Source of the DNA: Granulosicoccus sp.
Lineage (GTDB): Bacteria > Pseudomonadota > Gammaproteobacteria > Granulosicoccales > Granulosicoccaceae
Assembly (NCBI GenBank): GCA_023301725.1
Contig: JALZUD010000079.1
Coordinates: 3,324-67,323, forward strand
DNA: 64,000 nt
Direction: 5' to 3'
Part shown: positions 1 to 64,000 of the stretch, piece by piece
Numbering within the stretch: the stretch's first letter is position 1
Layout of the letters: each line of letters starts with the position of its first letter
Notes under the pieces: model-generated
What the model was told of the DNA's origin: nothing
The model's database searches: none
What the model saw: the letters and a program-made list of their open reading frames with translations, nothing else
Program-made: the position numbers and the translations under genes

Positions 1-240
1 CTCCAGAGGAAGTCCACCAACAAACATCTTTTTCACGTAAAAGCCTCAATATTTCAATTCTGTCGATGCTGAAAACTACGCAGCCCATTGCACAACGATA
101 GTGTGAGCGTTGGAAAAATGCAGACTTTTCAGCGTCTTGTACCCGCGGCAAAGGCCGCTAGGCAGGCTGTGTGGGGCAAATCCGACACCGACATATGCCG
201 TTTCGCCGGTGGTTTACCATCAACACATATAAGCCATAAG

Positions 241-275
241 TGTACTCCTAAGTTGACGGTATGGCTAGGAGTACA
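241..275. other. Perfect 10-bp inverted repeat containing AGGAG
   Basis: TGTACTCCTA (241-250) and TAGGAGTACA (266-275), 15-nt loop, just downstream of the GIY-YIG stop; no clear U-tract. Confidence 0.6.
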
Positions 276-310
276 GGTGGTGGGCATCAGCACCTGCTCG
301 CGGATGCACC

Positions 311-571
311 TTATTGCGTAAGCCGTAACTTTGCGTTTCTTGAAAGGCGTTTTATCGCCCATTCGCGCTTCGCTGCTGCTGAGCGGGTGGCTGCACGCTC
401 TTGGTAGACCAGCTCCACTGGTCGACGTGCACTGGTGTAGGCCGCGCCTTTGCCACGTTTCCCGTTTTGGTCAATGCCGTTGTGCTCTGCAACACGTCTT
501 GGCACATTTGTGGTGATGCCAGTGTACAGCGTGAGGTCGTTACACTTTACTATGTACACGTTCCAAGTCAA
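311..571 (-). CDS. GIY-YIG nuclease, YhbQ/UPF0213 family
   Basis: WNVYIVKC..LYTGITTNVPRRVAEHN..GAAYT..RRPVELVY.E...RSAA.KREW.IK.LSR. Start moved to TTG 571, preceded by GGAGG at 5 nt; the track ORF starts at 679. Confidence 0.88.
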   Translation of the reverse strand: MTWNVYIVKCNDLTLYTGITTNVPRRVAEHNGIDQNGKRGKGAAYTSARRPVELVYQERAATRSAAAKREWAIKRLSRNAKLRLTQ

Positions 572-582
572 CTCATCCTCCA

Positions 583-1524
583 ATGCCTGATCATCAGCCT
601 GCGCCGTCTGCCGAATCTGTTCCTGTTGCTGGGCCCGTGAGCTCATCAGACGGGGCGTCCAAAGATACAGAGTCCGCAAAGACCTTGGCGAGTGAACACA
701 CTCACCCCAAGCAGACAGACTCGCGCGATGAGGCCTTTGGCTCTCTGGCCCGTGTTTATGGCCGGCAGGGTTTCGATGAACTCCCGCAACTCAGAATCTG
801 TGTGGTAGGTATTGGTGGGGTTGGCTCGTGGGCTGTTGAGGCCCTTGCGCGTACAGGTGTCGGACATATCACAATGATAGATCATGACGATGTGTCTACC
901 AGCAATATCAATCGTCAGTTGCATGCACTGCACACGACCGTTAACAAGTCGAAGGTTGAAATCATGCGTGAGCGGCTGTTGTTGATCAACCCCACCGCCG
1001 ACATCGTGGCTGAGGATGATTTTCTGGCGGAGAAAAATCTGGCTCATTATCTTGAACGCGATTTTGATGTAGTCATTGACGCGATAGATAATATCCGCTT
1101 CAAGGTGGCAGCCATTGCTCATTGTAAGCGCAACAAAATACGGATTATTACCACCGGTGGTGCAGGTGGGCGTGTGGATCCGCTGCAGGTGGGCGTTGCC
1201 GATCTCTCTCGCACCTGGAACGATGCATTAGCGGCTAAAGTGCGTTCGCGACTGCGCTCAGACTATGGATTTACAAGTAACCCTAAGCGTCGTTTCGGCA
1301 TTGAGTGCGTGTATTCGTCCGAGCAACCCCTCTACCCAGATAGTGGCGGTGAGGTCAGCCACACAAAACCAGGTGTTGCCGGCGCGCGACTTGACTGCGA
1401 CCAAGGCTATGGCTCCGTGGCCTACGTTACTGGCACCTTTGGGTTGGTTGCAGCCTCCAGAGCTGTAAACCGAGCTTTGGCGCAACGTTTGCGTAACAAA
1501 TCATCAGCTTTGGATCAATCATGA
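583..1524 (+). CDS. tcdA: tRNA threonylcarbamoyladenosine dehydratase (ThiF/E1-like)
   Basis: FGSLARVYG, VVGIGGVGSWAVEALARTG, NINRQLHAL, TTGGAGG, GIECVYSSEQ. True start may be downstream (GTG 637 or TTG 685). Confidence 0.92.
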   Translation: MPDHQPAPSAESVPVAGPVSSSDGASKDTESAKTLASEHTHPKQTDSRDEAFGSLARVYGRQGFDELPQLRICVVGIGGVGSWAVEALARTGVGHITMIDHDDVSTSNINRQLHALHTTVNKSKVEIMRERLLLINPTADIVAEDDFLAEKNLAHYLERDFDVVIDAIDNIRFKVAAIAHCKRNKIRIITTGGAGGRVDPLQVGVADLSRTWNDALAAKVRSRLRSDYGFTSNPKRRFGIECVYSSEQPLYPDSGGEVSHTKPGVAGARLDCDQGYGSVAYVTGTFGLVAASRAVNRALAQRLRNKSSALDQS

Positions 1525-2255
1525 AACCACTTACAGTCCGAGCTATACATACACGCCAACTCCAATTCCAATTCCCGATGCTACCGTTTTCTGTGTCTAC
1601 GAAGCCATTCAGGTGTTTAGAAATTAATCCCTTCCAACGACCTGCTGGCAAAGCGGTGGCAGTGGCGCTGTTGTGCCTAAATTTTCTGGCTGCATGTTCT
1701 GGTTCCGGATCCGATTCTGGAGCAGTAGGTGGACAGGCCACAGCACCCATTGACGATATGGTTAGCAGTGAGCAAACTCCAACGGTGCTGATCCTGCTGA
1801 GTGAAGATGCCAGTGTGCTTTCAGCGGTACCAGAAGTTGTATTCACACAGACGCTGGCAGACAGTGGTCTACGCGTTTCTTACACGCGGCTAGAGCAGCG
1901 ACTTCAAGCACCTGCGCTGGTGATTGAAGATCAATGGATACATATGCAGGCGTGCTTGGGGGTGGTGGATGAGCCGCCTCTTGTGTTAATTCGAGATAAC
2001 GCAGTAGAAGCGTTCACACCTGAAGATGAGGTTATTCTCAATGAGATTTTCGTAGCACCTGATTTTTCATTTGTGCCTACGGCCAGCTCATCCACACTCC
2101 ATGGCACCGTGATTCAGGTCATTGTGGAAGATTTTGATGGCACGCTAGGCATGCCCAATTTCAACCTTCGTTCAATAATGGGCCGACGCTTGTGGGTTGA
2201 TGCTAACTTGGCTGCGCGAGACTACCCCTTTGAGTGCGCCAGGCAGCAACCTTAG
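1521..2255 (+). CDS. Hypothetical lipoprotein
   Basis: 244-aa ORF overlapping the tcdA stop (ATGA); hydrophobic stretch ending in lipobox-like FLAAC followed by SGSGSDSG; start uncertain. Confidence 0.6.
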   Translation: MKPLTVRAIHTRQLQFQFPMLPFSVSTKPFRCLEINPFQRPAGKAVAVALLCLNFLAACSGSGSDSGAVGGQATAPIDDMVSSEQTPTVLILLSEDASVLSAVPEVVFTQTLADSGLRVSYTRLEQRLQAPALVIEDQWIHMQACLGVVDEPPLVLIRDNAVEAFTPEDEVILNEIFVAPDFSFVPTASSSTLHGTVIQVIVEDFDGTLGMPNFNLRSIMGRRLWVDANLAARDYPFECARQQP

Positions 2256-2347
2256 TCAGTTCGTTTAGCGACCGAACCGTCTCGGGCATAAAGGTTTATG
2301 GTGAACTGGGCGCTCGGATAGCGTAGACACGATGTGTTCGCTATTGG

Positions 2348-3184
2348 TCAGCCATCGACTAGGCGCGTAAGTCGTAGCCCACAGTCACCATCGATTTTCA
2401 GTGTGGCTAAGTCATCAGCTCTTGTTAATCCGTCATTGATGATGACAATAGGCTTACCCAATTGATGTGCATGGCGACAAAAACGAAAACCCGAATAGAC
2501 CATTAGCGAAGAGCCGACAACCAATAGCGCGTCTGTGTCTGCGACGCCTTGCATGGCATGGGCGACTATTGTTTTTGGTACTGTTTCTCCAAAGAAAACA
2601 ACATCGGGCTTGAGAATGCCATTACATTGGCTGCATTCTGGCACGTGCATGCTGCTTAGAGAGTCCAGTTCAAGGTCTGCGTCTCCATCAGGTGCATGTG
2701 CGGCAGTGAGCTCATTAAGCCACGCATTGTGCTCTAGTAATTGCGTTTGAAAGTCGTCTCTATCGAGCGTGTGTTTGCAATCAATACAGCTAACAGTTGC
2801 CAGAACACCGTGCAGATCAACCACATCGGTGTGGCCAGCTTTTTGGTGAAGTCGATCCACGTTCTGCGTTACCAGTAGTGGAATGCGTCCTTGTTGTTGA
2901 AGTTGTTTGAGGGCCGTGTGTGCCAAGCCTGGTTGTGCGCTACTGAACGATGGCCAACCTACTGAGCTTCTAGCCCAGTAGCGTTTGCGTGACGCTTCGC
3001 TGCTGATGAACAGTTGCCCAGTGATCGGTTGCTTGCGTTTCCATTGGCCCGATTTGTCGCGATAGTCTCCTAGGCCACTAGAAGTGCTGCAGCCTGCACC
3101 GGTGAGTACCATTAGCTTGGGATGCCGCGCCATGAAGCTGACTAACTGTTCGTCTTGAATGTCTCTGGCAGTTGTCATTGGCAT
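2348..3184 (-). CDS. NAD-dependent protein deacylase, sirtuin class II (SIRT4/CobB2-like)
   Basis: LTGAGCSTSSGLGDYR, TQNVDRLHQKAG, LHG, CIDC..CSQC, LKPDVVFFGE, VVGSSL. Start set at ATG 3184 (or 3178). Confidence 0.92.
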   Translation of the reverse strand: MPMTTARDIQDEQLVSFMARHPKLMVLTGAGCSTSSGLGDYRDKSGQWKRKQPITGQLFISSEASRKRYWARSSVGWPSFSSAQPGLAHTALKQLQQQGRIPLLVTQNVDRLHQKAGHTDVVDLHGVLATVSCIDCKHTLDRDDFQTQLLEHNAWLNELTAAHAPDGDADLELDSLSSMHVPECSQCNGILKPDVVFFGETVPKTIVAHAMQGVADTDALLVVGSSLMVYSGFRFCRHAHQLGKPIVIINDGLTRADDLATLKIDGDCGLRLTRLVDG

Positions 3185-3198
3185 TTGTTGGTTATGGT

Positions 3199-4005
3199 TT
3201 ATAGGTCTCCCAGCAAAGACTGCAACAGTACGATGCAAGCTGGCCCTGCTGTTTCAGTACGTAAAATACGCGGCCCTAGAGTCACAGGTTGCGCTCCATT
3301 TGCGATAGCTTCATTGATTTCTTGTGGGTCGAGACCGCTCTCAGGGCCAATGATCAAGGTAACTTCGCATTGCTCGGTATTGGTATGCCATTCTCGCGCC
3401 GCTTGTGAGAGAGATTGTTTGGCGAGTGGATCAAGTACGAAAGTGATGTTTTTGTCGTCGTGGGGCTGTAAATTTTGCACCCATTGTGGGTAACTGAGTG
3501 AGTCATTCAAAATGGGAACAGCAGCTCTACCACTTTGTTCGCAAGCACTGATGACAATGCTTTGCCAGTGCAGTGATTTTTTTAATGAACGCTTTTCGTC
3601 ACCAGGTTTTTGCGAGTGACGACTGTAAACCGGTTGAATGCAGTTAACGCCCAGTTCAACCGCCTGACGCAAGCTGATGTCCATTCTTTCGGCTCTGGAT
3701 ACGCACTGCACCAAAGTGACTCGCAAGGGTGATTCGGGAATACCACTTTGTTGTTTATGAACACGCAGTACCACGTGTTTGGCAGAGCCGCGTTCAGCGG
3801 CATTCACTATCGTAGCGGGGTAGTCGTAACCATCGCCATTGAACAGCATCACATGGTCGCCAGATTTGCTCCGAAGTACTGTGATCAGATGGTGGCTCGC
3901 TTGTTTGTCCAGAATCAGATCTGATTCAACCTGAATAGCGCCGTCGTAATAGAACCGTCCAACCCGCGCGCTACGATGGCTGGTTTTTTTGTTAGCGTCT
4001 GCCAA
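3199..4005 (-). CDS. rsmE: 16S rRNA m3U1498 methyltransferase
   Basis: HHLITVLR, AVELGV, SACEQSGR, IIGPESG, LGPRILRTETA SPOUT motifs. Confidence 0.95.
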   Translation of the reverse strand: MADANKKTSHRSARVGRFYYDGAIQVESDLILDKQASHHLITVLRSKSGDHVMLFNGDGYDYPATIVNAAERGSAKHVVLRVHKQQSGIPESPLRVTLVQCVSRAERMDISLRQAVELGVNCIQPVYSRHSQKPGDEKRSLKKSLHWQSIVISACEQSGRAAVPILNDSLSYPQWVQNLQPHDDKNITFVLDPLAKQSLSQAAREWHTNTEQCEVTLIIGPESGLDPQEINEAIANGAQPVTLGPRILRTETAGPACIVLLQSLLGDL

Positions 4006-5719
4006 TGCCTAACAACCCCAGACCCGAAGCCGGATCCAATTGATCACGTAGTGTTTTCTGACTACGCTCTAACAGTCGTTGAATACACCACTCGAATTCT
4101 GTTTGCGCTGTCTGTAGGTCAAGCTCGCGGTTGTCCGGCCAATAGGCCTTGGTGGCAAGTTTAACCAGAAATGCATGTTGCCCTGTATCCCGAAATCTTT
4201 CGAGCAGCCGCGCTGTGGTTATTGTGTGATCGCTTTGTATGCTGCTTATCAATTGCTGCAGAATGTGCGCACCAGCCCACTCGGTATTAATACTTTGCGC
4301 AGATGTTGTTGGTAGCTCAATGGCAACTTCAGGATGTTGCAAGCACAATAAAACAGCGCGACTCATGATAGTGAGTCCACCTTCATCTCTCTGCCGTGGC
4401 CGTCTGGTGTTTCCAGGTCTTGAATTGTTCTGCTTATAGCCGCTTTGATTAACACCTGCTTTGTTTACGCCAAGGGAGAGTCCGATGAGTGCTTCTAACC
4501 TCTGTGTGGCCAGTTGCTTGTAAACACCAGCGGGTATCGTTTTTAGCAGTGGCTTGGCTTTCTCTGCCAGTTGCGCCTTGCCGCCGATACTGCCCATGTC
4601 AATATCTTCAGACAGGTGCTGATACAAATAATCAATGATGGAGATGCGCTGGGCCATAAGATCGTTAAAGTTGGCAGCGCCGCCAGCCTTAACCACACTG
4701 TCTGGATCTTCACCATCAGGTAAAAACAGAAAGTGCGCGTCTCGACCATCATTCAGGCAGGGTAGTGTTGCTTGCAATGCGCGCCACGCTGCTGCACGTC
4801 CGGCACGATCACCATCAAAACAAAATACAAGGGTGGGAACTGTTTTAAATAGCAGTTGCGAATGCTGTTCGTTTGCTGCAGTGCCTAAAGTGGCAACAAC
4901 GTTCTCTATGCCATGTTCGGCAAGCGCCACCACATCCATGTAGCCCTCCACCACAATGACAGAACCGTGATCCTGGGCCGCTTTGCGTGCCTCAAAAAGC
5001 CCGTACACTTCGGAGCCTTTATGAAATAGCGGTGTTTCTGGTGAGTTAAGGTACTTAGGCTCCTGATTGTCGAGCACTCGACCGCCAAATCCGATAACAC
5101 GACCGCGTGAGTCCTTGATCGGAAACATAATGCGATTTCTGAAACGCTGGTAAGGACGTTTACCGCCGTCAGGCTTAATCAACATGCCTGTTTTTATCAG
5201 AGCCTGATCTTCCCCCGGGATATGTTGCTGTAGTGTGTCCCAGCCATCAGGTATGTAGCCTATGTCAAAGCGTTTGGCCGTCTCGCCACTTAGGCCTCGC
5301 GCCTTGAGGTAGTCGATAGCTTCTTGAGACTGGCGAAGTTGAGCTTGATAGAAGGTGGATACTGAGGCCATAAGCGTATACAGCGGTTTGATGTCGTCAG
5401 CGCTACGCTTTTGTGCCGCATCTCTGGGCACTTCCATACCCACGCTTTCAGCCAGTGTTTCGATGGCATCGACAAAATGCATATTGTCGTATTCCATGAG
5501 AAAACTGATGGCGTTGCCATTCACCCCACACCCGAAGCAGTGATAAAACTGTTTGGGCTGACTGACAGAGAAGGAGGGGGTTTTTTCGTTGTGGAAGGGG
5601 CAACAGGCGCTGTAGTTAGCGCCGCTTTTTTTCAGGGTGACTCGCGGATCGATAACCTCGACGATATCGACTCTTGCGAGCACTGTGTCGATGAAATCTT
5701 GTGGGATTGAACCTGCCAT
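3992..5719 (-). CDS. dnaG: DNA primase
   Basis: CCPFHNEKTPSF..YHCFGCG zinc finger, RFRNRIMFPI, KYLNSPET, TOPRIM VVEGYMDV and FCFDGDRAG. Confidence 0.97.
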   Translation of the reverse strand: MAGSIPQDFIDTVLARVDIVEVIDPRVTLKKSGANYSACCPFHNEKTPSFSVSQPKQFYHCFGCGVNGNAISFLMEYDNMHFVDAIETLAESVGMEVPRDAAQKRSADDIKPLYTLMASVSTFYQAQLRQSQEAIDYLKARGLSGETAKRFDIGYIPDGWDTLQQHIPGEDQALIKTGMLIKPDGGKRPYQRFRNRIMFPIKDSRGRVIGFGGRVLDNQEPKYLNSPETPLFHKGSEVYGLFEARKAAQDHGSVIVVEGYMDVVALAEHGIENVVATLGTAANEQHSQLLFKTVPTLVFCFDGDRAGRAAAWRALQATLPCLNDGRDAHFLFLPDGEDPDSVVKAGGAANFNDLMAQRISIIDYLYQHLSEDIDMGSIGGKAQLAEKAKPLLKTIPAGVYKQLATQRLEALIGLSLGVNKAGVNQSGYKQNNSRPGNTRRPRQRDEGGLTIMSRAVLLCLQHPEVAIELPTTSAQSINTEWAGAHILQQLISSIQSDHTITTARLLERFRDTGQHAFLVKLATKAYWPDNRELDLQTAQTEFEWCIQRLLERSQKTLRDQLDPASGLGLLGIGRR

Positions 5720-5783
5720 GGTCTCACTATACGCTCGTCATCAGGGCGATGCGAGTATCACTTATCGGTCGTGCGACATGGGT

Positions 5784-5820
5784 CTGGCCGGACGCTGTCA
5801 AGAGTGACTCGTCCGGCCAG
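5784..5820. other. GC-rich stem-loop between gltB and dnaG
   Basis: CTGGCCGGACG/CGTCCGGCCAG 11-bp perfect stem plus inner GTCA/TGAC; no U-tract on either strand. Confidence 0.6.
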
Positions 5821-5838
5821 TATTCAGCTCATAGTGTG

Positions 5839-8800
5839 CTATGCAGCACGTCCTAGAGTCTGTAACAGCTCGCCCAGTTCCGCAGCTTTTGGCTTGACCA
5901 TCCAGAAACGCGCTGCCAGAGAATAGAAGTCGTCGACCATTTGTTGGCCAAGCGTGCTTCCCGTCTCGGTGACATGATCTTCCAGCAAAGTGAGCAGGTA
6001 GTTTCTGTAGCGTTCCATTGATTCAGCATGCAATCGGTGGATATCAATAAGCTCATGGTTGTAGCGATCTACAAAGACATTGTGTTGATCATAGACAAAG
6101 CCAAGTCCACCGGTCATGCCGGCACCAAAATTCACGCCGGTTTCGCCCAATACAACGATACAGCCGCCCGTCATGTATTCACAACCATGATCACCAATGC
6201 CTTCAATAACCGACACCGCACCACTGTTACGAACAGCGAAGCGCTCGCCACCTATTCCAGCGGCATACAACTGACCACCGGTTGCGCCATAGAGACAGGT
6301 GTTGCCAACAATGGCAGAATCTCTGCCACGAAAACGTGCATCGTGTGGGGGGCGGATAACAATCTTGCCTCCAGCCATACCCTTGCCCACATAATCGTTC
6401 GCGTCGCCATCCAGATACAGGTTCAATCCTCCGGCATTCCAGACACCAAACGATTGCCCGGCTGTACCTGTGAATCTAATATTCAGTGGCGAGTCTTCCA
6501 TGCCTTTGTCACCATGAACACGCGCAATTTCACCCGACAAGCGTGCACCGATAGAACGATTGATGTTCTTGATGGAGTAGTGAAAGTCACCACCGGCTTT
6601 TTTGCGAATAGCCGTCTTGCAATCAGACACCATTTGCTCTGCCAGTAAGCCTTTGTCGTGCGGAATATTGCGTTCCACCATGCAAAAGCGCGGCGCATCT
6701 TCGGGCACGCCACCGGTCGCTAGCAACGGGCTGAGATCCAATCGCTTTTGACGCTCGGTATTACCCGTGGCAGGTTTCAGATACTCAGGCTTTCCAATAA
6801 TCTCGCTTAAGTTTCGAACACCAATGCTTGCCATGTGTCGACGCACGTCTTCGGCGACGAACTGCATGTAGTTCATGACCTTTTCAACGTTGCCGTGGAA
6901 ATGGCGCATACGCAAGACTTTGTGCTGTGTGGCAATGCCGGTTGCGCAATTATTCAGGTGGCAGATACGCAAGTACTTGCAACCCATGGCTATCATCGGC
7001 CCAGTACCAAAACCGAAGCTCTCTGCACCTAGTATGGCTGCCTTGATAACATCGAGGCCTGTTTTTAAGCCACCGTCGGCTTGAACTCTCACATTGCCAC
7101 GTAGCCCGTTTGCTCTGAGAACCTGATGAGTTTCGGACATGCCCAGTTCCCACGGTGAGCCCGCGTACTTGACGCTGGTGAGTGGGGAGGCGCCCGTGCC
7201 GCCGTCGTAACCGGATATGGTGATTAGATCAGCATAGGCTTTGGCTACTCCTGCGGCAATAGTACCGACGCCTGCCTCAGCTACCAGTTTCACAGATATC
7301 AACGCTTCAGGATTGACTTGCTTCAAATCAAATATTAATTGAGCGAGGTCTTCTATTGAGTAGATATCGTGATGCGGAGGCGGAGAGATCAGCGCCACGC
7401 CCGGATTGCTGTGGCGCAAGCGCGCAATCATCTCGTTGACCTTGTGCCCAGGTAGCTGGCCGCCTTCACCGGGTTTTGCACCCTGTGCAATTTTAATTTG
7501 TAAGACTTCAGCATTTACTAGGTAGTGAGGTGTGACACCAAAACGACCCGAAGCAATTTGCTTGATCTTCGACATTTTGTTTGTGCCGTAGCGGGCCTTA
7601 TCTTCACCACCTTCACCTGAATTCGAGCGTCCGCCCAATCGGTTCATGGCTTCTGCCAAAGTTTCATGAGCCTCAGGGGATAACGCGCCAAGTGACATAC
7701 CCGCTGAATCAAAGCGTTTGAGAATAGACTCAACCGGCTCTACCGCTCCCACCGGAATAGGCGGGCCTTTGGGCGTCAGTTCCAGTAGATCACGGAGCAT
7801 GGAAGGCCTGCGGCCATCGACAGTGTCAGCGTATGTTTTGTAGTCTTCGTACTCGCCGCTGGTTACTGCAGCTTGTAGCTGTTGCACCACGTCCGGGTTG
7901 TACGCGTGGTATTCACCGCCGTGTATGTACTTCAGCAAGCCACCTTGTGAGATGGCAACCTGAGGATTGAAAGCCGACTTGGCCAAGGTACTGATGTCAG
8001 TATGTAGGTCTGAAAAATCGATACCCTGAATACGGCTGGTGGTGCCCTTAAAGCAAAGATCGACTACCGAGCTATGCAGCCCGACAATTTCATAGAGCTG
8101 AGCGCCTCGATAGCTGGATACAGTGGAGATACCCATCTTCGATAGGATCTTCATTAGACCCTTGTTTATGCCCTTGCGATAGTTCTGTTCCAGCTGCGCA
8201 ACGTCGGTGGCTGGCAGCTCTCCAGTGCGTGTTAAACCCTGAATGCTTTCGTATGCCAGATACGGGTACACGCAAGTAGCGCCGTAACCCACGAGGACCG
8301 CGATTTGATGAGAATCTCTGGCTGTGCCTGTGTCTATTACTAGATTGGCATCGCAACGACAATCCGCTTTGATCAGCGCATGATGCACAGCGCCTGTGGC
8401 AAGTAAGGCATGCACAGGTAGCAAGTTGCTGGCAAGATCGCGATCACTGAGAATGATGATGACTTTTTGATCAACGTTTACAGCGCTGATTGCAGAATCA
8501 CATATGCGCTTAACTGCCGCCTCAAGTGTTTCTGACTCTGGATCGTATTGCAGGCTCAGAATAACGTGTGAGTAGCCTGGTTCGTCGTCCATGGCCAGTA
8601 GTGTCTGGAATTTTTCGCTCGACAGAACGGGCGATCGAACCAGTAGGCGATTAGCGTGATGATGGGTTTCACGAAACAGGTTTTTCTCTCGCCCCAAGCA
8701 TGTTTCCAACGACATGACAATCGTTTCTCGCAGGGGGTCGATAGGTGGGTTAGTAACCTGAGCAAACTGTTGGCGAAAGTTATCGTAGAGGTGCCGAACA

Positions 8801-10326
8801 TGTTCAGACATAACCGGAAACGGTGTGTCATCGCCCATCGATCCGATAGCTTCTGAAGCGCCTTCTGCCAGTACGCGTATCACTTGATCGCGCTCCTCAA
8901 AGCTGACGTTGAACATCTTTTCATAGATGGCCAGTTGGTCGTCTTCCATAGGAGGTAGCGGCTCAGGCATATCTCGCAATGCTGACCTGAGATGGCGTGC
9001 GTTCTTTTGCAACCATTTTGCATAAGGCTGGCGGTGCTTGAGTACATCACTGATATCTTGCGGGAGCAACAACCGGCCAGATTGCGTGTCTATTGCCAGC
9101 ATTTCGCCGGGCTTTAGCCGGCCTTTGCTGGTGATGTCGCTTGGCAAGTAGTCGTAGACACCGACCTCAGAGGCCAGTGTGATGTGTCTGTCTTTGCTGA
9201 TGACGTAGCGTGCGGGGCGAAGTCCGTTGCGATCCAGTACGCAGCTCGCATAGCGACCGTCTGACAGAACGACACCGGCTGGTCCATCCCAAGGCTCCAT
9301 GTGCATCGAGTTGTACTCGAGAAAGGCGCGCAGGTCTGAGTCGAGCTCCCATGTGTTCTGCCAAGCGGGTGGCATTAACATGCGCATGGCTCTAAACACA
9401 TCGATGCCACCTGCTAGCAGCAGCTCCAGCATGTTGTCGAGCGACATGGAGTCCGAGCCGGTCTGGCTGACCAGTGGTAGAAGCTCGTTGAGTTCTGGAA
9501 GCACAGGCGATCGAAGCTTGCTTGCGCGAGCGTTCGCCCAGTTACGATTGCCCTGAATGGTGTTGATTTCACCGTTATGCGCCAGGTACCTAAAGGGTTG
9601 AGCTAGACGCCACTGTGGCAATGTGTTGGTAGAGAATCGCTGGTGGAATACCGCTATGGATGACTCCAGGGTGGGGTCTTCAAGATCCTTATAGAAACTG
9701 GCCAGATATTCTGGCATCACCAAGCCTTTGTAGAGAATGACATCGCCTGATAATGAATTGACATAGAAGTCTTTGTCAGAGTCACCCAATTCAATTTCTG
9801 CACGCCGTCTGGCAACAAATAGGTGGCGGTTGAACTCCGCTGTGTCCATGTCCTCTGTGGCCGAAACGAATAGCTGCTCTATAACCGGAACGCTGTTTTG
9901 CGCTTCAGCGCCACACGCTGATATATCCGTGGGCACCACGCGCCAGCCATTGACCTGCAGTCCGCGCTTTTCGCATTCAGATCCAAGCACATCTTTGGCT
10001 GCCTGCGCTTTGGCAGGGTCGCGACTCAAAAAGACAATGCCTGTGCCAAATTCGCTACCCAGTGTCAGGCCGGCTTCGCTTGCCACTCTACGTAAGAATG
10101 CGTCTGGTTTTCTGAGTAACAAGCCACAGCCGTCACCGCTTTTTCCGTCAGCACCAATGGCACCTCGATGGGTCATGCGACCCAGGGCGGTAATCGCTGT
10201 TTCAACCAGCCAATGACTGGCTCGTCCATCCATTTGCGCAATCAGGCCGAAGCCGCAGTTGTCACGCTCAAATTCGGGTTGGTACATGCCGTGTTCGGCG
10301 AGATTATCAAGGTAGGTCATAGGCAA
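5839..10326 (-). CDS. gltB: Glutamate synthase large subunit
   Basis: ERDNCGFG (catalytic Cys), [49 protein letters not shown] domain; 1495 aa. Confidence 0.98.
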
Positions 10327-10574
10327 GATATAGAGTTCCCTAGCGCATACTTGCGTCTGAAAATCAGACGCCGTCCAGAAGGATGCTGATATAGCAGTGC
10401 AGCAGTATAACGGTATACGCTTAAGACAAAACGGACGGATCTATCTGGGGGGCTGTGCAGTGGAAATAACTCGTTCCGAAGCTATCTTTATTGATTACAG
10501 CCCTATCTGAATGGTTTTTGGCGGCCTTTGGGCTTAAAGCCTCCCTTAGGTCAGCCTTAATTTCAGCGCTGCAT

Positions 10575-10718
10575 GCAACTCTTGTGAATGCAAGGAACTG
10601 GAGTAATGCGTGCAGCAACATAAGTCGCAACGTCTGTTGTTGCGAGCTTACGTTGCGGGCCTTCGTTGCAGATTGTTTGCAGGTCTGGTTGCAGAGTAGG
10701 TTTGCAAGCCGGGTCGCG
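10575..10718. repeat. Phased inverted array of GCAAC/GTTGC motifs upstream of gltB
   Basis: GTTGC-like at 10639, 10652, 10665, 10676, 10688, 10701, 10713 (11-13 nt period); GCAAC-like at 10575, 10590, 10615, 10627. Confidence 0.6.
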
Positions 10719-10728
10719 GACTAAGGCT

Positions 10729-12564
10729 TCAGGGTTGAAGCAGCACAGCTTTAACTCGGGCAATGGATCTGATCCACGGCTGGTCGCGCTGTGCGGAATC
10801 TGGCATACGCTCGACAGCTTGTTGTGCCTGGCTAACCCCTTCGAATGAGCCATGTACCAGCGCGTACCAGACTTCCCCAGCTCTTTCGAAAGAAAAAATG
10901 GAGTTGGGTCCGGGTAATGGGTTTCTTCGCAGAAAGTCCTGAATCGAATCAAGATCTCTGGAGGCACTCAATTGGATGGTGTACCTTTCGTCGTCTTGCA
11001 CGAGTATCCAGGTGGGTGACTCCAGCACGCCGGCAAGCGTGCTGTCTATAGGCTCAGGGGTGTTCGCAGGCGTAGCTTGTTCGGCGGGCTCTTGAGCGAC
11101 TTCGGGTTCGGTTATTTGTTCGTTCAGTTCTCTCAGGGCGGCTTGCGCCTCTAGAGCCTCTGCCTCGGCAACAGCGTTTGCGGCATCTTCAGCAGCGGTA
11201 TCGTCATTGGCAGATACAGCACTGTCATCGGCTACGGGCGCATCTGGCGTTTGCGCGATCGCGTTGTCAACGCTCGAATCGACTGCCTCATTAACGTTGT
11301 CAGTGGCCTCGACGGGGCTGTTTATGATGGTGGTATCCTCCGCCACAATAACGGTTGGGGACCTCGATTCTGAATCCAAAGGAGGCAGGCTTGCTACATC
11401 AGATGCAGCGTCAGCGATGGCGTCCGTTGTGTCTTGAACGACATTGTTAGCCGCATCCGTGGCATTGCTCGCCGCATCCTGTATCGCATTTGCCTCAGTT
11501 GCATTGGAGATAGTTTGGCTATCGATGACCTGCAAATCAGGCACCTCAACGGTATTTTCCGAGGATTGCGCGATTACGCTGGTTCCTGGCTCAGAACGGC
11601 TGGGGTTATCATCGGCTCGGAACATTAAAAGCCCACCTACGATCAATAAAGTGGCGACTGCTCCCAAAGCTAGCTTGCCAAAGCTAGACTGCATAAAGCC
11701 TATTGGCTGAGTGCTAAGCAATTCATTGGGTAGCTCGTTATCTATACGGCCGTATTTTTCATTGAGTACATCAGCAGTGAGCAGGTTTAGCTGGCCAGGC
11801 CTGCCTGCGCTGTGTTCCACAAGGCTGTCCATGTCCCGTTCTGTGAACGGAAATTCCTGATCAAAACCTGCCAGTTGTAGGCGGTAGTCTATGTAGGCCG
11901 CAGCTCTTGGAGCTGACAAGCCCTCTACAGTCAGGCTGGAATAGGGTAGATCAGCGCCTTCTGGTAACAATTCAGGAATGGTGTCTTCAAATTCTTCAGT
12001 GGCGGCCAGCGTGATACGCATCAGGGTTTCGTCCTGACTATTCATGTACAACATGCCGCTGAGAAGCTGCGTGAGCTCCTCCTTTCTTGCCATGTGAGCG
12101 TCGTCCAGAACAATGGTGCAAAGTGTGTTTCTGGCTACCATGGACTGCAAATGTGGGATGAGCTCGTCGAGCACGTCTTTGAGATTTGCTGGGGGGGCTT
12201 GATGAAATGCTTCCAACATGCCTGAAAACAGAGTCAGAGTCTTGAATCGCTCGTTTGCGGCCACCGGGAAACATTGGATCCTTAAGCCGCTATTGGCATC
12301 CAGTTGTTTCAAAAGGGTGGATTTACCGGCACCTAGCTCTCCCAGCACCAGCAGTAAGTCGTCTCCGGTGATCAGAGCTTGTTTGATATCAGCTAATTGC
12401 TCCTCTGTGACGTCATCACTAAAGGGCAGTACAGCTTCGTCGTCCTGCTTTAACGAATCTTGCAACTGCGCAGTAAAGGGCTGATGTTGCAGATGCAGGG
12501 TTGATAGTGTGGCATCGGACAGCAATGCGCTGTTGTCCTGATCCATTGCATCTTTTGCCGGCAT
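10729..12564 (-). CDS. ExeA-like AAA domain plus SPOR domain protein (DamX-like)
   Basis: GELGAGKST P-loop, VLDDAH, one TM segment, acidic Ala-rich linker, C-terminal YTIQL..WYALVHGSF..PWIR SPOR; usual position after aroB. Confidence 0.85.
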   Translation of the reverse strand: MPAKDAMDQDNSALLSDATLSTLHLQHQPFTAQLQDSLKQDDEAVLPFSDDVTEEQLADIKQALITGDDLLLVLGELGAGKSTLLKQLDANSGLRIQCFPVAANERFKTLTLFSGMLEAFHQAPPANLKDVLDELIPHLQSMVARNTLCTIVLDDAHMARKEELTQLLSGMLYMNSQDETLMRITLAATEEFEDTIPELLPEGADLPYSSLTVEGLSAPRAAAYIDYRLQLAGFDQEFPFTERDMDSLVEHSAGRPGQLNLLTADVLNEKYGRIDNELPNELLSTQPIGFMQSSFGKLALGAVATLLIVGGLLMFRADDNPSRSEPGTSVIAQSSENTVEVPDLQVIDSQTISNATEANAIQDAASNATDAANNVVQDTTDAIADAASDVASLPPLDSESRSPTVIVAEDTTIINSPVEATDNVNEAVDSSVDNAIAQTPDAPVADDSAVSANDDTAAEDAANAVAEAEALEAQAALRELNEQITEPEVAQEPAEQATPANTPEPIDSTLAGVLESPTWILVQDDERYTIQLSASRDLDSIQDFLRRNPLPGPNSIFSFERAGEVWYALVHGSFEGVSQAQQAVERMPDSAQRDQPWIRSIARVKAVLLQP

Positions 12565-12696
12565 GAGTTTTTCGCGAGTGAGTTTAACTTTCGAGGATAA
12601 TACTATAGAGGCAGGCTCACTGATATGGTGAAGTGCAGTAGCCGCAGGATGCGGCGTGATTTAAAGCTCAGTTGAGACACACGGGTGCACCTAAGA

Positions 12697-13773
12697 CTAT
12701 GCGCAAAAGTGCATGAGCGTTGCGTGCAGCGCGCTATGGTCAAAATCACTGCTGACACACGCGTCGCCAATATCGTCTAGCAAAATGAGCCGAAGTGTTC
12801 CGGCACTCACTTTTTTGTCGCGCGCCATGTATTTGAGAAATAGCTCTGGAGTCATGTCCTTGGGTGGCTCCACAGGGAGCCCGCAACGCTCAATCAGTGC
12901 AATCCCCCGTTCTCTTGTTGACTCATCAATCATCCCCAGACGTGCCGAGGTATCCAGGGCCATAGCGATTCCAGCAGCCACCGCTTCGCCGTGCAGCCAC
13001 TCGCCATAGCCCATGCCGGCCTCAATGGCGTGCCCGAAGGTATGGCCGAGATTGAGCAGAGCACGCACCCCATGTTCACGTTCGTCCTGTTCAACGACAT
13101 GCGCCTTGATTTCGCAAGAACGCTTGACCGCGTAGGCGGTGGCTTGCACGTCTCGCTCTAGCAGGGCATCAACGTTGGCCTCCAACCAGGCAAAAAATGG
13201 TGCATCGACGATGAAACCGTATTTTATGACCTCGGCGAGGCCTGCTTTTAACTGTCGATCGTCAAGGGTGTCTAAGGTGGACATATCGGCGATCACAGCC
13301 ACAGGCTGGTGGAAAGCACCGATCATGTTCTTACCCAGCGCGTGGTTGACGCCTGTTTTGCCGCCTACTGAGGAATCTACCTGCGCAAGCAAAGTGGTCG
13401 GTATTTGAATGAAGTCAACGCCCCGTTGATAACTGGCAGCTGCATACCCTGTCATATCGCCGATTACTCCACCCCCTAGGGCAATTAAAGTGCACCCACG
13501 ATCAAAATTTTCTTTGAGCAGCGCACTGTAGATTCGATCAAGTTCACCCACGTTTTTGAACGATTCTCCATCGGGAAGAATAACGCTTGAGCTGGGCGTA
13601 TTGCCTAAGCTCGCCAAGGTTTGATCCAGATAAAGCGCGGCGATAGTCTGGTTGGTTACCACCATGGCCCTGTTACGAACATGCTTGGCAATCAGGCCCT
13701 GTTGGTCGATCAATCCGCAGCCGATGTGAATGGGGTAGCTGCGCTGGCCCAGATCGATAGAAACTGTTTGCAT
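12697..13773 (-). CDS. aroB: 3-dehydroquinate synthase
   Basis: LGGGVIGD, IPTTLLAQVDSSVGGKTG, LNLGHTFGHAIE, LHGEAVA. Confidence 0.97.
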   Translation of the reverse strand: MQTVSIDLGQRSYPIHIGCGLIDQQGLIAKHVRNRAMVVTNQTIAALYLDQTLASLGNTPSSSVILPDGESFKNVGELDRIYSALLKENFDRGCTLIALGGGVIGDMTGYAAASYQRGVDFIQIPTTLLAQVDSSVGGKTGVNHALGKNMIGAFHQPVAVIADMSTLDTLDDRQLKAGLAEVIKYGFIVDAPFFAWLEANVDALLERDVQATAYAVKRSCEIKAHVVEQDEREHGVRALLNLGHTFGHAIEAGMGYGEWLHGEAVAAGIAMALDTSARLGMIDESTRERGIALIERCGLPVEPPKDMTPELFLKYMARDKKVSAGTLRLILLDDIGDACVSSDFDHSALHATLMHFCA

Positions 13774-13816
13774 GTTTTGCGATTTATATAAGTGGGGCTG
13801 TTAGGCGCAGCATAGA

Positions 13817-14359
13817 TTATGAACTGGATTTAGAGGATGCGGCGCAGATGTTTTGTTTATGCAGTTGTCTCAGAATACGTGAGACGACAAAGTGCATACG
13901 CCGCGCATCGGTCGACACGGTGTAATGCGCTACTGAATTGTAGATGGGTTCGCGCTCGCGCATCAGTGCCTCGAGCCTGGCTTTCGGGTTTTCGGTTTGC
14001 AAAAGAGGACGGTTGGCATCCTGGCCTACGCGTCTCAATTGTTCTTTTATATCAACCTGCAGCAGAATGACGAAACCTCTACTAGTTAAGTGATCGCGGT
14101 TTTTTTCTCTGAGTATAGAGCCGCCACCGGTGGCCAGAACAATAGATGGGCGTGCTGTCAGCTCATCAACAATGCGTTCTTCACGATCACGAAATCCTTG
14201 TTCGCCTTCGTATTCGAAGATGGTGGGGATATCCACCCCACAGCGCGCCTCGATTTCTCGATCCGTGTCGATAAAAGGGAAACCAATTTTGCGTGCTAAG
14301 GCTCGGCCCACTGAGCTCTTTCCTGAGCCCATTGGGCCCACCAGAAATATGCTGGACAT
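13817..14359 (-). CDS. aroK: Shikimate kinase
   Basis: IFLVGPMGSGKSSVG, DTD, EGEQGFR, ATGGG, RPLL. Confidence 0.97.
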   Translation of the reverse strand: MSSIFLVGPMGSGKSSVGRALARKIGFPFIDTDREIEARCGVDIPTIFEYEGEQGFRDREERIVDELTARPSIVLATGGGSILREKNRDHLTSRGFVILLQVDIKEQLRRVGQDANRPLLQTENPKARLEALMREREPIYNSVAHYTVSTDARRMHFVVSRILRQLHKQNICAASSKSSS

Positions 14360-14441
14360 GACCTATTTATCAATCTGTGTCATTACACTATACCGGAGGT
14401 CGTGCTCTCACGGAGTGCATGCGCGTTTTAGATTAACAAAT

Positions 14442-14473
14442 AAAAAAGGCCCGCGTGTGAACGCGAGCCTTTT
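14442..14473 (-). terminator. Intrinsic terminator after pilQ
   Basis: Minus strand AAAAGGCTCGCGT-TCAC-ACGCGGGCC-TTTTTT. Confidence 0.75.
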
Positions 14474-14562
14474 GTAAAACGACTTGGCGGTAGGCCTAAA
14501 GAGTAAGTCTAGAGGTCCACCGCTAGTGGTCGATCACTACTTAAAATTACTGCAACAATGTA

Positions 14563-16746
14563 TCAGTAGCTCAGAGAAACGTTCTCTTTGATGATCTTTG
14601 GTGTCACGAAGACCAGTAGCTCAGATTTTTCATCTTGATTGGTTTCATGTTGAAACAGCTTGCCAATCAGTGGCAGTCTGCCAAAGAAAGGGACAAAGTC
14701 TAGTGAGTCAATAACGCTCTGCTCGTAAACTCCGCCTAGTACAACTGTCTCACCGTTGTCGACGAGCACTTGAGTGCTGAGCTCACGTGTGTCGATACTT
14801 GGTATACCACTGAATATCTGACCCACTGTGTCTTTGTTGACTTGTAAGTCCATGATAATGCGATCGTCTGGCGTTATTTGTGGAGTTACTGTCAATCCGA
14901 GAACCGCCTTACGAAAAGAGACCGATGTGGCACCGCTGGAGGCAGCTTCCAGAAAAGGTATCTCAACGCCCTGTTCGATATAGGCTTCATGCTGATTAGC
15001 AGTTATTACACGTGGGCTGGATATGACTTCGCCTGTGCCTTCTGCTTGCATGGCCGATAGTTCGAGCTCGAGCAAAGTACCAAATGGGAGTTTTGCAAGT
15101 GCAACACCCAGTGAGCCGAATGCGTTGTTGGCGCCAAGGTTAACATTGAATCGACCGTTGTCAGCTGTTACACCGTCTCCGTCGATCAGGCTTTGTACGC
15201 CGGTTGTATTGCCTGATAGTGCAAAGCCTTCACCGTCGCCGTTATTGGTAGCTGTGTTTCGGTTCAAGCCCCAACGCACGCCCATTTCCTTGTTGAAGTC
15301 ATCAGATGCTATGACAATGCGAGACTCGATAAGAACCTGACGTATTGGAACATCAAGGCGATGAACCAGTGAGCGGATTTCGTCGAGTTGATCAACCGTG
15401 TCGTTTATCAACAGTGTGTTGGTGCGCTCGTCAACACTCACGCTTCCACGTTCAGTCATCATGCCGCCCGTCTCTGATTGTAGCAATTCTGCTAGTTCAG
15501 AGGCTTTTGCGTAGTTTGCTTGAAAGAACTCCGTACGTAGCGGTGCAAGTTCGGTCTTTTGCTTGAGGCCTTCAAGTTCAATACGCTCGCGAGTTGCAAT
15601 TTCATCTGCAGGCGCAATCATGATGACGTTGCCAGCTTGTCGCTTGCCCAGTGCCTTGGTTTGCAAAATGATATCTAGTGCTTGATCCCAGGGCACGTTC
15701 TTTAGACGCAATGTCAGCTTGCCGACAACAGAGTCACTCACAACAATGTTCAGGTCTGTAAAGTCAGCAAGAAGTTGCAGTACCGAACGAACTTCGATGT
15801 CTTGGAAATTCAATGATAATTTCTCACCGATATAACCAAATTTTGCTTTGCGGTTCTCTTCAATATCCTGACGACTCATCGGTTTGAGTTCAACCGTAAA
15901 GAGCTTGTCAGATTGATAAGCCAGTTGCTCAAAGTCTTGAGTCGCCGGCTGAATAATGACGCGAGTTCCATTTTTGTTGGAGATAGCATCAATAAACTGT
16001 ACCGGTGTTCCAAAATCCATGACGTCCAGGCGCCGTTGCAAATTGGCTGAGAGTTGAGCTCCCGGGAACTCCACTATCAAGCGGCCGCCTTCCTGGCGCA
16101 TGTCAGAGACAATGTTCGCAGATGAGAGATCAAACAATATGCGTCCCTCGCCCATAGGGCCACGACGAAAATCCAAGCCTTCGATTTCATCAACTCGCGA
16201 TTGTATAGGACCATCGCTTAAGTTCACCGTTGTTGATGGTTCCGCTGTATCTGCCTGTGCCAGAACTAATGGCGCACTGCTTGTGCTGTCTTCACTGACT
16301 GAGTCGCCACCGCCATTGTCGAGAGTAACGAGCAATTGATTGCCACGTACAGAGGTTGCATAGGGAGCTAGAGAGGTGAGATTGATCACCACTCGAGTTC
16401 TGCCGCCTGCCTCTACAGTAGTAACGTTTTGCAGTAGTCCTGAACTAATGGCAATGCGTTTGGCATCCATTGCATTAGTTGTATCAGGTAAATCCAGTGC
16501 AATACGTGCAGGATTTTCAATGGTGAATGACTTCGCTGATTCTGCGGGGCCACTTAGTGTCAATGCCACTTGCTGCTTGTTGCCAGGCAATGTGACATGG
16601 CTTATATCAACCAGTGTATTAGCTGCTGCATGCACGTGGCCTGCTATTGATATTCCTGCCATAAAAAGTATACTGAGCACACGTCGAGCTGTGCGAGTAC
16701 CTTTGTAGCTGGGTCGGGTGTTGTAGTTACGGACTTGCATTTTCAA
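14563..16746 (-). CDS. pilQ: Type IV pilus secretin
   Basis: AMIN-like repeats, LSLNFQDIEVR, LRLKNVPWDQALD, QVLIESRIV, FLEAASSGATSV, ELLVFVTPKI. Confidence 0.96.
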   Translation of the reverse strand: MKMQVRNYNTRPSYKGTRTARRVLSILFMAGISIAGHVHAAANTLVDISHVTLPGNKQQVALTLSGPAESAKSFTIENPARIALDLPDTTNAMDAKRIAISSGLLQNVTTVEAGGRTRVVINLTSLAPYATSVRGNQLLVTLDNGGGDSVSEDSTSSAPLVLAQADTAEPSTTVNLSDGPIQSRVDEIEGLDFRRGPMGEGRILFDLSSANIVSDMRQEGGRLIVEFPGAQLSANLQRRLDVMDFGTPVQFIDAISNKNGTRVIIQPATQDFEQLAYQSDKLFTVELKPMSRQDIEENRKAKFGYIGEKLSLNFQDIEVRSVLQLLADFTDLNIVVSDSVVGKLTLRLKNVPWDQALDIILQTKALGKRQAGNVIMIAPADEIATRERIELEGLKQKTELAPLRTEFFQANYAKASELAELLQSETGGMMTERGSVSVDERTNTLLINDTVDQLDEIRSLVHRLDVPIRQVLIESRIVIASDDFNKEMGVRWGLNRNTATNNGDGEGFALSGNTTGVQSLIDGDGVTADNGRFNVNLGANNAFGSLGVALAKLPFGTLLELELSAMQAEGTGEVISSPRVITANQHEAYIEQGVEIPFLEAASSGATSVSFRKAVLGLTVTPQITPDDRIIMDLQVNKDTVGQIFSGIPSIDTRELSTQVLVDNGETVVLGGVYEQSVIDSLDFVPFFGRLPLIGKLFQHETNQDEKSELLVFVTPKIIKENVSLSY

Positions 16747-16763
16747 TTGTTCTCCGTCTTAAT

Positions 16764-17291
16764 CTATTCTTCGGCCATCGCGAGCTTTGCATCGCGATTG
16801 ACCCAGCCACTTAATCCGTCGGGCACAAGCTCGACAATTCCTATTTGCGTTTCTGAAACCTTAACTATTTTTCCGTGGTTCTGACCAGCGTAATTGCCGG
16901 GTTGAACACGATGAATAGTTCCCTCGGGATCTTTGACAAGACCCCAAGTCTGAGTACTTTGTTGCAATAAGCCAACCATCTTCAAGGCGTCGACTGGATA
17001 GCTTTCCAGTGGCTCCCTACGACGTGTTGCTTCTGGACGTGGTCCGGAATATTCTGTTTCTGCAGCAACTGGTGAAGATGCCAGGTCGGTCTGTGGGCGA
17101 AACGGATCACGTATATCCAGTGCTTCGTAAGTAAATGTTTGATAAGGAGGAAATTCAGGCAAAGGGTCAACCTTGCCATGATGCGCCTGTTTTGTTTCAT
17201 CGATAAAACGTTCGAGGTCCGACATGTCACCACCACAAGCGGTTAACAATGTCGCGATACCGAACATTGGTATGAGTTTCAACCGTTGCAT
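16764..17291 (-). CDS. pilP: Type IV pilus lipoprotein
   Basis: LTAC lipobox, RDPF, RREPLESYP..LKMVG, GNYAGQNHG. Confidence 0.94.
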   Translation of the reverse strand: MQRLKLIPMFGIATLLTACGGDMSDLERFIDETKQAHHGKVDPLPEFPPYQTFTYEALDIRDPFRPQTDLASSPVAAETEYSGPRPEATRRREPLESYPVDALKMVGLLQQSTQTWGLVKDPEGTIHRVQPGNYAGQNHGKIVKVSETQIGIVELVPDGLSGWVNRDAKLAMAEE

Positions 17292-17294
17292 GGC

Positions 17295-17936
17295 TTATTC
17301 TTCCTCCTCGATGTATCTGTAAGTGGTCGCCATTAGATCCATTTTCAATTTTTTTGTTGAATTGCTGGAACTGCTGGTTCGTTGCGTAGCTGCTTGTTTT
17401 AGTTCTTGAATGTCGATATTACTTAGCGTGACAATACGTGGTAACGCTGCCAGGCCACTGATGAATGCACCGAACTGATGGTACTGCCCAGTAACGCTTA
17501 TGCGAATGGGATACTCAGCGTAGAACTCGCGTGGAATTTCAGTATCTGGTTTGAAAAACTGAACTTCCAAGCCGCTGGCAACACTGGTCTGAGACAAGTC
17601 AACTAGCAAGCTTTCGATATCAGTTTTGTTAGGTAACTGACGAAGCATGACGTTAAATGTCTTCTTCATATCTTCCAGCTGCTCGATGTATGCCGTGCGA
17701 TTAGCAGCTTTTGATTGCTCGCTATCAAACGTCTTGCGTAGCTGTATCTCTTTGGCCTCAACCTTCTTTAATTCTGCAAACTGTGGTTTGATCATAAAGT
17801 GAGCCATGCCACCAATGACCGCTGCACATCCTAAAATTATTAGAAGAGCTCGTAGGGCAACCGGCGCTGTACCGATGCGATGGAAATCTTCAGCATCGAT
17901 ATTTTGCAGGTCGTTAAATGTGTCGCTAAATCCCAT
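17295..17936 (-). CDS. pilO: Type IV pilus alignment protein
   Basis: MLRQLP..DIESLL.D, EFYAEYPI, YHQFGAFISGLAALPRIVTL. Confidence 0.94.
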   Translation of the reverse strand: MGFSDTFNDLQNIDAEDFHRIGTAPVALRALLIILGCAAVIGGMAHFMIKPQFAELKKVEAKEIQLRKTFDSEQSKAANRTAYIEQLEDMKKTFNVMLRQLPNKTDIESLLVDLSQTSVASGLEVQFFKPDTEIPREFYAEYPIRISVTGQYHQFGAFISGLAALPRIVTLSNIDIQELKQAATQRTSSSSNSTKKLKMDLMATTYRYIEEEE

Positions 17937-18495
17937 CGTCAGACTCCAATTCGTTTTTAGGTCTGTCCTGAACCAGGCTCAACTTGAACAATGAAATACC
18001 ATCGTCCTTGTCTGTTTCAATGACATCAAGGCGAGGGCCTTTGAAGTAATCACTTCGATCCATGCGACGCATCAATGCCGAGACTCGTGCATTAGATTCA
18101 GCTTTACCTTCAAGCACCAGTTGGGATGACCCACTTTGCTTCATCGCTGTCAGGTAGGTGCCATCAGGAAGTCGTGAGGCAATTTCATGAAAGGTATGAA
18201 CAATCTGTGGACGTTGCGCTTGTAGCTGTTGGATGATTTCCATGCGGGCAAGCAAGTTATTTTTGGTTTCCTCAAGCTCTGCAATTTCTTTGAGCTCTTC
18301 TTGAAGCATGGCAATTTCATTGTTCAGTCGCGAGTTTCTTTGCTCCTGAAAACTGACCTTGTCCTCGGCATATTTAAAGCCTGAGAAACCAACAGCACCA
18401 GCCAGACACACACATAGACCGACCACAAGATAGTATTCTTTGTTGGTCTCCAGGCGATGTGTCTCACGCCATGGAAGTAAGTTAATACGTGTCAT
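17926..18495 (-). CDS. pilN: Type IV pilus alignment protein
   Basis: MTRINLLPWRE, IIQQLQ, G.AESNARVS.LMR. Confidence 0.95.
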   Translation of the reverse strand: MTRINLLPWRETHRLETNKEYYLVVGLCVCLAGAVGFSGFKYAEDKVSFQEQRNSRLNNEIAMLQEELKEIAELEETKNNLLARMEIIQQLQAQRPQIVHTFHEIASRLPDGTYLTAMKQSGSSQLVLEGKAESNARVSALMRRMDRSDYFKGPRLDVIETDKDDGISLFKLSLVQDRPKNELESDDGI

Positions 18496-19559
18496 AGGTC
18501 TGCTCCTCGCATTGCTAAGCCGCAGGCAATCATTAAGGCAGGACCATCGTCCTTGAGGCGTTGTGTGGGAATGTCTGAGCTGACGCTCATCTCGGCAAAT
18601 GGATCAGCAATAACCGTCGGTGTGCCAATTCGCTGTTCGATCAGTTGATCAGCGCCGGCAATACCTGTACTGCCTCCTGCCAAAACAATTTGATCGACGT
18701 AATCGTTCTTGTCCGCGGAGAAGAAAAATTGCAGAAATCGATTGACTTGCTGCACCATGAGATCGCGGAACGGTTCTAATACATCTGATTCGTAGTTATC
18801 AGGCAGTCCGCCAACGCGTTTTACTCGACCAGCGTCCTCATAAGAGAGGCCATAGCGACGCATGATCTCTTCGGTCAGTTGTTTGCCACCAAATGGCTGT
18901 TCACGTGTGTAAATTAATTGTTGATCGCGCAAGATGCTAAGGCTTGTCATGCTGGCACCGATATCGAGCAGTGCAACCGTTTGATCCATGCCGTCGTTAG
19001 GCAGCTGATGTTTTATGCGTTGAAAAGCTGCCTCCATCGTGTAGGGCTCCACATCGACGATCTTGACGTCTAGCCCGCCAATATCAGCTGCTGCGGTACG
19101 ATCTTCAACGTTTTCGCTGCGTGAAGCCGCTAACAATACGTCGACCATGCCTTTCGCATCTTCAGAGGGTCCTAAAACCTGAAAATCTAGATTGACCTCA
19201 TCGAGGGCGTAAGGAATGTACTGGTCCGCTTCGAGTTGAATCTGGGCGTCCATCTCGTGATCTTTCAGGGAATCGTCCATCTGAATCACTTTGGTGATAA
19301 CCATGGCGCTGGGTACAGCAACTGCACAGGCCTTGGTGCGCGTACCGGAGCGTTTGACTGCTTGGCGAATTGCTTCGCCCACAGCCTCCACGTCCTGCAG
19401 GTTCTTTTCATTTACGGCATTGGCCGGTAACGGCTCAACAGCGTAGCTAATCACCTTAAAGCCCTTTTTCGTGGGCTTAAGCTCAAGGAGCTTGACCGAG
19501 GTCGCGGTGATGTCCAGACCGATGAGGCCTGCTTTTCTGGATGATATTTTGAGTGCCAT
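18492..19559 (-). CDS. pilM: Type IV pilus actin-like protein
   Basis: LIGLDI..SVKLLEL, DQYIPY..DEV.LDF, ALLDIGA, FGG.QLT, VLAGG. Start set at ATG 19559. Confidence 0.95.
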   Translation of the reverse strand: MALKISSRKAGLIGLDITATSVKLLELKPTKKGFKVISYAVEPLPANAVNEKNLQDVEAVGEAIRQAVKRSGTRTKACAVAVPSAMVITKVIQMDDSLKDHEMDAQIQLEADQYIPYALDEVNLDFQVLGPSEDAKGMVDVLLAASRSENVEDRTAAADIGGLDVKIVDVEPYTMEAAFQRIKHQLPNDGMDQTVALLDIGASMTSLSILRDQQLIYTREQPFGGKQLTEEIMRRYGLSYEDAGRVKRVGGLPDNYESDVLEPFRDLMVQQVNRFLQFFFSADKNDYVDQIVLAGGSTGIAGADQLIEQRIGTPTVIADPFAEMSVSSDIPTQRLKDDGPALMIACGLAMRGADL

Positions 19560-19620
19560 GTCAGGTTTAGCGCCCAAAAGGCAAACTTCCTTAACCCTGC
19601 GTGATGTTTTTCTCAATTGT

Positions 19621-19642
19621 CTTTGAGAAAAGGGTCACATTT
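19621..19642. promoter_or_regulatory. CRP/Vfr-like site upstream of pilM
   Basis: cttTGAGA-aaaggg-TCACAttt: one core mismatch to TGTGA-N6-TCACA with a consensus TTT flank. Confidence 0.55.
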
Positions 19643-19840
19643 GCTCAACTAAGCGTTAAATCTCGAGTGGGCCGTGGGGAGAGCTTTGTCTCGTCCGTGG
19701 CTGCAGCACTGTTTTTCTGGCGAAACGGCTTCATAAACCCGAAGTGGTGCTCACATTACTTAAGTGTCGGAAAACTTTTACTTTTATGATGCTAGCAATT
19801 GATATAATTTGGTCAATTACAGGACAATACCGGCAAAGCA

Positions 19841-22477
19841 ATGCCTCACTCTAGCAATTCGCGCCGTCGTTCGCGTCGTCATTCGCAGCCTAAAGAAAGT
19901 AGTGTGTTAGCTCGAATAACAAAATGGTTGGTAATCAGTGGTGCCTTGATGGGATTGCTGGTGGTCATTGGCGTGGGTTATCTGTATTACACAATCGCGC
20001 CTGATCTACCCGATGTAAAGCAGCTTCGCGAGGCGCAGCTGCAAATGCCCTTGCGTATTTTTACAGCTGACGGCGATCTGATTGCTGAATACGGTGAGAA
20101 GCGCCGCGAGCCCGTGCAGATTTCTCAGGTGCCGGATAGCCTGAAAAACGCCATTATCGCAGCGGAAGACCAGAATTTCTATACCCACCCCGGAGTTGCG
20201 TGGCAAGGGTTAGCGCGTGCAGCCTTCCACCTGATCAAGACAGGACGTAAGGGTCCCGGTGGCAGTACTATCACCATGCAGGTGGCGAGAAACTTCTTCT
20301 TATCCAATGAGAAAACCTATGATCGGAAGATTCGCGAAATATTTCTGTCGTTCAAAATAGAGAACGAGCTTGCCAAAGACCAGATTCTCGAACTCTATAT
20401 CAACAAAATCTATCTGGGGAATCGCTCATACGGTTTCGCAGCAGCAACTCGGGTTTATTACGGAAAGAGCATCGCAGAGCTAGAGGTGGTTGAGTCTGCC
20501 ATGCTGGCTGGCTTGCCTAAGGCGCCCTCACGCTACAACCCGGTAGCCAATCCTTCGCGGGCACTTTTGCGTCGAGATTACGTTTTGGGCCGAATGCTGG
20601 CTCTGGATATGATCGACAAAGCAACGTACGACTCAGCACTGGCAGCTGAAGTAACCGCCAAGGTGCATTACGCGCAGCCAGAGGCTGAGGCGAATTACGT
20701 GGGAGAGATGGCTCGTTCACGCGTTGAGCAATTATTCGGCGAGAACTGGGCAAACGCGGGTTACAACGTGTTTACCTCCATTCGTACCAAAGAGCAAAAC
20801 GCTGCAAATGCTGCTTTGCGCAACTCGCTTTACGATTACGAGCGGCGTCATGGATACACCGGACCCATCGCGCAACTGGAGCCGGAGATATACAACGATC
20901 GCGAGGCTCTGCTGGCAGCGTTAGAGGAGTTGCCCAAGCCTGGAGATCTTCTCCCGGCGGCTGTTTCCTTGATTCAGGACAATACGGCTACGGTTGTGTT
21001 GGCAAGCGGGGCTGAGTATTTACTCCCGTTTGAAGAAGTCGAGTGGGCAAGAGAACGCCTCACCATCGACACGCTGGGTGATGAGGTGAGCAGCATAGAT
21101 CAGGTCTTGAATATAGGTGACGTCATCGGTGTGCAGGAGCAAAGCGATGGAACCGTTAGATTCGTGCAAGAACCGAGCGTCGAGGCCGCGTTCATAGCGA
21201 TCGAGCCCAAAACGGGTTCGATTCTCGCGTTGGTCGGTGGTTTTGACTATTACCGAAGCAAATTTAATAGAGCCACGCAGGCGCGCCGCCAACCCGGATC
21301 CACGTTCAAACCGTTTATCTACTCTGCAGCTCTGAGCGCAGGTGATACAGCGGCTACTATCTACAATGATGCGCCGGTGGTGTTTCATGACTCAGCGCTA
21401 GAGGGTGAGTGGCGTCCATCAAACTACAGCGGACGCTTCTACGGGCCTACTCGGTTACGCGAAGCCTTGGTTAAATCGATGAACCTTGTGTCGGTCCGGG
21501 TGCTGCGACAGATCGGTGTTCCCTATGCTGTGGATTACGCACAACGATTCGGGTTTCTGGAAGAAAATCTACCGCCAGATCTCTCCCTATCCTTGGGTAG
21601 TGCTGCGGTTTCGCCTATCGAATTAACGTCCGCCTTCTCGGTTTTTGCCAACGGAGGCTATAAGGTGCCTGCCCATTTCATTGAAAGAGTGGAGGATCCA
21701 CGTGGCAACGTGCTCTACAGCACACCCAAAGTGGTTTTCTGTGACGATTGTGACCCTCGTTTTGTGAATCCATTGGAGGCAGAGCTGGGTATTGAGTCGG
21801 CGAACACCAGTGAGCCTGAGCAAGGCGCTGCGAATGTTGACGATGAGTCATTGGCAGCGCTTCGTGATGAAGATGCAACCGCTGAAGAGAGTGCGGCGGC
21901 CAGTATTGAACTGAAAAAAATTCAGCTGGATACTGTCGATGCGCCTCGCGTCATCGATGCACGTAACGCCTACATTATGACCAACATGATGCAGGAAGTG
22001 GTTCAGCGCGGAACAGCCAGACGAGCGGGGGCGGCTTTGGGCCGTACCGATTTGGCTGGCAAAACAGGCACCACTAATAATCAGCTCGATGCCTGGTTTG
22101 TGGGTTACAACGCTGACGTGGTGGCGTCTGCCTGGATTGGCTCTGACGGTTTGAACCCGTTGGGTCGAGGTGAATCAGGAGGCATCGCCGCGCTCCCTAT
22201 CTGGACAGAGTTTATGTCACGTGCGCTTGTGGATACGCCACTAGCAAATTTACCTGAGCCTGTGGGAATCAAGCAAGTGCGTATTGATAGAGCAACGGGT
22301 GAGCCCGGAGCTGGTGACAACACCATGTTTGAGGTGTTTATGGACGAGAACATGCCTGATCAAGAGGCTATCGAGCGGTTAGAATCTGCCGAACGCCTGA
22401 GTGCCAACGGTGGCGTTGAGGTTCCAGTGAGAAAGACGCGCAAAGAAAGAGCCAAAGAGGTTGATTCACTATTCTGA
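19841..22477 (+). CDS. mrcA: Penicillin-binding protein 1A
   Basis: AAEDQNFY, GGSTITMQVARNFF, RQPGSTFKPF (SxxK), SMN (SxN), AGKTGTTN (KTG); divergent from pilM. Confidence 0.96.
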   Translation: MPHSSNSRRRSRRHSQPKESSVLARITKWLVISGALMGLLVVIGVGYLYYTIAPDLPDVKQLREAQLQMPLRIFTADGDLIAEYGEKRREPVQISQVPDSLKNAIIAAEDQNFYTHPGVAWQGLARAAFHLIKTGRKGPGGSTITMQVARNFFLSNEKTYDRKIREIFLSFKIENELAKDQILELYINKIYLGNRSYGFAAATRVYYGKSIAELEVVESAMLAGLPKAPSRYNPVANPSRALLRRDYVLGRMLALDMIDKATYDSALAAEVTAKVHYAQPEAEANYVGEMARSRVEQLFGENWANAGYNVFTSIRTKEQNAANAALRNSLYDYERRHGYTGPIAQLEPEIYNDREALLAALEELPKPGDLLPAAVSLIQDNTATVVLASGAEYLLPFEEVEWARERLTIDTLGDEVSSIDQVLNIGDVIGVQEQSDGTVRFVQEPSVEAAFIAIEPKTGSILALVGGFDYYRSKFNRATQARRQPGSTFKPFIYSAALSAGDTAATIYNDAPVVFHDSALEGEWRPSNYSGRFYGPTRLREALVKSMNLVSVRVLRQIGVPYAVDYAQRFGFLEENLPPDLSLSLGSAAVSPIELTSAFSVFANGGYKVPAHFIERVEDPRGNVLYSTPKVVFCDDCDPRFVNPLEAELGIESANTSEPEQGAANVDDESLAALRDEDATAEESAAASIELKKIQLDTVDAPRVIDARNAYIMTNMMQEVVQRGTARRAGAALGRTDLAGKTGTTNNQLDAWFVGYNADVVASAWIGSDGLNPLGRGESGGIAALPIWTEFMSRALVDTPLANLPEPVGIKQVRIDRATGEPGAGDNTMFEVFMDENMPDQEAIERLESAERLSANGGVEVPVRKTRKERAKEVDSLF

Positions 22478-22480
22478 TTA

Positions 22481-22519
22481 GACAAAAGCATGCGCCGAAC
22501 AGATCGGCGCATGCTTGTC
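22481..22519. terminator. Hairpin between convergent mrcA and hemE
   Basis: AAGCATGCGCCGA/TCGGCGCATGCTT 13-bp stem. Confidence 0.7.
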
Positions 22520-22568
22520 GATGACTTGGAATCGTTTTAAAGGCAGCTTTTTGGGTCAGTAGCTATAG

Positions 22569-23627
22569 CTACTTAGTGCTAAATTTTCTAACTGCTTCCA
22601 CCATCACAGCCAAATTATCAGGGTTAACAAACTGGTGAATACCATGCCCCAGGTTGAAAACATGCCCAGGGCCCGAGCCATAACTTTCCAGAACCCGCTG
22701 TACCTCAGTTCGTATGCTTTCCGGTGAGCCATAGAGTACAGACGGATCAAGATTACCTTGCAGTGCCACTCGATCGCCTGTGCGGGCCCGTGCATCTTTG
22801 AGGTCTGTTGTCCAGTCAACGCCAAGCCCATCGCAACCGGTGTCCGCCATGATATCTAACCATTGTCCACCGTTTTTGGTAAACAGCACGACAGGGACCT
22901 TTCGACCATCAGCTTGGCGGGTGAGTCCATCAACAATTTGTTGCATATAGCGCAATGAAAATTCACGGTAGTTGGCAGGTGCGAGAACACCACCCCAGGT
23001 ATCGAACACCATGAGTGACTGCGCGCCTGCTTCTACTTGAGCATTGAGGTAGCTGATAACTGATTGTGCAGTCTTGTCCAGCATCTTGTGCAGTGTGAGT
23101 GGATCGCTGAATAGCATACCTTTGATTTTGGCAAAATCTTTGGTGCCGCCACCCTCTACCATGTAGGTGGCCAGTGTCCACGGGCTACCTGAAAAACCGA
23201 TCAGAGGTACACGACCGTTAAGCTCGCGTCTGATGGTGCTGACCGCGTCCATGACATAACGAAGTGAGTCTGTGGGATCAGGGACGGGCAGTTTTTCTAC
23301 GTCAGCAGCAGTTCTCACTGGATTAGAAAACTTAGGGCCTTCACCCGTTTCGAAATGTAGCCCAAGCCCCATCGCATCAGGGATGGTAAGAATGTCTGAA
23401 AACAGAATGGCTGCATCGAGATTGAAGCGGTCTATCGGCTGCAATGTGACTTCGCAGGCTAGTTCTGGATTACTACAAAGGCTCATGAAGTCGCCAGCTT
23501 GCTTGCGCACCTTCAGATACTCAGGCAGATAACGCCCCGCCTGACGCATAACCCAGACAGGCGTACGTGGTACGTCTTCTCTATTTAACGCCCTAAGGTA
23601 AAGATCGTTCTGCAGTTCTGCGCTCAT
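22569..23627 (-). CDS. hemE: Uroporphyrinogen decarboxylase
   Basis: [45 protein letters not shown]. Confidence 0.98.
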
Positions 23628-23652
23628 GGTTTCTTAAAAAGTGGCTTATGAC

Positions 23653-25295
<1,643 letters not shown>

Positions 25296-25488
25296 CTAAA
25301 CTCGGACGCAAAAAATTAAGGATTGCATCATGGCAAAAGCCAGACGCCTTTGGTTCTTGCGTTTTGTACTATCAAACAATCCTAGCAGGCTTCTCCTTGC
25401 CTGCTCGGTGCCATATTGTCACGCAACCTTGTACGCAATCGACAAGTCGTTGATGCGTTGGTGGCAGAACAAATCTACGATAGGCTTG

Positions 25489-25935
25489 TTAAGCCAAACG
25501 GGATTTAATGCTCTGACTCACAGCTGACATGTCAGCCTTGCCTTGCATCAATGGTTTTACCAAGCCCATGACCTTACCCATGTCCTTAATAGATGAGGCT
25601 CCAGAGTCGCTGATGGCTTGATCGACGATGGCCGTGATCTCCTCGTTGCTCAGTTGGGCGGGCATGTACGTCTTGATCTGCTCAAGCTCGCTTTGTTCTT
25701 GCGCAACTAGATCATCGCGATTTGCTTTTGAGTACTGTTCTATCGATTCGCGACGCTGTTTAAGCATCTTATCGAGTAAAACGATGACTTCCTCTTCACC
25801 AAGGTCTTTGCGCTCATCGACTTCACGCTGTTTGATCGCCGCTGACATCAACCTGAGAGTGCCCAGAAGCGGCTTGTCGCCGGCCTTCATAGCGGTCTTG
25901 ATATCGTCGAGAATGCGCTGCCTTGTTTCGCTCAT
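25489..25935 (-). CDS. yqeY: GatB/YqeY domain protein
   Basis: DIKTAMKAGDK..LR, KQRRESIEQY..A.R.DL, KDMGKVMG..GKADM. Confidence 0.93.
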   Translation of the reverse strand: MSETRQRILDDIKTAMKAGDKPLLGTLRLMSAAIKQREVDERKDLGEEEVIVLLDKMLKQRRESIEQYSKANRDDLVAQEQSELEQIKTYMPAQLSNEEITAIVDQAISDSGASSIKDMGKVMGLVKPLMQGKADMSAVSQSIKSRLA

Positions 25936-26222
25936 GAGATGATTGCTTTGAGATTGTCGCCAGACTTCGTTGCTCTGTTGAGCTCCCTGATTTGCGTGCT
26001 GGCCTTGTCGCAGGCACTGTTTTTAATCCGCGCTGAGGCTTACATTCTGAACAGAACGAATTGGGAATCCTTAGAAGAGGATTTCGGTACATACACTCGC
26101 CACTAGTGCAGGCAGATGCCCGCACTAAGTGAGTTCGGAAGAGACAGTACGCTTGGTTAGTACTACCAGTCAGTGCCGATCGTGACTACAGATCGTGAGC
26201 AAAGCCAGCCCGAAACGATGAC

Positions 26223-26438
26223 TCAGTAGAGTCGAACGCGACGTGAAGATTCTTTGGATACTTTTTTCTGGTGGCGCTTTACTGCCGCAGCAGCTTTACG
26301 CTTGCGTTCTGTAGTAGGCTTTTCGTAGAACTCGCGACGGCGGGTTTCTGTGAGAACGCCAGCTTTTTCGCATCCGCGCTTGAAACGGCGCAACGCCATT
26401 TCAAAAGGCTCGTTTTCTTTAACTCGTACTGAAGGCAT
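26223..26438 (-). CDS. rpsU: 30S ribosomal protein S21
   Basis: [34 protein letters not shown]; 71 aa from ATG 26438. Confidence 0.98.
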
Positions 26439-26541
26439 TAAACAATTCTCGACTTGTCTGTAGGGCTGTACAAATATCAGCCCACTATCATAGCCGTTTT
26501 TAAGCCAGATGTTCAACCTCCGCTACACAAAATTCATTTTC

Positions 26542-27564
26542 ATGATAACTCTCGGTATCGAAAGCTCCTGTGACGAGACTGGTTTGGCGCTGTATTGCAG
26601 CGTTCGAGGCTTACTATCTCACGCGCTTTTCAGTCAGATTGACCTGCATGCCTTGTACGGAGGGGTTGTGCCGGAGCTAGCCTCGCGAGACCATATCAAG
26701 CGTTTGGTGCCGTTAACCCGGCAAGTGTGTGTCGACGCTGGTATCGAATTGTCGCAAATAAGCAACGTGGCTTATACCCGGGGGCCTGGATTGGCAGGCG
26801 CTTTGTTGGCAGGTGCCATGATGGCGCGCTCGTTAGCATGGTCCCTGGGTGTCCCTGCGCTTGGCGTGCATCATTTGGAAGGGCATTTGCTGGCACCCAT
26901 GCTTGAAGAGGATGCGCCTGATTTTCCATTGGTTTGTTTGTTGGTTTCAGGTGGGCACACGCAATTGATTGAAGTGCATGCGCTCGGTCACTATCAGTTG
27001 ATGGGCGAATCCATTGATGATGCCGCCGGTGAAGCGTTTGACAAAACAGCCAAAATGTTAGGTCTGGGTTATCCCGGAGGGGCAGCGTTATCAGCGTTGG
27101 CTCGCTCAGGAGATGCATCAAAAGTGTCTTTGCCCCGCCCCATGCTCGATAGGCCCAATCTGGACTTCAGTTTTAGTGGCCTGAAGACCGCAGCCATTAC
27201 CCGCTGGAAGGGGTTTGGCGGTGATGAATCTGAGCGTGAGCAATTCAAGGCTGACCTTGCAGCGAGTTTTGAGCTGGCAGTGGTGGATGTACTCATCGGC
27301 AAGAGCATCAAAGCCATGCAGCAGAGCGGGTTGTCTAGATTGGTGGTTTCAGGGGGTGTTAGCGCAAACCAGACATTGCGCGTTGCTGCTGATTCGCTCA
27401 AATCCAGTCACGCTATTGATGTGTTTTATCCGCGGCTGGAATTTTGTACTGACAACGGAGCAATGATTGCGTTGGCAGGTTCAAAGCGTTTGCAAAATGG
27501 CGAATCTGAAAACTTGGAGGTCAGTGTGCAGCCACGCTGGGCGCTGGAAGCTTTGTCTGCCTGA
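26542..27564 (+). CDS. tsaD: tRNA t6A threonylcarbamoyltransferase
   Basis: LGIESSCDETG, VVPELASRDH, HHLEGH, SGGHT, GEAFDK, CTDNGAMIA. Start set at ATG 26542. Confidence 0.97.
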   Translation: MITLGIESSCDETGLALYCSVRGLLSHALFSQIDLHALYGGVVPELASRDHIKRLVPLTRQVCVDAGIELSQISNVAYTRGPGLAGALLAGAMMARSLAWSLGVPALGVHHLEGHLLAPMLEEDAPDFPLVCLLVSGGHTQLIEVHALGHYQLMGESIDDAAGEAFDKTAKMLGLGYPGGAALSALARSGDASKVSLPRPMLDRPNLDFSFSGLKTAAITRWKGFGGDESEREQFKADLAASFELAVVDVLIGKSIKAMQQSGLSRLVVSGGVSANQTLRVAADSLKSSHAIDVFYPRLEFCTDNGAMIALAGSKRLQNGESENLEVSVQPRWALEALSA

Positions 27565-27576
27565 GTTGTTGACGAG

Positions 27577-28182
27577 TCAGCGTTTGCCAATCGTTGGCTC
27601 GCTGCCATCAATCAATCGAGAGATATTGCTTCGGTGGGTATAGAAAAGAAATAACGCAATCATGACAAAGGCGACGGCGAAGACGCTTTGGCCGTCAAAA
27701 AGCAGGTAAACCGGCACCAGAGCAAAGGTTGCCAACGCGGCCAGAGAGGAGCGCTTGAAGGTTAGGCTAACCGCTAGCCAGGTGAGTATGGCTAGAGCGC
27801 CTGTTGCCAGACTGATACCTAACAAAGCGCCCAGCGCAGTTGCAACACCTTTACCCCCTTTGAATTCAAAAAAGATGGGGTAGAGATGTCCGATGAACGC
27901 TGCGATGGCGGTCAGGGCGATTGTTGGAGGGTGAGACGTTAGTAAGGAGGTTATAAAAACTGGTGCGAAGCCTTTCAGTCCGTCACCTATCAGAGTCAAT
28001 GCCGCTGGCAGCTTACCGCCCACCCGCAGTACGTTCGTTGCTCCGGGGTTGCCAGAGCCTGCGTTGCGCGGATCCTCAAGCCCCATGGCACGGCAAACGA
28101 GAATAGCGGCCGAAACTGAGCCTATCAGGTATGAGGCAATGGCGGCGAGTAGCGCTGGAATGAAGAGTTCGGCTGAAAACAT
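27577..28182 (-). CDS. plsY: Glycerol-3-phosphate acyltransferase
   Basis: YLIGS, GSGNPGATN.LR, GHLYP.FF.FKGGKGVAT, H.SNI.RL. Confidence 0.96.
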   Translation of the reverse strand: MFSAELFIPALLAAIASYLIGSVSAAILVCRAMGLEDPRNAGSGNPGATNVLRVGGKLPAALTLIGDGLKGFAPVFITSLLTSHPPTIALTAIAAFIGHLYPIFFEFKGGKGVATALGALLGISLATGALAILTWLAVSLTFKRSSLAALATFALVPVYLLFDGQSVFAVAFVMIALFLFYTHRSNISRLIDGSEPTIGKR

Positions 28183-28289
28183 AGGGGCTCAGAGCTGAAT
28201 AGTTGTGTGCACTATAAAAGAGAACTCTGTGCAGTACCAACTTCTTATGCCATCCTTTACTTCTGAGTTGCCTAAAATTCCCCTACACG

Positions 28290-29195
28290 ATGAGTACATT
28301 GATTCAACCGCAGACCATTGACGCTGTCAGGCGTCAGTTTTTAAAAAATCAGCATAACTTTGACTCGCATTCGGCTGTGTTTCAGTCGATCAGTGATCGT
28401 TTGCTTGCGCGCTTGGAATTTCTGGCTGTGCAGCCCCAGCGCATACTTGATCTTGGCTGTCGCTCTGGTTACCAACTGGCATCACTTGCTGAGCGCTACC
28501 CTGAGGCGATCATTGTGGGGGCTGATCCAGCCCCTGGCATAGCGCCTCAGTTGCCATCCTCTTGGCCGTCTTGGCTCAGACGTGAGCGTCAAGCTCCTCA
28601 TCCGCGTGTGGCTTGCGACCCCCATCAGCTGCCGTTTGCTGATGAATCCTTTGACCTAGTGATATCGAATCTGTTTCTTCCCTGGTGCCAAGAGCCGCAT
28701 CGTGTCTTTGCCGAGGTATCACGTGTGCTTGGCACTGGAGGTGCTTTTATGTTTACCAGCGCAGGTCCGGATACGTTAATCGAGTACCGTCGTTTATGGG
28801 CAGATTTGGACTCACATTTGCACGTTTTTGGGCTGATAGACATGCACGATCTCGGCGATTCAATGATGTCGTCGGGCTTCGCAGCTCCGGTGCTGGATCG
28901 AGACAATATCGTTATTGATTATCCGACTGTGGCGGCTCTTGAGAAGGAGCTGCGTGCACTTGGCGCAACTAATATTGCGCTTGGTCGGCGTCGCGGTTTG
29001 ATGTCATCTGTTGTAACGCAACGTTTGCAGGAACGGGAAATGAGCCTTGAGCGATGTAAAGTAACTCTAGAATTGGTGCAGGGGCATGGTTGGAAAGGTG
29101 AGCTGCGCGCGCCAACCGAGCCGGGTGCTGATGTGACAGTGTCCGTTGATACGCTTCGCGGCTCATGGAGTCGTAAAACTGGGCGACAACGATAG
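28290..29195 (+). CDS. Class I SAM-dependent methyltransferase, BioC/NDUFAF5-like
   Basis: ILDLGCRSG, LPFA..SFDL..SNL..W, GPDTL.E, DMHDLGD, ELV.GHGW; no other bio genes nearby. Confidence 0.8.
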   Translation: MSTLIQPQTIDAVRRQFLKNQHNFDSHSAVFQSISDRLLARLEFLAVQPQRILDLGCRSGYQLASLAERYPEAIIVGADPAPGIAPQLPSSWPSWLRRERQAPHPRVACDPHQLPFADESFDLVISNLFLPWCQEPHRVFAEVSRVLGTGGAFMFTSAGPDTLIEYRRLWADLDSHLHVFGLIDMHDLGDSMMSSGFAAPVLDRDNIVIDYPTVAALEKELRALGATNIALGRRRGLMSSVVTQRLQEREMSLERCKVTLELVQGHGWKGELRAPTEPGADVTVSVDTLRGSWSRKTGRQR

Positions 29196-29243
29196 GGCAG
29201 AATAACTCGAGCAATGGTTGTCGTATTGTGTGGTTAAGATGAA

Positions 29244-29259
29244 TTGACATGTCTGTCAA
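29244..29259. promoter_or_regulatory. Operator-like palindrome upstream of the DUF2244 gene
   Basis: TTGACA-tgtc-TGTCAA perfect inverted repeat. Confidence 0.4.
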
Positions 29260-29322
29260 CTTCACTTTACAGTCTGCCTCGACCGACCAATAGTGAAATC
29301 CGTTTGGTGAATCTGACGAAAG

Positions 29323-29796
29323 ATGATTGAAGTACAAGACAAGCAAGGGTGTACCACTAAATTAATAGTGACCGCCAATCGCTCCATGAGCTGGAAGGCA
29401 AATCTATATCTTGCCGCAAGTCTTGGTGTGATTTGCATGGGTGTGGCCATTGCTATGGCTACGTTTGGTTTGTGGATGATTATCCCGTTTGCTGGGCTTG
29501 AGATTATTTTTATCGTGGTTTGCCTTTACTTAACCCTGAAAAGACTCTCGCGTCAGGAAGTCATTACTGTTGATAGCGAGGCAATCAAAGTTGAGTGGGG
29601 ATACAGCCAGCCGGACGTTACTGTTAAATTGCCGCGCCGTTGGAGCAGGTTGTCTTACCACTGCAAAGATAGTGAGTTCGAGGTTGGAGAATTAAGCGTC
29701 AGTGCTCACGGAAAGCGCTACGTGTTGGGGGAGTGTTTGAATAAGCAGGAGAAAAAAGCTCTGTACGGTGAATTGCAAAATGCCATGGCTCAATGA
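29323..29796 (+). CDS. DUF2244-type membrane protein
   Basis: TANRSMS, G.W.IIPFAGLE, two TM segments, L...E+ C-terminus; usual position upstream of coxB. Confidence 0.8.
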   Translation: MIEVQDKQGCTTKLIVTANRSMSWKANLYLAASLGVICMGVAIAMATFGLWMIIPFAGLEIIFIVVCLYLTLKRLSRQEVITVDSEAIKVEWGYSQPDVTVKLPRRWSRLSYHCKDSEFEVGELSVSAHGKRYVLGECLNKQEKKALYGELQNAMAQ

Positions 29797-30098
29797 TACC
29801 TGTGAATATTTTTCACAAGCAATGGTCGGAAAAAGAACATTAGATGTATCTTATTCGTCCATTACAAAACGGCGTCGTGGGTATACACTTTGCTCGTTAA
29901 TCTGACACTGTTGCCAGAAGACAACTTACCTGTGGTTTTTTACATACGCGGCGTCCTTTTTTTGCCGCATGTGATGAGCATGTTCTATATACATGCTAGG
30001 TACTAAACAAAGGCCTCGGAAGCTCCGCGCATGTGAGCGAGATCTTCCGGATGCCAATTCGCTTTATTATTAATTGTGTTGTTATTGGAGAGTGTTTT

Positions 30099-31349
30099 AT
30101 GAGGTCTAGCGTTTACCGGTCAGGTTTTCGTTGGGCGTTCCTTTCGGTTTTGCTGTTAGCGCTCCCTCTGGGTGCTTGGGCAGACTGGGGTGCGGTCAAT
30201 ATGCCAAGGGGCGTTACAGAAATCAGCAACGAGGTTTACACCCTCCATATGCGGATCTTCTATATTTGCTGCGCTATAGGCGTGGCGGTGTTTGGTGTCA
30301 TGATTGTGTCGATGTTTTTACATCGCAAGTCACGTGGAGCCGAGCCTGCTACTTGGCATGAAAGCACCTCTGTCGAAATTGTCTGGACCGTTACTCCACT
30401 GATCATCCTCATCGCTATGGCTATTCCAGCGGCTAAAGTCCTGATCAAGATGGAAGATTTTTCGGATTCTGAAATGTCGATAAAAGTCACCGGTTATCAG
30501 TGGCGCTGGCACTACGATTACATTGACAGCGACGTTAGCTTCTACAGCCAATTGGCTCCAGAGCACAACAAGGCCCGACAGCAGGGTGCTGATGTTGATC
30601 TTGCAGCAACATTTACAGGTACAGACTTCAATGGTGAAGAGCCCATTTATTTACGGCAAGTAGATAACGAGCTGGTAGTGCCAGTGGGCGTCAAGATCCG
30701 CTTTCTACACACGGCAGCTGATGTTATTCACTCTTGGTGGGTACAAGATCTGTCAATCAAGAAAGACTCAATTCCAGGCTTTATCAACGAAAACTGGGCG
30801 CGTATTGATAAGCCTGGTATCTATCGTGGCAAGTGTGCAGAGCTTTGCGGTCGCGATCATGGCTTTATGCCAATAGTGGTTCGCGCAGTGCCGCAAGAGG
30901 AATTCGACGCGTGGATTGCTGAAAAGCAAGAAGCAACCGTTGCTGCCAACGACAACGCCCATCGCCAATGGTCAAAAGAAGAGCTAATTGCTACTGGTGA
31001 AAAGGTTTACCAAGCAAACTGCATGAGCTGCCATCAGGCAGAGGGCCAAGGAATTCCGGGTATGTTTCCAGCTATATCGGGAAGCGAAGTCGCCACTGGC
31101 GGCGTCGATGAACATATCGGAACTATTCTCAATGGTGTTGAGGGCACGATGATGTCGCCGTTCGGCAGCGTGCTGTCTGATACCGACCTTGCTGCGGTCA
31201 TCAGTTACCAGAGAAATGCTCTGGGTAACGCCACAGGCGACATCGTTCAACCGTCACACATCAAGTCACTACGAAAAGATAATGATGATGCAGTGACTGA
31301 AAGTGTCGCCTCTGCCGCTGACAACATCTCAACTCAGGGAGTTAACTGA
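30099..31349 (+). CDS. coxB: Cytochrome c oxidase subunit II with fused cytochrome c (caa3 type)
   Basis: GYQWRWHY, DVIHSWW, CuA motif CAELCGRDHGFM, C-terminal CMSCH. Start set at ATG 30099 after GGAG. Confidence 0.97.
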   Translation: MRSSVYRSGFRWAFLSVLLLALPLGAWADWGAVNMPRGVTEISNEVYTLHMRIFYICCAIGVAVFGVMIVSMFLHRKSRGAEPATWHESTSVEIVWTVTPLIILIAMAIPAAKVLIKMEDFSDSEMSIKVTGYQWRWHYDYIDSDVSFYSQLAPEHNKARQQGADVDLAATFTGTDFNGEEPIYLRQVDNELVVPVGVKIRFLHTAADVIHSWWVQDLSIKKDSIPGFINENWARIDKPGIYRGKCAELCGRDHGFMPIVVRAVPQEEFDAWIAEKQEATVAANDNAHRQWSKEELIATGEKVYQANCMSCHQAEGQGIPGMFPAISGSEVATGGVDEHIGTILNGVEGTMMSPFGSVLSDTDLAAVISYQRNALGNATGDIVQPSHIKSLRKDNDDAVTESVASAADNISTQGVN

Positions 31350-32974
31350 TGAGTTCCAACGACGTTACCCATCACGCGGCCGATGATCACGACCATGATC
31401 ATGGGCATGACGAGCACGGCCCTGCGCCAGGATTAATGCGCTGGATTACAACAACTAACCATAAAGACATCGGTACTTTGTACCTGTGGTTCTCCTTGGT
31501 TATGTTTTTCATTGGCGGCGCGATGGCATTGGTGATCCGAGCCGAGCTATTCCAGCCTGGCATCCAGATCGTTGATCCAATGTTCTTCAACTCGATGACC
31601 ACCATGCACGCCATTGTCATGATTTTTGGTGTTGTTATGCCAGCATTTGTGGGTTTGGCAAACTGGATGATTCCCATGATGATCGGCGCACCAGACATGG
31701 CTCTGCCGCGTCTGAACAACTGGTCTTTTTGGATCATGCCGTTCGCTTTCACCATCATGCTATCAACCCTGTTTATGGACAGTGGTGGCCCTGCAGGCGG
31801 CTGGACTCTCTACCCGCCGCTCGTTTTGCAGATGGGTGACAGTTTTGCCTACGTTATTTTTGCTATTCATTTTCTCGGCATATCGTCGGTAATGGGCTCC
31901 ATCAATATCGTTGCCACGATCTTCAACATGCGGGCGCCAGGCATGACGTTTATGAAAATGCCAATGTTTGTATGGACGTGGTTGATCACGGCCTACTTGC
32001 TGATCGCGACTATTCCAGTATTCGCAGGCGCTGTAACCATGCTGCTGACTGACCGCTTTTTTGGCACTAGCTTCTTTAATGCTGCAGGTGGTGGTGATCC
32101 GGTCATGTTCCAGCACATTTTCTGGTTCTTCGGACACCCTGAGGTGTACATCCTCATTCTTCCAGCGTTTGGAATCGTATCTTCTATCATTCCGACGTTC
32201 GCTCGAAAGCCCTTGTTCGGCTACGACTCCATGGTATATGCCACGGCTTCTATTGCGTTCTTGTCGTTCATCGTTTGGGCGCATCACATGTTCACGACAG
32301 GCATGCCGCTCGCTGGATCATTATTTTTCATGTTTTCAACCATGATGATTTCAGTGCCCACAGGTGTGAAGGTATTTAACTGGGTCGCTACTATGTGGCG
32401 TGGTTCCATGACTTTCGAGACACCCATGCTTTTCGCTATCGGGTTTGTCATCATGTTCACAGTCGGGGGGCTTTCAGGTCTCATGCTGGCTATTACTCCA
32501 GCTGATATCCAGTACCACGACACCTACTTTGTGGTTGCTCACTTTCACTACGTGCTTGTGCCTGGTGCAATCTACTCGCTCATGGCGGCGACCTATTATT
32601 GGTTGCCAAAATGGACTGGCAACATGTACGACGAGACTTTGGGTAAATGGCATTTCTGGATATCAACGGTATTCGTCAACGTCCTGTTTTTCCCTATGCA
32701 TTTCGTTGGATTAGCGGGTATGCCAAGGCGAATTCCAGATTACAGCTTGCAGTTCGCTGACTGGAACATGATTGCAACCATCGGTGCATTTGGCTTTGGT
32801 TTTAGCCAATTGATGTTCGTGTACATCATCGTTAAATGTGTTCGCGGTGGCGAAAAAGCGACAGCCAATGTTTGGGAAGGCGCTCGTGGGCTTGAATGGA
32901 CGGTGGCTTCACCAGCTCCATATCATACGTTCGAGACAGCTCCTGCTATTGAATCTTCAACGGTAACTCGTTGA
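31349..32974 (+). CDS. coxA: Cytochrome c oxidase subunit I (A1 type)
   Basis: TTNHKDIG, GGWTLYPP, HIFWFFGHPEVYI, VWAHHMF, HDTYFVVAHFHY, GMPRR. Confidence 0.98.
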   Translation: MSSNDVTHHAADDHDHDHGHDEHGPAPGLMRWITTTNHKDIGTLYLWFSLVMFFIGGAMALVIRAELFQPGIQIVDPMFFNSMTTMHAIVMIFGVVMPAFVGLANWMIPMMIGAPDMALPRLNNWSFWIMPFAFTIMLSTLFMDSGGPAGGWTLYPPLVLQMGDSFAYVIFAIHFLGISSVMGSINIVATIFNMRAPGMTFMKMPMFVWTWLITAYLLIATIPVFAGAVTMLLTDRFFGTSFFNAAGGGDPVMFQHIFWFFGHPEVYILILPAFGIVSSIIPTFARKPLFGYDSMVYATASIAFLSFIVWAHHMFTTGMPLAGSLFFMFSTMMISVPTGVKVFNWVATMWRGSMTFETPMLFAIGFVIMFTVGGLSGLMLAITPADIQYHDTYFVVAHFHYVLVPGAIYSLMAATYYWLPKWTGNMYDETLGKWHFWISTVFVNVLFFPMHFVGLAGMPRRIPDYSLQFADWNMIATIGAFGFGFSQLMFVYIIVKCVRGGEKATANVWEGARGLEWTVASPAPYHTFETAPAIESSTVTR

Positions 32975-32985
32975 ATACTGCCTCG

Positions 32986-33165
32986 ATGAGCGATAGCCAA
33001 ACTACAGAAGGCACCCCTTCTCTTGCTCCTTCAACGGAGCAAGAAGAGGTGGCACCACAAGGTTTCATTCGGCGGTTTCGGTTGCCTTTGTCGCTTGGGG
33101 TTGTAGCTATCTGTCTCTACGCCAGCAGCATTCTTTACATTCTTTTCGGGCGAGGGCAAATCTGA
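32986..33165 (+). CDS. Small single-TM protein in cox operon
   Basis: 59 aa from ATG 32986; RRFR followed by LPLSLGVVAICLYASSILYILF; stop overlaps the ctaG start. Confidence 0.65.
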   Translation: MSDSQTTEGTPSLAPSTEQEEVAPQGFIRRFRLPLSLGVVAICLYASSILYILFGRGQI

Positions 33166-33782
33166 TGAGTCAAGTGGATCTGCAAATAGAAAGTGAAGCT
33201 GTCGCCAGCGAGCCTTCGTCAATGGAACCTGCAGTTAAAAACCGTTCGTCCCTTCATCTGAAGGTTATCGGTAAAATGCTGGCGCTTTCTATTGGAATGT
33301 TTGGATTTGGCTACGCGATGGTGCCGCTTTACGACATCATTTGCGATATCACCGGATTGAATGGTAAAACGGGCCGCGTCAGTATTGAGTCAGTCGCAAC
33401 AAGTCCCATTGATCAAAATCGCGAAGTGACAGTGGAGTTTGTCTCCAGCATTAATCAGGGCGGTTCCTGGGTGTTTAGGCCACAAGTCAAAACCATGACT
33501 GTGACTCCGGGAAAGCTCTACCACACTAGCTACTACGCGGAGAATTTGAGTGACGAGTACGTTGTTGCTCAGGCTACACCCAGTGTGTCGCCATTCACTG
33601 CTGCAAAATATTTCAACAAAACAGAGTGTTTTTGTTTCACTAGACAGCCCTTTGAAGGCAAGACCTCTAAAGATATGCCGATAACTTTCATCATCGATGA
33701 GGATTTGCCGGTTAATATCGATCGTGTAACCTTGTCATATACGTTTTTTCGATCGCCTGACCAAGGTGTAGAACCAAGTTAG
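33165..33782 (+). CDS. ctaG: Cytochrome c oxidase assembly protein CtaG/Cox11
   Basis: FGYAMVPLY..ICDITGLNG, YFNKTECFCF. Confidence 0.96.
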   Translation: MSQVDLQIESEAVASEPSSMEPAVKNRSSLHLKVIGKMLALSIGMFGFGYAMVPLYDIICDITGLNGKTGRVSIESVATSPIDQNREVTVEFVSSINQGGSWVFRPQVKTMTVTPGKLYHTSYYAENLSDEYVVAQATPSVSPFTAAKYFNKTECFCFTRQPFEGKTSKDMPITFIIDEDLPVNIDRVTLSYTFFRSPDQGVEPS

Positions 33783-33858
33783 TTGAGCCGACCTGCGTTT
33801 TAGCCTAGGGCAAGTAGCCTTTCTGGATCGGCCCATTTCACAATAGGACCATGCATGT

Positions 33859-34737
33859 ATGAGTAGTACAACAGCACCATCAGCTTATTACATTCCACAT
33901 GCCGCACGATGGCCTATCGTTGGCTCAATCGGTTTGTTTGTATTCTTTTACGGTTTTGCAACGTGGCTCAATGGCGCAGCCTTCGGCAAGGAAATGTTTT
34001 TCCTTGGAACCGCTATTGTCATATTCATGATGTTTGGCTGGTTCGGCCAAGTTGCCAGAGAGAGTGAGTCAGGTACCTACAACGGTCAAGTAGACTCCTC
34101 GTTCCGCATGTGCATGATGTGGTTCATCTTTTCTGAAGTCATGTTCTTTGCAGCCTTTTTCGGTGCTTTGTTTTATGCCCGATCTTTTTCTGGCCCATGG
34201 CTTGGTGGTGACGGTGCCGGTGGCGCTGAGATGACGAATGCCATCTTGTATCAAGGCCATGACTACGTTTGGCCCAGTGACGGCCCTGCACACATTGGTG
34301 GTGGATTTCAGCAGATGGGTTGGTTTGGCTTGCCGCTGATCAACACATTGCTTTTACTGACAAGTGGCCTGACATGTACGTTTGCTCACCACGCGATCCG
34401 TGAAGGTAAGCGTAATCCTTTCATTCTCTGGCTAGGTGCCACTGTTGGGCTTGGTTTTATCTTTGTCTGCCTACAGGCCTATGAGTATTATCATGCTTAC
34501 AGCGCTTTGAATTTGAAGATGACCAGTGGAATTTATGGCTCCACTTTCTTTATGCTCACTGGATTCCATGGGTTTCACGTAACCATGGGCGCCATCATTC
34601 TGTTGGTGGTTATGATCAGGGCGATGTTCAGCCACTTCAGTGCTGACAACCACTTTGCCTTTGAAGCTGCGGCTTGGTACTGGCACTTTGTAGATGTGGT
34701 CTGGTTAGGTCTGTTCATCTTCGTCTATCTGCTTTGA
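33859..34737 (+). CDS. coxC: Cytochrome c oxidase subunit III
   Basis: WFIFSEVMFF, FF.LTGFHG.HV, AWYWHFVDVVW. Confidence 0.97.
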   Translation: MSSTTAPSAYYIPHAARWPIVGSIGLFVFFYGFATWLNGAAFGKEMFFLGTAIVIFMMFGWFGQVARESESGTYNGQVDSSFRMCMMWFIFSEVMFFAAFFGALFYARSFSGPWLGGDGAGGAEMTNAILYQGHDYVWPSDGPAHIGGGFQQMGWFGLPLINTLLLLTSGLTCTFAHHAIREGKRNPFILWLGATVGLGFIFVCLQAYEYYHAYSALNLKMTSGIYGSTFFMLTGFHGFHVTMGAIILLVVMIRAMFSHFSADNHFAFEAAAWYWHFVDVVWLGLFIFVYLL

Positions 34738-34806
34738 CGGTAGCTGCCGACCGAGCTGTGGTGTCAAGGGCCTATTGGCTGGACACAATGCTCAACTGAA
34801 GACGAT

Positions 34807-34834
34807 AAAAAGGCGGTTAATACCGCCTTTTTTT
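34807..34834. terminator. Bidirectional intrinsic terminator
   Basis: AAAAA-GGCGGT-taat-ACCGCC-TTTTTTT between convergent genes. Confidence 0.85.
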
Positions 34835-34863
34835 ATTCCTGCTTTTTAATTGTTTTGATTTTT

Positions 34864-35178
34864 TTATTGGGTAATGCCAATTGGGCGTCTTCCACCACCT
34901 ATTGCAGGTGGTTCAGCTTCGGCACCGGCATTCTCATCATCCGTCGTCGGAACATTATTTCGGGCAGACAACGGGCTGGGGTTTAGTTCGATAACACCTG
35001 TAGCACCTGCAATCATGACGACCACGATGGCTAATATAGACAAACCGATGCGAACAGATAGTGCATTAACAGTCCGGTTTGATTGGCCTTTGTCTTTCAC
35101 CAGAAAATACAGGCCAGAAAAAAGGCTGATGATGACAAAGCCGAGTAATAAGAGAACAATGAATTTTACGAATAGCAT
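34864..35178 (-). CDS. DUF2909/HIG1-like small membrane protein
   Basis: SLFSGLYFLVKD.G...RTV.AL..RIGLS; usual inverted position in cox clusters; ~35-aa C-terminal extension. Confidence 0.85.
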   Translation of the reverse strand: MLFVKFIVLLLLGFVIISLFSGLYFLVKDKGQSNRTVNALSVRIGLSILAIVVVMIAGATGVIELNPSPLSARNNVPTTDDENAGAEAEPPAIGGGRRPIGITQ

Positions 35179-35222
35179 GGCGCTTGTACGAGGTGCAGTG
35201 GCTTTGCGATGAGGGTACCACT

Positions 35223-36017
35223 ATGACACTCGGCAACTGGCGGTTCAGGCCAAAAGCCTGGGCATCTATTTTGTATCTGGCGGTCCTTTTATGTATGCTT
35301 TGGTTAGCTAATTGGCAGCTGGAGCGGGCAGCGTTAAAAGTGAGTCTGCAGGAATCTGCGGAGCTGGCATACAATTCACCGGCTATCCCTTTGTCTGAGC
35401 TTGCCGATTATCCAAGCGCTGCTGCCTCTTACCAGAGAGTAGCGATATCAGGAAAATACGACGCTTCGCGCCAATTTCTATGGGACAACCGTTCCCACAA
35501 AGGCCAAGCTGGATTTGAGGTTATTTCGCTGATCAACATGGTTGACGGTGGTGTGGCATTGGTTAATCGTGGATGGGTTGCGCCGGGGCCGAGTCGTCAG
35601 CAGTTGCCGGATGTGTCTTTGCCAGAGTCAGCGATCACAGCCGAACTCCACATAGAGGGGTTTGTCTCCCAGCCGTCAAAAGGCTTTTCCAGTGGTCCAG
35701 CAGTTGCTGCGGACAAAACATGGCCTAAACTACTGCAATATGTGGACTTTGCCGCTATCGCCCAGTCATTGGGTGAGCCGGTTGTGCCTGTGCTCGTACA
35801 AGCTCAAACGTTAGGCACCGATGCGAATACAGCAAGTGTGCTAACGTCGCGCCCCGAGTGGTTAATAGCCAACTGGCAACCTGCGGCTTCCGGACCTGCC
35901 AAGCATTACAGCTATGCTTTTCAGTGGTTTGCCATGGCGCTAGCGTTAACGGGCATATTTCTAGTAGTTAACATCCAAAGAGTTAACCTTCAAAAGGTAA
36001 TGGGATCTGATGACTGA
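35223..36017 (+). CDS. SURF1 family protein
   Basis: WQLERA, DNR..G.AG..VI, LVNRGWV, H.SYA.QWF. Start set at ATG 35223. Confidence 0.9.
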   Translation: MTLGNWRFRPKAWASILYLAVLLCMLWLANWQLERAALKVSLQESAELAYNSPAIPLSELADYPSAAASYQRVAISGKYDASRQFLWDNRSHKGQAGFEVISLINMVDGGVALVNRGWVAPGPSRQQLPDVSLPESAITAELHIEGFVSQPSKGFSSGPAVAADKTWPKLLQYVDFAAIAQSLGEPVVPVLVQAQTLGTDANTASVLTSRPEWLIANWQPAASGPAKHYSYAFQWFAMALALTGIFLVVNIQRVNLQKVMGSDD

Positions 36018-36678
36018 CAATCAACAAGCATTGCATACGGGCAATTCGGCGCTTCCTGAAATTGATCCAGCTGATCGCCGCCGATCGCGTATCAAGCTAG
36101 TGTCGATCTTTGCCATTTTTGCTATCCCGCTGATCCTTGCCAGCATTTACTTGCATTTGGTCAGAAGCAGCGATGGAACAGTAGGCGATACCTCTCGTGG
36201 CCAGCTTATTCAACCTGCTGTGCCGCTAACTGAGTTCACCTTGAAGGCGACAAACTTTGCTGAAGGGGAATTCGATCTAGATGCAGTGCGTGGGCTTTGG
36301 TCGATGCTGTATGTGCCGAAAGGTGCCTGTCTGGAGGCCTGTGAGCAGAATCTGTATCACATGCGACAAGTCCGTTTGGCGCTGAATCATCGAATGGATC
36401 GGGTGCAGCGAATCGTGCTAGTGGAATCGCCCACGCAACTCGATGAAAAGTTGGTCAGTGAGCACCCGGGTTTGATTGTAGCGACAGGATCAGCAGAAGA
36501 GCAGGCGCAACTAAATTCGCAGGTGGACGCCGCACAGCAGGGCATGGAGAGTTTGGAAGACGCCATTTACTTAATTGACCCTTTTGGCAACATAATGCTT
36601 CGGTTTCCTCACAACTTGCCACCTAAATTGATGTTGAAAGATATAAAACATCTATTAAAAGTGTCTCGTATCGGTTAA
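36010..36678 (+). CDS. Membrane-anchored thioredoxin-like cox assembly protein
   Basis: One TM, G.W..LY, CLEAC, RQVR.AL, YLIDP.GN.ML, DIKHLLKVSRIG; usual position after SURF1. Confidence 0.8.
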   Translation: MTDNQQALHTGNSALPEIDPADRRRSRIKLVSIFAIFAIPLILASIYLHLVRSSDGTVGDTSRGQLIQPAVPLTEFTLKATNFAEGEFDLDAVRGLWSMLYVPKGACLEACEQNLYHMRQVRLALNHRMDRVQRIVLVESPTQLDEKLVSEHPGLIVATGSAEEQAQLNSQVDAAQQGMESLEDAIYLIDPFGNIMLRFPHNLPPKLMLKDIKHLLKVSRIG

Positions 36679-36729
36679 TCTTGCGTGTTGTTGCTCAGCC
36701 AGAGTGATGGTCCGAATACAAGCCAAGCG

Positions 36730-37659
36730 ATGAAAACTTCGTCCCAGATAAAACCTACTCCTTCTCTTTTGAGTCATTCGCTTGAGCATTGGCGAGACTA
36801 CTACGAGATCACAAAGCCTAAAGTGGTGCTTTTGCTTGTTTTTACAGCATTGGTGGGCATGGCGTTGGCAGTCCCTTTGTGGTTGCCAGTGCAAGAGACG
36901 TTTTTCGGTTTGTTAGGTATCGGCATGGCAGCAAGCTCTGCTGCTGCGATCAACCATGTGATTGATCAGCGCTCTGATGCCATCATGAAGCGGACCGAAA
37001 ATCGGCCGATCCCCAAAGGTGCGCTGAGCACTCGGCAGTGCTTAACATTTGCACTGGCGCTGGGGGTCATTTCCATGGTGATGCTGGTTGTTCTGGTCAA
37101 TGTGCTAACCGCTGTTTTAACGTTTCTATCGTTAATTGGTTACGCCATTGTTTATACCGTCTACCTCAAACGCGCAACGCCGCAAAACATTGTTATTGGT
37201 GGTGCGGCAGGAGCCATGCCACCGGTGTTAGGTTGGGCAGCCGTCACTAACGAAGTCAGTGCTGCCGCACTTTTATTGTTTCTCATTGTTTTTATCTGGA
37301 CGCCACCGCATTTCTGGGCTCTGGCAATACATCGTCGTGATGACTACGCCAAAGTGGATATCCCCATGTTGCCTGTCACCCATGGCATACCGTTCACTCG
37401 AGTACAAATTTTTCTCTACACAGTGTTGTTGGTCATCATCACTATATTTCCCTATCTGATTCAGATGAGCGGTCTGCTGTATTTAGGGGGTGCCTTGGTG
37501 CTGGGTGGTATGTTCTTGTGGCATGCTTGGAAAATGTTTGACGATGAGGCCACCGAGCAGCCCATAAAAACCTTTGTTTTCTCAATCAATTACTTAATGT
37601 GGCTTTTCGGCATTATGCTGGTCGACCATTACATACCGGTGGTGTTAGCGATATTCTGA
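36730..37659 (+). CDS. cyoE: Protoheme IX farnesyltransferase (heme O synthase)
   Basis: [47 protein letters not shown]. Start set at ATG 36730. Confidence 0.96.
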
Positions 37660-37681
37660 TTGCTTGTCCAGATTCTCACTA

Positions 37682-37771
37682 TCGAAAAATCCTGTTAGTG
37701 CGAATATTCCGCCAAATAGAGAGCCAAAGTACGAAAAATACGTACTGTCTTATTAGTAAATTCATTTTCGA
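37682..37771. promoter_or_regulatory. Putative NhaR-type A-tract boxes
   Basis: TCGAAAAATC (37682-37691), ACGAAAAATA (37731-37740), inverted TTCATTTTCGA (37761-37771). Confidence 0.5.
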
Positions 37772-37776
37772 AGCTA

Positions 37777-38715
37777 ATGAGACACCTCAACTACAACCAT
37801 CTACTCTATTTCCACACGGTAGCCCGCGAAGGCAGTGTGGCGCAAGCGGCCAAAGTCTTGCATCTGACCCCGCAAACCGTCAGCGGTCAGATAAAACTAC
37901 TTGAGGACGTAGTGGGAGAACCCTTGTTTTTAAGGGTTGGCCGAGGCCTGACGCTGTCAGATACCGGGCGTGTGGTTCAGACGTACGCAGATGAGATCTT
38001 TTCGGTGGGAACAGCGCTTGTTCAACGTTTGCAGAGTAGCTCTGAACAAAGCGTTAGAGAGCTGCGAGTGGGAATTGTGGATTCGTTCCCCAAGCTTGTC
38101 GCTTGCCGGCTTCTCGGCGTCACGCTGGATTCGTCTGAGACTGTCAAGCTGTCCTGCTCTGAAGGCAAGCTTGAGGCATTGCTTGCCGATCTATCAGTCC
38201 ACAAACTGGACTTGCTGTTATCAGATCGTCCAGTACCTACCGAGCTCAATGTGCGTGCATACAATCATGCCCTTGGTTCTAGCGAATTGTCCTTCTTCGC
38301 GCCGCAAGGCTGGGATGAGACTCTAACCAGTAGTTTCCCCGAGTGTTTGGCTTGTGTCCCGGTGCTTTTGCCTAACGCATCGTCAGCGCTCAGGCGTAGC
38401 CTTGATCATTGGTTCGATGAAATGGGTATTGTTCCAAAGGTTGTCGCAGAGTTCGATGACAGCGCCTTGATGAAAACTTTTGGCGAATCAGGCTTGGGTG
38501 CTTTCCCAGCTCCCGATGTTATCGAAGATGATGTTAAGCGCTGCTTCAATGTCAAGCGTATAGGTTCTGTAGAGGGTGTGACTGAGAATTTTACTGCTAT
38601 TTCTCCACAACGCCGACTGCGCCATCCCTCTGTTCTGAGCATTGCAGAAAGTGCATACAAAGTGTTGCAGAATGACCCGGAGGAACACGATTTGCCGGTA
38701 GAAACACAACCTTAA
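37777..38715 (+). CDS. nhaR: LysR-family regulator, NhaR-like
   Basis: HLNYNHLLYF..VAREGSV..AA..LHLTPQTVSGQI, GIVDS.PK, VAEFDDSALMK.FG..G.G.F.AP. Confidence 0.9.
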   Translation: MRHLNYNHLLYFHTVAREGSVAQAAKVLHLTPQTVSGQIKLLEDVVGEPLFLRVGRGLTLSDTGRVVQTYADEIFSVGTALVQRLQSSSEQSVRELRVGIVDSFPKLVACRLLGVTLDSSETVKLSCSEGKLEALLADLSVHKLDLLLSDRPVPTELNVRAYNHALGSSELSFFAPQGWDETLTSSFPECLACVPVLLPNASSALRRSLDHWFDEMGIVPKVVAEFDDSALMKTFGESGLGAFPAPDVIEDDVKRCFNVKRIGSVEGVTENFTAISPQRRLRHPSVLSIAESAYKVLQNDPEEHDLPVETQP

Positions 38716-38871
38716 GCGTTACAAAAAATGTCTGCTGATGGCGGCCGTGTTCTAAACCACTTCAGTGTTTTTGGACGGTAACTCCCCATTTATGATGTTT
38801 TACAAAATACTAGTGAGTTAGCAAATCAGATGATTTATAGTAGTTGATTACGCTATTGAGGTAAACGACTC

Positions 38872-39585
38872 ATGATGACCTATATGTTGCTAGTGATGTT
38901 GCCAGGTATGGTGCTTTCCGGGCTTGCATCCATGATGGTAAAGCGCACGTTTGCAAAGTACGAAAATGTTGGCACCCAATCCAATATGACAGGTGCGCAA
39001 GCTGCAAAGCTCATGCTTGAGCGGCAAGGTGTTACAGATTGCAAGATAGAAGCTGTGTCGGGAAGGCTGAGTGATCATTATGATCCACGGGTTAAAACGT
39101 TGCGTCTTTCAGAGCCAGTTTTTAATGCCACATCAATATCAGCCATCGGAGTTGCTTGCCACGAGGCGGGTCATGCATTGCAACATGCGCAAGGCTACCC
39201 TTGGCTGAAGATGCGTTCTACGCTCGTGCCGGTCACTAATATCTCAAGCAAAATGTCGATGCCAATCATTATGGTTGGTGGTCTTTTGATGTCGCTAGTA
39301 CCGGTGTTTGGAACGCCTGTGTTGCTACTTGGCTGCGCACTGTTTGCAGTGGCAGTTGTGTTTTCGGTCGTCACTCTTCCTGTTGAGTGGGATGCAAGCG
39401 CTCGGGCTAAAACAGCAATGGTAGATGCTGGTATTGTCACGCCGCAAGAAATGGGTGGAGCGAGCAACGTTCTCAATGCCGCGTTCCTGACTTATCTTGC
39501 CGCGGCTATAGCATCAATACTGACGCTTATCTACTACTTGCAAAGGAGTGGTGTGCTGAGAATGTTGCTAAGAGGTCGGCATTAG
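38872..39585 (+). CDS. Membrane neutral zinc metallopeptidase (YugP-like)
   Basis: G.LSDHYDP, SISAIGVACHEAGHALQH, TLPVEWDAS.RA, VL.AA.LTY.AA. Confidence 0.9.
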   Translation: MMTYMLLVMLPGMVLSGLASMMVKRTFAKYENVGTQSNMTGAQAAKLMLERQGVTDCKIEAVSGRLSDHYDPRVKTLRLSEPVFNATSISAIGVACHEAGHALQHAQGYPWLKMRSTLVPVTNISSKMSMPIIMVGGLLMSLVPVFGTPVLLLGCALFAVAVVFSVVTLPVEWDASARAKTAMVDAGIVTPQEMGGASNVLNAAFLTYLAAAIASILTLIYYLQRSGVLRMLLRGRH

Positions 39586-39612
39586 ATTCATACCTTGAAG
39601 CGTTTGCGCGCT

Positions 39613-40872
39613 TTAGCGCAAACGCCAAAGACCGGAGCGTGCGCCTTCCGTTATTGCCAACACCAAATGGTAGAGCAAACGGCTGAGCGCTTCGGACCAA
39701 AGTGGGGTGCCTGAACTGTCTACCTGATTGATAAAGGCAGTTTTCCCCGCAAAGTACTGCTTAAATACAAGCAGCATTAAGGCTTCCGCCTTACGTGCAT
39801 GTTCGGGGGATGCGCTTCTAATGGCATGGGTTTTTATCGCTTCTGTTTGTGGCCAGAGCAAGAAGCTTTCCTCGCGCCACTGCGCATCAGATGAGACAGC
39901 ATCAAATGCACCCCCTTGCATTATGCCAGTCGACGAAAAGCCAATATTGTCTGAAAAACTCAGTAGCGCGTCTGCATATTCTTTCGTATCGCTTTGGCCG
40001 CTGAGTGTCGCTTCCCTACGGAGCAGCCAAGCCCACTCGCATTGATGGCCGACCTCTCGTCGTGTGCCGTCTCGGCCGGGTAGAGCACCAAGATCTGGTG
40101 CGATGAATTCGATAATGCTACCGCTATTGGCATCATAAAAGTATTCAAGTCCTTTAATTCGCATTTGCTTCGCACGGTCTAGCCAAATTGGTTTGCGCGT
40201 CATTTCAAAGGCTTGAAGAGCAGCCTCATACAGGTGCATGTGCGGGTTTTGAGCGCGCGGCGGTGTGTCAGCTATTGATGCATCACGCACTTCATTGTGT
40301 TCTAGCAAAAGGCCAGTTTTTGGATCAGTTAGTCGGGTTTCAAGAGCTGACCAACAAGACTCAATTTCTAGAGTTTCGTCAACGTCTGGCAGTAGATGCT
40401 CCCATGTCGCAAGGCCCAGAATGACAAAACTTTGATCGTAGCTAAATACGCGCTCATCGCCGTGTTCGCCGCTAAGGTGGTCGATATGGCCATCGTCATG
40501 GCTAGTGTCACGTGCATCAGACACACTAGTGGAGGTAGAGATTGCCCGGCAATAACCTCCGTGAGTGTCACGGAACAACGGCAAGGCCTCACGGGCAACC
40601 TTCGCTGCATCCTTGAACACAGGATTGCTTGAGTGATGCGCTAAATGCGAAAACGTAAAGAGCAGCCTTGCCTGAGCAAGAAGGGTGCTTCTATGGCATT
40701 GAGTGGGCTTTGCATTGATGTCCAGCTGGTCGTAAAAACCTTTGCTGTCGGGGATGCGAGCTTGCTTTACCCAAGCGGGTAGAAATTGATCTGTGAACCA
40801 ATCTATCCACTGATCTACTGTTGCAGTGTCGGAGGGTTGTTCGTTTGCACTGAGCTGTAGGGGAGAGGTCAT
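39613..40872 (-). CDS. AGE-family sugar epimerase/isomerase
   Basis: QARLLFTFS, FSYDQSF, QNPHMHLYEA, EVGHQCEWAWLL, LWPQTE..K, LYH. Start set at ATG 40872. Confidence 0.88.
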   Translation of the reverse strand: MTSPLQLSANEQPSDTATVDQWIDWFTDQFLPAWVKQARIPDSKGFYDQLDINAKPTQCHRSTLLAQARLLFTFSHLAHHSSNPVFKDAAKVAREALPLFRDTHGGYCRAISTSTSVSDARDTSHDDGHIDHLSGEHGDERVFSYDQSFVILGLATWEHLLPDVDETLEIESCWSALETRLTDPKTGLLLEHNEVRDASIADTPPRAQNPHMHLYEAALQAFEMTRKPIWLDRAKQMRIKGLEYFYDANSGSIIEFIAPDLGALPGRDGTRREVGHQCEWAWLLRREATLSGQSDTKEYADALLSFSDNIGFSSTGIMQGGAFDAVSSDAQWREESFLLWPQTEAIKTHAIRSASPEHARKAEALMLLVFKQYFAGKTAFINQVDSSGTPLWSEALSRLLYHLVLAITEGARSGLWRLR

Positions 40873-40885
40873 GGTAGGCACCGCG

Positions 40886-41593
40886 CTAGAGTTGTTTAAG
40901 AGCTTCCAGACCTTCAAAGTACTCTGGGTAGGTTTCTACTACGTGTGGCAAATCTTTTTTGATTTCTCGCAGATGTGTACGCATGGCTTTATCGGCAGCA
41001 CTGGCTTTGCGATCACGTATTGCGTCAACAATAGCTTGATGATGTTCAATGACTTTGGTAGGCGAGAATCTGCCAGCACTGATGTTGCGCACCCGGCTGA
41101 CTTGCACATTGAGACTTTCGAGGAAAGTGTTTACCTCAGGGGTTGCAGCATTGTGAGCCAGTGACTTGTGAAATACTTCGTCAAGACGCATGAGTTCAGG
41201 TAGATCAAGTGCTTGAGCTGCTTTGCGTTGTTGCTCCAGCTGCTCATAAAGTGACGTGATCATCTCATCGCTTGCCAATTTGCACACTCGACGCACTAGA
41301 TCGGCCTCCACCGCCTCTCTTACAAACCGAGCTGCCAGAGCTGAGGGGATGGAAATACGCGTTATGTACGTGCCCCGTTGTGGGCGAATGTGTACCAGCT
41401 GTTCTTCAGCGAGTTTGATAAACGCCTCTCTAACAGGTTGCCGAGATACTTCATAGGTTGTGGCAATTTCAGTTTCGGAGATACGCTGACCTGGCGCCAG
41501 TTCACAGGAAATGATTCGGTCGCGCAACTGCTTGTGCAGCTGCGGCGAGACAGCGACATCTAAAGACAAAGGTGTTACCGTCGGGATTTCCAT
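40886..41593 (-). CDS. GntR (FCD) family regulator
   Basis: LAPGQRISE..IA..Y.VSRQPVREAF..L, RPQRGT, DE.FH, HHQAIVDAI. Start set at ATG 41593. Confidence 0.92.
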   Translation of the reverse strand: MEIPTVTPLSLDVAVSPQLHKQLRDRIISCELAPGQRISETEIATTYEVSRQPVREAFIKLAEEQLVHIRPQRGTYITRISIPSALAARFVREAVEADLVRRVCKLASDEMITSLYEQLEQQRKAAQALDLPELMRLDEVFHKSLAHNAATPEVNTFLESLNVQVSRVRNISAGRFSPTKVIEHHQAIVDAIRDRKASAADKAMRTHLREIKKDLPHVVETYPEYFEGLEALKQL

Positions 41594-41638
41594 GGATTTC
41601 CTGCGTTTTAGGAATGCGTCCGTTATAACTAGATGCCG

Positions 41639-41666
41639 CATACTTGTCAACTTGTATGGCAGTATG
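41639..41666. promoter_or_regulatory. Putative GntR operator
   Basis: CATAC-ttgtcaactt-GTATG-gca-GTATG in the 109-nt divergent spacer between the GntR gene and uxuA. Confidence 0.5.
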
Positions 41667-41702
41667 ATAATGTCGCCGTAATACATCAAGCGAGTTATTG
41701 GC

Positions 41703-42920
41703 ATGCTTCAGACATGGCGTTGGTTTGGTCCAACCGATGCGCTCTCCATCGATGATTTAATGCAAGCTGGAGTGCGGGGTGTTGTATCGGCTTTGCACCA
41801 TATTCCACCGGGAGACACTTGGCTGCCACAACAAATCAGCCAAAGACAAACCGACATTGCACATATGAGCAACGGTAGCCTTTCTGGTCTAACGTGGGAT
41901 GTAGTCGAGAGTTTGCCTGTGTCCGAGGATATTAAACGGAAAACAGGCGACTGGAAGCGGCATGTGGCGAACTACTGTGAAAGTTTGAGCAATCTTCGTG
42001 CTGCCGGTATTGAGGTGGTTTGCTACAACTTTATGCCAGTACTTGATTGGACCCGAACTGATCTTGCTTATCCTTTAGCAAACGGTGCCACCTGCATGCG
42101 TTTCGACTACATCGATTTTGCTGTGTTTGATCTGCACATATTAAAGCGCGCCCAAGCGGCCGCTGAGTTCCCCGAAGACATCATTCAGGCGGCTACCAAG
42201 CGCTTTGCACAGATGTCTGAGGAGAGAAAAAAAGAGCTTCTTGACAACATCGTGTGTGGTCTACCTGGAGCCGCAGAATCCCTATCTATAGAGGGTGTTC
42301 GGGAGAGCCTAGCGGTCTACAACACCATTTCTGCTGATCAGCTTCGAGCCAATCTTATCGATTTTTTGTCAGAAGTTGCACCCCATGCACAGATGCTGGG
42401 CATGCGGCTGTGCTGTCATCCTGATGACCCACCCATTCCTTTGCTGGGATTGCCGCGAATCATGTCAACGCAAAGCGATTATCAAACCATTCTCGCTGCA
42501 GTAGATGTGCCCTCCAATGGCGTAACCCTATGTTCTGGGTCATTGGGCGCGCGCAACGATAACAACTTGCCACAAATGATGAAGCAGCTTGGTGATCGGG
42601 TGCATTTTCTTCATCTGCGAAATGTTAAGCGTGAAACCGATGGTCTGTTTGGTAGTTTTCACGAAGCAGAGCATCTTGGTGGAGACACCGATATGGTTGC
42701 ACTTATTGCTGCAATCCTAGAAGAAGAACGCAGACGAAAGGTCGTTGGGCGCGCTGATGCGTCGATTCCCTTCCGGCCCGATCACGGGCAAAACATTCTT
42801 GATGATCATAAGCGTAAGTCCCAGCCGGGATACCCTGCCATAGGCAGACTCAAGGGGCTTGCTGAATTAAGAGGCATCGAGGCCGCACTTAGCCATAAGG
42901 CATTGGAATCTGGCCTATGA
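41703..42920 (+). CDS. uxuA: Mannonate dehydratase
   Basis: TWRWFGP, VVSALHH, CYNFMPVLDWTRT, HPDDPP, CSGSLG, HFLHLRN, RPDHG, GRLKGLAELRG. Confidence 0.96.
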   Translation: MLQTWRWFGPTDALSIDDLMQAGVRGVVSALHHIPPGDTWLPQQISQRQTDIAHMSNGSLSGLTWDVVESLPVSEDIKRKTGDWKRHVANYCESLSNLRAAGIEVVCYNFMPVLDWTRTDLAYPLANGATCMRFDYIDFAVFDLHILKRAQAAAEFPEDIIQAATKRFAQMSEERKKELLDNIVCGLPGAAESLSIEGVRESLAVYNTISADQLRANLIDFLSEVAPHAQMLGMRLCCHPDDPPIPLLGLPRIMSTQSDYQTILAAVDVPSNGVTLCSGSLGARNDNNLPQMMKQLGDRVHFLHLRNVKRETDGLFGSFHEAEHLGGDTDMVALIAAILEEERRRKVVGRADASIPFRPDHGQNILDDHKRKSQPGYPAIGRLKGLAELRGIEAALSHKALESGL

Positions 42921-43099
42921 GCAGCTCATTCAAAATAATGAGCATAACGTTTTACGGATTGTCGACTGTGGTCGACTCCATCCACTATACGGAACTTGTG
43001 CGCCTGTTTGGCGTTGTTCCGTTACTACCACTGCCCGTCTCGTCGGGATCACTTGCGTACGATCGCGGCAATGCCGCAAAAAACCATTGGAGATAACAA

Positions 43100-44092
43100 A
43101 TGAAATTTTTAAAATCGACTCTTGCAGCCACTGCAATTGCAACCGTACTAGGAGGCGTGGCTATGACTGCAAGCGCCGCCGATCTTACACTGCGTGCCGC
43201 TAGTCTTTTTGATGAAGAGCATGCCTATACCAAAACATTACGAGAGTTTGAGCGTCTTGTTGCTGAAGCGTATACAGGTGAAATTGAGTTTGAAATGCAC
43301 CTAAACGGTGAGCTAGGTGACGAGAGCGATTTCGTGACATTTTTACAGCAGGGTGTTGCTATTGATTACGCGGTAATGGCGCCTTCGAACATGGCTGTTT
43401 TTGCTCCAGCAATTCCATTGATGGATATGCCTTTCTTATTCCGTGATTTAGATCATTGGAATGCCGTACTGTCTTCAGATGTTTTAAAGCCACTCGAAGA
43501 TGAGCTGTCTGAAAAAGCTGACATCAAAGTTATAGGCTATGCAGGCGGTGGTACTCGTAACTTAGCTTCAGCCGATCCTATTGCCAATATGGATGAACTG
43601 ACGGGCCACAAGATGCGCGTTATGGGCGCACCTATCCAGGCAAAAATCTTTGCATCTATTTCAGCAGCACCTGCAGCTATTGCTTACAACGAAGTCTATA
43701 ACGCTATCCAGACTGGTGTTATTGGTGGATTCGAAAACGAAGCAGCGTCAATTCAGAACCTTAAGTTCTACGAAGTAGCACCAAACATCACATTAACCAA
43801 GCATGCGATTACTGTGCGCCCATTGGTGATGAGTGGCAAGAGCTTTCGCAACCTGTCAGAAGACCTACAAGCTATTGTTATGGAAGCAGGCGCCGCTGCT
43901 GGTGCTTTCGGTCGTGAGATCGAAAGCCGTGAAGATGGTGAGAAGCTGAAAGTTATGGAAGATGCTGGTCAAATTGTGGTCACTGAATTCGAAAACCGTG
44001 ATCAGCTGCTAGAGCTTGTTGTTCCGGTTCAAGATGAATTTGCTGCTGATCTTGATGCTACTGAATTGCTCGAAGCTATTCGCGCAATGTAA
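43100..44092 (+). CDS. TRAP transporter substrate-binding protein (DctP)
   Basis: Signal peptide, PFLFRD..H, G.KMRVM, YNEVYNAIQTGVI.G.EN. Confidence 0.92.
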   Translation: MKFLKSTLAATAIATVLGGVAMTASAADLTLRAASLFDEEHAYTKTLREFERLVAEAYTGEIEFEMHLNGELGDESDFVTFLQQGVAIDYAVMAPSNMAVFAPAIPLMDMPFLFRDLDHWNAVLSSDVLKPLEDELSEKADIKVIGYAGGGTRNLASADPIANMDELTGHKMRVMGAPIQAKIFASISAAPAAIAYNEVYNAIQTGVIGGFENEAASIQNLKFYEVAPNITLTKHAITVRPLVMSGKSFRNLSEDLQAIVMEAGAAAGAFGREIESREDGEKLKVMEDAGQIVVTEFENRDQLLELVVPVQDEFAADLDATELLEAIRAM

Positions 44093-44127
44093 TTAGTTAG
44101 AAACGCGGCACACCAGATTAGCTTGGT

Positions 44128-44652
44128 GTGCCGCATCGATTCACCTATTTGGACGCACTCACGATGGGCAAGGTACTTGAACATTTTTGTATGGGGCTAC
44201 GTTTCCTGGTCGGTCTGTTGACCATGCTGTTAGCGTTGCCGGTAGCCGCCCAGGTCTTAGCTAGATACACTGGAATCATTCCTGTGTATCTTTGGACCGA
44301 AGAGCTAGCAACTTTCATTTTTGTATGGGTGGTAATGATAGGTTCTATGATTGCAGTATGGGATGGCACGCATTTTTCGGTAGAGGTTTTGCCTGAGTCA
44401 AAATCGCCACTCATAAAACTTATTCAAAAATCATTTGTACTTGTTCTACTCATAATGTTCGGATTGATGTTTGCCTGGTACGGAATTGAATACACAAAAT
44501 TTGGTTTCATCCAACACTCTGTAATGTTGAATGCCAATATGGTTGTTACACATGTGTCTGTATTAATTGCCGGGCTGGTGTGGGCTTTGTTCGCTGGGTA
44601 CCGTCTGTATGAAGCCATCGGTGAGTATCGACAGACGAGGACTGCCTCATGA
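44128..44652 (+). CDS. TRAP transporter small permease (DctQ)
   Basis: QV.ARY, WTEELA.F.FVW, HFSVE; four TM; start may be ATG 44164. Confidence 0.9.
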   Translation: MPHRFTYLDALTMGKVLEHFCMGLRFLVGLLTMLLALPVAAQVLARYTGIIPVYLWTEELATFIFVWVVMIGSMIAVWDGTHFSVEVLPESKSPLIKLIQKSFVLVLLIMFGLMFAWYGIEYTKFGFIQHSVMLNANMVVTHVSVLIAGLVWALFAGYRLYEAIGEYRQTRTAS

Positions 44653-45959
44653 TGATAATTTCAACAGGCTTGGCGTGTGCGATTCTGGTAGGTGGTTTTC
44701 TTCTATTGGTAATGCTTCGCGTACCGGTCGCTTTTGCTTTGGGCTTAGCCACCATCCCCATTGTTGTACTTGATTTACGCTTAACACCGTTCATTCTTCT
44801 TGACCGGATGTTTCAATCTTATAACTCCTTTATTTTGCTGGCTGTGCCGTTCTTTTTGTTGGCAGCAAACTTAATGAATTCAGGCAAGATTACAGACCGG
44901 ATGATAGACCTTGCAAAGGTCATGACGGGCTGGCTTCCTGGTGGCTTAGGCCACGTTAACGTTGTAGTGTCCATGTTATTCGCAGGCATTTCAGGCTCGT
45001 CAACAGCGGATGCTGCGGGTTGTGGCAAGATTCTGATACCCGCCATGAAGCGTGAAGGCTTTGATGCTCGATTCGCTGTCGCTATCACCGCATGTTCATC
45101 GGTCATGGGGGTCATTATTCCACCAAGTATCTTGATGGTGGTTTGGGGTGGTGTCATGCAAATATCGGTAGGTGCCTTATTTCTCGCGGGTGCTGTGCCT
45201 GGATTTCTTATTGGTCTGGCGTTGCTCCTTACCGTCTATGGCTATGCCAAAGCGCACGGATATCCAACCTCTGCTCGCCCAACGCTCGGTGAATCCTGGA
45301 GAGCATTTACCGGTTCAATCCTTGCTCTACTGACACCCGTGTTTGTGGTGGGCGGAATTATTGGTGGCATTGTGACGCCTACTGAGAGTGCCATCATCGC
45401 GGCAGGCTACGCAATGATTCTGGGCTTGTTTGTTTATAGAACCGTCAGCTTTAAACAGCTGGGTCATATTTTTTACGACACCGGAAGGTTTGCATCGATT
45501 TCGCTTTTTGCTATCGGCACCGCTACCGCGTTTGGATGGTTGCTGGCTTACTATAAAGTGCCTCGTTTAATTGTTGAGTGGCTAACGCTAATTGATGCAG
45601 GTCCCTTTGGAACAGGCCTAGTCATCGCATTGTTATTCTTGTTGTTCGGTTTGTTCATTGATGCCATCCCCACCATCATCATTCTAGGCACTGTTTTAAT
45701 GCCGGTGGCAGCAGGCGCTGACATCCATCCGATTGTGTTCGCTATCATCGGGATTATTTCTTTGGCTTTTGGACTCGTAACCCCGCCTTATGGATTGTGC
45801 TTGCTTATCTCAGCCGCCATTGGCGAATTGAATGTGGTGCAAGTGATCAAGGATGTGGTGATTATCCTGATACCTATGCTCGTCATCCTGCTTCTGGTTA
45901 TTGTCTTTCCAGAGATAGCACTGTGGTTGCCACGGTTGTTTATGCCAGGGACTATCTAG
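44649..45959 (+). CDS. TRAP transporter large permease (DctM)
   Basis: LLAVPFF.LA, FAGISGSS.AD, IIPPSI, TPTES, TPPYG. Confidence 0.94.
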   Translation: MMIISTGLACAILVGGFLLLVMLRVPVAFALGLATIPIVVLDLRLTPFILLDRMFQSYNSFILLAVPFFLLAANLMNSGKITDRMIDLAKVMTGWLPGGLGHVNVVVSMLFAGISGSSTADAAGCGKILIPAMKREGFDARFAVAITACSSVMGVIIPPSILMVVWGGVMQISVGALFLAGAVPGFLIGLALLLTVYGYAKAHGYPTSARPTLGESWRAFTGSILALLTPVFVVGGIIGGIVTPTESAIIAAGYAMILGLFVYRTVSFKQLGHIFYDTGRFASISLFAIGTATAFGWLLAYYKVPRLIVEWLTLIDAGPFGTGLVIALLFLLFGLFIDAIPTIIILGTVLMPVAAGADIHPIVFAIIGIISLAFGLVTPPYGLCLLISAAIGELNVVQVIKDVVIILIPMLVILLLVIVFPEIALWLPRLFMPGTI

Positions 45960-45968
45960 CGGTAAGGC

Positions 45969-46009
45969 AAAAAAAAGGACGATCACCGGATTGGGCCGAT
46001 GATCGTCCT
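45969..46009 (-). terminator. Intrinsic terminator for the rpoH-direction transcript
   Basis: AGGACGATCA../..TGATCGTCCT stem with an A8 run that reads as a U-tract on the minus strand. Confidence 0.7.
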
Positions 46010-46084
46010 GACGTGCTAGTAGGTTTTCTTAACTTGCCGCCAATGCATAGTTGGAATCTGCGCGGCGAGTAAATAACTATCCCG

Positions 46085-46120
46085 AACTCGATGCACGGCA
46101 GTTAAGCCTTGCATCGAGTT
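46085..46120. other. Stem-loop immediately after the rpoH stop
   Basis: AACTCGATGCA/TGCATCGAGTT 11-bp stem plus GGC/GCC. Confidence 0.6.
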
Positions 46121-46128
46121 GATCGACT

Positions 46129-47001
46129 TTAAGCTGCAACTAGCAGATGCGTCTTAATCTTCTTCATAGCTGCCTTCTCGATCTGCCTGATTCGCTCAGC
46201 GGATACGCCGTATTCGTCAGCCAGCTCGTGCAACGTGGATTTCTCCTCTTGCAACCATCGACGCTGCAGAATGTTTCTGCTTCTGTCGTCTAGTATTTCC
46301 ATACCAGCTGCCAGGCCGTCGTGTGAGTTAGTTCTGCCATCCTCACGTTCAAGGATCATGGACGGGTCGTCTTGCTCCTGAAACAGCATGTCAGAAGGGG
46401 ACAGACTCACTCTGTCCTCGCTGGAGCCTGCAGGTGCATCAAACGCGCTGTCGTGCCCGTGCATGCGCGATTCCATCTCGACAACCACTTTTTCGTCAAC
46501 ACCGAGATCTTCTGCTACGGCAGATACTTCATCCTGGCTGAACCAGTTGAGTTCTTTCTTAGCGCTTCGCAGCTTGAAGAACAGTTTACGTTGTGATTTG
46601 GTCGTTGCCACTTTCACGATACGCCAGTTCTTGATCACGAATTCGTGAATCTCGGCGCGGATCCAGTGGACTGCGAAAGAGATCAGGCGTACGCCGACAT
46701 CTGGGTCAAAGCGTTTTACTGCCTTCATCAGGCCAATATTGCCTTCTTGGACCAAATCAGACATGGGGAGGCCGTAGCCTTTGTATGAGCGAGCAATATG
46801 AACCACAAAACGCAGCTGCGACATGACTAGCTGTCGGGCAGCGTCGAGGTCTTCGCTGTCTCGCAGACGACGTGCAAGGGTCTGCTCTTGCTCTACGGAC
46901 AGTAGATCGATGTTGGCGATCTTGGACATGTAGCTGTTCATGTCATCAGCGATGACTGGGATAGCTACTGCGGTGTTGTTTATTGTCAGCGCGTTACTCA
47001 T
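46129..47001 (-). CDS. rpoH: RNA polymerase sigma factor sigma32
   Basis: LRFVVHIAR.Y.GYGL..SDL.QEGNIGLMKAVKRFDP, WRIVKVATTKSQRKLFFKLR (RpoH box), VSAERIRQ.E. Confidence 0.97.
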   Translation of the reverse strand: MSNALTINNTAVAIPVIADDMNSYMSKIANIDLLSVEQEQTLARRLRDSEDLDAARQLVMSQLRFVVHIARSYKGYGLPMSDLVQEGNIGLMKAVKRFDPDVGVRLISFAVHWIRAEIHEFVIKNWRIVKVATTKSQRKLFFKLRSAKKELNWFSQDEVSAVAEDLGVDEKVVVEMESRMHGHDSAFDAPAGSSEDRVSLSPSDMLFQEQDDPSMILEREDGRTNSHDGLAAGMEILDDRSRNILQRRWLQEEKSTLHELADEYGVSAERIRQIEKAAMKKIKTHLLVAA

Positions 47002-47037
47002 TGAATGTACTCTCCGACGACTGTAGGAAGTGATATT

Positions 47038-47064
47038 TTAGCACTCACCTAGTGAGAGTGCTAA
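47038..47064. promoter_or_regulatory. CIRCE element (HrcA operator)
   Basis: TTAGCACTC-acctagtga-GAGTGCTAA: exact TTAGCACTC-N9-GAGTGCTAA consensus, 36 nt from the rpoH ATG. Confidence 0.93.
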
Positions 47065-47079
47065 TTAGCAGGTTAGTTC
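47053..47079 (-). promoter_or_regulatory. Putative sigmaE (RpoE/AlgU) promoter of rpoH
   Basis: Minus strand GAACTA-N16-TCTCA vs GAACTT-N16-TCTGA (E. coli rpoH P3); the -10 lies inside CIRCE. Confidence 0.55.
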
Positions 47080-47175
47080 GAGCGGTATTTGTTTACAATT
47101 TGAGAAGTCGACTACCTAGGCTCATAAAAACTCTTACGAAAACAATATCTTACTGGATCTGTGTGGGCTTTAAAC

Positions 47176-48129
47176 TTAATGTCTGAGGTGTTGTGACGGT
47201 CGAAAGAGGCTGCTAACAGCGCCCACTAGACCCAAACACACGCAAACCGAGATAACGAGCAATATTTGAGACAGCGTTGGCATTGAGACGGCAAATTCGT
47301 TCTGATATAGCGATGACAGCGTATCGGCAGGATTTTGCACGGCATTTAGGGCAAACAAGCCGATAACGCAGGCAAGTACCCCCCCCAACAAGCCGTATAC
47401 TGCGCCGGTGTAGACAATTGGGCGATTCATGAAATGTCGAGGTGCTCCCAATAGATTGGCGACTTCAAGTTCACTTTTTCTTCTCACTAATTCCAGACGA
47501 ATGGTATTTGTGATGACCAGCAGCGCGCTCAATGTTAGGAATGCTGCTAGTAAGCCGCCTATCCACGCCAGTAAGCTCAGAGCCGCTGCTAGTCGTCTCA
47601 CCCAGCGCAAATCCAATTGCACGCGCTCAACTTCGGGGATATTTGCCAGAGCCTCTGCCAGTCGGTCGGTGCTGCCAGAGGTGATATCTGTGATTTGCGG
47701 ATAGACCACAATGGCTCCCGGCAAAGGGTTTGCGCCCAATAAGGCAATGGCGCTGCTAATGTCACTTGCCTCACCCAGCATGGCAAGCGATTGGTCCTTC
47801 GAGATGTAGTCAGTACGCGCGATATCCTGTCTTGTCAGCCAGGCTTTAGCTAATTCAGCACCAGCAACATCACTAACGTCGACACGCAGATAGGTTGTGA
47901 TGCTCTCGCCCTCAAGGCTTCGATGACCAAGGGTAGCCAGATTAAGATAGGCAAAGTACAGAATCACAGGTAAGGCCAGAGTGACTCCGAGCATTAATAG
48001 TGTGCCCAAAGAGGCAATTCGTTGTTGTTTGAGCTGGCGTATGCTTTGCGACAATGCGTACCCTCGGCGGGTATAGGTCCATCGTGCGCCGCTACCATCC
48101 AGTGTGTCAGGGTCTGGCTTTGTGCTCAT
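47176..48129 (-). CDS. ftsX: Cell division permease
   Basis: NPLPGAIVV, D.RWV.RL, NTIRL...R..E.EV..LLGA...F..RP.VY.G; follows ftsE. Confidence 0.92.
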   Translation of the reverse strand: MSTKPDPDTLDGSGARWTYTRRGYALSQSIRQLKQQRIASLGTLLMLGVTLALPVILYFAYLNLATLGHRSLEGESITTYLRVDVSDVAGAELAKAWLTRQDIARTDYISKDQSLAMLGEASDISSAIALLGANPLPGAIVVYPQITDITSGSTDRLAEALANIPEVERVQLDLRWVRRLAAALSLLAWIGGLLAAFLTLSALLVITNTIRLELVRRKSELEVANLLGAPRHFMNRPIVYTGAVYGLLGGVLACVIGLFALNAVQNPADTLSSLYQNEFAVSMPTLSQILLVISVCVCLGLVGAVSSLFRPSQHLRH

Positions 48130-48848
48130 GAGCTGACCTTTCTTGTCGCTGAGTGTTTTCTCGAGCCGTGCGCTGACTGGGTGGATTTAGCTTCGTCATG
48201 AATCAGCTGGCCGTTCGCAAGGGTCAATCGTTGAAAAGGGTACGTTTGCAACAGATGTTCATCGTGGGTCGCAAAAACTACGGTGACACCAGAGGCATTA
48301 AAATGCATCAGCAGTTGCATGATCTCCTGACTCATCTCACTATCAAGGTTGCCAGTGGGCTCATCGGCCAATAACAACTTAGGCCGGGCCACTACGGCGC
48401 GAGCAATACCCACTCTCTGTTGCTCTCCACCAGAGAGATTAATGGGCTTCTCCGCGCCGCGCTGACCGAGTCCTACCTTGGTTAGCGCGGCATTTACGCG
48501 CAATTTGATATCATCAAAATGGTATCCACCAATGATTAACGGTAGCGCGATATTGTCGAAAACATTGCGATCATGAAGTAGCTGATTGTCTTGAAAAACG
48601 ATACCCATCTGCTGCCGAAGCGCGCGCTCTTGGCGCACGCCTAGCTCGCTGTAGACGATATTGCCCACCTGAATATCTCCCGAGGTGGGTCGCGTAAGGC
48701 GCGCTATAAGCTGTAGCAATGAGCTTTTTCCAGCGCCAGAATGTCCGTTAAGGAACGTGAATGAGCCTGATTTCAGGTCGAACGAAAGGTTCTCAAGCGC
48801 GTACTTGCCTAAGCGGTATTCAAGGCTAACATTCTGGAAGCTGATCAC
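48126..48848 (-). CDS. ftsE: Cell division ATP-binding protein
   Basis: GHSGAGKSS, GIVFQD, LSGGEQQRVGIARA, LLADEPTGNLD. Start set at GTG 48848. Confidence 0.95.
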   Translation of the reverse strand: MISFQNVSLEYRLGKYALENLSFDLKSGSFTFLNGHSGAGKSSLLQLIARLTRPTSGDIQVGNIVYSELGVRQERALRQQMGIVFQDNQLLHDRNVFDNIALPLIIGGYHFDDIKLRVNAALTKVGLGQRGAEKPINLSGGEQQRVGIARAVVARPKLLLADEPTGNLDSEMSQEIMQLLMHFNASGVTVVFATHDEHLLQTYPFQRLTLANGQLIHDEAKSTQSAHGSRKHSATRKVSS

Positions 48849-48933
48849 GGTAAGTTCGCATTTCTGTGCTGTCAATCTGCGAAAGGAGTATAGAAGTTGA
48901 AGTGAGTTTGTCTGTTAAATAATGGTACGAATG

Positions 48934-49908
48934 CTAACTATCGTTCGACAGCAAGGCATCCACATAACGCTTGGCCTCGAATACTTCGAGATCCGCAACT
49001 TGCTCACCCACCCCAATAAAACGGATGGGAAGCTTGAGTTTGTCTGCGATAGCAAAGACAACACCACCCTTGGCTGTTCCATCAAGTTTGGTTACCACCA
49101 TGCCAGTCAGGTCCATTGCTGTATGGAACTGCTCGGCTTGATTGAGCGCGTTTTGCCCGGTTCCACCGTCTAGAACAATAAGTGTTTCGTGTGGTGCCTG
49201 TGGGTCGATCTTGCCAATCACCCGCTTAACCTTGCGTAGCTCTTCCATCAAGTTATCTTGTGTGTGAAGCCTGCCGGCGGTGTCGGCAATGAGCACATCA
49301 ATGCCTTTGGATTTTGCTGATTGCACGGCATCAAATATCACCGACGCCGAATCTGCCCCACTACCTTGAGACACTACCGGCACCTGATTGCGCTCGCCCC
49401 AAGTTTGCAACTGTTCAACAGCAGCTGCTCGAAACGTATCGCCAGCCGCCAACATGACACTCTTGCCGCCATCCTGTAGCTGTTTGGCCAACTTGCCAAT
49501 AGTAGTTGTCTTGCCCGAGCCATTGACGCCAACCACAAGGATGACGAACGGCTTAGCGTCGTCAGGTATTTCAAGTGGTTGTTCGACAGGCTCGAGCAGT
49601 AGGGACAGCTCCTTGATTAATGCAAGCTTCAGCGCTTCAGAGTCGTTGACTTCGGTACGCCCTACTTGCTGACCAAGCGAATCCATGATGCGAGAGGTGG
49701 CGTCAATGCCAACATCTGCCATGATGAGTTTGCTCTCCAACTCTTCGAGCAGATCTGCATCAATCGGCTTGTTGCCCAGCATGAAGTCGAGAAGATTGTC
49801 TCGGAATCGAGAGCGGGTCCGCCCAAGCTTTTTGTCTAGAGGTGCATCAGGCTCTGGTGCCTGATCGCTGCCTTGTTTTTGTCTCTTTAAAAAACTGAAT
49901 ATACCCAT
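48934..49908 (-). CDS. ftsY: SRP receptor (short form without long acidic domain)
   Basis: GVNGSGKTTTIGK, DTFRAAA, DTAGRLHT, TKLDGTAKGG. Confidence 0.97.
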   Translation of the reverse strand: MGIFSFLKRQKQGSDQAPEPDAPLDKKLGRTRSRFRDNLLDFMLGNKPIDADLLEELESKLIMADVGIDATSRIMDSLGQQVGRTEVNDSEALKLALIKELSLLLEPVEQPLEIPDDAKPFVILVVGVNGSGKTTTIGKLAKQLQDGGKSVMLAAGDTFRAAAVEQLQTWGERNQVPVVSQGSGADSASVIFDAVQSAKSKGIDVLIADTAGRLHTQDNLMEELRKVKRVIGKIDPQAPHETLIVLDGGTGQNALNQAEQFHTAMDLTGMVVTKLDGTAKGGVVFAIADKLKLPIRFIGVGEQVADLEVFEAKRYVDALLSNDS

Positions 49909-49945
49909 GGCGTGTGCGGGACGTACCTGATTATTTTAAAATAGG

Positions 49946-50731
49946 GTGCCGGTGCTTAGCCGGGCAGGGTATCGTAACACCGTGAATAGACATCCCCGAA
50001 ACAACCAGCGAAAGCGTACCCAATCAGGCGCAACCGTGCCATCCCGAGGTCAAGGTCAAGTCCGTATCATTGGCGGCCAATGGCGCGGACGAAAGCTTGA
50101 GGTGGCTGATGTTGAGGGACTACGCCCTACTGGGGATCGAGTGCGAGAAACACTATTTAACTGGTTGCAAGCCGATATTGCCGGCGCACATTGCCTGGAT
50201 CTGTTTGCAGGCTCGGGTGCTCTTGGGTTTGAGTGTTTGTCGCGCTATGCAGCCAGCGTATCCTTCGTGGAGCCTGATTTCAGCGCGCAAAGTGCACTGG
50301 AAGGCGCGTGCCGATTGCTCAATGTGCAGCGAGGCGCTCAAGCCGCATGCGATATTGCCGAGCAAGAGGCTGATCAGGCTAGGGTGCATATTCACGCAGG
50401 CACGGCAGAGCACGCCTTGGCCCACTGGCGCTCGCAGCAAGTACTTCCGGAGTTCAATCTGATTTTTATTGATCCGCCCTTCGAGATGGGCTGCCAATGG
50501 TCTGTTCTGGAGGCCTTAGTGCCTGATTTTATGGCCGACAATGCGCTCATATATGTAGAAGCACCCTTTGATGCTGCCGATGCTGCTGATGAGCAAGGCC
50601 CATGGCCCAACGCCTGTTCACTGGTTCGCGAAAAACGCTTTGGGGATGTGCAAGCGCGACTGTTGCGATATCATGACTCCGATGTTGCCTTCGATCACGT
50701 GATTGACGCCAACAAAGGTGGGTCAAAGTGA
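49946..50731 (+). CDS. rsmD: 16S rRNA m2G966 methyltransferase
   Basis: [47 protein letters not shown]; start uncertain. Confidence 0.93.
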
Positions 50732-50810
50732 GTATTCTTCGCGTGTTTTGCATTGTAATATTTTAGCGATTGCCGCAGACTCTCAGTGTCGATTTAACAG
50801 GGACACCTGT

Positions 50811-51591
<781 letters not shown>

Positions 51592-51745
51592 TTCCATTGA
51601 CTGATTTATTCTCCTTTGGCACCTTGAAATTTGGCAGCGTTCTATCAAGCCTGACACCTTATTTTGAGTGATTCACTACATGGCATGCTCTGGCAAAATG
51701 GACGTATTAATTAATTTCGTATCGAGGCCTTAACCGCGTGGCCCA

Positions 51746-52561
51746 CTAGTGCTGACAATCAGGGCAATAGAATGTGGAGCGCTGCGCCAGCACGCGTTGC
51801 TTAATCGTTGTGCCGCATTGTTTGCAAGGATCGCCCTCTCGCCCATAGACCAACAACGACTGAGCAAAATAGCCCGGTTGGCCGTCGCTGTTTACGAAGT
51901 CACGCAGTGTTGTGCCGCCTTGTTCTATTGAACGTTGTAGCACCTCTTTAATCGTGATTACCAGCCGGTCGCATTCTTTGCGTGTAACGCGTTTTGCAGA
52001 ACGCGCTGGCCTGATAGCGCTCAAGAATAGCGACTCACTGGCGTAGATATTACCCACGCCCACAACGATCTGGCTGTTCATGATGAGATTCTTTATGGCT
52101 ACTTGCCGTTTGCGAGTTGCCTTGAATAGATAGTCTCCTGTGAAGTCATCAGACAATGGTTCAGGGCCCAGTTTAGCCAGCAAAGAATGTTCGGGTGCAT
52201 CGTTTGCTTGCCAAAGCAGGCAGCCAAAGCGTCTTGGGTCATGAAAACGCAAGGTGCTGCCATTGGCAACGACTATCTCCACGTGGTCGTGTTTTCTCCT
52301 AGGTTCGTTATCTGTACAAACGCGCAGGCTACCCGACATACCTAGATGAACTATTGCTGTGCCAGCTGCCACGCGAATAAGTAGATATTTGCCGCGACGC
52401 TCAAGGTTTGTCACCAGCGAGCCTTCTAATTGAAGAACCTCGTCGGGAATCGGCCAACGCAATCGCTTATCGTGGATACGAATGCCACTGATGCGTTGAT
52501 TGAGCAAATAAGGTTCAATGCCGCGCCGAGTGGTTTCTACTTCTGGCAATTCTGGCATCAA
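51746..52561 (-). CDS. mutM: Formamidopyrimidine-DNA glycosylase
   Basis: MPELPEVET, HLGMSG, DPRRFG, GVGNIYASE, C..C..C..C zinc finger. Confidence 0.97.
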   Translation of the reverse strand: MMPELPEVETTRRGIEPYLLNQRISGIRIHDKRLRWPIPDEVLQLEGSLVTNLERRGKYLLIRVAAGTAIVHLGMSGSLRVCTDNEPRRKHDHVEIVVANGSTLRFHDPRRFGCLLWQANDAPEHSLLAKLGPEPLSDDFTGDYLFKATRKRQVAIKNLIMNSQIVVGVGNIYASESLFLSAIRPARSAKRVTRKECDRLVITIKEVLQRSIEQGGTTLRDFVNSDGQPGYFAQSLLVYGREGDPCKQCGTTIKQRVLAQRSTFYCPDCQH

Positions 52562-52571
52562 ATAAATCGAC

Positions 52572-53351
52572 TTAGTTGGGCAAGCTGTCTGGAGAAATGA
52601 TGAAGGCGCAAGCAGAGCCGTTGTACTGCATGGCTATGTATTCGTCTGTGTTAAATACAGATATCAAGCTTTGTGTGCTGGTTACGTCGTCAGTGAGTAT
52701 AGAGAAAACCGCTTCAGCCGCATTGTCTTCTAGTGGCCATTTTACTATTTGCTGGGCACTAAGATCTTGCCAAAGCGCAAGCTCATTTGACTCCGCAATC
52801 GTTCTGACAGTTTGATTTTTTATAACAACAGTAAGAGAATTGAGAGCGTTGTTGAATACATTGAGATCTGCCAGCGCACTTACTCCACCATTGATCAAAG
52901 ACAAGGTCCACTCAGGAATAAACGCCACTTGATTGTTGTACTGCACGTACCGCCGCTCACCTTGCAAATCAGTGTTACCAAGTCGATATTCGATATCATC
53001 TATGATGATTATTGCTTGCGGGGATTCTAGTCCAGCAGCATTCAGGTCGACATCTTGAGAATCGTATTCATGTGCGCTGGGTGATAACACCTCAAGCAAA
53101 GGGCTAAGCCGTTGCTCATTGACTTGAACATTGCATGGCGAATTCATAGTCCAGGTCTCGTCCAATTTACTGAGTTGTATATCATCAAACCCTTTACGCT
53201 TGATTACGATACTACTTGCCTGATTATTTGCCCCTAAGGCATTCGGTTTTGATTGGCGTTCATTCCACAATATATAAGCCATAGCAAGCAGCAACACAGA
53301 GAATGTAGCGCTTAATATGAGAACCCAGCGTTGAACGATTTTTGAATGCAT
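52572..53351 (-). CDS. DUF4340-like membrane-anchored protein
   Basis: N-terminal TM, W.M.SP, L..AGLE.P, LGNT...RY; fourth gene of a Gld-like ABC operon. Confidence 0.7.
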   Translation of the reverse strand: MHSKIVQRWVLILSATFSVLLLAMAYILWNERQSKPNALGANNQASSIVIKRKGFDDIQLSKLDETWTMNSPCNVQVNEQRLSPLLEVLSPSAHEYDSQDVDLNAAGLESPQAIIIIDDIEYRLGNTDLQGERRYVQYNNQVAFIPEWTLSLINGGVSALADLNVFNNALNSLTVVIKNQTVRTIAESNELALWQDLSAQQIVKWPLEDNAAEAVFSILTDDVTSTQSLISVFNTDEYIAMQYNGSACAFIISPDSLPN

Positions 53352-53369
53352 GGTGTGTGGTCTTTGCGT

Positions 53370-54713
53370 CTACTTATCTCGTTTACGGCGCCAACGAACA
53401 ATGCCGGCTACCACGAGAAACAATAAGGGGAACGCCACCAGATACAGTACGCTTATGAATATGGCAGATCGGTTGCTGAGACTGAGCTGGCTATCTGGAG
53501 CGCGCTGGGTTACGAATTCCATCGAGTCAGCTTCGCCGATTAACCATAATACAAGTGATTCTGTAAAATGTTGATTGCCACCATTACCAACGAATTGTGA
53601 AGCTGCAAAGTCGGCATCGCCAATAACCGCGAAGCGCTGAGAACCTGTTTGCAATGCTCTTTCGATAGTCACTCCGAGCAGCAAAGGCCCTGAAATTTCA
53701 GAAGAGTCGGCATCAAATCTGATCTCTCCGCTTAATTGACCCGTCTCGGTCCAGCTCGCCTCAGGTGTCTGCAGTAGAGGCAGTATCTCTTGTCCAGCTT
53801 GAGGGGTGACTGCCAGAGCTGTTGCTTGTGGCATTAACACAGGGCTTGCTAATGTGCTGGTTATGGGGTGTGGCGTAAATCTGTCGAGTAATACAAAATC
53901 GGGTGAATCTGCGGCTAGCGCCTGGCTTGCGGTATCGACAACAGTGCCTGGTAGCGTGACCACGCCCAGCGTACTTGAGAGTAACGAAAAATCAGGGGCG
54001 TTTGAATTCTCTGAATCTTGTTCTATCAGCCACAGCAGATTTCCTCCGCCCTGTATGTAGTTATCGATACTTGCCAATTCACCGGGGAAATATTTTTTAG
54101 TGGGGGCGGCGATAACAACTAGGTCAACGTCATCATCGATGCTAGGCTCGCTCACCAAACTTTGCTCACGCGCAATCAGTCCAATATTGGCGAGTTGTTC
54201 GGCGATAATTGACCAATCATCGTTAGTGGGCTGAGACGGACTACGCTCTCCATGACCACTGATGAAAACAAGATGTTTTTCTCCGTCACGAGTCAATTGC
54301 TGCAGGCTATTGGCCAAACTGCGTTCAGAGAGATTTTGTAGGCGTTGTTCTCGTGTGGCCGTACGTAAAATTAATTCGCCGCCGGGAGCTGCATTTAACT
54401 CTCTGGCTTGAGCGGGATCAGTTTCAGGGTTTACAAAGCGCAGCGTAATGTCAGATTTGATATCTTGAAATTTTTCTACCAATGCCTCTATACCATCACG
54501 TTGTTGTGTATCAGGGGCAAGAACTGCAATGAGCTCCACGGGTGTGTACATGGATTGTAAGAGTGACAACGTTGTGCTGGATAGGGAGTGACGATTGTTG
54601 GCTGTGACATCAACCGACAGCGAAAGACGCTGGCTAAACCAACCTAATAAAATGCCAATGCTTACCACAAGCAATGCGGCTATGACATGCAGTTTTGATG
54701 AGTGTTTTTTCAT
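53370..54713 (-). CDS. GldG-family ABC auxiliary component
   Basis: DVT.N.RHSLS..T, F.SGHGE, DLVVIAAP, Y...GG.LL, VIGDADF, GN..F, C-terminal TM. Confidence 0.85.
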   Translation of the reverse strand: MKKHSSKLHVIAALLVVSIGILLGWFSQRLSLSVDVTANNRHSLSSTTLSLLQSMYTPVELIAVLAPDTQQRDGIEALVEKFQDIKSDITLRFVNPETDPAQARELNAAPGGELILRTATREQRLQNLSERSLANSLQQLTRDGEKHLVFISGHGERSPSQPTNDDWSIIAEQLANIGLIAREQSLVSEPSIDDDVDLVVIAAPTKKYFPGELASIDNYIQGGGNLLWLIEQDSENSNAPDFSLLSSTLGVVTLPGTVVDTASQALAADSPDFVLLDRFTPHPITSTLASPVLMPQATALAVTPQAGQEILPLLQTPEASWTETGQLSGEIRFDADSSEISGPLLLGVTIERALQTGSQRFAVIGDADFAASQFVGNGGNQHFTESLVLWLIGEADSMEFVTQRAPDSQLSLSNRSAIFISVLYLVAFPLLFLVVAGIVRWRRKRDK

Positions 54714-55465
54714 CAGTAGCCGGTTTGCTTCAGTAGATCTAGGCGCACTATCGTTAGCGCGAGAAAAACAGCGCTAAGTAACACGAAGTAGCCAACGTCA
54801 GCACTTTGCAAATAACCTTGGAAAAAGCCAGCAAGGTGATTTGCAAAGGATAGATTCTGGATAGCCTGTACGGGTAGGTTGCCAAAATTTGCGCTTTGTA
54901 ATAACCATAAGACAATGATGAGCGCAAAGCTTGCAATAATCGCTATGAGGCTATGCCGGGTAAGAGAAGAGAAAAACACGCCACAAGCAGTTGATGCCAA
55001 GGCACACAAAAGTAAGCCGATAGCTGATGTTATGACTACGGGTAAATCAACAGGTATGAACAACTGTAGTGATAGGAGCATTCCGCTAGCAAGTAAAACC
55101 AGCACCAGCATAAAAAGGCTAAGCCCCAGATACTTGCCCAATACTAACGATGTGCTGGACACTGGTGAGGATTGCCAAAGTGCATAGGTGTGCTTTTGAT
55201 ACTCGTCACTGAATGTGCGCATGGCAAATAGTGGTGCTACAAAGGAGAATGCAAGCGCTAAAGGCTGCAGGTATCGGGTACTCATAAAGCCGGTTAGGCC
55301 AACAGGATAATCCTGCAATGCCAGTTGATCTTGCAGGCCGAGAAACGCTTCGAGCTGACGAAGGAATAGAAAGCCAAATAAAAGAGCCAACAGGGCGGTA
55401 ATTACCCACGTTTGTGCGCTTCTCACCAAGCCTCTGTACTCGTGACGAGCGATAATTCCAATCAT
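54713..55465 (-). CDS. GldF-like ABC permease
   Basis: P..AMR.FSDE, SPVS....VLGKY, G.FFSSLT, F.QG; six TM. Confidence 0.85.
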   Translation of the reverse strand: MIGIIARHEYRGLVRSAQTWVITALLALLFGFLFLRQLEAFLGLQDQLALQDYPVGLTGFMSTRYLQPLALAFSFVAPLFAMRTFSDEYQKHTYALWQSSPVSSTSLVLGKYLGLSLFMLVLVLLASGMLLSLQLFIPVDLPVVITSAIGLLLCALASTACGVFFSSLTRHSLIAIIASFALIIVLWLLQSANFGNLPVQAIQNLSFANHLAGFFQGYLQSADVGYFVLLSAVFLALTIVRLDLLKQTGY

Positions 55466-56220
55466 GAGATTGACCCACGAAATAGCTCTTCCAGATTGGC
55501 TCCATGGGTGGGTGTGTCGGCAACGAGCTTACCTTTGTGGATGATGGCAACACGATTGCAGATGGCTTGTGCCTCGGCGAGCAGATGCGTGGAGAGCACA
55601 ACAGCATGGTTTAGGGAGTACGCTTTAATCAGTGTGCGCATAGCATCAAGTTGTTGTGGGTCGAGGCCATTGCTTGGTTCATCGAGTAACAGCACATGGG
55701 GTTCGTGAATCATTGCTTGTGCTAGGCCCACTCGTTGCCTAAAGCCTTTGGACAAGTTGCCAATCAGTTTTTTATTCACCTCTTCAAGTGCACATTGCTC
55801 TGTCACAAGGGCTTGGTTACGGGCAAGTGAGGGCCCCCTGAGCCCACGTATTTGTCCGCATAGTCGGAGGTATTCGTGCACACGCATATCGTTGTACAGT
55901 GGTGGCTGGTCGGGTAGAAAACCAATATGAGCGCGTGCTTTGAGAGGGTGTTCTGCCATTGAGTAACCAGCAATGTTGACTGTGCCGCTGTCAGGTACCA
56001 GCATTCCGCATAGCATTCTTAACGTTGTAGATTTACCTGCGCCGTTGAGTCCTAACAACCCGAGCACATCGCCGCGATGCAGATGTAAAGACACATCGTC
56101 TACGGCTGTAGTTGCGCCAAGTGAACGGCATAAGTTGGCAGCGTTAAGCAGGCGAGTCTGATTTTCATCACCCGTGTGAGCGGCATCATCACTACTTGTT
56201 GATTGGGTTAGAAGAGGCAC
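55462..56220 (-). CDS. GldA-like ABC ATP-binding protein
   Basis: GLNGAGKST, LSKGFRQRVGLAQA, LLLDEP.NGLDP, STH. Confidence 0.92.
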   Translation of the reverse strand: MPLLTQSTSSDDAAHTGDENQTRLLNAANLCRSLGATTAVDDVSLHLHRGDVLGLLGLNGAGKSTTLRMLCGMLVPDSGTVNIAGYSMAEHPLKARAHIGFLPDQPPLYNDMRVHEYLRLCGQIRGLRGPSLARNQALVTEQCALEEVNKKLIGNLSKGFRQRVGLAQAMIHEPHVLLLDEPSNGLDPQQLDAMRTLIKAYSLNHAVVLSTHLLAEAQAICNRVAIIHKGKLVADTPTHGANLEELFRGSIS

Positions 56221-56348
56221 TTGGCGTCAATGATGGTGAAAATAGGAACGAACGGGCTAAGTATAGACCCGCGAAGCAGACATGCTTGAGTGTAACCCTG
56301 CAGGAAGAGCGCCATAAGCTAGAACCTGCGGCAGAAAAATACGCACAC

Positions 56349-56373
56349 AAAAAAGCCGGCATATAGCCGGCTT
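56349..56373 (-). terminator. Intrinsic terminator after rpmG
   Basis: GCCGGC-atata-GCCGGC with an A6 run that reads as a U-tract on the minus strand. Confidence 0.8.
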
Positions 56374-56411
56374 CGAGTCTTCTAGATGAAAGAAGTTCTC
56401 TTTTATGGTTT

Positions 56412-56567
56412 TTACTTAATTTTTGCTTCTTTGTACATGACGTGCTGTCGAACCACTGGGTCAAACTTTTTCATTTCAAGTTTGGACGTCATGGTGCGTT
56501 TGTTCTTCGATGTGGTGTAGAAATGTCCTGTACCAGCTGAAGATACGAGTTTGATCTTGTCTCTCAT
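56412..56567 (-). CDS. rpmG: 50S ribosomal protein L33 (Zn-independent type)
   Basis: Not in the ORF track; hand translation [51 protein letters not shown]. Confidence 0.97.
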
Positions 56568-56674
56568 GGGAATCGGCCTCTAGAGGGTTGTGATTTTCGT
56601 TAGAACGAGCGGTGGACGGTTACCGTCTACCATTCATTGGAAAAGCCTCACTAAAAAAGCTGAGAAGGTTTGTT

Positions 56675-56911
56675 TTAAACCTTTTCGCCGCGCGAGCGTA
56701 GTTCTGAAAGGACTACATCTATGCCACGCTTGTCGATGATACGCATGCCGTTAGACGATACGCGGAGCGACACAAAACGCTTTTCAGCAGCTACCCAAAA
56801 ACGATGGGTGTGCAGATTTGGCAGAAAACGTCGGCGCGTACGATTTTTCGCGTGCGATACGTTGTTGCCTGACATTGGGCTTTTGCCGGTGACTTGGCAC
56901 ACTCTGGACAT
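56675..56911 (-). CDS. rpmB: 50S ribosomal protein L28
   Basis: [28 protein letters not shown]. Confidence 0.98.
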
Positions 56912-57041
56912 GAGATACTACTCCGAATTAGGACTTTCACAAAGCTTAGCCTGCGAAGTGTAGCGAATTTCTAGCCAACGCTCAAGTCATAAAGCGCTAG
57001 TATTTGCCAATTCCTGTTATTTAATCAATTTGAACTCCCCT

Positions 57042-57398
57042 ATGGACCGCATTTTTATTAGAAATCTGACCGTCGAGACCATTATTGGTATCTACGATCA
57101 CGAGCGGGTGACCCCACAACGCGTGGTGCTTGAGCTTGAAATGTCTGCTGACATTGCCAAGGCAGCAAGCTCTGATGACATCGAATCAACCCTGAACTAC
57201 AAGACATTGAGCGAAACACTGATCGAATTTCTGGAAAATAGCCGTTTTCTTCTCATCGAGACTATGGCGGAGCAGGTTACCCAGATTATTCGGCGGGATT
57301 TTGGCGTGCAGTGGGTGAAGCTAACGTTGCATAAGCCGGATGCTCTGCCAGGCGATATTGATGTGGGTGTCATTATCGAGCGAGGCCAGACCTCGTAA
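57042..57398 (+). CDS. folB: Dihydroneopterin aldolase
   Basis: MDRIFIRNL.V..IIGIYD.ER, LNY, LIET.AE, KP.A..VGV.IER. Start set at ATG 57042. Confidence 0.94.
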   Translation: MDRIFIRNLTVETIIGIYDHERVTPQRVVLELEMSADIAKAASSDDIESTLNYKTLSETLIEFLENSRFLLIETMAEQVTQIIRRDFGVQWVKLTLHKPDALPGDIDVGVIIERGQTS

Positions 57399-57475
57399 CG
57401 TTAGCAGATTCGCCTAGCTAGCCATAAGCTTATAGGGGCAGAGGCCTATCATGAACCCATCGTCAACCCTGAAGA

Positions 57476-58660
57476 GTGCCAGTATCCATGCAAGCGCCTG
57501 AACTGCCAGAACCCGATGCGTTTGCCAAGGCGCACAGTGAACAACTCACTGGCGTACTTAAAAAACACATCGACGCCAGTGATGGTGTTATCTCTTTTGC
57601 CGATTACATGCACAAAGTGTTGTACGAGCCGGGGCTTGGATATTACATGGCAGGTGCCGCAAAGTTTGGGGCTGAGGGCGACTTCATAACCGCACCGGAA
57701 GTATCGCCATTATTTGGGGCAAGCATGGCGGTGCAGATTGGCGAGATACTCGAATCATTGCCTGAGGGTGGCTGTGTGCTTGAATTGGGTGCAGGCAGTG
57801 GCAAACTAGCGCAGAGTCTGTTGAACAATCTGGCGTGTGGCGCCGATTTTCGCTATTTCATCCTCGAACCAAGCGCAGAGTTACAGCAACGTCAGCGTGA
57901 GGTGCTCAAGGCGAACCTATCCGAGCGATTGTTCTCCTGTGTGCAGTGGCTGCATGAGCTACCCTCGGACTTCAAAGGCGTTATCGTTGCCAATGAGGTG
58001 ATGGATGCGCTAGCGGTAGAACGTTTCTCGGTGGGAGATAATGGGCTGCAACAAGTGTGTGTGTCCGCTAGCCTGCAAGAAATCGTACGGCCAGCTAATA
58101 AGGACTTAAACACAGCTGTCGCCGCGCTTGAGCACGACATAGGCGAGTCTCTGGCGCAGGGATATACATCGGAGTATTGCGCTTTGTTATCGCCCTGGAT
58201 ACAAGCATTGGCGACATCACTCGACAGCGGCGTGTTGTTACTTGTCGATTACGGTTACCCGCGACGAGAGTATTATTCTGACGAACGGCACGATGGCACG
58301 CTGTCTTGTTATTACAGGCATCGTGTGCATAACAACCCGTACTATTTGCCTGGCTTGCAGGACATCACAGCACATGTCGATTTCACAGCAGTGGTGGAAG
58401 CAGGAATTGCCAGTGGGCTGGAGTTACTGGGTTATGCTGCCCAGTCGGCATTTTTACTGGATAATGAGTTGCTGTCGTTGGCCGAGACTCATGGCGCGAG
58501 TTGCGTCAGTGAGGTAGATCACCTACTGATAATGAAACAAGTAAAGACGCTGACACTTCCAGGCGAGATGGGTGAGAGGTTCCAGGTAATGGCTCTTGGC
58601 AAACATTACGAGTTGCCGTTACGAGGCTTTCGTACGCAAGATCTCAGCTATCGTTTGTAG
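57476..58660 (+). CDS. SAM-dependent methyltransferase, MidA/NDUFAF7 family
   Basis: ISFADYM..LY.P..GYY, GDFITAPEVS.LFG, LELGAG.G.LA, ANEV.DAL, DYG, QDITAHVDF, MGE.F.V. Confidence 0.9.
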   Translation: MPVSMQAPELPEPDAFAKAHSEQLTGVLKKHIDASDGVISFADYMHKVLYEPGLGYYMAGAAKFGAEGDFITAPEVSPLFGASMAVQIGEILESLPEGGCVLELGAGSGKLAQSLLNNLACGADFRYFILEPSAELQQRQREVLKANLSERLFSCVQWLHELPSDFKGVIVANEVMDALAVERFSVGDNGLQQVCVSASLQEIVRPANKDLNTAVAALEHDIGESLAQGYTSEYCALLSPWIQALATSLDSGVLLLVDYGYPRREYYSDERHDGTLSCYYRHRVHNNPYYLPGLQDITAHVDFTAVVEAGIASGLELLGYAAQSAFLLDNELLSLAETHGASCVSEVDHLLIMKQVKTLTLPGEMGERFQVMALGKHYELPLRGFRTQDLSYRL

Positions 58661-58845
58661 TTCGCTGTGGTCGTGCGCTTTTGCCACTCTGCTCCTTAAT
58701 GTCCGTTTGTCATTCTTTTTATTCTCACTTTCCTTTGTAATTAATTGAAAATCACGGTTAGTAATTTGCCCTACGCAAAGTCATTGGCATCATCCTTGTT
58801 GCTCAGTCACACGACCCTCAGAATTTCACAGACCCAATATCACTT

Positions 58846-59643
58846 ATGGAACTTTCCCACATTATCTGGCTGGCCCTTGTTCAGGGGCTTACAGAGTTTT
58901 TGCCAGTATCGAGTTCAGCGCACCTGATTCTCGTACCCAGCCTGCTCAATTGGCCTGATCAAGGTCTAGCGTTTGATGTAGCGGTGCACTTGGGAACTCT
59001 GGTGGCTGTTGTGGCCTATTTTCGTCGCGACATTGTGACTTTGTTTTTTTCCTGGGTTAAATCTATGAAACCCAATGGCATGAGTCCGGAGGGGCGCTTG
59101 GCTTGGGGCATCATCCTAGGAACCATCCCGGCGGGATTAGTAGGTTTGGCGTTCAAGGACTATATCGAGATTTATTTGCGTTCACCTCTGGTTATTGCCG
59201 CCACCACCATTATTTTCGGTTTGTTATTGTGGTTTGCTGACATGCGCAGCAAGCTGGTTCGTAATGAGTACACGTTGAGTTGGCAGGACTTTCTGGTCAT
59301 TGGTTGCGCGCAGGCAGTGGCGTTGATTCCGGGCACATCGCGCTCCGGAATAACCATTACAGCTGGTTTGTTAATGGGTCTTACCCGTGAGGCCTCTGCG
59401 CGGTTCTCGTTCCTGCTGTCTATCCCCATTATTGTTTTGTCAGGTTTGAGCGTCACCAAGGACTTGGTGTCTAGCGCCACGGCGGTAGAATGGAACACAT
59501 TGCTCATCGGAACCATTATTGCCGCCATCAGCGCGTTTATCTGCATCCACTTCTTTCTGGCATTCATCAACAGGATAGGTATGGTGCCGTTTGTGATTTA
59601 CCGCTGGATACTCGGTTGCGTGTTGTTGTACGTTTTTTTGTAA
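58846..59643 (+). CDS. uppP: Undecaprenyl-diphosphate phosphatase
   Basis: [40 protein letters not shown]. Confidence 0.97.
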
Positions 59644-59656
59644 ACCGTTAAATTCG

Positions 59657-60046
59657 CTACAGCGGCACTTGAAGCTCGAAGGTTTTGCCGCCAAGCCCGT
59701 GCACGGAGTCATTCGCGCGCAACGTAATAGTGGTGATGCCCTCGGGTATGGTTAGCGTGACAGAACGAGTGAACGGTTGTTCATTGACATGTGGGTGAGC
59801 AAGTTCTCTTGCGCCGAGTAGCGTGCCGTCTGGTGTCAGTACATCCCAGCGATCTGCATAGTGGTCCCAGCCGGTATCTGCATGAGACACAGTGGCGTTG
59901 ATCTGAAAACGACCGCCTCCAAGTGCTGTGATCGTGCCGCCAACAACATCGGCCTCTCCTGCAAAGGCTGCAGTAAGTGGAAAGCTATTTGCCATAAGCA
60001 GTGCGCAAACGATGCGCAATGGTTTGGTGTTAAATCGTTTTAGCAT
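59657..60046 (-). CDS. Secreted conserved hypothetical protein
   Basis: Signal peptide (..AAFA/GEA), HADTGWDHYADRW, LAHPHVNEQPFTRS, ANDSVHG. Confidence 0.75.
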   Translation of the reverse strand: MLKRFNTKPLRIVCALLMANSFPLTAAFAGEADVVGGTITALGGGRFQINATVSHADTGWDHYADRWDVLTPDGTLLGARELAHPHVNEQPFTRSVTLTIPEGITTITLRANDSVHGLGGKTFELQVPL

Positions 60047-60168
60047 AGTGCTGTTCTCAATGGCTCGTCGATAGTATAATCATACCTTAGGCCTTGCGTT
60101 GAGCACCGCATGCCTCACGCCGCGCTGAGCGTAGAGAATTTGTCATTTGTTTACCGAAGATCGACGCC

Positions 60169-60528
60169 ATGCCAATGAATCCGCCACCCCCCGTTTTAAC
60201 GCGAAATATCGGCGGAAACCCCCGTATCGTGGGACCGGTTCTGCAATTCTCCCTGTTCATTGTCCCCATCGTAATGAATTGTTTCTACATGGTCTATGCG
60301 CTTGCAGGATGGGTTGTTGAGGGGCGAGACAAAATGACCTGGTCGCTAGAGGCGCCAACGGTTGCGTTCTGGGTAGCTACGAGCCTGTTGGCTTACAGCC
60401 TGCTCGTGTTAGCGTACGTTCGCTGGCGCGGTGCGAACTGGTGGCACCCCTTGTCTGTTTCCAGCGTAGCGCACAGTGTGGTTGCACTGGCATTAACAGC
60501 GTCTATTTTCATCACCGTAAAGCTCTAG
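60169..60528 (+). CDS. Hypothetical three-TM membrane protein
   Basis: 119-aa ORF filling the gap between genes, with three hydrophobic segments; no family recognised. Confidence 0.6.
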   Translation: MPMNPPPPVLTRNIGGNPRIVGPVLQFSLFIVPIVMNCFYMVYALAGWVVEGRDKMTWSLEAPTVAFWVATSLLAYSLLVLAYVRWRGANWWHPLSVSSVAHSVVALALTASIFITVKL

Positions 60529-60563
60529 GTTGCTGACTTTTTCTGGTAAATTTTCTATGCGTT

Positions 60564-61103
60564 GTGCTGTCCTGCACTCCGGCAATGCACAGCTTTCAAG
60601 GTTTGCAACTTTTGGCCGATATTCCCCCAAGTCGCCCCATTTTAATGCCCATGACCCAGCACCCTGAATCACTGTTTGACTTTAAAGCCCGTGGGCTTTT
60701 TACAGCCAGCCATCTGCGCTATCGCAGACTCTGGTTTGCCGTGGGCGTGTTAATGGTGTTGGCTGTTCTTGCGTTGTCAATTATGTCTCTTCCAGCGCCG
60801 GTGGAGAAGTTGATGGTGCAAGATAAACTGTTGCACACCATAGCTTACGCGGGTCTGATGGGCTGGTTTTCGCAAATTTTCAGGCATGATCTAACACGCC
60901 TTATTCTGGTTGTTGGCCTCATTTGTATGGGCATTGGCGTTGAGTTTATTCAAGGTAGCACTGCCCATCGAAATTTTGATGTACTCGATATGGTCGCCAA
61001 CACGTCGGGTGTCGTTCTAGCCTGGGCGCTTGCCTATACTTGGGTTGGCAATGTACTTCCTTGGTTAGAAGGATCAGTGAGTCGAGTCTTGCAGAGGGTT
61101 TGA
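60564..61103 (+). CDS. VanZ-family protein
   Basis: QDKLLH..AY, G..VE..Q, R.FD..D..AN..G; true start probably near 60645-60651. Confidence 0.8.
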   Translation: MLSCTPAMHSFQGLQLLADIPPSRPILMPMTQHPESLFDFKARGLFTASHLRYRRLWFAVGVLMVLAVLALSIMSLPAPVEKLMVQDKLLHTIAYAGLMGWFSQIFRHDLTRLILVVGLICMGIGVEFIQGSTAHRNFDVLDMVANTSGVVLAWALAYTWVGNVLPWLEGSVSRVLQRV

Positions 61104-62321
61104 ATCGCGCTGCCAGCTCTTAAGTTGGCTGATTCTAGCAAGCCGAATTTGCTCGGCTATGTGCGATTTATCCTGAGTGTTTCGAGCCACTGTTGCCGTG
61201 TCAACTGATACGTATACGTTAGCGGCCTCTTCAAGGTAACGTGCTTGTGGGTAGTCGGTTTGCTCTTTGCCCAGACGCCCTCTCGCGTCAGCCGTACAGA
61301 CGGTTAAAAATTGCTTGAAACGCTGTGGTTTGCGCACCACGTCAAGTGATTGAAACAAATCGACCAGCGTGGTGGCTTTTAATTCGAAAGCGCGATGACA
61401 GTGCGTATGGTAGCGAGCTGTCATGATGGCCAAGTCCCGAGGTTTTTTAGGCACTCGTAACCGTTCACACAGATCTTGAGTGAGCAGAGCACCGCGTTCC
61501 TCGTGACCATAATGTGAAGGAAGCAATTCCTTAGGCGTCGTGGCTTTGCCCAGATCGTGGCACAGCGCGGCAAAGCGCGTATCGCTATCGGCATTCAACT
61601 GCGTGGTTTGTTCAAGCACCATCATGGTGTGCAGGTAGCTATCAATTTCCGGATGCCATTGTGCTTTTTGTTCAACACCATGTAGTGCATCAAGCTCTGG
61701 CAAGACGACAGCCAAGGCACCACAGTGTCGAAGGGTGTCGAAAAACGCCCGCGGTTCTTGTGCTGCAAGCGCGCGGTACATTTCCTGCCACACGCGCTCT
61801 GCTACCAGATTGCTGACTTCTCCTTGGTTCACCATGACGCGCATTAACTGTTGTGTTTCGTCGGCAACCGTGAAGCCCAAATGGGCAAATCTAGCCATGA
61901 ATCTGGCAACCCGAAGCACCCTGACCGGATCTTCAACAAACGCCCCTGAGACATGTTTTAGTTGTCGCAGCTCAAGATCGTTGCGGCCACCGTAGGGGTC
62001 AATCAATGTGTTGTTTTGATCTTTGGCAATAGCATTGATGGTTAAGTCCCTTCGGCTCAAATCTTCTTCGAGGGTTACATTTGAGTCGGTATTGAAACTG
62101 AACCCGTGATAGCCACCACCTGTCTTACGCTCGACGCGTGCCAGAGCGTATTCTTCGTGTGAGCTGGGGTGAAGGAACACGGGGAAATCTTTTCCCACCG
62201 GCTTGTAGCCTGCATTCAACATATCATCAGGCGTGCTACCAACCACCACCCAATCGCGATCAATGACCTGCAATCCGAGCAATTCATCGCGTACGGCGCC
62301 GCCGACCAGGTAGGTATTCAC
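61074..62321 (-). CDS. cca: Multifunctional CCA-adding enzyme with HD domain
   Basis: YLVGGAVRD.LLG...DRDWVV, EDL.RRDLTINA, EDP.RVLR.ARF, HPEID, HDLGK. Confidence 0.96.
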   Translation of the reverse strand: MNTYLVGGAVRDELLGLQVIDRDWVVVGSTPDDMLNAGYKPVGKDFPVFLHPSSHEEYALARVERKTGGGYHGFSFNTDSNVTLEEDLSRRDLTINAIAKDQNNTLIDPYGGRNDLELRQLKHVSGAFVEDPVRVLRVARFMARFAHLGFTVADETQQLMRVMVNQGEVSNLVAERVWQEMYRALAAQEPRAFFDTLRHCGALAVVLPELDALHGVEQKAQWHPEIDSYLHTMMVLEQTTQLNADSDTRFAALCHDLGKATTPKELLPSHYGHEERGALLTQDLCERLRVPKKPRDLAIMTARYHTHCHRAFELKATTLVDLFQSLDVVRKPQRFKQFLTVCTADARGRLGKEQTDYPQARYLEEAANVYVSVDTATVARNTQDKSHIAEQIRLARISQLKSWQRDSNPLQDSTH

Positions 62322-62371
62322 GTACGGGTTTTTGTGTAAAAGCGCATAAGGGCAATGTTACACTTAACCGC

Positions 62372-63445
62372 ATGAAGCTACGAATATACACAGTTCTAAT
62401 TCTGGTGGCAGTACCGTTGATAGTCCTCAGTGGTTGTGCCACCGTTGGCTACTACTCTCAGGCCGTGGGTGGTCATCTTAAATTGATGAGTGCGCGTGAA
62501 CCTATTGACGAAGTTCTGGCTAACCCCGAAACGCCAGAGGATCTTCGAGAGAAACTGCAAACACTGATAGATGCTCGGCAGTTTGCAGTATCCACATTGG
62601 GCCTTCCAGACAATGACAGTTACAGCAGCTTTGCTGCCACGGGCAGAGACGCCGTAACCTGGAATGTAGTCGCAGCCCCTGAATTCTCTGTCAGCCCCAA
62701 AACCTGGTGTTTTCCAGTTGCAGGGTGTGTCAGTTATCGTGGGTACTTTGACAGAGCAGACGCTGATGAATACGCAGCTACGCTTGCCAGCGAAAACTTT
62801 GATGTAACGGTAGGTGGAGCATCAGCGTATTCCACACTGGGCTGGTTTGACGATCCCATTCTTGACACTATGCTTCGTGGTTCTGATGTTCGCTATGTGG
62901 GTACGTTGTTCCACGAGCTCGCGCATCAGGTGCTTTATGTCAAAGACGACAGCAACTTCAACGAAGCCTTTGCCTCCTTTGTGGAGCAAGAGGGTATGCG
63001 TCAATGGTTAGAAGAGCGTGGTGAGGCTGAGCGTATAGAGCAATACGATGCTTCCCTGAAACGCGGAGAAGATTTTGTGGCTCTGCTTCGAAAAACCCGG
63101 AATGGTCTTGTTGAGGCGTATGCACAAGATGTCGATGAAGAGACCATGCGTGAGTCGAAATCCGCTGTGTTTGCCACTATGCAAGATGACTATCAGCAGC
63201 TCAAGGTAAACTGGGATGGGTACTCTGGCTATGACAACTGGTTCAAGCGTGATGTCAACAACGCAAGGCTGATAGCCGTTTCTACCTATCGCCGCTTCAT
63301 ACCTGCCTTCCAAGCCATGTACTTGCAAGCGGGTGAAGATATGAATGAGTTCTACAAAATTGCGAAAATCGCGGCAGAGCTACCGCCGGTCGAACGACGT
63401 GAACACCTCAATGCGTATATTGGTGCATTGAGAGCCACGTCTTGA
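62372..63445 (+). CDS. Putative zinc-dependent aminopeptidase lipoprotein
   Basis: LSGC lipobox, WCFPVAGCVSYRGYF, AYSTLGWFDDP, FHELAHQ, FNEAFA. Confidence 0.85.
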   Translation: MKLRIYTVLILVAVPLIVLSGCATVGYYSQAVGGHLKLMSAREPIDEVLANPETPEDLREKLQTLIDARQFAVSTLGLPDNDSYSSFAATGRDAVTWNVVAAPEFSVSPKTWCFPVAGCVSYRGYFDRADADEYAATLASENFDVTVGGASAYSTLGWFDDPILDTMLRGSDVRYVGTLFHELAHQVLYVKDDSNFNEAFASFVEQEGMRQWLEERGEAERIEQYDASLKRGEDFVALLRKTRNGLVEAYAQDVDEETMRESKSAVFATMQDDYQQLKVNWDGYSGYDNWFKRDVNNARLIAVSTYRRFIPAFQAMYLQAGEDMNEFYKIAKIAAELPPVERREHLNAYIGALRATS

Positions 63446-63482
63446 ACTGCTTTTGATTAGGTATTGTAGAGCGTCTAATTTC

Positions 63483-64000
63483 CTAACGACGTGCCTTTGT
63501 ACGTCGCTTCTGCAGTCTGCCAGCCCAATCGGCGGTGCCAAGATAACGCGGCACAACGGCATCTAACGACGTGTTTTGTCGTGTGCAGTCTTCACTGCAC
63601 ACACTAGGTGTTTGTAGTGACAGGTAGTTGTCTCGCGAAAACGGTTTGCCTGGCACAAATTCCATAACGCGTGCTTGCGCTCGCGACGCCCAGTCTGGAA
63701 GCCCGATTACCTTGCGTGTCATGCCAGCGGTGCTTGCGGTGTATTCGACCAACTCTTTGAGCGTGTAATCTTGTGGGCCGCACAATTGAATGGTTGCACC
63801 TTTAGCTTGTGGGTCATCGATAGCGTTGATCATGACGTCGCACACATCACCGACAAAGACCGGGGCCATCATTGCGTCAGGTACGGCCAGAGGGAAAATA
63901 GGCAGCATGCGTAACAAGGCTGCAAAGCGGTTAAAGAATGCGTCGTGTTCACCGAAAATGATAGACGGCTGAAAGTGAGTCCAGCTCAGGCCGGGCGCTT
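63483..64000 (-). CDS. NDUFA9-like NAD-dependent epimerase/SDR (5' part outside window)
   Basis: The frame stays open to the window edge: FQPSIIFGEHDAFFNRFA.LL..P, MAPVFVGDV, LCGPQ.YTL.ELV, PFSRDN. Confidence 0.85.
   Translation of the reverse strand, partial: APGLSWTHFQPSIIFGEHDAFFNRFAALLRMLPIFPLAVPDAMMAPVFVGDVCDVMINAIDDPQAKGATIQLCGPQDYTLKELVEYTASTAGMTRKVIGLPDWASRAQARVMEFVPGKPFSRDNYLSLQTPSVCSEDCTRQNTSLDAVVPRYLGTADWAGRLQKRRTKARR

Follow-up and report, generated by a model that had tools for sequence, protein, structure and literature searches.

A divergent AGE-superfamily enzyme encoded beside uxuA and a TRAP transporter is a candidate D-mannuronate isomerase in Granulosicoccus

The window, a 64,000-nucleotide stretch of a Granulosicoccus sp. 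genome, contains a six-gene hexuronate-type locus (39613-45959) whose most likely role is the uptake of mannuronate in free form, one of the units that make up seaweed alginate. We lean slightly towards a reading in which an enzyme of the AGE superfamily turns the imported D-mannuronate into D-fructuronate, with UxuB (supplied in trans), UxuA, KdgK and Eda acting next. We are evenly divided on the broader proposal that the subfamily to which this AGE enzyme belongs is dedicated to isomerizing D-mannuronate to D-fructuronate, which would make it the first uronate-specific AGE member and a non-orthologous counterpart of UxaC and, together with the TRAP transporter, would constitute an undescribed pathway for roseobacters and kelp-surface Granulosicoccaceae. 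We infer the substrate and product of AGE from gene linkage, the similarity of the binding protein DctP and complementarity with UxaC/UxuB; on this sequence-based evidence, uronate isomerization by AGE is a plausible step that may be widespread in marine bacteria.

The locus is organized as two divergent gene sets around a single operator, GntR-AGE on one side and uxuA-dctPQM on the other, as the initial annotation had described and as gene calls and a conserved motif now bear out. On the minus strand, the AGE gene (39613-40872) encodes a 419-residue protein of a divergent subfamily (PF07221, 120.5 bits against a cut-off of 23.4); its longest open reading frame spans 39613-40917, and the likely start at 40872, 13 nt past the stop codon of the regulator gene, gives the same length as the database copy. 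The regulator gene (40886-41593, minus strand; longest frame 40886-41704) encodes 235 residues from a likely ATG at 41593 that is preceded by GGAA, and its product matches the GntR domain PF00392 and the FCD effector domain PF07729. On the plus strand, uxuA (41703-42920) encodes a D-mannonate dehydratase that matches TIGR00695 over residues 1-399 of 405 (472.2 bits against a cut-off of 199.55) and NF003027 (516 bits), and it is the sole UxuA-type gene of the genome (single PF03786 match). It is followed on the same strand by dctP for the TRAP solute-binding protein (43100-44092; NF037995, 194 bits against 50), dctQ for the small membrane subunit (44128-44652; PF04290, 78.8 bits) and dctM for the large membrane subunit (44649-45959; PF06808, 339.5 bits; TIGR00786, 369 bits against a cut-off of 268). 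These three genes are adjacent, with gaps of 35 nt and -4 nt, the latter a 4-nt dctQ/dctM overlap, and together form a complete TRAP transporter. No uxuB remnant was found in the 179-nt spacer between uxuA and dctP. A GC-rich hairpin of 14 pairs (45976-46009) separates dctM from the convergent rpoH. Its score was obtained as the rpoH terminator, on the minus strand and with a T-run; the hairpin is likely also the terminator that closes the dctM operon. The flanking genes are unrelated to the locus, with a cytochrome oxidase operon, a LysR regulator and a Zn peptidase upstream and rpoH-ftsXEY downstream.

The control region shared by uxuA and gntR (41622-41671) holds two divergent promoters and the operator units. 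The uxuA promoter on the plus strand consists of TTGTCA (41644-41649), a 16-nt spacer and GATAAT (41666-41671), with a promoter score of 10/12, and the gntR promoter on the minus strand, read by eye, of TTGACA (41650-41645), a 17-nt spacer and TATAAC (41627-41622). The operator units are GTATGGCAGTATG at 41654-41666 and an inverted CATAC at 41639-41643, and the TTGTCAA palindrome between them is the -35 box for both promoters. Of 34 orthologous uxuA-gntR spacers, 28 contain the operator consensus GTATGGAAGTATG with no more than two mismatches. In a genome-wide scan, the uxuA-gntR spacer was the only site matching the motif with at most one mismatch; the other matches carried two mismatches and were at chance level, none of them convincing upstream of uxaC-uxuB. 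The GntR/FCD protein is likely the repressor of both divergent operons. It scores far below the UxuR/ExuR equivalog models (NF007588, 36.4 bits against 442; NF008571, 21.3 against 396), placing it by sequence in a different subgroup.

The ligand of the transporter is suggested by its binding protein. DctP matches PDB entries 4NX1 and 4OVP (E 3e-151, ~75% identity over 305 residues), and fold comparison with 4OVP gave Z 38.3 at 74% identity, so that the 74-75% identity extends across the whole mature protein. Both entries are of TRAP binding protein EFI-510292 from Sulfitobacter sp. NAS-14.1, solved "with bound" ligand. We take these ligands to be D-mannuronate and D-taluronate. The source study is that of Vetting et al. 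2015. PMC12076931, citing the study behind 4OVP/4NX1, gives TRAP ligands that include D-mannuronic, L-guluronic and D-taluronic acids. The window DctP and EFI-510292 probably form one isofunctional group, and DctP is probably specific for D-mannuronate and D-taluronate. Orthologues of DctP also sit in AGE clusters of roseobacters. For the type-II binding protein of UxaC-containing clusters, the PDB held no ligand-informative relative, the best match (4P1E) being an apo structure.

The AGE protein belongs to its superfamily by fold. The predicted model (pLDDT 91) matches (alpha/alpha)6-barrel structures with Z 36-42.5 over 358-376 residues, the best being the D-mannose isomerase 5X32 (Z 42.5), followed by cellobiose and glucose 2-epimerases (Z 40-42) and including YihS (Z 37), all at 15-20% identity. 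The catalytic His motifs were reported as intact from the first reading of the sequence, and this holds: R69, H211/H213, H276, E279 and H402 are invariant across 19 homologues, and in sequence alignments R69, H213, H276 and E279 fall on the Arg, NTHLH and GHDIE motifs of the cellobiose 2-epimerase from Rhodothermus (RmCE) and on the corresponding motifs of 5X32. The RmCE and 5X32 sequence alignments stop short of H402, which we infer to be the C-terminal catalytic His from its invariance. The protein stays far below the curated equivalogs for D-mannose isomerase/cellobiose 2-epimerase (NF051846, 23.3 bits against 600; NF041848, 29.3 bits against 800), and public database names for the subfamily are generic, "mannose-6-phosphate isomerase" or "cellobiose epimerase-like". 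It matches only PF07221 and is not homologous to UxaC (PF02614); any function common to the two would be analogy. In the literature searched, we found no mannuronate isomerase, reductase or 2-epimerase, no AGE enzyme linked with mannuronate and no enzyme assay of any member of the divergent subfamily.

The genes of the proposed pathway, those of the locus included, are spread across at least four contigs of the genome. On contig C25, uxaC (NF002794, 546.7 bits against a cut-off of 387) adjoins a fructuronate-reductase-like gene, the reductase that had been expected to be encoded elsewhere. The initial statement that uxaC and uxuB are missing is thus correct for the window and wrong for the genome, and a normal uxaC-uxuB pair elsewhere had been named as evidence against the proposal. 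Because of this pair, AGE adds to UxaC in this genome and does not replace it. A KdgK-like kinase is encoded on C53 and Eda on C12. The genome also contains a PL7 lyase, a canonical AGE paralogue on C4 (330 bits) and, on C43, a cluster of an ABC importer, a heparinase II/III-like lyase and ManD.

We sampled 80 loci of the divergent AGE subfamily from alpha- and gammaproteobacteria, reading gene contexts from our own open reading frame calls and tblastn. At least one hexuronate gene lay beside AGE in 53 of 80 loci, in two proteobacterial classes and several gene orders. Counted by neighbor, UxuA was present in 45, GntR in 42 (orthologues of the window regulator at 43-93% identity), a UxuB-like gene in 35, UxaC in 24 and the window's TRAP type in 18. 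Recurrent AGE-uxuA linkage, whose absence would have spoken against the proposal, was therefore found. The 24 loci with UxaC have it in a single operon with AGE, and AGE is thus more than a stand-in for UxaC. Another 22 of the 80 stand alone among housekeeping genes, without informative neighbors. Yoonia-type loci combine a GFO/MocA oxidoreductase, ManD, DctPQM, AGE and an SDR, with a heparinase II/III-like lyase added in one of them; here non-orthologous swaps have kept AGE and TRAP, the constant core over all cluster variants.

The distribution of UxaC is complementary to these arrangements. First, UxaC was absent from all eight tested genomes with an AGE-UxuA-UxuB-TRAP cluster (L010, L012, L013, L059, L030, L036, L045 and L017). 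The in-cluster UxuB-like genes reach 326 bits, short of the 603 that the curated fructuronate-reductase model requires. Second, where the cluster lacked uxuB, UxaC was encoded elsewhere in four of four genomes (the window's, L009, L033 and L020). Third, in a survey of 85 Granulosicoccaceae genomes, all 12 AGE-positive genomes had UxuA and 10 of them had no UxaC, at 80-98% completeness. All calls of missing UxaC are weakened by the incompleteness of metagenome-assembled genomes, and related genomes are non-independent samples. Lastly, among the 34 UxuA-positive Granulosicoccaceae, 16 had UxaC only, 10 AGE only, two both and six neither, five of these six being <90% complete. The initial suggestion that AGE is a non-orthologous uronate isomerase gains strong comparative support from the DctP identity, the uxuA linkage, the reductase gene on C25 and the UxaC-less relatives that keep AGE-UxuB-UxuA, and is weakened by the uxaC-uxuB pair present here. 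As for the "new route to mannonate" then proposed, the steps from fructuronate through mannonate to KDG are already known, and only the entry step would be new.

We propose that the locus is a self-regulated module for the use of free (saturated) D-mannuronate, the alginate monomer. D-mannuronate would enter the cell through DctPQM; AGE would then open the pyranose ring and shift the carbonyl from C1 to C2 via an enediol, yielding D-fructuronate, with catalysis by the conserved His/His-x-x-Glu/His set as in mannose isomerase and the sulfoquinovose isomerase YihS. UxuB from the C25 pair, not borne by the cluster, would reduce fructuronate to D-mannonate, the cluster's UxuA would dehydrate mannonate to 2-keto-3-deoxygluconate, and the C53 kinase and C12 Eda would carry this product into the Entner-Doudoroff branch. 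The GntR/FCD protein would repress both divergent promoters at one operator overlapping the common -35 region, and would probably be released by a pathway intermediate.

Three other explanations were weighed. AGE may instead be a uronate 2-epimerase, forming D-glucuronate from D-mannuronate or D-galacturonate from D-taluronate, with the product isomerized by UxaC before UxuB and UxuA act. C2 epimerization is the commonest AGE-family chemistry, the fold matches include cellobiose, glucose and GlcNAc 2-epimerases, and AGE and UxaC can be co-operonic; with uxaC-uxuB in the genome, a mannuronate to glucuronate epimerase would serve equally well here. However, no UxaC is available to use the product in any of the eight self-contained clusters or in most AGE-positive Granulosicoccaceae, and since AGE-family isomerases usually perform both reactions, epimerization may merely accompany the physiological reaction as a side activity. 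We regard this explanation as unlikely. Less probable still is a direct reduction of mannuronate to mannonate by a mannuronate-reductase-type dehydrogenase, with AGE as an accessory that acts on another substrate such as taluronate, guluronate or an anomer. Mannuronate reductase is a recognized activity (EC 1.1.1.131), most clusters carry an oxidoreductase of Mannitol_dh or GFO/MocA type, and the related binding protein presumably binds taluronate too. Against this, the group reduced by long-chain mannitol dehydrogenases is a C2 keto group and not an aldehyde, the window cluster retains AGE yet carries no oxidoreductase, and AGE and TRAP persist in every cluster variant. It is very improbable that the substrate of AGE is a neutral sugar (such as mannose, mannobiose or ManNAc) and that the placement of the enzyme in this locus is metabolically meaningless: although all characterized relatives except YihS use neutral or N-acetylated sugars, the public names point the same way and over a quarter of the loci (22/80) stand alone, AGE is linked to hexuronate genes across two classes, is co-transcribed with a regulator whose operator also governs uxuA, falls far under every curated equivalog cut-off and has a separate canonical paralogue on C4.

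An isomerase acting on D-mannuronate would matter for the use of seaweed carbon. The host is a kelp-associated marine bacterium. In brown seaweeds, a large part of the dry mass can be alginate. To our knowledge, textbook accounts of bacterial alginate catabolism follow the unsaturated lyase product (DEH) alone. Free D-mannuronate has no listed route in a 2019 review of hexuronate catabolism (PMC6353982). If the AGE subfamily is the missing entry enzyme, it would fill a gap in marine carbon cycling, allowing roseobacters and kelp-surface Granulosicoccaceae to consume the saturated mannuronate left by alginate lyases, and would account for the mannuronate-type TRAP transporter found in kelp-surface Granulosicoccus and in many roseobacters. 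It would also give a specific annotation to thousands of genes now named "AGE family epimerase/isomerase" or "mannose-6-phosphate isomerase" and offer biotechnology an enzyme for converting alginate-derived uronates.

The proposed route resembles known systems in part. With the Ashwell hexuronate pathway of E. coli (UxaC, UxuB, UxuA, KdgK and Eda; UxuR and ExuR) it would share the post-entry intermediates fructuronate, mannonate and KDG; UxuA is common to both, UxuB probably too, and each has GntR/FCD-type control of a divergent operon. It differs in the proposed entry sugar, D-mannuronate here and glucuronate or galacturonate in E. coli; in the entry enzyme, an (alpha/alpha)6-barrel AGE here and the unrelated, amidohydrolase-fold UxaC there; in uptake, by TRAP instead of ExuT; and in a regulator that is no UxuR/ExuR equivalog. 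With YihS (7AG4, 2AFA) and D-mannose isomerase (5X32), the window AGE shares the fold (Z 37-42.5 over ~365 residues) and the catalytic Arg, His, His-x-x-Glu, His set, and YihS demonstrates that an anionic group on C6 of the sugar can be accommodated in this family. However, the sequences are only 15-20% identical, scores fall short of the curated models, the proposed substrate carries a C6 carboxylate, and the partners are hexuronate genes instead of sulfoglycolysis or mannose genes. Finally, routes through ManD, the enolase-superfamily mannonate dehydratase, such as L-gulonate catabolism, have in common the logic of TRAP uptake leading to fructuronate, mannonate and KDG, but start via an aldonate dehydrogenase, without an AGE enzyme; ManD takes the place of UxuA in the Yoonia-type AGE clusters and, in this genome, adjoins the lyase on C43.

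The six genes predicted in the initial annotation, with GntR-AGE divergent from uxuA-dctPQM, were all found at 39613-45959, where the window's open reading frames and family models resolved two divergent units. The reverse-strand unit consists of a GntR/FCD regulator (40886-41593, counted from an ATG preceded by a GGAA ribosome-binding site) and, starting 13 nt past the regulator gene, the AGE gene (39613-40872), whose 419-aa product matches in length an identical protein in the public collection. The forward-strand unit comprises uxuA (41703-42920), encoding mannonate dehydratase, and the TRAP transporter genes dctP (43100-44092), dctQ (44128-44652) and dctM (44649-45959). A strong, GC-rich, 14-pair hairpin (45976-46009) separates dctM from rpoH, which is convergent with it; a T-run is present towards rpoH, and the hairpin may act as a bidirectional terminator. 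On one side the six genes border a cytochrome oxidase assembly operon together with genes for a LysR regulator and a Zn peptidase, and on the other rpoH-ftsXEY. All of these are housekeeping genes unrelated to the six-gene module, which is therefore compact and self-contained.

Transcription of the two units appears to be controlled from the 109-nt uxuA-gntR spacer, in which two promoters are arranged back to back and share the palindrome TTGTCAA through their overlapping -35 hexamers. The promoter of uxuA (TTGTCA, 16-nt spacer, GATAAT) scored 10 of 12, and that of gntR (TTGACA, 17-nt spacer, TATAAC) was read by eye. The repeat GTATGGCAGTATG (41654-41666) occupies the spacer of the uxuA promoter, with an inverted CATAC on the opposite side. 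The single shared operator proposed earlier is real: GTATGGAAGTATG was kept, with at most 2 mismatches, in 28/34 orthologous uxuA-gntR spacers from alpha- and gammaproteobacteria, where it adjoins TTGAC(A/T) and a 40-bp palindrome is often formed. We infer that the GntR protein represses from this operator. In a scan of the whole genome the window's site was the sole match with at most 1 mismatch, so the GntR regulon appears to be local.

The AGE protein is a clear superfamily member by its predicted fold (pLDDT 91), which matched D-mannose isomerase 5X32 (Z 42.5), cellobiose and glucose 2-epimerases (Z 40-42) and the sulfoquinovose isomerase YihS (Z 37). Its catalytic residues are conserved with homologues and solved relatives, confirming that the catalytic motifs are intact. 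It is also divergent, with 15-20% identity to every solved relative, a score far below the cut-off of every curated equivalog model tested, and a Pfam score of 120 bits compared to 330 bits for a canonical PF07221 paralogue on contig C4 (77208-78260). Public names are generic or obvious guesses. The C4 paralogue may be this genome's genuine enzyme for mannose or ManNAc.

To describe the genomic context of the AGE subfamily, one genome per species was scanned, yielding 80 loci from Granulosicoccaceae, many Rhodobacteraceae, Hyphomonadaceae and Rhizobiales. At distances of up to 10 kb from the AGE gene, UxuA was present in 45/80 loci, establishing the AGE-uxuA linkage as recurrent, the orthologous GntR in 42, a UxuB-like (fructuronate-reductase-like) gene in 35, UxaC (glucuronate isomerase) in 24 and a window-type TRAP transporter in 18; 53 loci had at least one of UxuA, UxuB-like, window-type TRAP, UxaC and ManD, the enolase-superfamily mannonate dehydratase. 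Four layouts came up repeatedly. In layout 1, GntR-AGE is divergent from UxuA-UxuB-DctPQM; layout 2, that of the window, its close relative L009, L020 and L033, is the same without UxuB; layout 3 has UxuB-UxuA divergent from GntR-AGE, together with a different TRAP transporter and UxaC; and layout 4, in Yoonia-type loci, contains a GFO/MocA oxidoreductase, ManD, DctPQM, AGE and an SDR, with an additional heparinase II/III-like lyase in one case. The constant parts are AGE and a TRAP transporter; analogues replace the dehydratase and the reductase, a pattern suggesting that mannonate is an intermediate. Separately, in four Hyphomonadaceae loci (L021, L025, L026, L028) an Nramp-family membrane protein (~11250-12510) takes the place of a TRAP transporter, with the AGE gene on one side of it and a less similar UxuA (~44% identity) on the other; L021 additionally has a sodium:solute symporter, a GFO/MocA oxidoreductase and ManD. 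An Nramp-like protein inside a sugar-acid operon is unusual.

DctP matched PDB entries 4NX1 and 4OVP (E 3e-151, ~75% identity across the mature protein). Fold searches list the matched protein as target EFI-510292, a binding protein from Sulfitobacter sp. NAS-14.1 "with bound ...". We take the ligands to be alpha-D-mannuronate in 4OVP and alpha-D-taluronate in 4NX1. TRAP ligands in the source study of these binding proteins include D-mannuronic, L-guluronic and D-taluronic acids (reviewed in PMC12076931). About 20 Granulosicoccaceae genomes, with or without AGE and UxaC, hold a second group of DctP homologues (63-68% identity) that may be paralogous uronate binders of other specificity.

The reported lack of uxaC and uxuB holds for the window but not for the genome. 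Contig C25 (50381-53268; 8382-11269 of fetched locus L007) carries a bona fide uxaC (546.7 bits, cut-off 387) immediately next to a gene of the mannitol-dehydrogenase family that fits the fructuronate reductase model best, as anticipated by the suggestion that the reductase is encoded elsewhere. No uxuA adjoins this pair, and the genome has no UxuA-type gene other than the one in the window; the glucuronate route therefore relies on that gene, or on ManD, and the two loci are mutually dependent. Contig C43 (10900-20150; 6916-16146 of locus L089) encodes, in order, a GntR/FCD regulator, an ABC importer made up of an ATPase, two permeases and a 520-aa binding protein, a 780-aa lyase (DUF4962 and heparinase II/III-like) and a ManD-type dehydratase, which matched solved ManD enzymes at E 1e-155 and is 79% identical to ManD of the Yoonia AGE clusters. 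No DEH reductase was found within this cluster. It is probably an alginate-oligosaccharide locus, where the position of a mannonate (or gluconate) dehydratase next to the lyase hints at processing of saturated uronates. A domain of the PL7 alginate lyase type (C11:4-831, locus L090; PF08787, 149 bits) is a fragment because the contig starts within it; in this assembly both the gene and its upstream neighbourhood are therefore only partly represented. Eda is encoded in an edd-eda operon (C12), and C53 has a gene for a KdgK-like kinase. On this gene content the organism can cut alginate and complete the 2-keto-3-deoxygluconate route, with the genes scattered over contigs.

UxaC was absent genome-wide in 8/8 layout 1 genomes tested, among them one of the Citreicella sp. 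C3M06 type (L036), and present elsewhere in 4/4 layout 2 genomes, adjoining uxuB in the window's own. Among 85 Granulosicoccaceae genomes, 12 had the AGE gene; all 12 had UxuA and 10 lacked UxaC, at 80-98% completeness. The 34 UxuA-positive genomes divided into 16 with UxaC only, 10 with AGE only, 2 with both and 6 with neither; 5 of the 6 with neither were <90% complete, and 2 of the 6 still carry the 85%-identical DctP. From this pattern, subject to the incompleteness of MAGs and the non-independence of relatives, UxuB seems to be required and suppliable in trans, and AGE can occupy the place of UxaC, as expected if AGE makes fructuronate.

On balance, we lean towards the AGE protein being a D-mannuronate aldose-ketose isomerase. 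The original proposal of a non-orthologous uronate isomerase is strengthened by the comparative evidence and weakened by the presence of UxaC in this genome, where a 2-epimerase feeding UxaC would fit as well; that alternative clashes with the relatives lacking UxaC and is unlikely. A scheme in which mannuronate is reduced directly and AGE has an accessory role is less likely again, fitting poorly both the chemistry of mannitol-dehydrogenase-type enzymes and a cluster that retains AGE without a reductase. An unrelated neutral-sugar enzyme is very improbable given the hexuronate-gene linkage and the shared operator.

No uronate-specific AGE enzyme was found in the literature searched, though the 2015 binding-protein study may have predicted one. 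Neither the downstream route nor the TRAP class nor the AGE fold is new. If the isomerase assignment is true, the novelty would lie in the first step, where saturated mannuronate would enter through an AGE enzyme specific for uronates, one that resembles mannose isomerase or YihS in its action but takes a sugar bearing a carboxylate at C6.

Follow-up and report, generated by a model that had tools for sequence, protein, structure and literature searches.

In the textbook account of sigma32 control, which derives from Escherichia coli, there is no HrcA, and regulation is exerted mainly through translation and proteolysis. The P3 promoter of E. coli rpoH is the founding sigmaE promoter, and sigmaE-driven rpoH is also known in Pseudomonas and Xanthomonas. 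In Xanthomonas campestris, sigmaE-dependent rpoH was reportedly described by Bordes et al. in 2011. Permina and Gelfand are said to have listed CIRCE before rpoH for beta- and gammaproteobacteria in 2003.

The activity of HrcA depends on GroESL (review PMC7053576), and SigE of Bordetella bronchiseptica transcribes the rpoH (fam) promoter in vitro (Barchinger et al. 2012, PMC3490749). The initial annotation of this DNA had supposed that CIRCE near rpoH might already be predicted in some proteobacteria, and this is so for Geobacter: in the accessible part of Rodionov et al. 2004 (PMC545781), which also cites Permina and Gelfand 2003, a perfect CIRCE is predicted at -51 before rpoH of Geobacter sulfurreducens. 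The accessible text of a Cupriavidus tagRNA-seq paper mentions multiple transcription start sites (TSSs) for rpoH, and no rpoH entry was found in the available portion of its supplements. The HrcA-rpoH and sigmaE-rpoH links are each already known or predicted. For a physical overlap of CIRCE and a sigmaE promoter at rpoH, a full-text search found no paper, which is weak evidence, most subscription journals being outside its reach. The three-way interlocking described here is an under-described but widespread architectural detail.

The window, that is, the whole 64,000-nucleotide stretch analyzed, from a marine Granulosicoccus, carries the sigma32 gene rpoH (290 aa) at 46129..47001 on the minus strand. 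The gene was assigned from its open reading frame (ORF), its genus-conserved start and a match of RpoH to the NCBIfam profile TIGR02392 (rpoH_proteo; 391.8 bits, cut-off 323.1); the protein is 93% identical to the RpoH of a Granulosicoccus MAG. The start codon is supported by the genus alignment, in which an ATGAGT start and a GGAG Shine-Dalgarno sequence are kept. Here the Shine-Dalgarno sequence reads GGAGAG (47010..47015, minus strand), with the GG(A)G block kept in that alignment. Upstream of rpoH on the same strand lies ftsY-ftsE-ftsX (47176..49908; ftsY at 48934-49908, ftsE at 48126-48875 and ftsX at 47176-48129, from ORFs and NCBIfam matches to FtsY, FtsE and FtsX). The ftsX-rpoH spacer is 174 nt long, and no terminator-like site was predicted between the two genes when 46900-47300 was scanned. 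The assembly totals 4.33 Mb over 148 contigs, with a completeness of 94% and a GC content of 49%. On the opposite strand, 3' of rpoH, three consecutive ORFs (43100-45959, plus strand) resemble a TRAP-type transporter, with a periplasmic solute-binding protein of 330 aa, a small membrane protein of 174 aa and a large membrane protein of 436 aa.

A perfect CIRCE, the predicted HrcA operator, is located in the ftsX-rpoH spacer at 47038..47064. It matches TTAGCACTC-N9-GAGTGCTAA at 18 of 18 specified bases, the window reading TTAGCACTCACCTAGTGAGAGTGCTAA at this position. In the orientation of rpoH, the left arm occupies 47064-47056, the spacer 47055-47047 and the right arm 47046-47038, and the distance from the end of the CIRCE to the rpoH ATG is 36 nt, just as the initial annotation had reported for an exact CIRCE. 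No other match with up to 3 mismatches occurs in the window, where shuffled sequences gave an expectation of 0.04. The site is also the only perfect CIRCE in the whole genome (4.33 Mb). A search for other CIRCE sites in the genome, as proposed in the initial annotation, gave one good further site, with 1 mismatch, before groES-groEL (contig C115, 15805-15831); three further matches with 3 mismatches correspond to the noise level of a reversed-pattern control.

The motifs at rpoH were established in silico, as were the extent to which they are conserved and their joint occurrence with hrcA and rpoE. Among same-genus relatives with readable DNA upstream of rpoH, 16 of 17 have a CIRCE with 0 or 1 mismatch at the same place, its arms being invariant and its 9-nt spacer variable, and the remaining, GC-rich relative has a symmetric CIRCE variant with 4 mismatches. 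For a wider comparison, a class sample was compiled with one genome per family (121 genomes, 116 of them with usable DNA upstream of rpoH), and a CIRCE was called at up to 3 mismatches and up to 350 nt upstream of rpoH. By this measure a CIRCE precedes rpoH in 66 of 77 genomes with hrcA and in 2 of 39 genomes without it (Fisher P = 4.5e-18). The CIRCE is missing at rpoH in the other 11 of the 77 hrcA-containing families, and the GAAC core described below is missing at 13 of the 58 CIRCE sites from rpoE-containing families; the interlocked layout is common, not obligatory. In one relative (G029, locus L039), tandem CIRCE-like repeats precede rpoH, with TTAGCAGTC-N9-GAGTGCTAA followed 5 nt on by a perfect CIRCE; this lineage has neither an RpoE-type sigma factor nor a GGAACT element.

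The gene for the cognate repressor, on which the initial annotation depended, was found by profile search at 16426-17094 of contig C72 (PF01628, 213.5 bits), and the N terminus of its product also matches TIGR00331. E. coli, which served as a control in this search, lacks HrcA. In the present genome hrcA is the first gene of an hrcA-grpE-dnaK-dnaJ operon. In one genome of the genus (G008, locus L024), which is 82% complete, no hrcA match was obtained, so that the absence of the gene is unproven. At its rpoH the CIRCE arms have decayed, with 3 mismatches each (TCGGCAGTC ... GAGTACAAG), TAAAAT is gone, GGAACTC-N16-TCTCA is retained and the rpoH start lies about 150 nt further downstream. A CIRCE with 2 mismatches is still present at groES in that genome; hence the loss of hrcA is not certain.

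A sigmaE-type promoter motif overlaps the CIRCE on the strand of rpoH. Its -35 element, GAACTA (consensus GGAACTT), lies at 47074..47079 on the minus strand, 9 nt upstream of the CIRCE, and was assigned from the sequence and from GGAACTT or GAACTA at the homologous position in the genus. The -10 element, TCTCA (consensus TCnnA), follows 16 nt later at 47053..47057 on the minus strand; it straddles the junction within the operator, with 2 nt from the end of the left CIRCE arm and 3 nt from the beginning of the spacer. This agrees with the arrangement proposed in the initial annotation, a GAACTA-N16-TCTCA motif (47079-47074, a 16-nt spacer, 47057-47053) whose -10 overlaps the CIRCE. From the usual distance of 6-8 nt after a sigmaE -10, the start site is predicted at 47045..47047 (minus strand), inside the CIRCE. 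The motif in the window, cGAACTA-N16-TCTCA, keeps the sigmaE core with 2 deviations in the -35 element; its counterpart in relatives, GGAACTT-N16-TCnnA overlapping the CIRCE, is kept throughout the genus and recurs in many families outside it.

The breadth of this arrangement was seen in a pattern scan for GAAC-N10-12-perfect CIRCE across 185,579 species genomes, which gave at least 120 loci. Among the matches listed, 92 loci immediately precede rpoH. Their hosts belong to Rhodocyclaceae, Burkholderiales, Thiobacillus and Xanthomonadales (Dyella, Rhodanobacter, Arenimonas and Dokdonella), and further from Woeseiaceae, Halieaceae, Alcanivorax, Ectothiorhodospira, Leucothrix and Granulosicoccaceae. 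Positions that were left free in the search show a consistent pattern at these listed rpoH-linked sites: GAAC is preceded by G in 71-78 of 92 and followed by T in 60 of 92. The third spacer position is A in 83 of the 92 sites among the matches listed and T in the other 9. The resulting profile of these beta- and gammaproteobacterial sites is GGAACTT-N16-TCnnA. It is also A in 43 of the 45 fused sites of the class sample, compared with only 2 of 23 groES-linked CIRCEs of the same relatives. The non-rpoH loci among the matches listed are mainly from Clostridia. At several of those from Clostridia/Oscillospiraceae (L043, L048, L049, L072, L087, L114, L116, L122 and L143), a shared block, tatGAACAAactgtaaata, adjoins the perfect CIRCE; it is probably a conserved sigmaA promoter of a chaperone operon in these Firmicutes.

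The sigmaE-type motif follows the presence of RpoE, which was scored as an RpoE-type sigma factor above the TIGR02939 cut-off. In the class sample, which provides an estimate free of the bias of the pattern scan, GAAC lies at N10-12 before the CIRCE in 45 of 58 rpoE-containing families and in 0 of 10 families without rpoE (P = 3.9e-6). With a relaxed motif sought up to 300 nt upstream of rpoH, 55 of 65 genomes with both hrcA and rpoE gave a match, where shuffles would give 1.2, and 0 of 12 genomes with hrcA and without rpoE did so. The present genome encodes rpoE-rseA-rseB (TIGR02939, 303.7 bits, cut-off 236.15, in the profile search). The three genes lie at 553-3255 of contig C127 on the minus strand, where rpoE precedes an RseA-like ORF of 273 aa, whose RseA match is confined to the N-terminal 70 aa and which has a long, acidic, low-complexity middle region, and then an RseB-like ORF. 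A motif of the same type stands upstream of rpoE itself: it reads GAACTT-N16-TCTAT in this genome, and the form kept throughout the genus is GAACTA-N15-gTCnTA. Autoregulation of this kind is expected of an ECF sigma factor. A scan of the genome for further sigmaE-type promoters gave 29 candidates, several of them before genes for exported proteins and before lpxC; the number was near the chance expectation, and the scan was not used as evidence. In two genomes of the class sample with rpoE and without hrcA (G110 and G113), the sigmaE-type motif before rpoH still holds a recognizable CIRCE left arm (TGTGCACTCTTA and TTTGGCACTCTTA), which suggests remnants of the fused unit following the loss of hrcA.

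A second promoter-like element lies on the other side of the operator. The promoter scan returned TTAGCA-N18-TAAAAT, with 9 of 12 matches and a TG, which gives the extended -10 sequence TGcTAAAAT at 47035..47043 on the minus strand (TG at 47043-47042, hexamer TAAAAT at 47040-47035). It is made up of the right CIRCE arm, GAGTGCTAA, and the next 3 nt (AAT). The -35-like hexamer, TTAGCA, falls in the left CIRCE arm (47064-47059, minus strand), 18 nt upstream of the -10. It has only 4 of 6 matches to a -35 and this spacing is long, so the strength of the promoter would rest on the extended -10. The start site is predicted at 47028..47031 (minus strand), on the assumption that transcription begins, as is usual, about 7 nt past the hexamer.

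The 3 nt that follow the CIRCE are A in 58, A in 74 and T in 91 of the 92 rpoH-linked sites among the matches listed, the third being the best conserved non-CIRCE position at rpoH sites. This T, the last base of the TAAAAT hexamer, is found in only 11 of the 28 non-rpoH sites among the matches listed (P = 2e-12). In the class sample it occurs at 64 of 68 rpoH-linked sites, 9 of the 10 lineages without RpoE and GAAC included, and at only 2 of 23 groES-linked CIRCEs of the same relatives. The possibility that AAT belongs to an extended HrcA site was rejected, since the symmetric left flank is not conserved and groES-linked CIRCEs lack AAT; the lack of the third-position T at groES indicates that AAT is not needed for HrcA binding. 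The most economical reading of the sequence conservation is that AAT after the CIRCE forms part of a sigma70-type -10. No other partner of the rpoH operator is then as widely conserved as the predicted extended -10, and a sigmaE-type promoter appears to be added wherever RpoE exists.

These observations bear on the strict AND-type gate that the initial annotation had proposed, in which rpoH has a single sigmaE promoter gated by HrcA, so that envelope stress and GroE titration are both required, and TAAAAT is no promoter. In favor of this explanation, the sigmaE-type motif is genuine and conserved and goes with the presence of rpoE, and the sigma70 -35-like hexamer is weak and set at the 18-nt spacing. 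It is unlikely nevertheless. The T in the third position is kept at rpoH and mostly absent at groES, in the numbers given above, and it persists in 9 of 10 lineages that have neither RpoE nor the GAAC -35 element. Lineages without rpoE need another promoter for rpoH, and as an extended -10, TGnTAAAAT comes close to the consensus. In addition, rpoH is essential or has a housekeeping role in related bacteria (Xanthomonas, PMC6085468), which argues against expression under double stress only. The second element, which is the better conserved of the two, would allow sigma70-driven rpoH transcription without sigmaE. With TGcTAAAAT beside the sigmaE element, HrcA would gate two promoters, and the strict sigmaE-AND-HrcA gate is given up.

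The opposite simplification is that in this genome only the sigma70 extended -10 and HrcA act, GAACTA-N16-TCTCA being a decaying, nonworking relic of an ancestral sigmaE promoter. The -35 region here is indeed the most diverged in the genus (cGAACTAacctgctaa, compared with the genus consensus gGAACTTtGCCGcTaa): the G before GAAC is missing, the final T is replaced by A and the GCCG block has diverged. Because of this divergence, the sigmaE promoter may be weaker in this genome than in its relatives. That it has ceased to work is rather improbable, however, because GAACTA is exactly the -35 of the genus-conserved, autoregulatory rpoE promoter and recurs at rpoH in three further species of the genus, and because nothing has been lost from the GAAC core, the 16-nt spacing or TCnnA.

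It is very improbable that the inverted repeat acts mainly as an RNA hairpin affecting stability or translation in ftsYEX read-through, or is a nonfunctional chance palindrome: without a predicted terminator between ftsX and rpoH, read-through transcripts with both arms could exist, but a hairpin would be expected to show compensatory changes, whereas in dozens of families it is the spacer that changes and the arms that stay at the exact HrcA consensus, the occurrence of the site follows that of hrcA (P = 4.5e-18), the arms have decayed and the sigmaE motif is kept in the 82% complete same-genus genome in which hrcA was not matched (its absence there being unproven), and a chance palindrome is excluded by the 0.04 matches expected from shuffles at up to 3 mismatches. 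The conservation pattern of the rpoH CIRCE fits a protein-binding site rather than either of these.

The feedback part of the proposal concerns the promoters of the chaperone genes. Before hrcA, a sigma32-type promoter, CTTGAT-N13-14-CCCTTAGTTTA, is kept in the genus (17443-17538 of contig C72; relatives L195-L209), and no CIRCE was found before the hrcA operon in the genus. In several other families of the class, a CIRCE is located before hrcA instead. Of the 28 sampled relatives in which groES was matched, 23 have a CIRCE with up to 2 mismatches before it, and at these groES-linked sites of relatives a TTGAyA-N16-TAnnAT promoter ends on the first base of the CIRCE. At the groESL promoter TTGATA-N16-TAGAAT fits sigma70 at 10 of 12 positions; the alternative, CTTGAT-N13-CCTTAG, resembles the genus hrcA promoter. 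The groESL promoter is thus ambiguous between a sigma70 and a sigma32 type. The groES CIRCE and the groES start are 182 nt apart here (15622-15831 of contig C115) and about 46-66 nt apart in most same-genus relatives, which suggests that about 120 nt were inserted into the leader or that groES starts elsewhere.

A feedback loop is better supported through the conserved sigma32-type promoter before hrcA than through groESL. The sigma32-GroE-HrcA-rpoH loop envisaged in the initial annotation is possible, its route through groESL being left ambiguous by the two promoter types. The further suggestion that sigma32 itself converges on rpoH found no support. When 47065-47175 was read, no convincing sigma32-type promoter was found directly before rpoH, and autoregulation of rpoH by sigma32 was rejected for this reason.

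The sequence evidence makes it fairly likely that the CIRCE is a working HrcA operator on the rpoH core promoter region, interlocked with a sigmaE and a sigma70-type promoter, and that HrcA gates both. HrcA binding, the GroE dependence of HrcA, the use of the two promoters and their start sites are inferred. HrcA bound to the CIRCE would occlude both rpoH promoters. In promoter coordinates, a dimer seated at 47038-47064 would extend from -37 to -9 on the extended -10 promoter and from -12 to about +10 on the sigmaE promoter; the predicted sigmaE start would lie inside the operator, and the start of the sigma70-type promoter about 10 nt beyond it on the downstream side. By analogy with Bacillus and Chlamydia, HrcA would need free GroEL/ES to be active, a dependence known from Firmicutes and Chlamydia, which are other lineages than this one. 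Unfolded proteins would then titrate GroE, HrcA would be released and rpoH would be derepressed. After the release of HrcA, sigma70 would provide basal rpoH transcription, and sigmaE, when freed by envelope stress, would provide stronger transcription. The gate would take the form NOT HrcA AND (sigma70 OR sigmaE). Because sigma32 would drive hrcA-grpE-dnaK-dnaJ, it would induce its own transcriptional repressor together with DnaK, DnaJ and GrpE, which would close a negative feedback loop.

More tentatively, and with slightly less than even confidence in the three parts taken jointly, the interlocked unit may represent a modular arrangement that is ancestral in Beta- and Gammaproteobacteria, with HrcA, the chaperonin sensor, standing above sigma32 and gating both the housekeeping and the envelope-stress input to rpoH, the mainly post-transcriptional control of E. 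coli being derived after hrcA loss; lineages that lost rpoE would have kept the half with the CIRCE and the extended -10, and the sigmaE half would have survived in one or more lineages with a possible loss of hrcA.

About two-thirds of the families sampled in the class encode HrcA, and most of these put its predicted operator on the rpoH promoter. In such bacteria two classic heat shock regulators would be wired in series, and the status of the cytoplasmic chaperonin would decide whether sigmaE, responding to envelope stress, and housekeeping RNA polymerase can raise sigma32. One operator overlapping two promoters would be a simple, compact and testable model of signal integration, and cultured species of Granulosicoccus exist. 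The practical result for the present DNA is that the rpoH regulatory region is annotated and the gate logic proposed for it is corrected.

Compared with the HrcA-CIRCE systems of groESL and hrcA-grpE-dnaKJ (the Bacillus subtilis paradigm, also found in Chlamydia, Caulobacter and rhizobia), the rpoH site has the same 9-bp inverted repeat and 9-nt spacer, and the repressor gene is likewise present. As in the Bacillus type, the operator overlaps the core promoter or the start site of a heat shock gene, groESL carries a CIRCE and GroE dependence is presumed. The locus differs from that type in that the target is the sigma32 gene and not a chaperone operon, in that the arms would supply promoter elements for two sigma factors and in that the hrcA operon has no CIRCE in this genus.

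The predicted Geobacter site resembles the present one in being a perfect CIRCE some tens of nucleotides before rpoH, implying a cascade from HrcA to sigma32. The accessible part of that report (PMC545781) gives only the site, with neither a sigmaE overlap nor an embedded extended -10, and does not cover Granulosicoccaceae. With E. coli P3, Bordetella fam and Xanthomonas rpoH, the locus shares GGAACTT-N16-TCnnA directly upstream of rpoH and an RpoE-RseA-RseB system in the genome. E. coli P3 has no repressor operator, because E. coli has no HrcA, whereas here the -10 element and the predicted start site of the sigmaE-type promoter lie inside the predicted HrcA operator.
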